Part shown: positions 1 through 64,000 of the stretch, one piece after another
Position numbering within the stretch: position 1 is the first letter of the stretch
How the letters are laid out: each line of letters starts with the position of its first letter
NCBI GenBank assembly: GCA_028826165.1
Contig: JAPDFW010000122.1
Span: forward strand, 101,248 to 165,247
Length of the DNA stretch: 64,000 nucleotides
Direction of reading: 5' to 3'
Source: Anaeramoeba ignava BMAN
Lineage: Eukaryota > Protista > Anaeramoebae
Translations under genes and position numbers: made by a program
The notes under the pieces: generated by a model
Database searches by the model: none
The model's input: the letters and a program-made list of their open reading frames with translations, nothing else
What the model was told of the DNA's origin: nothing

Positions 1-2115
1 TTTTAAATCAATTTTAAATTAATTTTAAATCAATTTTAAATCAATTTTATATCAATTTTATATCAATTTTATATCAATTTTATATCAATTTTAAATAAAT
101 TTTATATCAATTTTAAATCAATTTTATATCAATTTTATATCAATTTTATATCAATTTTAAATCAATTTTTAAATTAATTTTATATCAATTTTATATCAAT
201 TTTAAATCAATTTTATATCAATTTTATATCAATTTTATATCAATTTTATATCAAATTTTATATCAATTTTATATCAATTTTATATCAATTTTAAATCAAT
301 TTTTTATATCAATTTTAAATCAATTTTAAATTAATTTTTATATCAATTTTATATCAATTTTAAATTAATTTTAAATCAATTTTATATCAATTTTAAATCA
401 ATTTTATATCAATTTTAAATCAATTTTATATTAATTTTATATCAATTTTAAATCAAATTTAAATCAATTTTAAATTAATTTTAAATCAATTTTAAATTAA
501 TTTTATATCAATTTTAAATTAATTTTATATCAATTTTAAATTAATTTTATATCAATTTTAAATCAATTTTATATCAATTTTTAAATCAATTTTATATTAA
601 TTTTAAATCAATTTTATATTAATTTTAAATCAATTTTAAATCAATTTTATATTAATTTTAAATCAATTTTTTATATTAATTTTAAATCAATTTTAAATCA
701 ATTTTATATTAATTTTAAATCAATTTTATATTAATTTTATATCAATTTTATATCAATTTTATATCAATTTTAAATCAATTTTAAATCAATTTTAAATTAA
801 TTTTTAAATCAATTTTAAATTAATTTTAAATCAATTTTATATCAATTTTAAATCAATTTTAAATCAATTTTATATTAATTTTATATCAATTTTATATCAA
901 TTTTAAATTAATTTTAAATCAATTTTAAATTAATTTTAAATCAATTTTAAATCAATTTTATATCAATTTTATATTAATTTTTATATCAATTTTATATTAA
1001 TTTTAAATTAATTTTAAATCAATTTTAAATCAATTTTATATTAATTTTATATTAATTTTTTATATCAATTTTAAATCAATTTTAAATCAATTTTTTATTT
1101 TAAATCAATTTTATATCAATTTTTATATCAATTTTATATCAATTTTATATCAATTTTAAATCAATTTTATATCAATTTTTATATCAATTTTAAATCAATT
1201 TTAAATCAATTTTATAAATCAATTTTAAATCAATTTTAAATCAATTTTAAATCAATTTTAAATCAATTTTATATTAATTTTATATCAATTTTATATCAAT
1301 TTTATATCAATTTTATATCAATTTTATATCAATTTTATATCAATTTTAAATTAATTTTAAATCAATTTTATATTAATTTTAAATCAATTTTATATTAATT
1401 TTAAATCAATTTTATATCAATTTTATATCAATTTTATATTAATTTTAAATCAATTTTAAATCAATTTTAAATCAATTTTATATCAATTTTAAATCAATTT
1501 TTATATCAATTTTAAATCAATTTTATATCAATTTTATATTAATTTTAAATCAATTTTATATCAATTTTAAATCAATTTTATATCAATTTTATATTAATTT
1601 TAAATCAATTTTATATCAATTTTAAATCAATTTTATATCAATTTTAAATCAATTTTAAATCAATTTTATATCAATTTTAAATTAATTTTAAATCAATTTT
1701 AAATCAATTTTATATCAATTTTAAATTAATTTTAAATCAATTTTATATTAATTTTAAATCAAAACTAAAATAATTTTAAATCAATTTTAAATCAATTTTA
1801 AATCAATTTTAAATCAATTTTATATCAATTTTATATCAATTTTATATCAATTTTATATCAATTTTAAATCAATTTTAAATCAATTTTAAATCAATTTTAT
1901 ATCAATTTTAAATCAATTTTATATCAATTTTATATCAATTTTAAATCAATTTTAAATCAATTTTAAATCAATTTTATATCAATTTTAAATCAATTTTAAA
2001 TTAATTTTAAATTAATTTTAAATCAATTTTAAATCAATTTTAAATCAATTTTATATCAATTTTAAATCAATTTTAAATCAATTTTATATCAATTTTATAT
2101 CAATTTTATATCAAA
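1..2115. repeat. 11-bp tandem satellite (TCAATTTTAWA)n
   Basis: Directly visible tandem units tcaattttaaa/tcaattttata over about 2.1 kb. Confidence 0.95.
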
Positions 2116-2276
2116 ATCTAAATAATTTAATTAAAAAAAATGAGTCAAAATTAAATAAAATTCATAATAAAATTAAATTTTTTTTTAATTTTTTTTTTTC
2201 ATTTTTTTATTTCATTTTTCTTTTTTAATTTTTTAATTTTTAATTTGTGGTTTTTTTTTTATATTTTTTTTGGAAA

Positions 2277-4353
2277 ATGTTTGAAGATAATCCGTTAAAG
2301 ATTGTTCTTGTTGGAGGAGGTTCAGGTTTGTTAATTTAAAAACTTAAAAAAATTTAAAAAAATTTAAATTAAAAAAATTTTTTTTTTTTTCGAATTTTGT
2401 TTTCTCATAAATTATTGCTTTTTTTTTTTCTTTCTTTCTTTTATTATTTTAAATATAATCAGTTGGAAAATCTTGTTTAGCAACTCAATTCCTTCAAGGA
2501 AAATTTATTGAAGATTATGATCCTACAATCGGTAATTAATATTTTACTTACTTTCTTTTTTTCTTACAAAAAAAAAAAAACAAATTGAAAATTTCAAAAA
2601 AAAAACCCTAAAAAAAAAAGCAAAAAAAAAATTTAAATTTACAAACTTTTTGAATTATATTTATAATTTTATTTATAATTAAATTTATAATTAAATCCTT
2701 TTTTTTTTAATTTGTCTTAATTATCAAAAAAAGAAAAAAAAGAAAAAAAAGAAAAAAATTTTTTTTTAATTTCAATCAATTAAATTAAATTAAATATTTA
2801 TTTAAATAATTAATTAATTAATTATTTATTTATTTAGTTGCAAGCCATCAAAAAGTTATGGAAATTGAATCTGAACAAATACATGTTGAAATTATTGATA
2901 CAGCAGGTCAAGAAGAATACAGATCAGCAAGAGATAAAGTAAACTAATCCAACTTTATTTATCCTTTTTTTTTCTAAATTAAAAATTCAAAATGAAAAAC
3001 AATTTTTAAAGCAAAATTTTTAAAGCAGTTTTCAAAGAACAAATCAAAACAATTTAAAACAATTTAAAATGAAATTTAAAATGAAATTATAATTAAATTT
3101 ATCAACAAATTAATAATTAAATTTATCAATAAATTAATAAATAAATTTATCAACAAATTAATAATTAAATTTATCAACAAATTAATAAATAAATTAATAA
3201 ATAAATTAATAAATAAATTAATAAATAAATTTATCAACAAATTAAATAAATTAATAAATAAATTTATAATTAAATTTATCAACAAATTAATAAATAAATT
3301 TATCAACAAATTAATAAATAAATTTATCAACAAATTAATAAATAAATTTATCAATAAATTTATCAATAAATTAATAAATAAATTAATAAATAAATTAATA
3401 ATTAAATTAATAAATAAATTAATAATTAAATTAATAATTAAATTAATAATTAAATTAATAAATAAATTAATAATTAAATTAATAATTAAATTAATAATTA
3501 AATTAATAATTAAATTTAAAATTAAAATTAATAAATTCAAAACAAAATTTATAATGAAATTTAAAATGAAATTTAAAATGAAATTTATAATTATATTTAA
3601 AATGAAATTTATAATTAAATTTATAATGAAATTTAAAATGAAATTTATAATGAAATTTATATCAAAATTTAAAATGAAATTTAAAATGAAATTTATAATT
3701 ATATTTATAATGAAATTTATATTTATATTTATATTTAAATTTATATTTTTTAGTATATAAAATTAGGAGAAGGATTTATTTTAGTTTTTAGTATTATTGC
3801 TCGTCAAAGTTTTGTTGAAGCACAACTTCTTCATGAATCAATTCGTCGAGCTAATAATTTTAATAAAGCACCAGTTATAACTGTTGCCAATAAAATGGGT
3901 TATTTTTTTAATTAATATTCTTTTAAATGAAATTTATTTATTTATTTAATTTTATTTAAAATAGATTTAGAAAATGAAAGAATTGTTTCAAAAGAAGAAG
4001 GAGAAGAATTAGCAAATAAATATTCCAGTCAATATTATGAAACGTAAATAATTTTAATAATTTAATTTAAAAAAAAAATTTTTTAATTTAAAAATAAATA
4101 AATTTTAAAAATTGGATAAAAAATTTTAGATCAGCAAAAACTGGAAAAAACGTCGATTTATGTTTTGAAACTATTACAAAATTATTGAAAGAAGCAAGAT
4201 TAAATAAAGCACAACAACCAGTTACAACTCAATCTTCAAATTCTAAATCATGCTGTTTAATTTTATGGTAAAAAACAAAAACAAAAATAATTTTTAATTT
4301 TTTAATTTTTTAATTTTTTAATTTTTTAATTTTTAATTTTTTAATTTTTTAGA
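2277..4353 (+). CDS. Ras-family small GTPase, 7 exons (2277-2325, 2463-2531, 2838-2938, 3754-3898, 3965-4043, 4130-4267, 4353)
   Basis: Manual GT-AG splicing with consistent phases gives KIVLVGGGSVGKS, YDPTI, DTAGQEEY, NKMD, ETSAK and C-terminal SCCLIL. Absent from the ORF track because the exons are short. Confidence 0.9.
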
Positions 4354-4605
4354 GGAAAAAAAATCATTTTCTTTTAAGTTCTTTTTGATTCCAAAAATTT
4401 AATTTTTCCATCAAAAAAATTTTTTTACTTTTTTTTTTTTGCTTTTTCATTCAATTTTCTTTTGTGTCATTTAATCAAAAAGATTTGAAAACGAATAAAA
4501 ACAAAAAACAAAAAACAAAAAACAAAATTTAATTTAAAATTCCAAATTTTTTTTTTCATTTTTTTATTCTTTTTAATTTAAAATTTAATTTAAAATTTAA
4601 TTTAA

Positions 4606-6207
4606 ATGACAAACAAAAATCCTTTTGAAAATCATTTTGAAAATTTAAATGAAAATTTAATTGAAAATCAAATTGAAAATCAAATTGAAAATCAAAATGA
4701 AAATTTAAATGAAAATTTAAATGAAAACGAAAAAGAAAAAACAATAGATGAAGAAAAGAGAATAACGGAAAATAAGGAAAAAGAAAAACCAGAAGAAGAA
4801 GATATACAATATACATTTTCAAAGAGAAAATTAACGCTAGTTGGGAATGATTTAGAAACAATACCCGAAGATTTAATCAAAAAATTTGGGGCAAAAACAA
4901 AAGAACTTGAAATGAGTCATAATGCAGTAGTGTCAATGGAGCAATTTAGTTTATTCCCTTCTCTTAAAACTTTAATTCTTGATAATAATTGTGTTACTTC
5001 AAAAAGTCCAATTCCAAGAATGAAAAAACTTGAAACTCTTTGGGTTAATAAAAATCAAATTGAGGATTTGGAAGAGTTCGTTAATTCCTTGAAAAAATTA
5101 CCTCGTTTAAATTATTTATCAATGCTTGGTAATCCTGCTTGCCCTAGTGTTTTCTCAGGAAAAGATCCAGGAGAATATACAAAATATAGGTTGGAATTTT
5201 ATAATTAAATTTATAATTAAATTTATAATTAAATTTATAATTAAATTTATAATTAAATTTATAATTATATTTAAAATGAAATTTATAATTAAATTTATAA
5301 TTATATTTATAATTAAATTTATAATTATATTTATAATTAAATTTATAATTAAATTTATAATTAAATTTATAATTAAATTTATAATTAAATTTATAATTAA
5401 ATTTAAAATTAAATTTATAATTAAATTTATAATTATATTTATAATTAAATTTATAATTAATTAAATTAAATTTAAATTAAATTTATATTTATAATTAAAT
5501 TTATAATTAAATTTATAATTAAATTTATAATTAAATTTATAATTAAATTTATAATTAAATTTATAATTAAATTTATAATTAAATTTATAATTAAATTTAT
5601 AATTAAATTTATAATTAAATTTATAATTAAATTTAAAACAAATTTATAATGAAATTTAAAACGAAATTTATAATTAAATTTATAATTAAATTTAAAATGA
5701 AATTTATAATTAAATTTAAAATGAATTTTATAATTAAATTTAAAATGTGGATTTTTTTTTAATTTTGAATTTCCTTTTTAGAAAATTTGTTTTATCACAA
5801 TTACGGGGATTAACTTATCTAGATTCTACTCCTGTTACTCATCAAGAAAAAAGATCAGCTTTTCGTTATTATAAAGAATTAAAAAAAGCAAAAGTAAATC
5901 AAATTAAAAAATTTCAAATTAAAAAATTTCAAATTAAAAAATTTCAAATTAAAAAATCAAATTAAAAAAAAAATCTAAAATAATAAATTATTATTTATAG
6001 CAAGAATCAGGTCAATTAGATGATGATTCTGAAAATGAAAGAAGTGATGAAAATCAATCAGATGAAAGTGATGAAGAAATTGAAAAATTTTTGAATCGAT
6101 CATCAAAAAAAAATCGGTAAAAAAAAAATATCAAAAATTTTTAATCAAAAAAATTTATTAATCTTTAAATTTTTAAATTTAGATTTTTGAGACAATATAA
6201 TTTATAA
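4606..6207 (+). CDS. LRMDA/C10orf11-like leucine-rich repeat protein, 4 exons
   Basis: LRRs, LSMLGNPACP..YRKFVLSQLRGLTYLDSTPV LRR cap and terminal NRFLRQYNL, resembling LRMDA. Exons about 4606-5189, 5782-5892, 6001-6116, 6183-6207. Confidence 0.75.
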
Positions 6208-6600
6208 CTTGATTTTTTGAAATTTTTCTTTCAATCCTTTTTTTTTTGAAAAAAAAAAGAAAGATCAAAATCAAAATTAAAATCAAAATCAAAATTAAAA
6301 TTAAAATTAAAATTAAAATCAAAATCAAAATTAAAATCAAAATCAAAATTAAAATTATAATCAAAATCAAAATCAAAATTAAAATCAAAATTAAAATCAA
6401 AATCAAAATTAAAATCAAATTCAAAATCAAAATTAAAATTAAAATTAAAATTAAAATCAAAATTAAAATCAAAATCAAATTCAAATTCAAAATCAAAATC
6501 AAAATCAAAATCAAAATCAAAATCAAAATTAAAATTATAATCAAAATTAAATCAAAATTCAAAATTAAAATCAAAATTAAAAAAATTTAATAAAAAAAAA

Positions 6601-6640
6601 TTTTTTTCATTTTTTTCATTTTTTTCATTTTTTCTTTTTA
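6601..6640 (+). promoter_or_regulatory. Tandem TTTCATTTT initiator-like motif (representative copy)
   Basis: The same oriented motif precedes the ATG of most genes in the window on either strand. Confidence 0.6.
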
Positions 6641-6649
6641 AAAATAAAA

Positions 6650-8361
6650 ATGGAAAACTTTTATGAATTTGAACAAAACAATGAACTTATAACAGTTATA
6701 ATCAAAGTACCTAAAGGAACAAAAAAGGAAGATATTCTATTTAAACGTACGAAAAAAAGTTTAAGCGCGGGAGTGAAGAATGTTGATCCAATAATCGAAG
6801 GATTGTTGTTCGATGAGATTGATCCTGATGGATCTATTTGGTCTTTTGACAAGCAACAAACACTTTCAATATATCTTGAAAAAAGAAACCCGCGTGTTTG
6901 GCCACTCCTTATAGTACGGCCAGATAATGGGAAAATAGATAGTCATTCAGAGTAGGATTTATTGATGATATTTTTTTAATCCAGAAAAAAATCCATTTTT
7001 CCGTTATTTTTTAAAATGAAAGTCGAAATATTTTAATTACATTATTGTTTATTTAAATAAGACATTTTTCTGTTATAATTGTATTTAGCAATTGTTTTAA
7101 TATCAACACATGAAATTATTTTCCAAGTCAATTTTAATTGAAAGAGTGGTTTTATTATGGATTTTCAATAACAAAAAACACATTCAAAAACACATTTTTA
7201 TTTTCGTTCAAATTGAATTTCTAAATGGATTTAATATTTTTTATTCAAAAGGTTTTTGCTTTCAAATCTTTATGAGAATCAGAACCATTTCGTAGATGCT
7301 TTGAATCTATTAGAAAGCAGCGCAGAAAAAGGGAGTATTTTATCAATACTCAAATTGGCAACACTTTATGTTGAAAAAGAAACTCCGTATCCAATTCAAC
7401 AGGATGTCAATAAGTCTTTCGAATATTGGATCAAAGCAGCGAATTTAGGGAGTGTTGAGGCTCAGTTTTTTGTTGGTCATTGCTATCATTCTGGTGAATT
7501 ATGCGATCCAAATCTTGAAAAAGCAACTGAATATTATAAACGTGCTTTAGAAAATGGCGAGTTCAATTCTGCTTATTATCTAGGTTGCATTTATTATGAA
7601 GGAGGTAAATATTTCAATTCAATTTATCTTTTTGGTTCTTTTTTTAATTTGTATTTAAATTGAAATTGGATTTACCGTTTTGATTTTAATTGAATAATTA
7701 AGTATGAAAATTTATTCTTTAAAACAATCAAAAATTTTTTTTTTGCAATTTAAAAATAAAAGGAGAAAAAATTGAACAAAATGATGAACTTGCTGTTAAA
7801 TATTGGGATCTTGCTTATAAAAATGGAAATAATCCAGAAGCACTTTATAATCTTGGTTTAATGAATTTATCAGGAAGAGGAATAGAAAAAAATGTAGAAT
7901 TAGGAAAGGAATATTTAGAAAAAGCAACAAAAATGAGTCCAGATTTAACAATTACAGAAGAAGTTATGAAAATAATTGCAAATGAAGAAAATGAAAATTC
8001 AAATGAAAATTCAAATGAAAATCCAAATGAAAATGAAAAAGAAAATTTAAATGAAAATTTAAATGAAAATGAAAAAGAAATTGACAAAGAAAAATTAAAA
8101 GAAATGCTTGAAAAAGAAATTCAAATTGACAAACAAAATGAAAATGAAAATGAAAATGAAAATGAAAATGAAAAAGAAAAAGAAAATGAAAAAGAAAATG
8201 AAACTACTTTTTCAAAAATTACTTCAAAAATTAAAACTATTTCTAAAAGTAAGAAAACTTGGGTTATTGGTGCTCTTATTTTAGGAACTGCTGCTTTAAC
8301 TTATTATTTCAAAAACAAAAAACCAAATGATAAAGAAGAATCAAAATCTGATTTAGATTAA
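6650..8361 (+). CDS. CS (p23/NudC) domain + Sel1/TPR-like repeats + C-terminal transmembrane tail anchor, 3 exons
   Basis: CS motif YEFEQNNELITVII..IIEGLLFDEIDPDGSIWS..LSIYLEK. Sel1 repeats (AANLGSVEAQFFVGHCY, ALYNLGLMNLSGRG). TM segment TWVIGALILGTAALTYYF followed by KNKK. Confidence 0.8.
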
Positions 8362-8391
8362 TTTTAAAAAAAAAATAATAATACAAAAATT

Positions 8392-8423
<32 letters not shown>

Positions 8424-8841
8424 TTTCTCTTTTAAAAACAAATTTAAATTTAAAATAAAATTTAAAAATTAAAATTAAAGAAAAAGTTGTTTAATTTTGG
8501 TTCTTTTGCTTGTTAAAAAAAAAATTATTATTCTTTTAAAAAAAAAAAAAGAATAAAAAAAGACAAAAGAAAAAAATCGGAAAAAAATCGGAAAAAAAAA
8601 AGTAAAAAGAAAAAAAAGTGTTTCAAAAAAAAAAAATTTGAGAAAATTAGAGCAACTAAAAAGCTATCGTTTTCCAATTAATTTTACTTTTAAAATTTTA
8701 AAAAAAATTTAACTTACTTTTAAAAATTTTTCATTTAATCTAGTTTTTTTTTTGTTGCTTTTTAAATTAACTAATTAAATTAAATCAAATTAAATTAAAT
8801 TAAATTAAATTAAATCAAATTTAATCTAATTTAATTTAAAA

Positions 8842-13462
<4,621 letters not shown>

Positions 13463-13948
13463 TTCTTTTTTTTTAAAGGAAAATGAAAAAAATGAAAAAA
13501 TGAAAAAAAAATATTAAAAAAAATTTTTACATAAACATCATAATCAAAAAACATTTACATAAAAAAATACATTTATATAAAACATTATTATTATAAAAAA
13601 TAAATTAATAATTTAAATTAAAAAAAAATTTTTTTTTTTTCTTTTTTTTATTTTTTTTTTTTATTTGATTTATTTACAACTCATCATTTGATCTTTTTCT
13701 TTTTTTATTTTATTTTTTAATTAAAAAAAAAAAACAAAAAAACAAAAAATTTTTTTTCTTTTTAGTTTTATTTATTTCCTATTTATTTTTTTAAATAGAT
13801 TTATTTAAAATTGATTTAAATTATTATTAAATTTAATTTTTCTTATTTTTATTTATTTTTTGATCAATAAAATTAAAAAAAAAATTTTTTTTTCTTTTTG
13901 TTTTTCTCCTTTTTAATTTTATTCTTATTTTTGTTTTTGTTTTTGTTT

Positions 13949-15643
13949 TTAATTTTGTTTTTGTTTTTGTTCTAAAAAAATTTTATTTACTTTTGTTTCT
14001 AAATTTGGTTCATTTTCATTTAATTGAAAATAATCCATTGCTTTTGATAAATCTTCAATTACATTTTCATTAATAAATTGATAATATTTTTCTTCAATTT
14101 CATCTAAATATAAATAATCAATTAAAATTTTTAAAGAGATCAAAGATAAACCACTGTAATCACTAACTTGATTAGAATCATCATTAATAACCGATAAAAA
14201 CATTCCTCTAAATAATTCGCTTCTTGCCCACAAAACCAATTTATGAACTTTAATGTTTTCAGAATCAGATTTAATAATAAAATCTTTGCTTTCTTCATCA
14301 TTTCTCATTTTTAAAAAATTCTCTTTTAGGGAAAATTTGACATCAAAAAGAAAATCTGTCATTTCTAATTTTCGTAGTTTTTCTTGAAGATCTTCATTCA
14401 AATATATTTTTGCATATAAATATTTAAGAACATTCATTGCTTCTTGAGTATTTAATTGGTTCAGAACTTGTTTTAAATTAGAAATGTTGTTTTCGCCAAT
14501 AACATGTTTTAATAATAAATAATGACAACCGATTTTACCGTCGATTGTGTTAATTTGAATATCACAAGCCTCTTGATTATCCAAAAAATTCAACAAATCC
14601 AAATCAAGTGAAGAAGAGGAAGAAAAATACAGGAAAGAATTAAAAGCACCTGCAGAAACACGGCAGTATTGGAGCTCATGAACAAGCTCAGGGATATGTA
14701 TTTGTATCGGTTTTGTAGCTGAATCATAATTATTGCTTCCTAATTGTCCACTTGAATTAATTCCAAAAACGAATAACTTATTGGATCGTGTCAATACAAG
14801 TGTATGAAAACAACCACTATCAACATCAATAATATCTTCATCTTGCAGAGAATCAATGTGAGCAAAAAACTTTTGGTGGGTGTCCAAGCCTAATCCATTA
14901 AAAGCATAATCACCACAACCGTAAATTTGAGATTTTCCATTGTTTTTAACAAGCATAATTGATTGTTCAAATCCTGTTATAATTTTAATAATCTCTCCCT
15001 TTGGAATATTTTCCACAGGATGATTGAAAACTTCATCTTTAATATCACCAATTCCAAGAGAAAACGTTCGGTTAAAACCAGAAACAAATAGTTTATTATT
15101 ATTCATCAACATCCACAAACAATAGGCATAATTCCCAGCAAAAATATTTTTCACGTCAGATTTGATAAGAACTGGAGAATTACAAACAGAAGGTTTATCC
15201 AATCCAAATTGATGTTGAGAATTTCTTCCATAACCATAAACATTTCCATTCTCGCTAAGCATATAAGTTTGATAAACTCCACAAACAACTTTGATTATTT
15301 TTTCTTTTTGAATTTTTGGATCAAATATTTTTTTCACTTTTTCGTTGCTTTCTTCATCTTGTAAATTTCCATTCGAATAAACTTCCCCGTTCTCAGTAAG
15401 TAATAAATATCCGTTGTAACTTACTGATGCCATTATGATTTTACAATCAATTTGGATTTCTTCTTCTTTTTGGTTTTTAATTTGTAGTGCTTTTCCGTTT
15501 TTTTGGATTATAATTATATTATTATTTCCACTTGATAAACTTTGAACTCCAAATTCATGTGAATAAAAAACTTTTTTTGGTGTTAAAGCACCATTACTTG
15601 AAAAACCTTGAGGAGAACCCCAAAACCAAACTTCATCTTGCAT
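13949..15643 (-). CDS. RCC1/BLIP-II repeat + BTB domain protein (intronless)
   Basis: RCC1 repeats (YGYGRNSQHQFG, DSGCFHTLVL, FGINSSGQLG) and BTB (DFIIK..IKVHKLVLWARSELFRGMF). Confidence 0.9.
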   Translation of the reverse strand: MQDEVWFWGSPQGFSSNGALTPKKVFYSHEFGVQSLSSGNNNIIIIQKNGKALQIKNQKEEEIQIDCKIIMASVSYNGYLLLTENGEVYSNGNLQDEESNEKVKKIFDPKIQKEKIIKVVCGVYQTYMLSENGNVYGYGRNSQHQFGLDKPSVCNSPVLIKSDVKNIFAGNYAYCLWMLMNNNKLFVSGFNRTFSLGIGDIKDEVFNHPVENIPKGEIIKIITGFEQSIMLVKNNGKSQIYGCGDYAFNGLGLDTHQKFFAHIDSLQDEDIIDVDSGCFHTLVLTRSNKLFVFGINSSGQLGSNNYDSATKPIQIHIPELVHELQYCRVSAGAFNSFLYFSSSSSLDLDLLNFLDNQEACDIQINTIDGKIGCHYLLLKHVIGENNISNLKQVLNQLNTQEAMNVLKYLYAKIYLNEDLQEKLRKLEMTDFLFDVKFSLKENFLKMRNDEESKDFIIKSDSENIKVHKLVLWARSELFRGMFLSVINDDSNQVSDYSGLSLISLKILIDYLYLDEIEEKYYQFINENVIEDLSKAMDYFQLNENEPNLETKVNKIFLEQKQKQN

Positions 15644-15846
15644 TTTTATATTTTTTTTTTATAAATTAGGGAAAAAAATGAAAAAAATGAAAAAAATGAA
15701 AAAAGGAAAAAAATTTAAAAAAAAAAAAGGAAAAAGATTTTCATCAAATTTTTGTTTTGAAATGTTCTTGTTTTTCTTAAATTATAAAAATTTTTTTTTT
15801 CATTTTTTTCATTTTTTTCATTTTTTTCTTCTTTTTTTTTTAAGTG

Positions 15847-18800
15847 ATGTCACAATCAGATTTTAATCCACACACAGCTCTTGGTTCACATCGATGGCAA
15901 GCTTTCCTTTTATCTTTATTATTCTTATTTTTTGGTTTAATTTCTTTATCAATACTTTTTTATCAATTCATTACAAGGTATTTTTAAAAAGATTCCGAAT
16001 AAAAAGAAGAAAAAGAAAAAAAATTTTTTTTCTCTTTGATTTAATAAGATTATATTATAAATAAATTTATAAATAATTTTACAAATAATTTTACAAATAA
16101 TTTTACAAATAATTTTACAAATAATTTTATAAATAATTTTATAAATAATTTTATAAATAATTTTATAAATAATTTTATAAATAATTTTATAAATAATTTT
16201 ACAAATAATTTTATAAATAATTTTATAAATAATTTTATAAATAATTTTATAAATAATTTTATAAATAATTTTATAAATAATTTTATAAATAATTTTATAT
16301 AATTTTATAAATAATTTTATAAATAAATTTAATTTAATTTTAAATAATTTTATAAATAATTTTATAAATAATTTTATAAAATAATTTTATAAATAATTTT
16401 ATAAATAATTTTATAAATAATTTTTATAAATAATTTTATAAATAATTTTATAAATAATTTTATAAATAATTTTATAAATAATTTTATAAATAATTTTATA
16501 AATAATTTTACAAATAATTTTATAAATAATTTTATAAATAATTTTATAAATAATTTTATAAATAATTTTATAAATAATTTTATAAATAATTTTATAAATA
16601 ATTTTATAAATAATTTTATAAATAATTTTATAAATAATTTTATAAATAATTTTATAAATAATTTTTATATTTAATTTTATAATTAATTTTATAATTAATA
16701 TTTATTTAAAATAATAATTTTATAATTAATTATTTATAAATAATTTTATAAATAATTTTATAAATAATTTTATAAATAATTTTATAAATAATTTTATAAA
16801 TAATTTTATTAATAATTTTATAAATAATTTTATAAATAATTTTATAAATAATTTTATAAATAAATTTTATAAATAATTTTATAAATAATTTTATAAATAA
16901 TTTTATAAATAATTTTATAAATAATTTTATAAATATTTTATGTTAATTTTATAAATAATTTTATAAATAATTTTATAAATAATTTTATAAATAATTTTAT
17001 AAATAATTTTATAAATAATTTTATATTTAATTTAATAAATAATTTTATATTTAATTTTATAAAATAATTTTATATTTAATTTTACAAATAATTTTATAAA
17101 TAATTTTTAAAATAATTTTATAAAATAATTTTATAAATAATTTTATAAATAATTTTATAAATAATTTTATAAATAATTTTTATAAATAATTTTTATAATT
17201 AATTTTTATAAATAATTTTATAAAATAATTTGTATAAATAATTTTATAAATAATTTTATATTTAATTTAAGATTATATTATAAATAAATTTATAAATAAT
17301 TTTATAAATAATTTTATAAATAATTTTATAAATAATTTTATAAATAATTTTATAATTAATTTTATAATTAATTTTATAATTAATTTTATATATAATTTTA
17401 TAAATAATTTTATAAATAATTTTATTTTATAAATAATTTTATAAATAATTTTATAAATAATTTAATAAATAATTTTATAAATAATTTAATAAATAATTTA
17501 ATAATTTTATAATTAATTTTATAAATAATTTTTATAAATAATTTTATAAATAATTTTTATAAATAATTTTATAAATAATTTTATAAATAATTTTATAAAT
17601 AATTTTATATATATAATTTTATAAATAATTTTATAAATAATTTTATATTTAATTTTATAAATAATTTTATAAATAATTTTATAATTAATTTAATAAATAA
17701 TTTTATAAATAATTTTATAAATAAATAAATAATAATTTTATAAATAATTTTATAATTAATTTTATAAATAATTTTATAAATAATTTTATAAATAATTTTA
17801 TAATTAATTTTATAAATAATTTTTAAATAATTTTATAAATAATTTTATAAATAATTTTATAAATAATTTTATAAATAATTTTATATAAATAATTTTATAA
17901 ATAATTTTATAAATAATTTTATAAAATAATTTTATAAATAATTTTATAAATAATTTTTATAAATAATTTTATAAAAATAATTTTTTATAAATAATTTTAT
18001 AAAAATAATTTTATAAATAATTTTATAAATTTTTATAAATAATTTTATAAATAATTTTATAAATAATTTTATAAATAATTTTATATTTAATTTTATAAAT
18101 AATTTTATAAAATAATTTTATAAAATAATTTTATAAATAATTTTATAAATAATTTTATAAATAATTTTATAAATAATTTTATAAATAATTTTATAAATAA
18201 TTTTATAAAATAATTTTATAAATAATTTTATAAATAATTTTATAAATAATTTAATAATTTTATAAATAATTTTATAAATAATTTTATAAATAATTTATAT
18301 TTAATTTAATAAATAATTTTATAAATAATTTTATAATTAATTTTAATAAATAATTTTATAAATAATTTTATAAATAATTTTATAAAATAATTTTATAAAT
18401 AATTTTATAAATAATTTTATAAATAATTTTATAAATAATTTTATAAATAATTTAATAAATAATTTTATAAATAATTTAATAAATAATTTTATAAATAATT
18501 TTTATTTAATTTAATAAATAATTTTATAAATAATTTTTATATAATTTTATAATTAATTTTTAATTTAATAAATAATTTTATAATTTTATAAAATAATTTT
18601 ATAAATAATTTTATAAATAATTTTATAAATAATTTAATAAATAATTTTTGTAAATAATATTATAAATAATTTAATAAATAATTTTATAAATAATTTTATA
18701 AATAATTTTTATAAATAATTTTATAAATAATTTTTATAATTAATTTTATAAATAATTTTATAAATAATTTAATAAATAATTTTATAAATAATTTTATAAA

Positions 18801-19998
18801 TAATTTTATAAATAATTTTATAAATAATTTTATAAATAATTTTATAAATAATTTTATAAATAATTTTATAAATAATTTTATAAATAATTTTATAAATAAT
18901 TTTATAAATAATTTTATAAATAATTTTATAAATAATTTTATAAATAATTTTATAAATAATTTTATATTTAATTTTATAAATAATTTTATATTTAATTTTA
19001 TAATTAATTTTATAATTAATTTTATAAATAATTTTATATTTAATTTTATAATTAATTTTGTTTAAATTTAAAAGGAAAAAATATCGATATAATGAAACTG
19101 GCGTATTTTATTTTGCAACTTTGATTTTGTCAACTATTTTCCTTCTATGGGAATGGATTATTAGTTTCTTTACACTTCCTTGGAGTTATGATGCAATAGC
19201 TTATCTTTTTCATCATTACATCCCTTTATTTTTACAATTTGGAATGTAAAATTATATTTAAAAATTTATAAATTAAATTAAAATTTATATCGAATTTTTA
19301 GGTTTTCAATCTTCGTTTTATTCATTTTGAAGATTTATTACTTCATCCAAAACAAACAAAACAAATTTAAAATTTTCTTTCGAATTTATCTTCTTATAGT
19401 TTTCTTACTTTTTTGTATAATGTATGCAGTTTGTGTGATTCTTGATTCTTATGAAGGAAGATCATATCAAAAAACATTCAACGAATTATCAGCCATTTTA
19501 ATCGGAATTTTTGTTATTATTTTTACAATAATCTCAATTAAAATTGGAATTGTTCTCAAAGATTTTGGAACTGTTCAACATAAAACAAGTCGGAAAATTA
19601 AAATTTTTTCCGTTTTCTTATTTATATATTTGTCAGTTTTTATTTTTCGGATGTTTTGGTTGATTTTTGATTTATCAGATGCTAATACACTTTATGACAA
19701 CATGAAAAATTGGGAAAATGATGGCGATTCAAGATATTATACTGCTAATCTCATTCTTCGCGGATTTCTTGAATTAGTTCCAACAATTATTATTGTAACT
19801 ATTTTCCATTTTGGAGTTATGAAAAGAAAAAAAATATCAGAGTTACTTGATTCAGAAAAAAATTCTTTAGTCGCTCCAAAAGTTACAATTCAATCTCGTC
19901 ATTCAAATTCTTCAAGTCTTTTATGTTGTGGTTGTTGTCATAAAAAATCTGTTTGGAAAGAATCAAATAATGAGTTTCTTGATGAAGATCTTTTTTAA
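15847..19998 (+). CDS. GPR137/THH1-TOM1-like multi-pass membrane protein, 3 exons
   Basis: Exon 1 MSQSDFNPH..FYQFITR joins across a ~3.1-kb satellite intron to ~19075. Several hydrophobic helices, IPLFLQFGMFS and FLELVPTII motifs. Confidence 0.6.
16060..19055. repeat. 12-bp intronic satellite (AAATAATTTTAT)n
   Basis: Directly visible tandem array. Confidence 0.95.
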
Positions 19999-20196
19999 TT
20001 CAATTTAGTTCCAAATTTTGTTAATTGATTGTCTTTTTTTTTTGTTCTTTTTCTTTTTCTTTTTCTTTTTCTCAATTTGATTTGGAAAAAGAAAATACGT
20101 TTTTTTTCTAACTTTTGATAATGATTTAATCAAAAAAAAAAAAATTTTAAAATTATTTTTCATTTTTTCTTTTTTTAAAAATAATCATTTCGAAAA

Positions 20197-23100
20197 ATGA
20201 ATCTTTTTTCTCTCATTTTATTTCTGTTTTTATTCTATCTTTCTTTTTGTTCTAGAATTCATATTGACCCAAAAATTCATCCTTTTTACTTTCAAAATCA
20301 ACTCTCAAAACAAATTCCAGAACATTTTATAATTGATTCAAAATCAATCCAAAAGAAAATTTCAAACAAAAATAAATCACTTACATATTTATCAGCAATT
20401 ATCAATTTACGAAATGAAGAAATGGATGAAAAAAAGCAAAAATCAAAGAAAAAAACGAAAAAAATCAATCAATTAAAAGCAAAAATTTATTTTATCAAAC
20501 CTTCTATTGTTAGATTGAAAATATCAGAAAATCAACCAATCCAAAAAAGATATAAATGTTCAGAAGCTCTTCAAGAGAATTCTTTTGAATATCATACATT
20601 CAAAATGGATTTACAAGAAGATTATGTTGAAATCATTATTGATGGAGAAGATAATATCAATTACAATAATGAGGAAAATGTTATCTCTGTTAAACTTTTC
20701 TTCAATCCTTTTAATATTCTTGTTAAAAATCAAGATTTCCCACTTTTCTCAATTAATTCTGATTCTTTATTGAGATTTGAGAATGACCAAGAAAATGATT
20801 TGGAATCAATTGCAATAGATACTGCTTTTATTAATTCCCATAAAGTTTATGGAATTCCAGAAAGACCAACAGATGATTTACATTTAAAAAATACAACAAA
20901 AGAAAATCCTTTAATTTTATTTAGTTGTGATGCTGGAAGATATTCAATTAATTCAGGAGACTCTTTGTATGGAAATGTTCCTATGGCTATTGGTATTCAT
21001 GATATTTCGGATCGATCTGAAATTATAAATCCAAGAACATCTTCAATATTTTGGATGAATTCTTCAGAAACTTATGTTGATATTGAAGATTGTGAAATTA
21101 AATATGAAAAGGATAATCTAAATACGCAAGGAAAAAGACTTTATTGGAATAGTCAATGTGGATATTTAAAATTTATAATTTAAAATTTATTCAATTTATT
21201 CAATTTATTATTTATTATTTAGGTGGGAATATTGATATTTTTTTGCTAACTGGAAAAAATAATAATCCAAAATTCATTTGGAATCAATATTTCACAATTA
21301 CTGGTTATCCAATGTTTCCTCCTTTATTTTCTATCGGATATAATCAATGCCGTTGGAATTACTACACTCAAAAAGAATGCTATGATATCAATGATACATT
21401 CAATAAACACAATATCCCTTATGATGTTTTATGGCTTGATATCGATCATACAGATGAAAAAAAATACTTCACTTTTGATAAATCAAATTTCCCGAATCCT
21501 AAAAAATTACAACAAGATTTAAATTTAGATGGTCGAAAAACTATTGTGATTGTGGATCCTCATATTAAAGTTGATGAATCATGGGAAGTTTATAAACAAG
21601 GGAAAAAAGATTCATTATTTATTCTAGATTCAGATGGAAAAGAAGAATTTATTGGTTCATGTTGGCCAGGGTATTTTTACTTTATATATATAAATATATA
21701 AATATAAATAATGAAAATTAATTTGGAATTTATTAAAAAAAAAAATAGGAAATCTGCTTGGGTTGATTTTTTAAATCCAAAAGGTAATTTTTATATTTTT
21801 TGTTTTTAAATTAAAATTCCAAAAAAAAATAATTTTTTGTTCCACTTTTTTTTTGTTTTTTTTTAAGCTGTTGATTGGTGGACTTCTTTATTTAGTTATG
21901 AAAATCACAAAGATTCAACACCAAATCTTTTTGTTTGGAATGTAAAACAATATTTTTTTTTTGGAATTAAAATTAAAATTAAAATTAAAATATTCAAAAT
22001 AAAAAGGATATGAATGAACCAGCAATTTTTCACGCCCCACGCAAAACAATTCCTGAGAAGGCAAAACATTGGGGAGGAGTGAACCATCGAGATCTTCATA
22101 ATGCGTATGGATTGTTAATGCACAAATCAACATATCAAGGACTTCTTGAAAGAGAAGAAGATAAGAACCGAAGACCTTTTGTTTTAACTCGTTCATTTTT
22201 TGCCGGATCGCAAAAATTTTCAGCAGTTTGGACTGGAGACAACACCTCGCAATGGGACCACTTAAAAGCAACACCCTCGATGATAGCTAATTTGAATCTT
22301 GCAGGCATTCCCTTTAGTGGGGCTGATACTGGTGGTTTTTTCGATGATCCAACTCCAGAACTTTTTGTCCGTTGGTTCCAATTAGGATCTCTTCATCCCT
22401 TCTTTAGAGGTCACTCTCACCACAGAGCAAACAAGAAAGAGCCTTGGGTTTTCGGGGATCCTTATACTTCTCTTGTCAGAAATGCTATCCAAACAAGATA
22501 TAAATTGATTCCACTTTTTTACACTTTGTTCTATCAGTCTTCAAAATTTGGATTTCCAATAATTCGTCCTTTGTGGCTTGAATTTGGATTTGATTCCATA
22601 ACTTCCAAAGATAATATCGAGAACTCTTCGTTTATGATAGGTGATTCCCTTTTATGCTATCCTATTCTTGAACCAAATAGCAAAATTAAATCTATTCTTT
22701 TACCACGAAATTCTGTTTGTTATGATTTTTTCACGCATTACAAATATGTGGGGAATGGTAAGGAATTCTTTCTTCTGTGCAATCTCTCAACAACTCCTAT
22801 TTACATTCGTGGGGGTTCTATTGTTCCATTGAGGAGAAATGTTGAAGCTAAAAAAAGTGGAACAGAAATGATGTTTGATCCTTTATTGATTCTTATTGCT
22901 CTTGATAACAACATGAATTCCCAAGGATTTTTGTATCAAGATGATGGTGTTTCTTTTAATTACCAAACGAAGAATGAGTTTATTTATCAAAGTTTTACAT
23001 TTAGTGAATTTTGTCTTGATTCAAAAAATTTAAATAATCAAAAAGAACAAAAAATTCCAGAAAAATTTCAACTTGAAATTGAAGAGATTGTGATTTTAGG

Positions 23101-23278
23101 AATTCCTTATTCTGTTAATGTTAATGGGATTACAAGTGATTATCATAATGAAGATATAGAATTTGAAAAGTATCAAGTTGAGCATGGGAATGAAAGTTAT
23201 CAAAAGATTGTTATTAAGAATGTTAATTTACGAATTGGGGATGATTGGAAATTAAGACTAAATTTAAAAACCGATTAA
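20197..23278 (+). CDS. GH31 alpha-glucosidase (glucosidase II alpha-like), multi-exon
   Basis: Signal peptide, YGIPE, GYNQCRWNY, WLDIDH, spliced WNDMNEP nucleophile motif, WTGDN, GADTGGF, PFFRGHSH. Confidence 0.92.
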
Positions 23279-23279
23279 A

Positions 23280-24340
23280 ACCCGATTAAAACAGAATTTT
23301 AAACAGAATTTTAAACAGAATTTTAAACAGAATTTTAAACAGAATTTTAAAAAGAATTTAAAACAGAATTTTAAACAGAATTTAAACAAAATTTTAAACA
23401 GAATTTAAACAGAATTTAAAACAGAATTTTAAACATAATTTTAAAAAGAATTTTAAACAGAATTTAAAACAGAATTTTAAACAGAATTTTAAAACAATTT
23501 AATAATTTTAAAAGAATTTAAACAGAATTTAAACAGAATTTAATAATTTTAATACATCAATTTAAAACAAAATTTTATTAATCAATTTTAAACAGAATTT
23601 TAAACAGAATTTAATAATCAATTTATTAATCAATTTAATAATCAATTTAATAATCAATTTAATAATCAATTTATTAATCAATTTATTAATCAATTTATTA
23701 ATCAATTTATTAATTAATTTATTAATCAATTTATTAATTAATTTATTAATTAATTTAATAATCAATTTATTAATTAATTTAATAATCAATTTATTAATCA
23801 ATTTATTAATCAATTAATTTATTAATCAATTTAATAATCAATTTATTAATCAATTTAATAATCAATTTAATAATCAATTTATTAATCAATTTATTAATCA
23901 ATTTAATAATCAATTTATTAATCAATTTAATAATCAATTTATTAATCAATTTAATAATCAATTTAATAATCAATTTAATAATTAATTTAATAATCAATTT
24001 AATAACCAATTTATTAATTTATTAATTAATTTAATAATCAATTTATTAATCAATTTAATAATTAATCAATTTAATAATCAATTTAATAATCAATTTAATA
24101 ATCAATTTAATAATCAATTTAATAATCAATTTATTAATCAATTTAATAATCAATTTAATAATCAATTTAATAATCAATTTAATAATCAATTTAATAATCA
24201 ATTTATTAATCAATTTATTAATCAATTTATTAATCAATTTAATAATCAATTTATTAATCAATTTAATAATCAATTTAATAATCAATTTAATAATCAATTT
24301 AATAATCAATTTAATAATCAATTTATTAATCAATTTAAGA
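23280..24340. repeat. Intergenic compound satellite: (AAACAGAATTTT)n then (TAATCAATTTAW)n
   Basis: Directly visible. Confidence 0.9.
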
Positions 24341-24480
24341 AAAATGGAATAAATTAAGAATTAGGGAAAAAATAATAAAATTCAAAAAAAATGACTAATT
24401 TTTACAAAATATTGTTTTTTTTTAATTTTTTTTAATTTTTTTTAATTTCATTTTTTTCATTTTTTTCATTTTTTTTCTCT

Positions 24481-28110
<3,630 letters not shown>

Positions 28111-28643
28111 AATCTTTTCCAAGAATTTTTTTTTTTACTTTTCGTGATTTTTTGATTTTCGATCAAAAAATAAAAAATAAAAAGTTTCAACAAGAAATTA
28201 TTTTTAAATTGATTTTAAATTGATTTTAATTTGATTTTAATTTTAAATTGATTTTAAATTGATTTTTATTTTAAATTGATTTTAAATTGATTTTAAATTG
28301 ATTTTGATTTTAAATTGATTTTAAATTGATTTTAAATTGATTTTAAATTGATTTTAATTTGATTTTAAATTGATTTTGATTTTAATTTGATTTTAAATTG
28401 ATTTTGATTTTAAATTGATTTTAAATTGATTTTGATTTTAAATTGATTTTAAATTGATTTTAAATTGATTTTGATTTTAATTTGATTTTAAATTGATTTT
28501 AATTTTAAATTGATTTTAAATTGATTTTGATTTTAAATTGATTTTGATTTTAAATTGATTTTGATTTTAAATTTTCCATTTTTTTCTTTTTAAATTTTTC
28601 ATTTTTAAATTTTTCATTTTTTCATTTTTTTCATTTTTTTTTA

Positions 28644-30116
28644 ATGTCAAGTACTTTCGAAAATCAAAAAAAACTTTCAGAACATTTACTAACTCTTTGG
28701 AAATCAGAAGAATTTTACGATTTTGAAATTCTAATCAATTACCAAAACAAACAAAAAGTATTCAAATGCCATAAAGCAATACTTGCAAATAGAAGTGAAT
28801 ATTTCAATGCATTATTTAGAAGTAAAATGAAAGAATTTCAAGAATCAAAAGTTGAATTCAAAGATATTTCACACGATGTTTTAAACTCAATCCTTTATTA
28901 CATTTACACTGGAAAAATTGAAATTTTCCCAGAAAATGCTGTTGAAATTTTAGTCGCTTCCAAAAAATTATTTCTTGATGAAGAACTTATTTTATTTCTG
29001 ATAAATTACATCCAAAAAAATATTAGTGAAGAAAATGTTGTTGATTTACTTGAATTTGCAAATCAATTTGGATTCTTAGAACTTTCCAAATTTTGCCTCA
29101 AAAACATTGAAGATAACATTCAACCTCTTGTTGAAAAAAATGAGATTTTCCGACTTTGTGAGCAAGATTTTGAATCCATTTGTCGAAATTCCAATTTTTT
29201 TGGCTTTAATAGAGAAATGGAAATTTTTAACTTGGTTCTTCAATGGTGTCAATCCAATTTGAATTTCTCAAGAAACATCTACTCAATTCCAAACCAAGAG
29301 GCGAATCAAATCCAAGAAAAAATGCAGAAATTTATTGAGTTTATTCGTTTTTGCAATTTTTCCCAAAAAGATCTTGAAAATATCCAAAAACTGCAAGTTG
29401 TTTCAAAATCAATTATGGATGACGCCTTTATTTTCCAGAGTAAAACAGATCAAAAACAGGAAATCCAAGAAAAATATTTAAACAAAGGAATGAAAATATT
29501 CGTATCAAGAAATCCGCTTGTCACAAGTTCAATCATTGGCAAAAACGGTTTTTTCCAGGGAAAATTGACCAAGTGGATTAATTCAAGTGATTTCATCAAC
29601 AAAGCAAAATTGGGATATTCAGGATTAATTGATGGATTTCAACCGAAAGTATTCCATTCAAAATGTGATGATAAAGGAAAAACTTTGATTTTGATTGAAA
29701 CAACTGAAGGATATATTTTTGGCGGTTATACTGAACAAGGATGGACAGCTGACCAAAACCGTTGGAAGGAAATCATTACAGCAAAAATGACTGGATGGAT
29801 TCCAGATGAGAAAGCGTTTATTTTTTCCTTAGTCAATTATCGAAAAACAGAACCAATTAAATTTGATATTCGCGAATCAAAATATAAAGATGCTATTTAT
29901 TATTCTGATAATGATGGTCCTAGTTTGGGTCAAACTAGTGGTTTTGATATTGGAATTAGAGGCAAAGATTTTTATGATTGTTGGTCTTATCTTGGTAATA
30001 CTTTTGAAACTCATGATATGTTTCAAACTCAAACTTATAATGATGAATCTTGTAAGTTTCTTGCTGGTCAAAGTAGTAGTTGGAAAATTAAGGAAATTGA
30101 AGCTTATTTTATTTAG
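28644..30116 (+). CDS. BTB/BACK + TLDc domain protein (intronless)
   Basis: BTB (FKCHKAILANRSEYFNALF) and TLDc (FHSKCDDKGKTL..IFGGYT..AFIFSL..EIEAY). Confidence 0.9.
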   Translation: MSSTFENQKKLSEHLLTLWKSEEFYDFEILINYQNKQKVFKCHKAILANRSEYFNALFRSKMKEFQESKVEFKDISHDVLNSILYYIYTGKIEIFPENAVEILVASKKLFLDEELILFLINYIQKNISEENVVDLLEFANQFGFLELSKFCLKNIEDNIQPLVEKNEIFRLCEQDFESICRNSNFFGFNREMEIFNLVLQWCQSNLNFSRNIYSIPNQEANQIQEKMQKFIEFIRFCNFSQKDLENIQKLQVVSKSIMDDAFIFQSKTDQKQEIQEKYLNKGMKIFVSRNPLVTSSIIGKNGFFQGKLTKWINSSDFINKAKLGYSGLIDGFQPKVFHSKCDDKGKTLILIETTEGYIFGGYTEQGWTADQNRWKEIITAKMTGWIPDEKAFIFSLVNYRKTEPIKFDIRESKYKDAIYYSDNDGPSLGQTSGFDIGIRGKDFYDCWSYLGNTFETHDMFQTQTYNDESCKFLAGQSSSWKIKEIEAYFI

Positions 30117-30597
30117 TAGAATCAAATTTAAAAATCAAAATCAAAATCAAAATCAAAATCAAAATCAAAATAGAATCAAAATTAAAATCAAAATCAAAAT
30201 CAAAATCAAATTCAAAATAGAATCAAAATTAAAATCAAAATCAAAATTTAAATAGAATCAAAATCAAAATCAAAATCAAAATCAAAATTAAAATTCAAAT
30301 TGAAAATCAAAATCAAAATTAAAATCAAAAATTCAAAATCAAAATCAAAATCAAAATCAAATTCAAAATCAAATTCAAAATCAAATTCAAAATCAAATTC
30401 AAAATCAAAATCAAAATCAAAATTTAAATTAAAATTGAAAATCAAAATCAAAATCAAAATCAAAATCAAATTCAAATTCAAAATCAAAATCAAAATCAAA
30501 ATTCAAATTCAAAATCAAAATCAAAATAAATCAAATTCAAAATAAATCAAAATTAAAATCAAATTCAAAATAAATCAAAATTAAAATTTTTCATTTT

Positions 30598-33500
30598 TCA
30601 TTTTTCATTTTCTTCTTGATGAAAAATATTTCTAAATTCAATTTGAAGATCTTCTAAATATTTTCTCAAATTTTGTTCATTAAGTGAAGAATTTTTGAGA
30701 GAAAGAAGTAAATCAGAAAGTTGGAAAATTTTTCTATTAAAAGTAGGAAGAAGAAAAGAAGAATTAGAATTAAATGATTTAAGAAGAGAATTTTTTTGAG
30801 ATTGAATTAGAAGAGAATAAATGGAATGAGAATCATTTAAAACATCAGAAGGAAAACCAGCCAATTTTGCCATTTCAATTCCATAAAGATTTTGGGATTG
30901 AATTCCTTCACCAATGCTATAAAGAAAACGAATTCCATCATGACTTTGGTCGATCATAAAATGAAAATTCTTCACATTTGGATAAATTTCTTCCAATCGA
31001 GTTAAATGAGTAAAATGAGTTGCAAAAAGAACAAGAGATTTTTTCATCAATAATTCTTCGCAAATTGCAAATGCAATCCCAACTCCTTCTTTAACAGATG
31101 TTCCTCTTCCAAGTTCATCAATTAGAACTAGACTTTTTTCTGTTGAATTCTGACAAATATACAACGCTTCTCTCATTTCAACCATAAAAGAGCTTGCATT
31201 TGATTCAAGTTCATCATTTGTTCCCATTCGACTAAATAATCGATCAACACATCGAAATGACCCATAATTTCCAGGAATATAACTCCCAATGTGAGCTAAG
31301 ATTGTTATCAATCCCACTTGTTGAAGATAAGTTGAATTGTGACTTATCATCCCATTTGCAATATAACTTTCTTCTTTTGGGATGCTTAAATCATACACTT
31401 GCCTTTTTTTCCTTTTCTTTTCTTTCTTTTTTCCCACTTTTTCAAGGAAAAATTCTTCCTCAATTTTCAATCCTTTTTTTTCTAAACAATCTTTCAAATA
31501 TCGAATTATTCTTCTTTTTTCTCCCTTCTCTCCAAAAATCAATTCATATCCTTTCCTTCTTTCATCCTTTCTTTTTTTCTTCAATTTTGTTTGAATTCCA
31601 ATATTTAAAAATATTAATTGTAATAATCTCAAGAAATCATGCAAATCAAATTCAATTGAATTTCCTTCATCTTCATCATTTTCTAAAACTGAAAGTAAAA
31701 ATATATCAAATATTCTTTTGGTGCTTCCAAAATACATTGTGGAACTGTTCCATAATATTTCTCTTCTTTTTCTTTTTCTTTTTCTAAAATCCAAATTGAT
31801 AATCCAATCATAAAATTAAGGATTTCCTTGTTCTTAAATTCATATACATTTCTTTCTATCCTTTCAAAAAGTTGTGATTCTTTGTGAATATTAAAAACTT
31901 TTTTCATCAAATTCCCAATTTTCCAATATTGTTTAAGAGAAGAAATGAATAAGCATCTTTTTCCTTCAGAAATTAATAACCTTGATGAATAAGCTAATAA
32001 TCCTAATAACTGAGCCAATTTAGGAGAAATTTTTGTTGGCATTTCTTCATTTCCAAAGTTTAAATTTGTCGAATTCCCAAAAATATTCATTCCTTTTTTT
32101 AAAACAACAAACTCTCCTTCAGAGATTTCCACAAATTTTTTCCAGACAAAATTATTCACTTCCAACTTTGAAGAATCTTGATGAGAATGATCCAGAACTA
32201 ATAATTTATGATCATAAGTTCCCTTGATTTGAAAACCTGATTCTGTAGTTATTGAGATGATTCGGTTATCTATTTTTGTGAAAAAATGAGATGGGTTTTC
32301 AATTCCATTTATGGAACAAACTTGAGAATTCAAATCAATTTTTGTGAAACAATCCTTTTTTTGCATTTTTGGAGGAATCAAATTTTGGATTGGAATCATT
32401 CCTTGAGAAGAAAAGATAATTGTGTTACCAAGAACACATTTTCCAGCCATATTTGGGCCAGTAATTATTTGTAAATTTGCAGAATTAGAGATGAAAGTAT
32501 CGTTAGGAATAAAGATTTGATTCTCTGATTGGAAAATTGATTCTTTAATTGGATGTCTTCCTTGGCGAATTGCAATAGGTCCATCTTCACAAAATTCTGG
32601 AGAACTCCATTCACCTTCTTGTTTTGAAACAAAATTAATCAAAGACAAAATCATATCCAATAAAGAAATGGATTCTGCAACGTTGTAAATACAATCCACA
32701 TGTTTTCTCAAAGAAAAAACAAGATTGTTTATTACTCCTTCTGTTAAAAGAAGAATTTCAGTTATCGATTCTTTGTTTCTCTCATTCAAAGCAATTAAAT
32801 TATCAGAAGTGCATAACCATCTTTTTCTATGCCTAATCGCCTTTACAAATACTTCTGGAAGATGACCAATTGCAAGAGGAATTGAAAGATAATATCCCCT
32901 TTTTCGAGTATACAAGAGTTTCAAATTTGGGATTTGGTATTCTTCTTTGTAAAGCTCAACTAATTTGTAAATATCTTCAATTGTTTCTGAATAAGTTTTT
33001 CTAGCAACATCAAGAAGTCCATTTATTCCTGATTTGATTGCAAAGCATATCTGGTTCTGTCTTTGGAGTTTATTTCTACTGTACACAGTTTCTTCAGCTA
33101 TCAATTCGTTGATTAAGATCAACATATTATCAATTGATGGATTAGATAAGGAAGATGAGATTTGTCTTGCAAGTTCAGATTCAAATTTTGTCAGCAAATC
33201 ATACAGTTTGGGAGCTGTTGTTAAGACTTGCTTAAAAAGAATTATTGCATTCAACTGATGCTCTGTTTGTTTTGGTGATGTTCCTTTTGGAATTTGGATT
33301 AGAACTGATAAAAATTGATGAAGATCTCCAAAAAATGGAAGAATTTTGCTCATTTCTATGTGAGAATCAGTTTCTTTTAATAATTCTGAAAAAAATTCCA
33401 GACGAGAAGTAATCATTGTAATATCATTAGGAGGTTGAACTAAATTTGCTCTTAATAATCTATATCCCCCAAGTGTTTTTGTTGAATCCAAAAGTTTTAA

Positions 33501-34292
33501 AAGTGAATTTGCTTTGTTTCCAGTTCTTGAATTTGATAAAATTTCAAGATTTTTAATAGTGGAAGAATCGATAAGCATACTAAGAAAGATTATAAAAGAA
33601 ATATCATAAAAAATATCAAAATTTTTCTTTCTTTTTTTTTTCTTTACCTTCCTTCCAAAGGTTTAAATTCAATTTTTAAGCTATTTGTTGCTATTGTTAT
33701 GTTTTGAGTAAATTCCACATACTTTAAAAGCGCTGAGCAAGCAGCGATACAAAGATATCTTGAAGCAACAACTTGTTCCACACTTTGATTTTCTTTCAAT
33801 TTATATTTTTTTATATAAAAAGATCCTTTTGATTCCGAAAAATATTTTCTAGCAACAGTTTCAATTTGAATAAAAGAAAATTGTGATTCAATCATTTTAT
33901 ATAGAGGAGTATCGATTGCTGTATTTGAAATTATAATTAAAGAAGGGTCTAAAAAAGTAATCATTGTTTGAAAATTTGGATAAGAATGAGAATCAGAAAA
34001 TTGATTTAAAATCACTTCTGGTTTTTTAGAATTCCAAGAAGCAATCCCAATCTAAAATTCAATCAATCAATCAAAAAAAAAGAGAAGAAGAAGAAAAAGA
34101 AATTTTATTATTTTTTTAAATTTTCTTTTGAAAAATTACTTCATGTGCTCTATTCTCTATTACAGATACTATTATTGGTCCTGTTAAAATTGTTGATTCT
34201 TTTGATTTTCCTTTTTTGATTTTGTTTTTTTCTTCTTGATTTATTATATTTTTATTCACTTTTTTTTGATTAGATTTTGGTTTTTTGATCAT
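30598..34292 (-). CDS. MSH4: MutS homolog 4, exons 34292-34140, 34051-33648, 33579-30598. Contains an intein and a 1-nt frame break
   Basis: IENRAHEIGIA, FAIKSGINGLLDVARKTY, GRHPI, IITGPNMAGK|STYLQQV, SSFMVEM, LIDELGRGTS, FATHF, YGIEMA. Confidence 0.88.
31336..32438 (-). mobile_element. Intein (~368 aa) with degenerate LAGLIDADG endonuclease, in the MSH4 Walker A motif
   Basis: Block A CVLGNTII directly after GK. Block B IKGTYDHKLL. Blocks F/G VYDLSIP..YIANGMISHN followed by +1 Ser. Removal restores GPNMAGKST. Confidence 0.95.
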
Positions 34293-34491
34293 TTTTTTTT
34301 TAAAAATTTTTCAAACAAAAAAAAAATGGAATTTGAAAGAAAAATTTATTTTTTTTCTTTTAAGATGTTTTTAGATCAAAAACAAAAACAAATGAAATTA
34401 AAATCAAAAACAAAAACAAAAACAAAAACAAAAACAAAAACAAATTTTTCATTTTTCATTTTTCATTTTAAAAAAAATTATTATTATTTTA

Positions 34492-37400
34492 ATGCAAGAT
34501 ATAAAAATACAAAGAAAAAATCGACTTCAACTTCAATTTGGAATAGTTTGTATTGCACATCTTTCAAGTGAACTTGATTTTGTTTTTGTTACTTGGAAAA
34601 GAGGTGCAAGAAAAGGACAAACTAATTTTGCACATGTTTCAAATACTGGTTTTGTATCTTTTAATCAAGAATTTCAAATTCAAGCAACTTTATTTTATGA
34701 TCGAAAGAAACAAAAAATTTCTCCAAAAATATTACAATTTACTTTAAAAAAAGTAAAAAGAAAATTTATAATTAAATTTATATAAAAAATTATAATTAAA
34801 TTTATAATTAAATTTATAATTAAATTTATATAAAAATTTTATATAAAAATTTATAATTAAATTTATATAAAAATTTTATATAAAAAATTATAATTAAATT
34901 TTATATAAAAAATTATAATAAAATTTATAATTAAATTTATAATTAAATTTATAATTAAATTTATATAAAAATTTTAATAAAATTTATATAAAAATTTATA
35001 TAAAAATTTATAATTAAATTTATAATTGAAATTTATATAAAAATTTTAAGGGAAGATCAATTAATAAAAACGAAAGTCAAACAATCGGAAAATTATGGAT
35101 AGATGTTGGAAATATTTTTCCAAATGAAGAACCTCTTATCAAAGATTATTCATTATTTATTAAAAACGATGAACTTCATGGAGAAAAACCAATCATACTT
35201 TTATGCATGAGACTTGTTAAAATGACAAAATTTAAACTTCTTCCAAATCTTTTAGATTTGCCTGTAATCCAAGATAAAGTTCAAGCATTTACTTTAATTC
35301 ATGATAAATCTCAAGATATACTTGATGAACATTATTCACAAATATCTATTCCTTCAAATCCTTTAACTGAACCACTAAACGAAGAGAGTCTTATGGAACT
35401 TTCAGAAAATTCTGATATTGATACAATCATGTCATTTAAAGAAACAGATTTTATATTCAATCGATTTGTAGAAGAAATGAAAACTAATGGAAATTCCCCA
35501 AGACAAAATCATTTAAATAGTATATAATAATCACAATATTCTTTTTTATCATCTCCTTCTTTAAAAATTTTAAAATATCTAAATTTATTTGTTTATTCAT
35601 TAATTTACGGGAAAAGATAACTTTGATAATCGCCAAATGTTCTCACAATTTAAAGATCATATTTCTGTTTTAAATGATGATGACTTTGTTCAAGTCCAAA
35701 AAAAACCACAAATTGAACATCAAAATATCTTTGAACAAAAGCAAGAAAATCTAAATTTCGAAACAAGAAACCCAAGCCCATTTGAACAAGAAAAACCCAA
35801 ATATCCAGAAGCAAAATATTATACTCAACCAAATGAAATTTCATCGCTAAAAATAGTGGATATTATTGAAGAAGAAGAAGAAGAAAAAAAAAAAGAAGAA
35901 GATTATGATATTCCAGAAATACAAGAAAAATTGCACATTCTTTCAGAACAACAACAAATTTTGAATGGGTTGCAAAGCCAACTTCAAATATACAAAGTAA
36001 TCCGGCTTGAAAAATGGCTAATTGAAAATTCATTGTATTTTAACGAAGGTGATTTCGGAAGAAAATATCCAATTCCTTCAACAGTTATCATAAAATTTCT
36101 TGTTTATTTTGAAGGCTTCACAAAAAATCCATTGTTATCAAGAATAATTATTAATTCATTCAAGTATCTTACTTATGCTTATATCAAAGACAAAGAAAAC
36201 ACATTAAAATTTCTTTCAGTTATAACAACATTACGAGCCATTTTGGACCAAGAAATTTGGAACCAAAATCCGCAAAGTATTGCTCTTGAAAAATTTCGTT
36301 CAGATTTGAATTTAATTGCACAAGAAAATTTGAAAAATTATATCGAAAATTTAATACCATCCACTAAATTTATACTTAAACATGTTTTTTTTCCTGTTAC
36401 ATTACCAAAAGATTATCAAAAACCAAAAGCGCGAGTGACGCTTATTAAAGAAAGATTTTCAACAGTTCAACTTCAAGATCATTTAAATGAAACAATAAAT
36501 TTGGCAAAATTTTATTTAATGCCTGAGAAATTTATACAAATAATTTTATTTCAGTTGTGTTCGTTTATTAATATTTTCTTATTTAATCAATTATGTTCTA
36601 AAAAAAATCTTTGTAAAACTTCTTTTGCTATTCACATCAAGATAATTATTTCTCAACTTGAAGATTGGATCAAGAATATTAAATTTGGGAAATTTTCACA
36701 GTATTCATTATATCTAAAAAATTAAAAATATTTAATTTAATTTATATAAAAATATTTAATTTAATTTATATAAAAATATTTAATTTAATTTATATATAAA
36801 TATTTAATTTAATTTATATATAAATATTTAATTTAATTTATATATAAATATTTAATTTAATTTATATATAAATATTTAATTTAATTTATATATAAATATT
36901 TAATTTAATTTATATATAAATATTTAATTTAATATTTATATATAAATATTTAATTTAATTTATATATAAATATTTAATTTAATTTATATATAAATATTTA
37001 ATTTAATTTATATTTAATTTAATTTAATTTATATAAAAATATTTAAATTAATTTATATATAAATATTTAATTTAATTTATATATAAATATTTAATTTAAT
37101 TTATATATAAATATTTAATTTAATTTATATAAAAATATTTGATTTAATTTTATATATAAAATATTTAATTTAATTATATAAAAAAATATTTAATTTAATT
37201 TATATATAAATATTTAAATTTAATTTATATATAAATATTTGATTTAATTTATATATAAATATTTATTTTAATTTTATATATAAAATATTTAAATTTAATT
37301 TATATAAAAAATATTTAATTTAATTTATATATAAATATTTAATTTAATTTATATATAAAAATATTTAATTTAATTTATATATAAAAATATTTAATTTAAT

Positions 37401-39502
37401 TTATATATAAATATTTAATTTAATTTATATATAAAAATATTTAATTTAATTTATATATAAATATTTAATTTAATTTATATATAAATATTTAATTTAATTT
37501 ATATATAAATATTTAATTTAATTTATATAAAAATATTTAATTTAATTTATATAAAAATATTTAATTTAATTTATATATAAATATTTAATTTAATTTAATA
37601 TATATATAAATATTTAATTTAATTTATATATAAATATTTAATTTAATTTATATAAAAATATTTAATTTTAATTTATATATATAAATATTTAATTTAATTT
37701 ATATATAAATATTTAATTTAATTTATATATATAAATATTTAATTTAATTTATATATAAATATTTAATTTAATTTTATATATAAAATATTTTAATTTAATT
37801 TTTTATATAAAAATATTTAATTTAATTTATATAAAAATATTTAATTTAATTTTTATATATAAATATTTAATTTAATTTATATAAAATAAAATATTTAATT
37901 TAATTTATATATAAATATTTAAATTTAATTTATATATAAAATATTTAATTTAATTTATATATAAATATTTAATTTAATTTATATATAAAATATTTAATTT
38001 AATTTATATATAAATATTTAAATTTAATTTATATATAAATATTTAATTTAATTTATATATAAATATTTAATTTAATTTATATATAAATATTTAATTTAAT
38101 TTTATATTAAATTTATTTATATATAAATATTTAATTTAATATATATAAATATTTAATTTAATTTATATAAAAAAATTTAATTTTTATAAAAAATTTAATT
38201 TAATTTTTATAAAAAAATATTTAATTTAATTTATATATAAATATTTAATTTAATATATAAATATTTAATTTATATAAAAATATTTGATTTAATTTATATA
38301 AAATATTTGATTTAATTTATATATAAATATTTAATTTAATTTATATAAATATTTAATTTAAATATAAAATTTATATTAAATATTTAATTTAATATATATA
38401 TAAATATTTAATTTAATTTATATATAAATATTTAATTTAATTTATATATAAAATATTTAATTTAATTTATATATAAATATTTAATTTAATTTATATATAA
38501 ATATTTAATTTAATTTATATAAAAATATTTAATTTAATTTATATATAAATATTTAATTTAATTTATATAAAATTTAAATTTATTATTTATATATAAAATT
38601 TAATTTTTTTAATTTATATAAAAATATTTGATTTAATTTATATATAAATATTTAATTTAATTTATATATAAATATTTGATTTAATTTATATATAAATATT
38701 TGATTTAATTTATATAAATATTTAATTTAATTTATATAAAAATATTTAATTTATATATAAATATTTAATTTAATATATATAAAAATATTTAATTTAATTT
38801 ATATATAAATATTTAATTTAATTTATATATAAATATTTAATTTAATTTATATATAAATATTTAATTTAATATATATAAATATTTGATTTAATTTATATAT
38901 AAATATTTAATTTAATTTATATATAAATATTTGATTTAATTTATATATAAATATTTAATTTAATTTATATATAAATATTTAATTTAATTTATATAAAAAT
39001 ATTTGATTTTAGTTCTTCTTTTTTTAAAGAAATAAAACAAGGAGCTACTTGTTTAGTAATGAATAAAAAAATTTTATCTTCTGATGGATCTTTTGTTGAT
39101 GTTTGTCCAGATTTGAATATAAATCAAATATTTCAATTACTCTCAAATTTTACACCAGATTCGTAAAATATTAAATATTAAAAATATTATTATTTAAATT
39201 ATTTATTATATTAAATTGTTTAAATATTGATTTATATTAGAATGGATGATGAACAAATTCTTCATTCACAATTAGCAAGTTTAAGACTTCGTACAAGAAA
39301 TTTACTTCAAAAAACAGATCAAGTTCTTATTCAATATAAAGATTTTTCTTTTGAAAAATTTTCATTTTTAAATATTCCAATTGAAAAATGGGATAGAATT
39401 CATCTTCCTGAAGAAATTTGTAAAAGGAAAGGTTTAACATTTTTAATTGAAACAATTGATACTTTAAGAATTTATTCCAATTCTCAAAATCAACATATTT
39501 AA
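34492..39502 (+). CDS. NT-type C2 (EEIG1/EHBP1) + Dilute (DIL) domain protein, multi-exon
   Basis: VFVTWKRG..FQIQATLF..PKILQFTL (NT-C2). QLCSFINIFLFNQL..IKIIISQLEDW..VCPDLNINQIFQLLSNFTPD (DIL). Confidence 0.75.
36730..39005. repeat. ~24-bp intronic satellite (AAATATTTAATTTAATTTATATAT)n
   Basis: Directly visible, period 24. Confidence 0.92.
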
Positions 39503-39825
39503 ATTGAATAAAAAATAATTTTAAAAAAAAATAAAAACCTTTCAAAATTTTATTTAAAGATAAAGTTTAAAATTATTTTTAAATTATTTTATTTGTTTTT
39601 TTTAAATTATTTTTGGAAAAGAAAGAAAGAAAAAAAAAAGAAGAAAAAAAAAAATTTAAAAAAAAATTTTTTCATTTTTTTCCATTTTTTTTATTTTTCT
39701 ATTTTAATCCATTTATATAAATTTCTTTTCAAAAACAAAACAAAACAAAAAAAAATTTTTTTTTCTTTTGAATTTTTTTTTTTTTAATTTGACGAACTTT
39801 TATATCTTTTTTTTTTTAATTAGAA

Positions 39826-42248
39826 ATGAAAAGATCAATTAAAAATGATTCAAAAAATCAAAAAAAAGAAAATAATAACACAAATAATAATGAAAAAAAT
39901 TTTAACAACAAAAACAATAAAAAAAAAGAAGAAAAAGAAGAAAAAGAAAATTCAAATCAATCAAATAAAGAAGAAGAGCAAAAAAAAATTAATTCAGATT
40001 TTAACTTATTTTCTCAACAAAATTCAAAATTATTTTCTCAAAATGAAAATGAAAATGAAAATGAAAATGAAAATCAAAATCAAAATCAAAATCAAAATTT
40101 AAATCAAAATCAAAATCAAAATCCAAATTTAAATCCAAATTTAAATCCAAATTTAAATCCAAATTTAAATCCAAATTTAAATCAAAATTTAAATCCAAAT
40201 CAAAATTTAAATCCAAATTTAAATCAAAATTTAAATCCAAATCAAAATTTAAATCCAAATTTAAATCCAAATTTAAATCCAAATTTAAATCCAAATCAAA
40301 ATCAAAATCAAAATCAAAATCAAAATCAAAATCAAAATCAAAATCAAAATCAAAATCAAAATCAAAATCAAAATCAAAATCAAAATCAAAATCAAAATCA
40401 AAATCAAAATATAAATCAAAATTTAAATCAAAATTTAAATCAAAATCAAAATCAAAATCAAAATCAAAATGAAAATGAAAATGAAAATCAAAATCAAAAT
40501 CCAAATCAAAATCAAAATCAAAATCAAAATCAAAATCAAAATCAAAATCAAAATCAAAATCAAAATCAAAATCAAAATATAAATCAAAATCAAAATCAAA
40601 ATTTAAATCAAAATCAAAATCAAAACCAAAATGAAAATGAAAATCAAAATCAAAATCAAAATCAAAATCAAAATCAAAATCAAAATCAAAATCAAAATCA
40701 AAATCAAAATCAAAATCAAAATCAAAATTTAAATCAAAATCAAAATCAAAATCAAAATAACTTTGGACAAAACTCACATTTATATCCACGATTTGTTCAA
40801 ATTAATCAAATTAATCAATTCCCAAATTTACAACAAAATCCACAATTATTTCCTCAATTTTTTCCAAATTTTATTCCCTTATCTGAATATTATAATTTTC
40901 AAAATGGAAATTTTCAACAACCACAAATTCACCCTTTTCCTCATAATTTGTATCAATTTCAAACGAATGATTCAAAAAATACTCAAAAAAATCAAACCCA
41001 AAAAATCCAAGAGCATGCCTTTAAGACTTTAAATAGTCATCAAAAGCTTAATCATACAAACCACGTTTCAAATCCTTCTATTTTAGGAAATAAAGAGTAA
41101 ATTTCATTTCAAATCAAAATTAAAATTAAAATAAAAATCAAAATCAAAATCAAAATTAAAATCAAAATCAAAATCAAAATCAAAATCAAAATCAAAATTT
41201 AAATCAAAATCAAAATCAAAATCAAAATCAAAATCAATTTCAATTTCAATTTCAAAATCAAAATTAAAATGAAAATCAAAATTAAAATCAAAATTAAAAT
41301 TAAAATTAAAATCAAAATCAAAATCAAAATCAAAATCAAAATCAAAATCAAAATCAAAATCAAAATCAAAATCAAAATTAAAATTAAAATCAAAATTTAA
41401 ATCAAAATTAAAATCAAAATCAAAATCAAAATCAAAATCAAAATCAAAATTAAAATTAAAATTAAAATTTTCTTTTTTTTCTTCAAGTCCAAATGAAAGC
41501 ATTTTTGGAGTTAAACAATTTCTACTTAACGTTCAAAAAAGATTTCAAAAAATGCCAAATCGATACAAAACATTTTTAAAGATCTTCAATGAATATGCAC
41601 AATCCAATAAAGAAGAAATTAGAATAAGTGTTGAAAATTTCCTTTCTGATCAATCGGATCTTCTAGATCAATTCAGAAAATTATTCAATCAAGATCCTAA
41701 CGGAATATTAGCAAATATATCACTTTGGAAAGCTTGTCAGTTTTTAGGAAATGTTAAAAAAAGATTCTCTAGTAATCCCAAAGTTTACTTTGATTTTGTC
41801 AAAATTCTTAAAGATCAACAAGAGAAAAAATTATCACATGAATTAGTTCGTACTCAAATTAATGAACTTTTTAAGAATTCTCCTGATCTTCTTGACTCTT
41901 TTGCTGATTTTACTCAAGATACTGGAATATTACAAGAAAAACAAATCAATTTCACAAATCAATTTCCAAATCAATTTCCAAATCAAATTTCAAATCAAAA
42001 TCAAAATCAAATTCCAAATCAATTTTTAAATCAATTTTTAAATCAAAATCAAATTCGAAATCAATATTTAAATCAAAATCAAATTCGAAATCAATATTTA
42101 AATCAAAATCAAATTCGAAATCAATATTTAAATCAAAATCAAATTCGAAATCAATATTTAAATCAAAATCAATATTTAAATCAAAATCAAATTCGAAATC
42201 AAATACGAAATCAAATACGAAATCGATTTAAAAATCGAATTCGAAATG

Positions 42249-42298
<50 letters not shown>

Positions 42299-43753
42299 AA
42301 ATGAAAATGAAACTGAAAACAACAACTCTTTTAATCAAAAACAACAAAACGTTTATCCCAAAATGAAAAATAATTCTGATAATTTTAAACCAATAGATTT
42401 TGGGAATAAAATCGAAAAAAATGGAAGAAATTTATTTAAAAAAATGAAAAAGAAAATATCATTTCAAGGATATAATGATATTCTTAAATCTGTTAATTTA
42501 TTTATTTATGGAATTTTAGATAAAGATGATCTTCTTCTTCTTATTGAGCAAATATTGGAATTTGAAGAAGAATTAAAATTTTTTAAGAAGTTTTCAGAAC
42601 TTCTGATTGAAATAAATAATCCAGATCAAAATGAATATCAAAATAAAACAAGTATTATGAATATTGAAAATCAAGAATCTTCAGGAAAATCATATAAAGC
42701 ATTACCTTATTCTGTAAAAAATCAAAATCAAAATTAAAATTAAAATAAAAATCAAAATTAAAATCAAAATCAAAATTAAAATCAAAATCAAAATCAAAAT
42801 CAAAATTAAAAATTCAAAATCAAAATTAAAATCAAAAAATCAAAATCAAAATTAAAATCAAAATCAAAATCAAAATCAAAAATAAATCAAAATCAAATCT
42901 TTATAAATTAATATCAAAATCAAAATCAGAATTAGAAAAATTTAAATTCAAAATCAAAATCAAAATCAAAATCAAAATCAAAATTCAGATGAAATCGAAA
43001 AATCAAAATCAAATTTGGTCAATTTGTAAAAATTCAAAATCAAAATCAAAATTAAAATTAAAATTTAAAATTTAAATTTAAATTTAAACTAAAATTAAAA
43101 TCAAAATCAAAATCAAAATCAAAATTAAAATCAAAATCAAAATTAATATCTTTATAAAGCTCACCAATAAGAAATGTTCTGCTAGAACAGATTTAGAAAA
43201 AAGTGTTTTAAATGATAGATGGATTTCTTTTCCAAGAGGAAGTGAAGTAAATTCTGTTGGAGAAAATCAAAGATCAGATGAATCTTCAGATGAAAGTTCA
43301 GATGATATAGAAGATGAAATGCATCGAAATGATGTTGAAATTGAATTAAATAATCGTTTATTTCGAGAAATTTGGTCAATTTGTAAAAATATTGATTCCT
43401 TTAATAATGATCAACTTTTTGAATTTCTTGAAAGTAAGAAATTAAAATCAAAATTAAAATCAAAATTAAAATCAAAATTAAAATCAAAATTAAAATCAAA
43501 TTCAAAATTAAAATTCAAATCAAAATTAAAATCAATATTTTGCTTTTTAATTCTTAATTTAGGATTATTTTCAGATAGATTTCATGTTTTAGCTTTAACA
43601 AATATTTATAATAAAAAAATAGAAGAGGTTAAATCTTTATTAACTGAAGATCCAAAACAAACTCTTTTAATTATTTATGAAAGATTAAAATTAGTTGATC
43701 TTGAAGTGAAAAAAAATCAAGCTCAAATTTTTCAATCACGTCAATTAAAATAA
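39826..43753 (+). CDS. Short Sin3-like PAH-domain protein with N/Q-rich N-terminus, multi-exon, apparent frameshift near 42250
   Basis: PAH repeats ([43 protein letters not shown]) and partial HDAC-interaction domain ([28 protein letters not shown]). Confidence 0.8.
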
Positions 43754-43938
43754 GGAAATTTTAAAGATTGAAAAATTCTTGTTCCACTTTTTCTTTTTCT
43801 TTTTCTTTTCCATTTTCTTTTCCATTTTCTTTTTCTTTTCATTTTGATTTTGTTGATAAAATGTTTTAATTTCAAGAAAAAATTTTTTTTCATTTTTTTC
43901 ATTTTTTTCTTTTTATATTTTATATTTTATATTTTAAA

Positions 43939-44629
43939 ATGGATAAAAAACCTTCAATTCCTCAAGAAAATAAAAGTTCTGCTGTTGCTTATGGTTTTTC
44001 TTATTGGATGCTTCTTTGGGTTTCTCTTGGTTAATTTTTAAAAAAATTTGAATAAAATAAATTGAATTAAATAAATTAAATTAAATAATTTAAATTAAAT
44101 AATTTGAATTAAATAATTTGAATTAAATAATTTGAATTAAATAATTTAAATTAAATAAATTGAATTAAATAATTTGAATTAAATAATTTGAATTAAATAA
44201 TTTGAATTAAATAATTTAAATTAAATAAATTGAATTAAATAAATTAAATTAAATAATTTTTTAGGTTGTTATTTTCTTTGGTCTTTTATTCCTTCTAGAA
44301 TTTATGAATCTGTTGGAATTACTTATTATCCTAATAAATATTGGGCTGTTGCCGTTCCTGTTTATTTATATGTTTTCTTTGCTTTGGTTTTTCTTATGGA
44401 TTTAATGTTTATTCTTCTTTTAACAGAACCACTTGATTCATTTAATACAATTTCAGATTTTGCTTCAATTTATAGAACTGAAAAAGATCCTGATTCAAAC
44501 AAAATTGAATTTAATCATATTCACGAAAAGGATAATGAATATCTTCATAAAGTTCCTTTAATTGAAGATATTCCAATAACTGCTGTTAATGAATTACTTT
44601 TTAGAAATCGAGATGGAAATTTAAAATGA
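43939..44629 (+). CDS. PIGP: GPI-GlcNAc transferase subunit P, 2 exons
   Basis: AYGFSYW..YFLWSFIP..GITYYPNKYWAVAVP..EDIPITAVNELLF. Confidence 0.9.
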
Positions 44630-44872
44630 TTATTGAATGAATAAATAAATAAATAAATTTTTTTGTTCCACTTTTTTATTTTAATTTTTATTTTAATTTT
44701 TATTTTAATTTTTATTTTAATTTTTAAATTGTTTTATGTGAAAATTTACTTAGAAAATTAGAAAAAAAAAATATTATTTAGATATTAAATAATTTCCTTT
44801 TTTTTTTTTTAAAAGAAAAGAATAAGAAATTATTTTGTTCCACTTTTTTATTTTTAAATTATTTTGAAATAT

Positions 44873-46851
44873 TTATTTTTCAACAATTTCTTTAATAATA
44901 TTAATTGTTTCTTGATTTTCTAAACTTTTTTCTTCTAATTCATTTAATGGAGAAACTGGTTGTGAATCTTGATTATTTTTCAATTCATTTTTTTGTTTTT
45001 TTTCTTCTTTTTTTTTCTTATCAAAAATTTTTTCATAATTTTTGAAAGTTTGAAATAAATTTTCAAGAATTGGAATTTGTTTTTCAAGAGATTCTTTTTG
45101 TAAGTTTGTAGATTCAATCATTTCCGAGACATTTTGATATTTTTCACATTCACGTTTAGTTGTTGGAGGAATTAAAATATCGTTTGATTTTTTGTTTATT
45201 TTACGAACAAATTGATGAATTATTTTTTTGATTTTCTTTTTTTCTCTTGAATTATTTCGAAGATAAACTCTTGATTTGAAAAATTTGGAAATTGCGTTAT
45301 CTGTTGAAACTAAAAGGAATTTTGTTGTTTGTTCTGATAATGGTTTCCATCCTTTTTGGTTTGCTCGCTCAATTTTGGTTCTTGTTTCTTTGTCAAGTGT
45401 GATTACTTTCCGATTTCTTTTTTTTTTTCGGTTTTGTGTTTCTGAATTTTCGAACACAAGATTATTCAAATCTTTTAATTTTGACTTTTTTTTTTAAATT
45501 TATTAATTAAATTTTGATTAAATTTAAATTTAGAAATAAATAATTTTGTTTTGGATTTAAAAGTAAATAATTTTGTTTTAAATTTAAAAGTAAATAAAAA
45601 GTTTTGAATTTAAAAGTAAATAAAATAGTTTTAAATTTAGAAGTAAATAATTTTGTTTTAAATTTAAAAGTAAATAAAAGTTTTGGATTTAAAAGTAAAT
45701 AAAATAGTTTTAAATTTAGAAGTAAATAAAATAGTTTTGGATTTAGAAGTAAATAAAATAGTTTTGGATTTAGAAGTAAATAAAATAGTTTTAAATTTAG
45801 AAGTAAATAAAATAGTTTTAAATTTAGAAGTAAATAATTTTGTTTTAAATTTAAAAGTAAATAAAATAGTTTTGGATTTAAAAGTAAATAAAATAGTTTT
45901 GGATTTAAAAGTAAATAAAATAGTTTTGAATTTAGAAGTAAATAAAATAGTTTTAAATTTAGAAGTAAATAAAATAGTTTTAAATTTAGAAGTAAATAAA
46001 ATAGTTTTAAATTTAGAAGTAAATAAAATAGTTTTAGATTTAGAAGTAAATAATTTTGTTTTAAATTTAAAAGTAAATAAAATAGTTTTAAATTTAGAAG
46101 TAAATAATTTTGTTTTGGATTTAGAAGTAAATAAAATAGTTTTAAATTTAGAAGTAAATAAAATAATTTTGGATTTAAAAGTAAATAAAATAGTTTTAAA
46201 TTTAGAAGTAAATAGTTTTGTTTTGGATTTAAAAGTAAATAATTTTGTTTTAAATTTAGAAGTAAATAATTTTGTTTTAAATTTAGAAGTAAATAAAATA
46301 GTTTTGGATTTAGAAGTAAATATTGTTTTGGATTTAGAAGTAAATAAAATAATTTTGTTTTAAATTTAGAAGTAAATAATTTTGTTTTAAATTTAGAAAT
46401 AAATAAAATAGTTTTGGATTTAAAAGTAAATAAAATAGTTTTGGATTTAGAAATAAATAGTTTTGTTTTGGATTTAAAAGTAAATAATTTTGTTTTAAAT
46501 TTAGAAGTAAATAATTTTGTTTTAAATTTAGAAGTAAATAAAATAGTTTTAGATTTAGAAGTAAATAAAATAGTTTTGAATTTAGAAGTAAATAAAATAG
46601 TTTTAAATTTAGAAGTAAATAAAATAGTTTTAAATTTAGAAGTAAATAAAATAGTTTTAAATTTAGAAGTAAATAAAATAGTTTTGGATTTAGAAGTAAA
46701 TAATTTTGTTTTGAATTTAGAAGTAAATAAAATAGTTTTAAATTTAGAAGTAAATAAAATTGTTTTAAATTTAGAAGTAAATAAAATAGTTTTAAATTTA
46801 GAAATAAATAGTTTTGTTTTAAATTTAGAAGTAAATAAAAAAAATTACCAT
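44873..46851 (-). CDS. Coiled-coil protein, CENP-Q-like. The first coding exon is only the ATG
   Basis: ATG (46851-46849) is followed by GTAATT. The AG acceptor at 45486-45485 is in frame with the ORF. WKPLSEQT..L....I....EK..I....LIPP resembles the CENP-Q N-terminal pattern. Confidence 0.5.
45550..46840. repeat. 21-bp intronic minisatellite (TTAGAAGTAAATAAAATAGTT-type)
   Basis: Directly visible. Produces the LEVNKIV pseudo-ORFs. Confidence 0.92.
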
Positions 46852-47013
46852 AAATAATAAAAATTAAATTAAAAAAAAAATGAAAAAAAAATGAAAAAAA
46901 ATTTTAACGATTTTTATTTAAAATTTTTTATTTAAATTTTTTTTTTTTATTACAAGATAATTAAGAAAAAGAAAAAGAAAAAGAAAATTAAGTTTTTGTT
47001 TTAAATATTTAAA

Positions 47014-50000
47014 TTAAAAATTTCTTTTTTTTTTGGAATCAATTTTATCTTGAGCACTATTATTTTTTATAATAAATTGACAAGGACGAAGATCCAAATT
47101 AAAATGAACAGAATTATTATAACTATTATTTTCTTTAATTGAAGTAATAAGTTGATGATCCATAAGATTAATCAAATAAAAAAGAATTTTTTCATCATCA
47201 AAAGAAATTTCAGGAAAAATAACTTTTGGATTTTGTTTCAAATGAAAACAAAGAAAAGTTTGAATAGAAATTTCCAAGAGTTTTTGTTGAATAAAAGCAA
47301 GAAGAACTGATTCATCAATCCAAGATTTATTTGTATCAATAAGTTTTGCAATAAAAGAATTTTTTGGATCGAAAGAATGATAAAAAGGAGCTTGTAAAAT
47401 TTCATTTTCTGTATCAAGAATAGAACAAAACCTTCGAATTTTATCTGGAATAAGAACATTTGAAGGAAAACCACAAAGTCGAAGTTCATGAAGATCATTG
47501 AATTCAATATTTTTTTTCCATGAAATGATTGTTTTTGGTGTTAAATATCCTGGAACAAACAATGAAAAACATTGTACTATTAAATAAATATCATATTGGT
47601 TTTTTTGATTTCCAATTATTATTAATGGTCTTCCTGTTAAAAGTGAAAATATTAAGTGATCTAAACACCATGAGTATTTTTTGGATATTACTAATATTCC
47701 TTTTCCAAAATAGTTTGTGTGTTCTGTATCCCAAAGAAATTCATAAAAATTATGGGTTTTAAATGTGTTTTTTGTTCGTATTTTTTTGCTAAATAAAGAT
47801 TTGAAAAAATTTTCTAATCCTTTTTCAATTTTGGTTTCATTATCTTGTGTATTTTGGATAATTTGAATATCATCATCAATATCTTCATCATCATCAATAT
47901 CTTCATTTATAATATCATCAATATTATTATTTTGGATATTTTTATCATTTTGAATATTATCATTTTTAATATTATCATTTTTAATATTATCATTTTGGAT
48001 ATTTTCATTTTGTTGAATATTTTCATTTTGTTGAATATTATCATTTTGTTGATTATCATTTTGTTGAATATTTTTATCATTTTGTTGAATATTTTCATTT
48101 TGTTGAATATTATTATCATTTTGTTGAATATTTTTATCATTTTGTTGAATATTTTTATTTTGTTGAATATTATTATCATTTTGTTGAATATTATCATTTT
48201 GTTGATTATTTTTATCATTTTGTTGAATATTATCATTTTGTTGATTATTATTATCATTTTGTTGAATATTTTTATCATTTTGTTGATTATTATCATTTTT
48301 ATCATTTTGTTGAATATTATTATCATTTTGTTGAATATTATCATTTTGTTGAATATTTTGTTGATTATTTTTTTGTTTTTGTTTTTGTTGAATTTATTAT
48401 CATTTTGTTGAATATTTTGTTGATTATTTTTTTGTTTTTGTTTTTGTTTTTGTTTTTGTTTTGTTGGTTCAATATTTTGTTCTTGTTTTGTTTCTTCATT
48501 ATTTTTTTGTTCAATAATTAAATTTTGTTGCGTTTTAGATTGATTTGATAATTTTAATGGATGTTCAAAATCTGGAAAAATTTCAGAAATAGAATGTTGA
48601 TATTGTAATTTGAGATGAATTCCATTGCTTTCAATTTCAGTTTTACGAATTGATTCGCGAGGGGATAAAGAGAAAGAAAGATGAGATTTAGCTCCAATAA
48701 TAAAAAAGGATTCTTCTAAAATAGCCAATTCAGAAAAATAGTCTCTTAAAGTTTTTTGATATTCATTTTGTTTAAATAAATTATGAATTGTTTTGACATT
48801 TTCAAGACAAGCTTCAAAAACTTCTGGAATACAAATTTCTCTAAAATGCCTTAATTTTCTATCCAAAGTAACTGTTTTGTGATGATGAGATACATATTTT
48901 GCTTTATATCCTTTTGGAATAAAATTCTCTTCTTGATATTTATATTTTATTCCTTTTTGCTTGTTTGAATTTGGATGTGGATAAATATCCAATATATTTT
49001 CTACAAAGAACAAATTACATAAAGAATTGTATATTTGATTTTTCAAAAAACTAGTATCATTAAGCATTCTTTCAAAAGATGTGTTTGGAATTGATAAAAG
49101 CTAAAAAAATAAGAAATAAAAGAATAAAATGTAAATTTTTCTTAATTCTTTCAATTCCAATAATAATATTATTATTAATATTTTACATATCTGCTTCCAT
49201 TTTCATCAGAACTTATTTCTGCTTTTTTGTTCTGTTTTTCATTAATTAAAACTTGTTCAATAGAATTTTCAAGATCAAAAAGACGAATTTGAATTTCTTT
49301 GAAAAAAAGTAGTTGATTATGTGCTTTGAGTTGATTGATTAATTTTGAAAATTCATGAATTAATGAAGCAAAATTTCTCATTAGTTTGTCTTGTCTATTT
49401 GAAACGTAAGTAAAACAAGCAGGACGAACATAACCACGTGCGTTAGCATCATAAAGAGTAAAGTGGTGTGCCTTTTATTTTTTAAGCAAATACAATTAAA
49501 ATATTTATATTTATATTTATATTATTTAAATAATTAGATTTATATTTATATTTATATTTATATTTATATTTATATTTATATTTATATTTATATTTATATT
49601 TATATTTATATTTATATTTATATTTATATTTATATTTATATTTATATTTATATTTATATTTATATTTATATTTATATTTATATTTATATTTATATTTATA
49701 TTTATATTTATATTTATATTTATATTTATATTTATATTTATATTTATATTTATATTTATATTTATATTTATATTTATATTTATAATTATAATTATATTTA
49801 TATTTATAATTATATTTATATTTATATTTATATTTATATTTATATATTTATATTTATAATTATATTATTTAAATAATTATATTTATATTTATATTATTTA
49901 TATTTATATTTAATAAATAGTAATAAATAAATTACATAAGCATAAGCATTTTGAGCTAAAGTTATAACAAATTGAGAATCTTCAGAGATTAACATATTTG

Positions 50001-50367
50001 GTTTAGAACGTTGATAATCAGTTGACATAGTTTTCAAAACCAAAGTAGCGATATTATAAGTGTGTTTTATCCAAGGAGGATAAACAAAAACATCAACAGG
50101 TCCTTGCTGTTCACAGAACTCAGATAATACAATAAAATCACTTGGAACACCTTCTATATAATTCTCTTTTGTTTTCTTCTTCTTTTTTGTAAAGTCAATT
50201 CTGCTTTCTATAAATTCTGTTTTCGTTGAAATTAATCCAAAAAGTGGTTTTGGTAATTCATTAATTATTTCAGTTGGTGATGATGAATAAGAAATTGTTA
50301 GTTCGCTTTCGGAATCTTCTTGTTCTTGTTTTTGTTTTTTTATTTCTATCGCTTCAGTTTCAATCAT
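47014..50367 (-). CDS. SMCR8-like (FLCN/SMCR8 longin-DENN) protein, multi-exon, frame break in the Q/N/D repeat near 48400
   Basis: DFIVLSEFCEQQGP, MSTDYQ, AYAYV..HHFTLYDANARGYVRPACFTYVS, FSLLTGRPLIIIG. Confidence 0.8.
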
Positions 50368-50499
50368 TTAAAAAAAAATCAAAATGAAAAGAAAAAAAAT
50401 GAAAAAAAAAATGAAAAAAAATAAATTTTTTTTTTCCAATTTTTTATTTTTAATTTTTTAAAAACAAAATTTTGTATTTAATTTTGATTCTTCTTTTCA

Positions 50500-51280
50500 A
50501 TTCAATTTAATTCAATTCAATTTAATATTCAATTCAATTTAATTCAATTTAATTTAATTCAATATTCAATATTTAATTCAATTCAATATTCAATTCAATT
50601 CAATTCAATTCAATTCAATTTAATATAATTCAATTCAATTCAATTTAATATTTAATTCAATTCAATTTAATATAATTCAATTCAATTCAATATAATATTA
50701 AATTCAATTCAATTCAATTCAATATTTAATTTAATTCAATTCAATTCAATTCAATTCAATTTAATATTCAATATTTAATTCAATTTAATATTTTAATCAA
50801 TATTCAATCCAATTTAATTCAATTTAATATTTAGTTCAATTCAATTTAATATTTAATTCAATTTAATATTTTAATTCAATTCAATTCAATATTTATTCAA
50901 TTTTTCAATAATTCAATTTTAATTTCAATTTTTCAATTTAATATTCAATTCAATTTAATATTTAATTCAATTTAATTCAATTTAATATTTAATTCAATTT
51001 AATTCAATTTAATTCAATTTAATTCAATATTTAATTCAATTTAATATTCAAATTCAATTCAATTCAATTCAATTTCAATATTCAATTAATATTTAAATTC
51101 AATTTCAATATTTAATTCAATTTAATTCAATATTCAATATTTAATTTAATTTAATTCAATTCAATTCAATTCAATTCAATATTCAATTCAATATTTAATT
51201 CAATATTTAATTCAATTTAATTCAATTTAATTCAATTCAATTCAATTCAATTCAATTCAATTTAATATTCAATATTTAAT
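50500..51280. repeat. (TTCAA)n-based intergenic satellite
   Basis: Directly visible. Confidence 0.9.
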
Positions 51281-53866
51281 TCAATTTAATTTAATTAAAT
51301 TGGATTCTTTTTCAGAATTTTCATAATTTTCAGAATTTTCATAATTGTCAGAATTTTCAGAATTTTTAGGAGAAAATAAAGGTGATGGAAATTTAATTTC
51401 TAATTCATTATTTGGTTCAATTGTTGACTAAAAAAGAAAAAAGAAATTAATTTAAATTAATTCAAATTAATTGGAAAAAAATAAATATTTACTAATTCCA
51501 TTTCATTCTCCCAAGGACGAAGTTGAAAACCAAATAATTCACCTTCTAATAATTGCTTTTTTTTTTTTAAAAAAAAATAAATTTAATTAGAATTTTTTTG
51601 ACAAATTTTTTGTTCCACTTTTTTTTTAAATTAAATTAAATTCTTTTTTGAAATTAAATTCTTTTTTGAAATTAAATTCTTTTTTGAAATTAAATTCTTT
51701 TTTGAAATTAAATTATTTTTTTTACATAAGAACCAATTTGTTGTTCATTAAGATCATTTAATCTTGATTGAAAATGTAAATTTGTCAATCCAAATAAATT
51801 AGTTGAATTTTTTAAATGAAATTTCAATGCAATTAAAAACATCACAAAAAAAGTTATTGAATTATAAATAATAGAAGGAATCCAAGGAGACCAAATCCAA
51901 ATAGTATTTTCACAAAATAAAGCCTTTTTTTTTTAAAAAAATAAATAAATTGTTTTTTGATAATTAAAAATTCAAGTTGAAATTTTTAAATCATAAAAAT
52001 CAATAAATACTGAAAAATAAATGATTAAATAAATTCGAAGAATTTTTCTAAATAAATCAAACACTAAATATTTTTCATAAAATGGTGATGTTGTTGGATT
52101 AAAATTTGCATCTCTAATTGCAATTAATTGAGTTTTAAGAGCCCATTGATTTTTTTTCATTGAAGAAAAAATCATTTTAAATAAAAACATAAATGAAACG
52201 ATCCAAAAAACAAAAAAGATTGTTTCCAAAATTGATCGTGTATCTGAAAACATTCCTAAAATTGAAACAAGAGTAAGAATTTTTATCATACTTCCAACTT
52301 CTTTTGAGTCAATTTTATCAACCATAAAAGACCATCCTTTAGAAATTAATAATAAAGAACCAAAGAATAAATAAACAAATGCAAAATCAAAGAAAAAAAG
52401 CATAGATTTCAATGAAAGAGAAACTTTTCCTAATCAAAATTAAAAAAGAAAAATTAGAAAAATTGGAAAAATTGATTTCTTTTTAATTTCAAAATTAAAC
52501 CTTCTTTTGATAAAGTTTTCCAGTAAATGAGTTGAATAAAAATTTTAATAAAAACAATTAAAAAAGTTAAAGAAAGAACTCGATGAAGATTAACTTTGAT
52601 ATTTTTATGAAGAATCCAATTTGAAAACCAAAAAAAATTTAATAGCAAATAAACAATAACAAACACAATATAAGCATTTGGTAAAGGAATATAATCTGTG
52701 CTTAAATGTTCTCCATTTGGATTCATCATTGTATATTCGAACTTAATTTTAATTTTAATTTTTAATTTTAATTTTAATTTTAATTTTAATTTTAATTTTA
52801 ATTTTAAATTTTAATTTAAATTTTGATTTTTAAATTTTCTTACATGATAAGTTATTTCCTTGTTTGATTCACAATGAGTTACAAAAAAATAATAATGATC
52901 AGTTGTTGGAATTGAAATGTTTTCATGAAAAAATCCATTAATAATTTGTTTTTGAATACAATCTAAACTTGAGTGATTTAAAGATGAACAAAATGAATCT
53001 TCGTCTAATGGTTTCTAAATTTAGAAAATAAATATAATAAATATAATAAATATAATAAATAAAATAAATATAATAAATATAATAAATATAATAAATATAA
53101 TAAATATAATAAAATAATAAATATAATAAATAAATAGAATAAATAAAAAAATAAATATAAATAAATATAATAAATATAAATATAATAAATATAAATATAA
53201 TAAATATAATAAATATAATAAATATAATAAATATAATAAATATAATAAATATAAATATAATAAATATAATAAATATAATAAATATAATAAATATAATAAA
53301 TATAATAAATATAATAAATATAATAAATATAATAAATATAATAAATATAATAAATATAATAAATATAATAAATATAATAAATATAATAAATATAATAAAT
53401 ATAATAAATATAATAAATATAATAAATAAAATATAATAAATATAATAAATGCTTTAAATGCTTTAAATGCTTTAAATGCTTTAAATGCTTTAAATGCTTT
53501 AAATGCTTTAAATGCTTTAAATGTTTTAAATGTTTTAAATGCTTGAAATGTTTTAAATGGTTAAAATGTCAAGTTGCTAAATTTACAGATTTTAAATTTT
53601 CATAAGAACATAATACAAAGTACATTTCGTCATTTGATTCCTAAAAAATTTTTTTGTAAAAGGAATTTTAAATTAAATTTGAATTTTATTATTAAAAAAA
53701 AATTTACTAAAAAAGTTATTTTCATATCAACAAATCCATTTTTTAAAAAACCAAAAACATCAAAATTTTCAACTTTTGCATCAGAAGTTAAAAAATAATC
53801 TGCTATAATTGCATTAACAGAAATAAAAAATAAAAGTAAAAAAAGAAAAAAAGAGAAAAAATTCAT
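51281..53866 (-). CDS. GOST/lung-7TM (GPR107/TMEM87-like) membrane protein, multi-exon
   Basis: Signal peptide, FGFLKNG, MNPNGEHLSTDYIPLP, LLLISKGWS and multiple TM helices. Confidence 0.65.
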
Positions 53867-54262
53867 AATTTTAAAAGAGAAGAAAAAAAAGAAAAAAATG
53901 AAAAAAATGAAAATTAAATTTCGAATTTTTTTGTTTTTGTTTTTGTTTTTGTTTTTGTTTTTGTTTTTAAATTTGTTTTTGTTTTTAAAATTGTTTTTGT
54001 TTTTGTTTTTAAAATTGTTTTGTTTTGTTTTTGTTTTTGTTTTTGTTTTTGTTTTTGTTTTTGTTTTTGTTTTTGTTTTTGTTTTTGTTTTTGTTTTTGT
54101 TTTTGTTTTTAAATTTGTTTTTGTTTTTGTTTTTAAATTTGTTTTTGTTTTTAAAATTGTTTTTGTTTTTGTTTTTAAAATTGTTTTTAAATTTGTTTTT
54201 GTTTTTTAATTTTTTCATTTTTCATTTTTTCATTTTTCATTTTACATTTTTTTTAAAATAAA

Positions 54263-54961
54263 ATGTCAGAAAAAAGATGGATTCCATTAGAAAGTAATCC
54301 TCAAGTTTTCAATCGATTTTGCAAAGGATTAGGATTACCAACAGAGAAGTGGTCATTTTCTGAGTTATTTGGAGTAGACCCAGACCTATTATCATTTGCT
54401 CCAACACCAGTATTAGCAGTATTACTATTATATCCAATGTCCAAAAACATAAAAGAATTTGGAAAAAAGCAAAAAATTGAAATTGAGACAAAAGGACAAG
54501 AAGTGAGTAAGAACCTTTGGTATGTGAAGCAGAACATAGGAAACGCATGTGGAACTATCGGGCTAATTCATGCGATTATGAACAACATGCAAACAATCAA
54601 TGCTCAAGGATTTTTGAAAGAATTTTATGATAAAACAAAGGATTTGAACCCGGAAGAACGAGCAAAATTACTTGAAGAGTCTGATGAAATCCAAGACCAG
54701 CACGATAAATCTTCTAAAGAAGGTGATACTACTCCTCCAGATCCAAATGAAAGGGTCGAATACCATTTTATTTCTTTTGTTAATGTTGATGATTCAATTT
54801 ATGAAATGGATGGTAGAAAAGCTTTTCCTATAAATCATGGCAAAACTTCTCGTCTTTCTTTTCTTCAGGATGCTGCTGATGTTATTAAGAAAAAATTCAT
54901 GGATTTGGATCCTCAAGAAATTCATTTTACACTTAATATTTTGGCTCCTTCAGTTTTCTAA
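54263..54961 (+). CDS. UCHL3: Ubiquitin C-terminal hydrolase (UCH-L3-like, peptidase C12)
   Basis: WIPLESNP, KQNIGNACGTIGLIHA, YHFISFV, YEMDGRK. Confidence 0.93.
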   Translation: MSEKRWIPLESNPQVFNRFCKGLGLPTEKWSFSELFGVDPDLLSFAPTPVLAVLLLYPMSKNIKEFGKKQKIEIETKGQEVSKNLWYVKQNIGNACGTIGLIHAIMNNMQTINAQGFLKEFYDKTKDLNPEERAKLLEESDEIQDQHDKSSKEGDTTPPDPNERVEYHFISFVNVDDSIYEMDGRKAFPINHGKTSRLSFLQDAADVIKKKFMDLDPQEIHFTLNILAPSVF

Positions 54962-54984
54962 ATTTCCTTTTAAAATTCATTTTA

Positions 54985-55490
54985 AAATTAAAATTAAAAT
55001 TAAAATTAAAATTCAAATTAAAATTAAAATTAAAATTAAAATTAAAATTAAAATTAAAATTAAAATTAAAATTAAAATTAAAATTAAAATTAAAATTAAA
55101 ATTTAAAATTAAAATTAAAATTAAAATTAAAATTAAAATTAAAATTAAAATTAAAATCAAAATTAAAATTAAAATCAAAATTAAAATTCAAACTCAAAAT
55201 TAAAATTAAAATTAAAATTAAAATTAAAATTAAAATTAAAATTAAAATTAAAATTAAAATTAAAATTAAAATTAAAATTAAAATTAAAATTAAAATTAAA
55301 ATTAAAATTAAAATTAAAATTAAAATTAAAATTAAAATTAAAATTAAAATTAAAATTAAAATTAAAATTAAAATTAAAATTCATTTTTGAAAATTAAAAT
55401 TAAAATTTAAATTAAAATTAAAATTAAAATTAAAATTAATATTAAAATTAAAATTAAAATTAAAATTAAAATTCATTTTTGAAAATTAAA
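54985..55490. repeat. (AAAATT)n microsatellite
   Basis: Directly visible. Confidence 0.95.
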
Positions 55491-55510
55491 AAAAAAATAA
55501 AATCGGAAAA

Positions 55511-55928
55511 ATGGAAATTCATTTTTTTTCTTTATGTTTGTTGATTTTGAAAGTAAATTCTTTTTCTTCTAAAAAAAAATAAATATTTATTTATTTATTA
55601 ATATTTTTTAATTAAAAAAATACAAAAAAAAAAAGGTTTTGAAAAAGAAGTTGAAGAATCTATTAAAGAAATTAAAAATTTAGTTAAAAAATGTGAAAAA
55701 AAAAATTTAAATGAAAAAGAAATTGAAATTAAAATTATTGATTTTGAAGATAAAAATTTTTTAATAAAAATTAAAAATGGAAGAGTTTATAAATTAATTG
55801 AACCAAAAAAAACAAATACAAAATTTGAAAGTTTACATTCATTATTAAGTTATGTTAGCAATTCATACAATAATAATTTTACAAAGAATTTATTTGAAGC
55901 AATTGAAGAAATGAAGAATCAAAAATAA
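55511..55928 (+). CDS. GSKIP-domain small protein, 2 exons
   Basis: Spliced frame FEKEVEESIKEI..IKIIDFEDKNFLIKI..FESLHSLLSYVSNSYNNNFTKNLFEAIE matches the GSKIP pattern. Missed by the ORF track. Confidence 0.65.
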
Positions 55929-55995
55929 ATTAAAAATTAAAAATTAAAAATTAAAAATTAAAAATTAAAATAAAAATCAAAAATAAAGATTTTAT

Positions 55996-58900
55996 TCAAT
56001 TATTATTATTAAATTGAGGAATAAAAATAGAACCAACAAAACCTTCTTGAAATGATTCATTTCTTTCATGATCTTTAAGAGTAAAATTATCAAAATTACT
56101 TGATTCTTCTGAACTACTTTTATCAGCAACAACAATAGTTGATTTTGGAAGAATTAAATAATCAACCAAAGTTTTTTCATTATCAGAAAGAAGAACTCCA
56201 TTAAATGCAAGTAATTGATCTATTGGATCAATTTCAAGAATTTCGAAAATTTTCAATTTAATAAGTTGAATAGTATCTTTTGAATCAACAGAAATTTCAT
56301 GTGTATTTCTTGTTCTTCTTCTAAGGCTTCTTCGAGTTTGCCGAGTTGGAGAAGCGTTTATTCCTTGTCTTTGAATATATAATATTTGATTTTCATATGA
56401 AATATTTTTTTCCAGTTCTTTTTGTGAATTTGTTGAGCAAATTGAACAACGTTTAGGAACTGTTTGAATTGCAAAAGAATTTGTATAAATATAAGGATCT
56501 TCAATAAAATCTTCATTTGTTTGATTTTCGTTTGATTCTTGATTTGAATCTTTCATTTTACTTTTTTTAGTTTTTTTATGCTTTTTTTCAAGATTCTTTT
56601 TTTTCCTTTTCTTTTTATTATCTTTCTTTTTATTATCTTTCTTTTTATTATCTTTCTTTTTATTTTTCTTTTTCTTCTTATTTGAAAGAAATTCAATTGT
56701 TGAAACATTAAAAAGAATTTTTTTGGAATCAATATCAAATCTTTTTTTCAATTGTTTCCAACTTGAAACTGGAATAATTGCAATATATTGACTGAGTAAT
56801 GAAAGTTCATTCTCATCATCAATATTAAGAGAATATTTGAACAATCCATGAGGACAAAATAACTCAGAATATAAAGAAGAAAACAATTCTTTATCTGGTT
56901 CATTTTCTTGATTTTTTCCATTAATATAATTTTTAAATTTATGAAGCCATTTTGCTGGGATAATACACCAAGGTCCATCAGATTCATTAAGGATATAATA
57001 ATTAAAAGGATGAATTCCCATATTATCTCTGAAAATATTTGCAAACTTCAATCTATCAATTTCTTTTTTATGTTGATTTTTCTTTTCTTTCTTTTTAATT
57101 TCTGAACAAACTTTACATTCTAAATTTTCTGAGTATTCAAATTTTGTACTTTTGGGATATTCCTTGACTAACATCTCCCAAACATTCAAGGGAACAAGTA
57201 TTCTTGATTTTGGTGTTGGTTTCATTTTCCCATGAATACAAATGATTTTTTGATTTAAATCTTCAATATTTTCTTCCAAATTATTTCCCACCCAATCATT
57301 AAAAAATTTTTGTGAAATCCAAAAATATTTATGTTTTTTATGATTTTTAATATTTTTGGGACTTGAAATTATTGCTTTTTTTGCTTTTATTCTTTTTGCT
57401 TTTTCTTTCTTTTGTTTTTCTAATTCTTGGTGATGTATTTTGAGGCATTCTTCACAAATACTTTGATTTCCAGGTAATTCATTTATTGTTTGGAATTTAG
57501 ATTTTAAGAATTTCCAAGATTTTGAATTGATTCTTCTGGATAATTCAATTTTTTTAAAATCCATTTTATTATGTTGACAAAGAATATTTGAATTATCAAT
57601 TTTGGGAATTGTTTTTTCTGTTGAAGTTATAAAGGAATGAAGCCAATCTTTTGAAATCCAAAAGAATGATTCTTTTATGAAATTTTGATTTGAATTTGAA
57701 TTTTGATTTGAATTTGAATTTGAATTTGAATTTGAATTTTGATTTGAATTTGAATTTGAATTTGAATTTGAATTATTTTCTTCAATTAAATTAATATTTT
57801 GATTTGAATTATTTTGTTCAATTAAATTAATATTTTGATTTGAATTTGAATTTGAATTTGAATTTGAATTATTTTGTTCAATTAAATTATTTTGATTTGA
57901 ATTATTTTCTTCAATTAAATTAATATTTTGATTTGAATTTGAATTTGAATTTGAATTATTTTGTTCAATTAAATTAATATTTTGATTTGAATTTGAATTT
58001 GAATTTGAATTATTTTCTTCGATTAAATTAATATTTTGATTTGAATTTTGATTTAAATTTGAATTTGAATTTGAATTTGAATTATTTTCTTCAATTAAAT
58101 TAATATTTTGATTTGAATTTGAATTTGAATTTGAATTATTTTGTTCAACATCTTCATCTTCATCTTCAGAATCAATAATTTTAATAAATTTTTCAATTTC
58201 TTTTCTACGTTCCTTAATAAAATTCCATTCAGTTTCAATTAAATGTACAAATTCTTCAATTTTAATAATCAAATCTTCATTTTCTTTTTCAATTTTCTTC
58301 CTAAGAAATTCAGGAGGTTCAGGTTCATTTTCATTATTTTCATTTTCATTTTCATTTTCATTTTCATTATTTTGAATATTTTCAATATTTTCATTATTTT
58401 CATTTTGATAATTTTGATTATTTTCAATATTTTCATTATTTTCATTTTGATTTTGAATATTTTCATTTTCATTTTGATTATTTTGATTATTTTCATTATT
58501 TTCATTTTGATTTTGAATATTTTCATTTTCAATTTGATTATTTTGATTATTTTCATTATTTTGATTATTTTCATTATTTTCATTATTTTCATTATTTTCG
58601 TTATTTTCAATATTTTCATTATTTTCATTATTTTGATTATTTTCATTTTCAATTTGTTTTTCAATTTGTTTTTCATTTTCAATTTGTTTTTCATTTTCAA
58701 TTTGATTTGCAATTTCAATTTGTTTTTCAATTTCAAAATCCAAATTCTTTTTTCTTTGATATTGCAGTAAATAAACTGTTGAATTTTTTTTTTTTGATTT
58801 CCCAAGTTTAGAAACAATTTTATCATCAAAATTCCACCAAATATTATTTTGATCTTTAATATCAACTATATAATGACCAGATTCACCTTCTGTTCCAATA

Positions 58901-60958
58901 TGATGAAAAACTGCATATAATTCATATTCAATAGAATTTTTTGAAGGTTCTGAAATTAATTTAAATTCTCCATTTTCAAAAGAAAAATGAAGAGAATCTG
59001 GGAAATCAATTTTATAACTAATTGAAAAAAAAAGTGTCAAAAAAATACAACATAAATTTTCAATTCAAAAAAAATTTTTTTTCTTTTTGAATTAATAAAG
59101 AAAATTCAAACCATATTTTTTCTTTAGAATTTGTTTCTATATCAAATGAAAGATAAAGAAATTGAATTGTAAGAATTGGAGGAAGAGAAAGTAATCGAAC
59201 TTTTCTTGTTGCATTTCTTTTTTCTTGACAAATCAAACAAAAATATTTATTTTCTTTTGATAATTTTTCATCTCCAAAAAAATTATTCCATTTTTCAAAA
59301 AAAGGATCATTATCCTTAATTTATTTAAAGAAAAGATTAAATTTTAATTATAATTATAATTATAATTTTAATTTTAATTTTATAAATGAATTTTAATTTT
59401 AATTTTAATTTTAATTATAATTTTAATTTTAATTTTAATTTTAATTTTAATTTTAATTTTAATTTAAATTTTAATTTTAATTTTAATTTTAATTTTAATT
59501 ATAATTTTAATTTTAATTTTAATTTTAATTTTAATTTTATAAATGAATTTTAATTATAATTACATAAGAAGGTAATTGAATTTCTTGAAAAGAATGAATT
59601 TTTGCTGATGATTTTTTACAATTATGACAAACAGTCATAAATTCAATTTTTCCATAAAATAAATTTCGAACTAAATTAGAAACTGATTTATTTGAACTTT
59701 TAGATAAAGTTTCATCAACAGAAGAAAGTAATAATTTTAAAAATCTTAAAAAAAAAAAAGAAGAACAGAAATTTTTTAAATTAAATTAAATTGAATTGAA
59801 TTGAAAAATTGTTTTAAATTGAATTAAATATTAAATTGAATTGAATTGAATTGAATTGAATTGAATTGAATTGAATTGAATTGAATTGAATTGAATTGAA
59901 TTGAATTAAATTGAATTAAATTGAATTGAATTGAATTAAATTGAATTAAATTGAATTGAATTGAATTAAATATTGAATTGAATTGAATTGAATTGAATTG
60001 AAAATTGTTTTAAATTAAATTGAATTAAATATTGAATTGAATTGAAAAATTGTTTTAAATTGAATTAAATTGAATTGAATTGAAAAATCGTTTTAAATTG
60101 TTTTAAATTAAATTAAATTGAATTGAAAAATTGTTTTAAATTAAATTAAATTGAATTGAAAAATTGTTTTAAATTAAATTGAATTAAATTGAATTGAATT
60201 GAAAAATTGTTTTTATACTCTTTTGTATCTTGATGAATATCTTTTTTAATTTGTATAAAATCTATAAATTCTATTGGATTTATCCATATTTGATTTGTTA
60301 ATTGAAGATGTGCAAAAATTTCTTGTAAAAAACTAACAATTTGATCTTTTTTATCTTTAAAATGTTCTGGTTTTTTCCATTCATAAATTCCTTTTCGAAA
60401 TTTTTTAGTCATAAATAATGAGAGAAGAGCTACATTAATATAGCATGTTGCTCCAAGATTCTATTTATATTTTAATATTAATTTTAATTTTAATTTTAAT
60501 TTGAATTTTAATTTTAATTTTAATTTTAATTTTAATTTTAATTTTAATTTTAATTTTAATTTTAATTTTAATTTTAATTTTAATTTTAATTTTATAAATG
60601 AATTTTAATTTTATAAATAAATTTTAATTTGAATTTTATAAATAAATAATCTACTTTAATTCCAACAAAAGGAATTTGATTTTCCCTAAGTTTATTTGCT
60701 GGATTTTTCCTTTCTAATTCAATAAGATATTCTGGATTTTTTTTCCAAATTCCTTTTTTTTGATTTTTTAAAGTTTTAATTAATTTTGCTAATTTGAAAA
60801 AAAAAATAATAAAAAAAAGGAAAAAAAAAATATAAATTTTAATTGAATTAATTTTATTTTTATTTTTAATATTATTTTTAAATACGTTTTTGTGGTTTTT
60901 TTAAACCGTAAGATTTAATAATAAATTTTTTATTAATCTTAATTTGATTTTGTTGCAT
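55996..60958 (-). CDS. USP48: Ubiquitin-specific protease USP48/UBP26-like, multi-exon
   Basis: Cys box FVGIKNLGATCYIN, His box HHIGTEGESGHY..WWNFDD, DUSP motifs (WISKDWL..ILCQH), C-terminal UBL and EGFVGS. Confidence 0.85.
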
Positions 60959-61137
60959 TGCTTTTTTTTTTATAGTTTTATTGAATTTAAATGTATTAAA
61001 AAAAGAGAAAAAAAAAAGAAAAGAAGAAAATGAAAAATTGATTTTTTTTTTTAAATTAAAAAATTTTTTTTTTTGCTTTTTTTTTAAATAGTTTTTTTTT
61101 TTTTTAAAATTTTTTTTCATTTTTTTTTGATTTTTGG

Positions 61138-64000
61138 ATGGCAGAAAATAACCCAATAGTAATAGTTTTTATTGGAGGAGAACAATCTTCAAAGCATGAT
61201 TTTCTTGATTTTGAAAGAAGACAACAAATTCTTGGAAAACTTTCACCTTCAAATTTTTCACCTTTTGAAATAACAATCACAACTAAAGACAAAACAAGAA
61301 CAATAAGAATAATTGATGCCCCAACAAAAGAAACTGAAAAGCAAGAAAGAGACGAATTATTAGCGCAAACTGATATTATTGTTGTTTGTTTTTCACTAGT
61401 TTCTCAATCAAGTTATGATGAAGTTGAAAATGTTTTAATAAAAGAAGTTAATAATTTGGAAAAGAAAGTACCTACTTTTTTACTTGGAATTGGGACTGAT
61501 TTGAGAAATAGTGAAGATGTATTAAGCAAACTTTCTTCAAATCCCATTTCAGAAGAACAAGGAAAAGAACTTGCAAAAAAAATATCTGCAAAATCTTATT
61601 TTGAATGTGAATTATTTGGAAGAAATCAATTACAAATAATTAAGGATTTTATTGAAATTTTGGATGAAGAATTAAAAGAAGAAAATTTAAAAGAAGAAAA
61701 TTTAAAAGAAGAAAATTTAAAAGAAAATAATTTAAAAGAAGAAAATTTAAAAGAAAATAATTCAGAAGATAATTCAGAAGATGAAAAATTAGAGGAACAA
61801 AAACCTTTATCTATTAGTATTGAATCGCAAATTTATAACAACGAATTGATAATTGGAGAAAGTGCAAATAACCTCCCATATTTTAATGATTTAATTGAAT
61901 CAGAATTAAAAGCAAAAGAATCAATAAGACCAATTTCCGAAACAAAAAAATATAAAGTTATTGAAAAGAATATTATGCTTATTTCTGAAAGTATCGATTT
62001 TGCAATTGATTTTGCTGATACTTTCTTATTGATTTCTGATTCTCAAACTTATCTTCAACAAGATACAAACGATTTAAAAAATTTCTCAATTTCAATTCAA
62101 ATTTCAAATTCAACTTTAAATATCCATTTATTTTGTGTAGATTTAAATCAAGAAATTGAAAAAGATGAAAATCTTAAAAACATTGATACGTTTATGATTT
62201 TTTTTAATTCGGAGACAAAGGATCAACATTCAAAAATATTAAATTTCTGGAGAACAATTTTACTTCCTCTTCCAAATGAATATTTAATGGCAGTAATTAA
62301 TATCGATCCAAATGGTCAATCTTATAATGATAAAAAAGAACTTTTTTCTCAAAATTTGAAATTGGCTAAATTTGCAGCAGAAATAAAATCTTCTCATTTT
62401 TTCCAGATTAATTCTTGTACAAATGTAAATGATGTTGCAAAAGTTATGATTGAAATTTTAGCTGCTCAATTCCAAAATCTTTCAACCTTAAAATCAGAAT
62501 TACATCAAATTGTATTTAATGAGGAAATTAAGGATATGCAAAGAAAAAAAGAAGAACTTTTAGAGTTATCTTTAGTAAATTGAAAACAAATTTAATTGAA
62601 ACAATTTAATTCAAAAACAATTTAATTCAAAACAATTTTAATTCGAAAACAAATTTAATTCAAAACAAATTTAATTCAAAAACAATTTTAATTTAATTCA
62701 AAACAAATTTAATTCAAACAAATTTAATTCAAAACAAATTTAATTCAAAACAAATTTAATTCAAAACAAATTTAATTCAAAAACAATTTAATTCAAAATT
62801 TAATTCAAAACAAATTTAATTCAAAACAAATTTAATTCAAAACAAATTTTAATTCAAAACAAATTTAATTCAAAACAATTTAATTCAAAACAAATTTAAT
62901 TCAAAACAAATTTAATTCAAAAACAAATTTAATTCAAAACAAATTTAATTCAAAACAAATTTAATTCAAAACAATTTTAATTCAAAACAAATTTAATTCA
63001 AAAACAAATTTAATTTAATTCAAAACAATTTTAATTCAAAACAAATTTAATTCAAAACAAATTTAATTCTAAAACAAATTTTAATTCAAAACAAATTTAA
63101 TTCAAAACAATTTTAATTCAAAACAAAATTAATTCAAAACAAATTTAATTAAATTAATTCGAAAAAACTTAGGGAAAAAATGAATTGCATACAAAAATTT
63201 TACAAATTTGTAATACAGAAGATTTATTATCAACATTAAACAAAACAAAAAATCCAGATATAAGAATGGTATTCTTTAATTATTAAATATAATTTAATAT
63301 AATTTATTTAAATTCTTTATAATTTAGAAAGTAAGAAAAATATTTACTTAATTAATTAATATTTTTATTTATATATATTGATTATTTATGATTAGAATGT
63401 AAATTTTATAAAAAAGTTTTAATTTAAATTTGAATTTAATTTGATTCAAAATATTTTCCTTCTTTTTTTTTAAAAAAAATAAGAAAATGACTGGTTTGCA
63501 TCTTGCTTGTTTACATAATTCTCAAATTGATGTTATTAGAATTTTAGTAATTTCTGGAGCAGATGTTAATGCATTAGATGTAAAATAACAAAAATAATTA
63601 AGAAAATTTTAAAATTTTATTAAAATTATCTTAATTATTTATTTAGAGAGTAAATTTAATAAAATTTTTGATTTTTCAAATTAATTTATTTTGATAAACA
63701 AAATTAATTTTAAAAGAGAGTAAAAATAATGAAATTTTTCATTTCGAAATTTTATTATTTATTAAAATAATTATTTTTATAAATTTTTCTTTTTTTAAAA
63801 AATGAAATTATAAAAGAACAAAACACCTCTTCATTACGCTTGTGAAAATCAAGTTAGTTTTGAAATTATTCAATATTTACTTGATAAAGGATCTGATCCA
63901 AATTTAAAATCAGTAAATTAAAATTAAAATTAAAATTAAAATTATAACTAAAATCAAAAATTAAAATTAAATAGAATGTAAATTTTTTTGGATTTGGAAT
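61138..64000 (+). CDS. Degenerate Rho-like GTPase domain(s) + ankyrin repeats, 3' end beyond the window
   Basis: TDIIVVCFSLVSQSSY..VPTFLLGIGTDLR..ISEEQGKELAKKI..YFEC. Donor at 62575. Ankyrin exons 63173-63268, 63484-63579, 63817-63912 (TGLHLAC..GADVNALD, TPLHYAC..GSDPNLK). Confidence 0.8.
62590..63150. repeat. 16-bp intronic satellite (AAAACAAATTTAATTC)n
   Basis: Directly visible. Confidence 0.9.
63328..63977 (+). other. Five 3-nt microexons: 63328-30 AAA, 63396-98 AAT, 63647-49 AGA, 63717-19 AGA, 63975-77 AAT
   Basis: Each reads WAG-NNN-GTAA, is flanked by 59-97-nt introns, and restores the ankyrin loop spacing. Confidence 0.8.

Follow-up and report, generated by a model that had tools for sequence, protein, structure and literature searches.

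The end of the window (the whole stretch of 64,000 nt of Anaeramoeba ignava BMAN DNA analysed here) carries a gene for a Rho-GTPase/ankyrin protein, in which 96-nt ankyrin exons are parted by AT-rich DNA holding three-nucleotide islands of the form AG-NNN-GT. We posit that these islands are most likely genuine single-codon exons of the ankyrin-repeat gene, a reading drawn from the architecture of the DNA. Each repeat would then comprise one 96-nt phase-0 exon encoding two helices, followed by one or two 3-nt exons whose residue(s) would form the tip of the beta-hairpin linking one repeat to the next; in this gene the microexons would correspond to positions 2-3 of the D-x-x-G-x-T motif. The original prediction of single-codon exons contributing two hairpin residues is supported by restoration of the repeat period, specificity of island length and strand, and the absence of stop codons, and is further backed by intron-sized spacing, strong splice sites, conservation among paralogs and a two-residue gap in protein alignments.

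Organisation of the gene

The gene spans two contigs, C123 and C45 (Table 1). The product of its first exon and residues 1-479 of the GenBank model P0001 share 100% identity. P0001 is annotated as 'rho family gtpase [Anaeramoeba ignava]', matches Pfam Ras (PF00071) at residues 45-158 and scores 50.1 bits against Ank (PF00023; curated cut-off 21.1) and 48.1 bits against Ank_2 (PF12796). A second GenBank model, P0002, scores 82.1 bits against Ank. The satellite that fills most of the first intron is a tandem repeat of period 16 with 35.2 copies (62578-63150).

The three 96-nt exons, open and AG/GT-bounded, lie exactly where they had been predicted, the five islands agree with the prediction to the base, and the seven short introns have the expected lengths, each running from GT to AG with a G+C content of 6-11%. 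The proposed pairing of islands within each gap also holds in the window and extends to C45, where exon 3 is followed by AAT, TTT, a fourth 96-nt exon, ATT, AAA and a last exon ending in TAA; the whole gene has eight islands, exactly two per gap in 4/4 gaps between 96-nt phase-0 exons. All differences between the C123 and C45 copies are intronic, alignment end-overhangs aside, in an alignment that leaves out 63770-63818.

Table 1. Features of the Rho-GTPase/ankyrin gene in the window; single-codon microexons are candidates
Feature	Position	Strand	Remarks
Coding exon 1, 479 codons, Ras/Rho-family GTPase domain and uncharacterised region	61138-62574	+	GTAAAT donor at end
Intron, 598 nt, nearly all 16-nt satellite	62575-63172	+	Spliced out in GenBank model; GTAAAT...TTAG ends
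Ankyrin exon 1, 96 nt, phase 0, degenerate capping repeat	63173-63268	+	Part of P0001
Intron, 59 nt	63269-63327	+	GTATTC...TTTAG, G+C 7%
Putative single-codon microexon AAA (Lys)	63328-63330	+	Isolated AG-AAA-GTAAG island in AT-rich DNA
Intron, 65 nt	63331-63395	+	
Putative single-codon microexon AAT (Asn)	63396-63398	+	Isolated island; also found on C45 (L002)
Intron, 85 nt	63399-63483	+	
Ankyrin exon 2, 96 nt	63484-63579	+	Ankyrin-exon profile match, 56.5 bits
Intron, 67 nt	63580-63646	+	
Putative single-codon microexon AGA (Arg)	63647-63649	+	Same on C45 despite differing surrounding intron
Intron, 67 nt	63650-63716	+	
Putative single-codon microexon AGA (Arg)	63717-63719	+	Isolated island in AT-rich DNA
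Intron, 97 nt	63720-63816	+	
Ankyrin exon 3, 96 nt	63817-63912	+	Profile match 61.4 bits; Pfam Ank covers only positions 2-31 of 33
Intron, 62 nt	63913-63974	+	
Putative single-codon microexon AAT (Asn)	63975-63977	+	AG-NNN-GT island
Next intron, start only	63978-64000	+	Cut by end of contig C123; gene resumes at C45:1-1120 (L002)

Distribution of islands

Within the window AGNNNGTAA has 21 matches against 10.9 expected, five of them in the last 700 nt. The ankyrin gene holds four isolated islands among 149 comparably AT-rich positions, against none among the ~29,400 such positions on both strands of the remaining window. The scan for AG-NNN-GT between ankyrin exons to which the original prediction had pointed was made in a wider survey of 18 other split ankyrin loci (86 inter-exon gaps, 19.3 kb), and yielded 115 islands on the gene strand, compared with a single one at spacing 3 on the antisense strand. 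Other lengths of the AG-N{k}-GT pattern on the gene strand gave 5, 9 and 4 matches for k=0 to 2, 5, 4 and 4 for k=4 to 6, and 9, 2, 6, 3, 5 and 5 for k=7 to 12. One to three islands are present in 79 of the 86 gaps. Two observations count against our reading: the remaining seven gaps have no island, and spacings of 6 and 9 are not enriched in the 86 gaps, the islands being 3 nt only. Across the whole genome TTTAG-N{k}-GTAAA occurs 216, 728, 101, 157 and 168 times for k=2 to 6, with spacings 2, 4, 5 and 6 as the control; the reversed pattern is dominated by coding ATG...GAT words and is unsuitable for this purpose.

Ankyrin period and public gene models

In the same genome, the periods of ankyrin arrays that have no introns are 33 (n=56), 34 (n=27), at least 35 (n=27) and 32 residues (n=1), 111 in total. 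The period of the split genes is 31-32 residues in 39/42 gaps with islands omitted and 33-34 in 38/42 with islands counted, and a period of ~33 residues is reached only in the latter case. The 96-nt exons account for about 94-97% of each repeat. Consistent with a missing piece, when the GenBank model is aligned by BLASTP with an unrelated ankyrin protein, 4/4 alignments open a gap of two residues where exons 2 and 3 meet. A point against is that the number of islands is one above or below what canonical spacing would need in ~5 of the first 25 gaps.

The expectation that gene predictors would miss the islands is borne out by P0001 and P0002, both of which join the 96-nt exons directly and skip the islands; if the islands are included, the GenBank models would be two residues short per repeat in this gene. 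As the sole annotation of A. ignava these models speak against island inclusion, and the model of this gene ends early, at the contig break. We regard them as weak counter-evidence because they may be based on HISAT2 intron hints, which are incapable of placing 3-nt exons.

Coding and splicing signals

Stop codons are absent from the islands (0/115 versus 8.9% in the intronic background, P = 2e-5), ATA, TAA and TTA are nearly absent among them, and the codons found in long runs of islands (TGG, GGT, GAT and TCT) are without AT bias. The 194 sub-introns mostly measure 53-110 nt, with a median of 72 nt, an interquartile range of 65-83 and a minimum of 53, and in gaps with a single island at least 54 nt are left on both sides in 46/46 cases, with a probability of about 1e-20 under uniform placement. 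The annotated introns of A. ignava have a mode of 76 nt (PMC11550330 Table S3A), a minimum of 35 nt and a mean of 300 nt. A single island spacing of 9 nt was also seen, the product of a local duplication. Splice sites are stronger at islands than at 96-nt exons, as evidenced by GTAA donors (86% after islands, 58% after 96-nt exons) and TAG acceptors (70% before islands, 47% before 96-nt exons). The islands combine four genomic features of microexons, internal exons no longer than 30 nt, namely AG/GT bounds, spliceable flanking introns, a kept reading frame and no stop codon.

We infer that the islands are included in the mRNA, most likely constitutively. The pieces would be parted by ordinary short introns of ~55-100 nt, each recognised singly (intron definition), and exons too small to be 'defined' could still be joined because each intron would be recognised on its own. 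Adjoining introns would probably be removed sequentially, and splicing would be aided by GTAA donors and TAG acceptors of unusual strength.

Paralogs and alternative explanations

Five paralogs whose exons are 48% identical at the amino-acid level agree in their numbers of islands (1, 1, 2, 1), while the similarity of their introns does not exceed that of shuffled sequence. The comparison of codon diversity between islands and exons that had been envisaged earlier finds the islands about as conserved as the exons, with residue identities of 46% and 48%, respectively. These values bear on an alternative in which the single-codon exons act as frame-neutral cassettes whose skipping or combination varies the ankyrin binding surface, forming a splice-based generator of diversity. 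All pieces are in phase 0 and any subset keeps the frame, some genes have runs of ten islands giving long loops that differ between repeats, with an example at C2:6001-11000 on the minus strand, and the family is very large, as would suit such a system. Moreover, the residues occupy positions at the hairpin tip where designed ankyrin binders are randomised: the two residues after the conserved Asp in D-x-x-G-x-T, which Binz et al. in 2003 reportedly described as contacting targets and randomised in DARPin libraries, are exactly those that the microexons of this gene would encode. That resemblance is of position only and does not imply that the natural residues vary within the organism. We consider this alternative unlikely. 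Island number just restores the normal repeat of 33-34 residues and leaves no surplus alternatives, with two islands for two missing residues per gap in this gene where a cassette cluster would hold more cassettes than positions; islands have stronger splice sites than the 96-nt exons, which are constitutive; and old paralogs preserve both the number and the residues of islands to about the same degree as the residues of exons. Diversification by alternative splicing, part of the original prediction, is therefore without support and partly contradicted by island count, splice-site strength and paralog conservation.

The accompanying idea of a receptor system is likewise not supported, as the proteins seen are Rho-GTPase/ankyrin and ankyrin-BTB proteins in which a Pfam domain search identifies no receptor-like domain. 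It is also unlikely that thousands of single-codon exons vary the target-binding loops of ankyrin and ankyrin-BTB proteins by splice choice, as a natural, splice-combinatorial counterpart of a DARPin library; if this were true, the variation might help Cul3-type ubiquitin ligases to select their substrates, or play a part in interactions with the bacterial symbionts and prey of the amoeba.

It is very unlikely that the islands are instead absent from the mRNA, with the whole gap of 140-240 nt removed and the islands acting as intronic signals, such as decoy or stepping-stone splice sites, that would assist the removal of long AT-rich introns. The direct joining of 96-nt exons in both GenBank models agrees with this proposal, and recursive splicing through internal sites is known in animals, where ratchet points resemble the islands in being internal sites within one annotated intron that allow its stepwise removal. 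However, a stepping stone requires AG directly before GT, leaving nothing behind as a zero-length exon, and such juxtaposed sites number five in the surveyed gaps compared with 115 at spacing 3; splicing at AG-NNN-GT would leave NNN in the mRNA. The proposal also leaves unexplained the missing stop codons, the occurrence within runs of codons that are not AT-rich, TGG and GGT among them, the restored ankyrin period and the two residues by which alignments fall short at the junction, and inter-exon gaps of this size are not long in comparison with the genome mean for introns. Finally, chance matches, low-complexity sequence or assembly artefact might be suspected in a genome of ~81% A+T with introns of ~92% A+T, in which short motifs recur and AT-rich stretches weakly match each other throughout, but such an origin is excluded by the specificity of spacing and strand, the lack of isolated islands in the remaining window, the agreement of the two contigs and the presence of the same layout at more than 18 loci.

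Extent of the family and origin of the layout

Exon-wise profile matches across the genome identify 7,824 ankyrin candidates. Single-codon exons as we propose them would probably share the same layout across a large family of ankyrin and ankyrin-BTB genes, amounting to a few thousand 3-nt exons genome-wide. No processed intronless copy of a split gene, in which the sequence of the spliced mRNA would be preserved, was found closer than 44% identity. On the evolutionary origin of the layout, comparisons made within the genome offered little: alignment scores were barely above shuffled controls both for flanking introns as a young repeated (introner-like) family and for neighbouring introns in runs as tandem duplicates. 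Neighbouring codons are identical in 6/36 pairs by hand count, not clearly above the ~10% expected. Such identical neighbours include AGA/AGA in this gene and GAT/GAT and TTT/TTT elsewhere.

A protein homologue search retrieved only the GenBank models and one RCC1-BTB protein of A. flamelloides, whose two-exon gene (L084) is not enriched in spacing 3 and is uninformative for the ankyrin genes of that species. An orthologue search with P0001 across representative proteins was swamped by generic ankyrin proteins, the top clusters being from molluscs, an insect, A. ignava itself and metagenomes.

Comparison with known systems

Exons of three nucleotides have precedents in the conserved 3-base exon of MAP4K5 (PMC8632122) and the 3-bp exon of RPS24 (PMC12686416), and plant microexons are widely misannotated (PMC8831610). 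Like the ultra-short microexons (1-15 nt) of animals and plants, the islands are internal, below exon-definition size and frame-preserving, with canonical AG/GT flanks; such microexons also tend to have strong splice sites and are routinely missed by aligners and predictors. Those of animals and plants are isolated, with a few of 3 nt per genome, whereas in A. ignava the islands would occupy one structural position of the repeat throughout a gene family; each repeat would have one or two of them, as many as ten can follow one another, and the genome is estimated to contain a few thousand.

Schistosoma micro-exon genes (MEGs; mentioned in PMC4015677) share with the present genes many tandem, symmetric and frame-neutral microexons. 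In MEGs, however, microexons of 6-36 nt account for the bulk of the coding sequence and the products are small secreted proteins, whereas in A. ignava the 96-nt exons dominate each repeat and the islands are exactly 3 nt, would contribute 1-2 residues per repeat of 33-34 residues, and lie in genes for GTPase/ankyrin and ankyrin-BTB proteins. Skipping of MEG microexons was reportedly shown by DeMarco et al. in 2010 to create protein variants, the same effect that the original prediction envisages for the A. ignava gene.

The human ANK1 gene has 99-nt exons, each encoding one ankyrin repeat. The A. ignava genes resemble this type in having phase-0 exons of one repeat each, and 96 + 3 nt equals the 99 nt of a canonical 33-residue repeat; they would differ from it in that additional introns separate the final or initial codon(s) from the rest of the repeat unit and leave them on their own.

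Implications

Full-text searches of the literature found no comparable case. Microexons go unmentioned in the A. ignava genome papers and in the preprint on A. pumila, a species with only 22 introns (10.64898/2026.04.11.717937), as does ankyrin in the A. ignava genome papers. If inclusion of the islands is true, these 3-nt exons, runs of ten included, would far outnumber any other set known and offer a natural test bed for how the spliceosome handles exons that cannot be 'defined', with bearing on the order of intron removal, on steric limits and on the role of strong GTAA/TAG sites in DNA of 92% A+T. Hundreds of published A. ignava ankyrin models would then be without one or two residues per repeat, or without ten-residue loops, and several thousand introns would be missing from the annotated total of 32,108. 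The layout would also pose an evolutionary puzzle, with introns at every codon boundary of the loop and none in the adjoining 96 nt.

The Rho-GTPase/ankyrin gene and its single-codon islands

The three ankyrin exons near the end of the window form the C-terminal part of an upstream GTPase gene, whose open frame matches the N-terminus of P0001 (the GenBank protein 'rho family gtpase [Anaeramoeba ignava]') at 100% identity in a database protein comparison. A 598-nt intron, nearly all of it 16-nt satellite, connects the GTPase exon with ankyrin exon 1 and is spliced out in the GenBank model. The window contains five AG-NNN-GT islands, in order AAA, AAT, AGA, AGA and AAT, and the GT...AG stretches between the pieces measure 59, 65, 85, 67, 67, 97 and 62 nt; every coordinate of the original prediction for exons, islands and GT...AG stretches was rechecked and found correct.

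In the assembly (42,843,398 bp, 147 contigs) the window is the final 64 kb of contig C123, which stops within an intron. The remainder of the gene, including its last two ankyrin exons, was found where contig C45 begins, and the two contigs overlap at 98% identity over the final 620 nt of the window. Along this continuation, AAT and TTT precede a fourth 96-nt exon, and ATT and AAA come between it and a final exon terminated by TAA; the whole gene has eight islands, exactly two per gap in all four gaps. Differences between the two contig copies are all intronic, alignment end-overhangs aside, which on its own would be weak support for island conservation. Because the assembly break lies inside the gene, P0001 is truncated: it runs into the intron after exon 3, and the final two residues of its false C-terminus are intron-read. 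P0001 also fuses the 96-nt exons directly and leaves the islands out, bearing out the prediction that gene predictors miss such microexons.

Coordinates of the gene, of further island-bearing loci and of other features of the window
Feature	Location	Observation
GTPase open frame	window 61138-62574	479 codons
16-nt satellite	window 62578-63150	about 35 copies, unit AATTCAAAACAAATTT
Ankyrin exon 1	window 63173-63268	96 nt, open
Ankyrin exon 2	window 63484-63579	96 nt, open
Ankyrin exon 3	window 63817-63912	96 nt, open
Intron at end of C123	window 63978-64000	
Gene continuation (L002)	G000:C45:1-1120	
Locus with island runs (L077)	G000:C2:6001-11000, minus strand, about 1446-3839	three ankyrin exons parted by ten-island runs
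Split ankyrin locus (L047)	G000:C92:137501-144000, minus strand, gap 2195-2492	two identical islands, aatag-AAA-gtaaaa, only 9 nt apart
Ankyrin-BTB gene (L062)	G000:C1:1181183-1181895	single island before first BTB exon, after last repeat
Ankyrin-BTB gene (L072)	G000:C6:9856-10568	single island before first BTB exon, after last repeat
G-free stretch	window 1-2000	zero G, G+C 7%
12-nt satellite	window 1-360, the part inspected	unit about TTTTATATCAAT
G+C-poor stretch	window 16001-18000	G+C 0.9%

Enrichment of islands between ankyrin exons

The A. ignava genome is strongly AT-rich (intron G+C 8%), and AGNNNGTAA was observed 21 times in the window versus 10.9 expected, with five of the 21 within the last 700 nt. 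When AT-rich, intron-like flanks were demanded on both sides, isolated islands were found at none of ~29,400 eligible positions in the rest of the window (both strands) compared with four of 149 in the ankyrin gene. Searching the genome with Pfam Ank yielded 7,824 candidates, some of them long intronless arrays and the others single repeats within short open frames; 17 loci with short open frames (L039-L055) together with L002 served as a sample of split genes. With ankyrin exons identified by a profile made from those same 18 loci, 91 of 111 are exactly 96 nt long. Across the 86 gaps between consecutive ankyrin exons (19.3 kb), AG-N{k}-GT counts on the gene strand for k = 0 to 12 were 5, 9, 4, 115, 5, 4, 4, 9, 2, 6, 3, 5 and 5. 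A spacing of 3 nt alone is enriched, the frame-keeping spacings of 6 and 9 nt being at background, and the opposite strand of the same gaps has a single AG-N{3}-GT versus 115. At least one island is present in 79 of the 86 gaps of split loci (one in 46, two in 30, three in 3).

Counts of the strict form TTTAG-N{k}-GTAAA across the genome were 216, 728, 101, 157 and 168 for k = 2 to 6; TTTAG-NNN-GTAAA represents ~15% of sampled islands, and extrapolating from its excess gives a genome total of roughly 3,900. About half of 20 unclustered strict matches inspected individually lie in G+C-richer, probably exonic surroundings and are background, while ankyrin exons adjoin six and a further two separate a final ankyrin repeat from a BTB exon, so that the layout extends beyond repeat-repeat junctions.

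Evidence for the islands as probable exons

At the DNA level, the island layout is very probably genuine. Six independent lines of evidence, the first being the enrichment of 3-nt spacing alone, argue that the islands are exons, and their actual inclusion in mRNA is probable. Stop codons are absent from the 115 islands but make up 8.9% of intronic triplets (P = 2e-5), and ATA, TAA and TTA are nearly missing among the islands. The sub-introns between the pieces (n = 194, median 72 nt, interquartile range 65-83, minimum 53 aside from the island pair at L047, a local tandem duplication with at most one usable copy) look like the introns of the A. ignava genome, annotated with a mode of 76 nt and a shortest length of 35 nt (PMC11550330). 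In all 46 single-island gaps at least 54 nt are left on each side (P ~1e-20 under uniform placement). GTAA donors (86% vs 58%) and TAG acceptors (70% vs 47%) are more frequent at islands than at 96-nt exons, and microexons in other organisms likewise tend to have stronger splice signals.

Further evidence comes from the period of the repeat. The interval between TPLH-type motifs in 18 intronless ankyrin frames of the A. ignava genome is 33 (n = 56), 34 (27), at least 35 (27) or 32 (1). For split genes, leaving the islands out gives 31-32 in 39 of 42 gaps, and counting them gives 33-34 in 38 of 42. When the ankyrin part of P0001 was aligned by BLASTP with an ankyrin protein unrelated to it, all four alignments had a 2-residue gap precisely at the exon 2/3 junction, and exon 3 covers only positions 2-31 of 33 in the Pfam Ank model. 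The ankyrin protein would thus need the island residues, in agreement with the prediction that microexons complete the repeat. More specifically, exons ending three residues past the conserved Asn, the class of the Rho-GTPase/ankyrin gene, are followed by two islands and those ending four residues past it by one, where 96 + 3 = 99 nt equal one canonical repeat; both architectural classes fit one rule.

The published A. ignava annotation relied on HISAT2 mapping, and we take it that a mapper of this type cannot place 3-nt exons and gives direct-join intron hints. Owing to this presumed blindness, the GenBank models, which are all that protein-database searches returned, provide no independent evidence against inclusion.

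Island runs and known microexons

The ten-island runs of L077, with islands 54-91 nt apart, spell K-T-G-W-D-S-G-F-Y-D and K-D-K-D-S-Y-N-R-T-E, and codons such as TGG, GGT, GAT and TCT are conspicuous in 90% A+T surroundings; entire extended hairpin loops appear to be encoded one codon per exon. Schistosomes possess genes of tandem symmetric microexons of 6-36 nt encoding small secreted proteins, whereas the A. ignava islands are 3 nt long and belong to GTPase/ankyrin and ankyrin-BTB-BTB proteins. Single 3-nt exons are on record in MAP4K5 (PMC8632122) and RPS24 (PMC12686416), and plant microexons are widely misannotated (PMC8831610). Unlike these single 3-nt exons, the A. ignava islands are family-wide, position-specific and also arranged in runs, for which a full-text literature search found no report; microexons go unmentioned in the two Anaeramoeba genome papers, as does ankyrin, and in the A. 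pumila preprint. On a separate subject, numerous inteins have been published for Anaeramoeba, some of them in Msh-family proteins (PMC10710043).

Splicing, origin and conservation

At intron lengths of 55-100 nt, the spliceosome presumably works across each intron, pairing its splice sites, and exon length would be of little consequence except where an acceptor is crowded by a donor 3 nt downstream. Taking the introns out one after another could avoid this, one flanking intron being removed first and the codon thereby joined to an exon of normal size; strong signals (GTAA and TAG) would be consistent with such a need. If an intron were duplicated in tandem together with one neighbouring codon, the product would be an exactly 3-nt exon and a loop one residue longer, which would account for the lack of 6- and 9-nt exons, but neighbouring introns have no residual similarity and any duplication events would be old. 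No explanation tested accounts for the background-level counts at 6 and 9 nt in the 86 gaps.

We consider it improbable that the microexons diversify ankyrin binding surfaces by splicing, possibly in receptors, as originally proposed. The islands are frame-neutral and their residues occupy the D-x-x-G positions randomised in DARPin design, both compatible with diversification; however, the idea finds no support in islands that equal the missing residues in number, have strong splice sites and are conserved as well as exons. Nor is there a receptor-like domain among the domain matches of the host proteins (GTPase/ankyrin and ankyrin-BTB-BTB). Comparing island with exon diversity among five paralogs, as had been suggested, revealed no extra island variation, with residue identities of 46% and only 48%, respectively. 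Island counts in these paralogs are kept at 1, 1, 2 and 1, with residues N/K/N/N/N, N/S/N/N/K, K-N four times and Y/V/Y/F/F. Alignments between introns from separate loci were no better than those of shuffled sequence; the islands are conserved where the introns otherwise are not, which is the sixth line of evidence for exons. Given this conservation among 48%-identical paralogs, we conclude that the layout is old.
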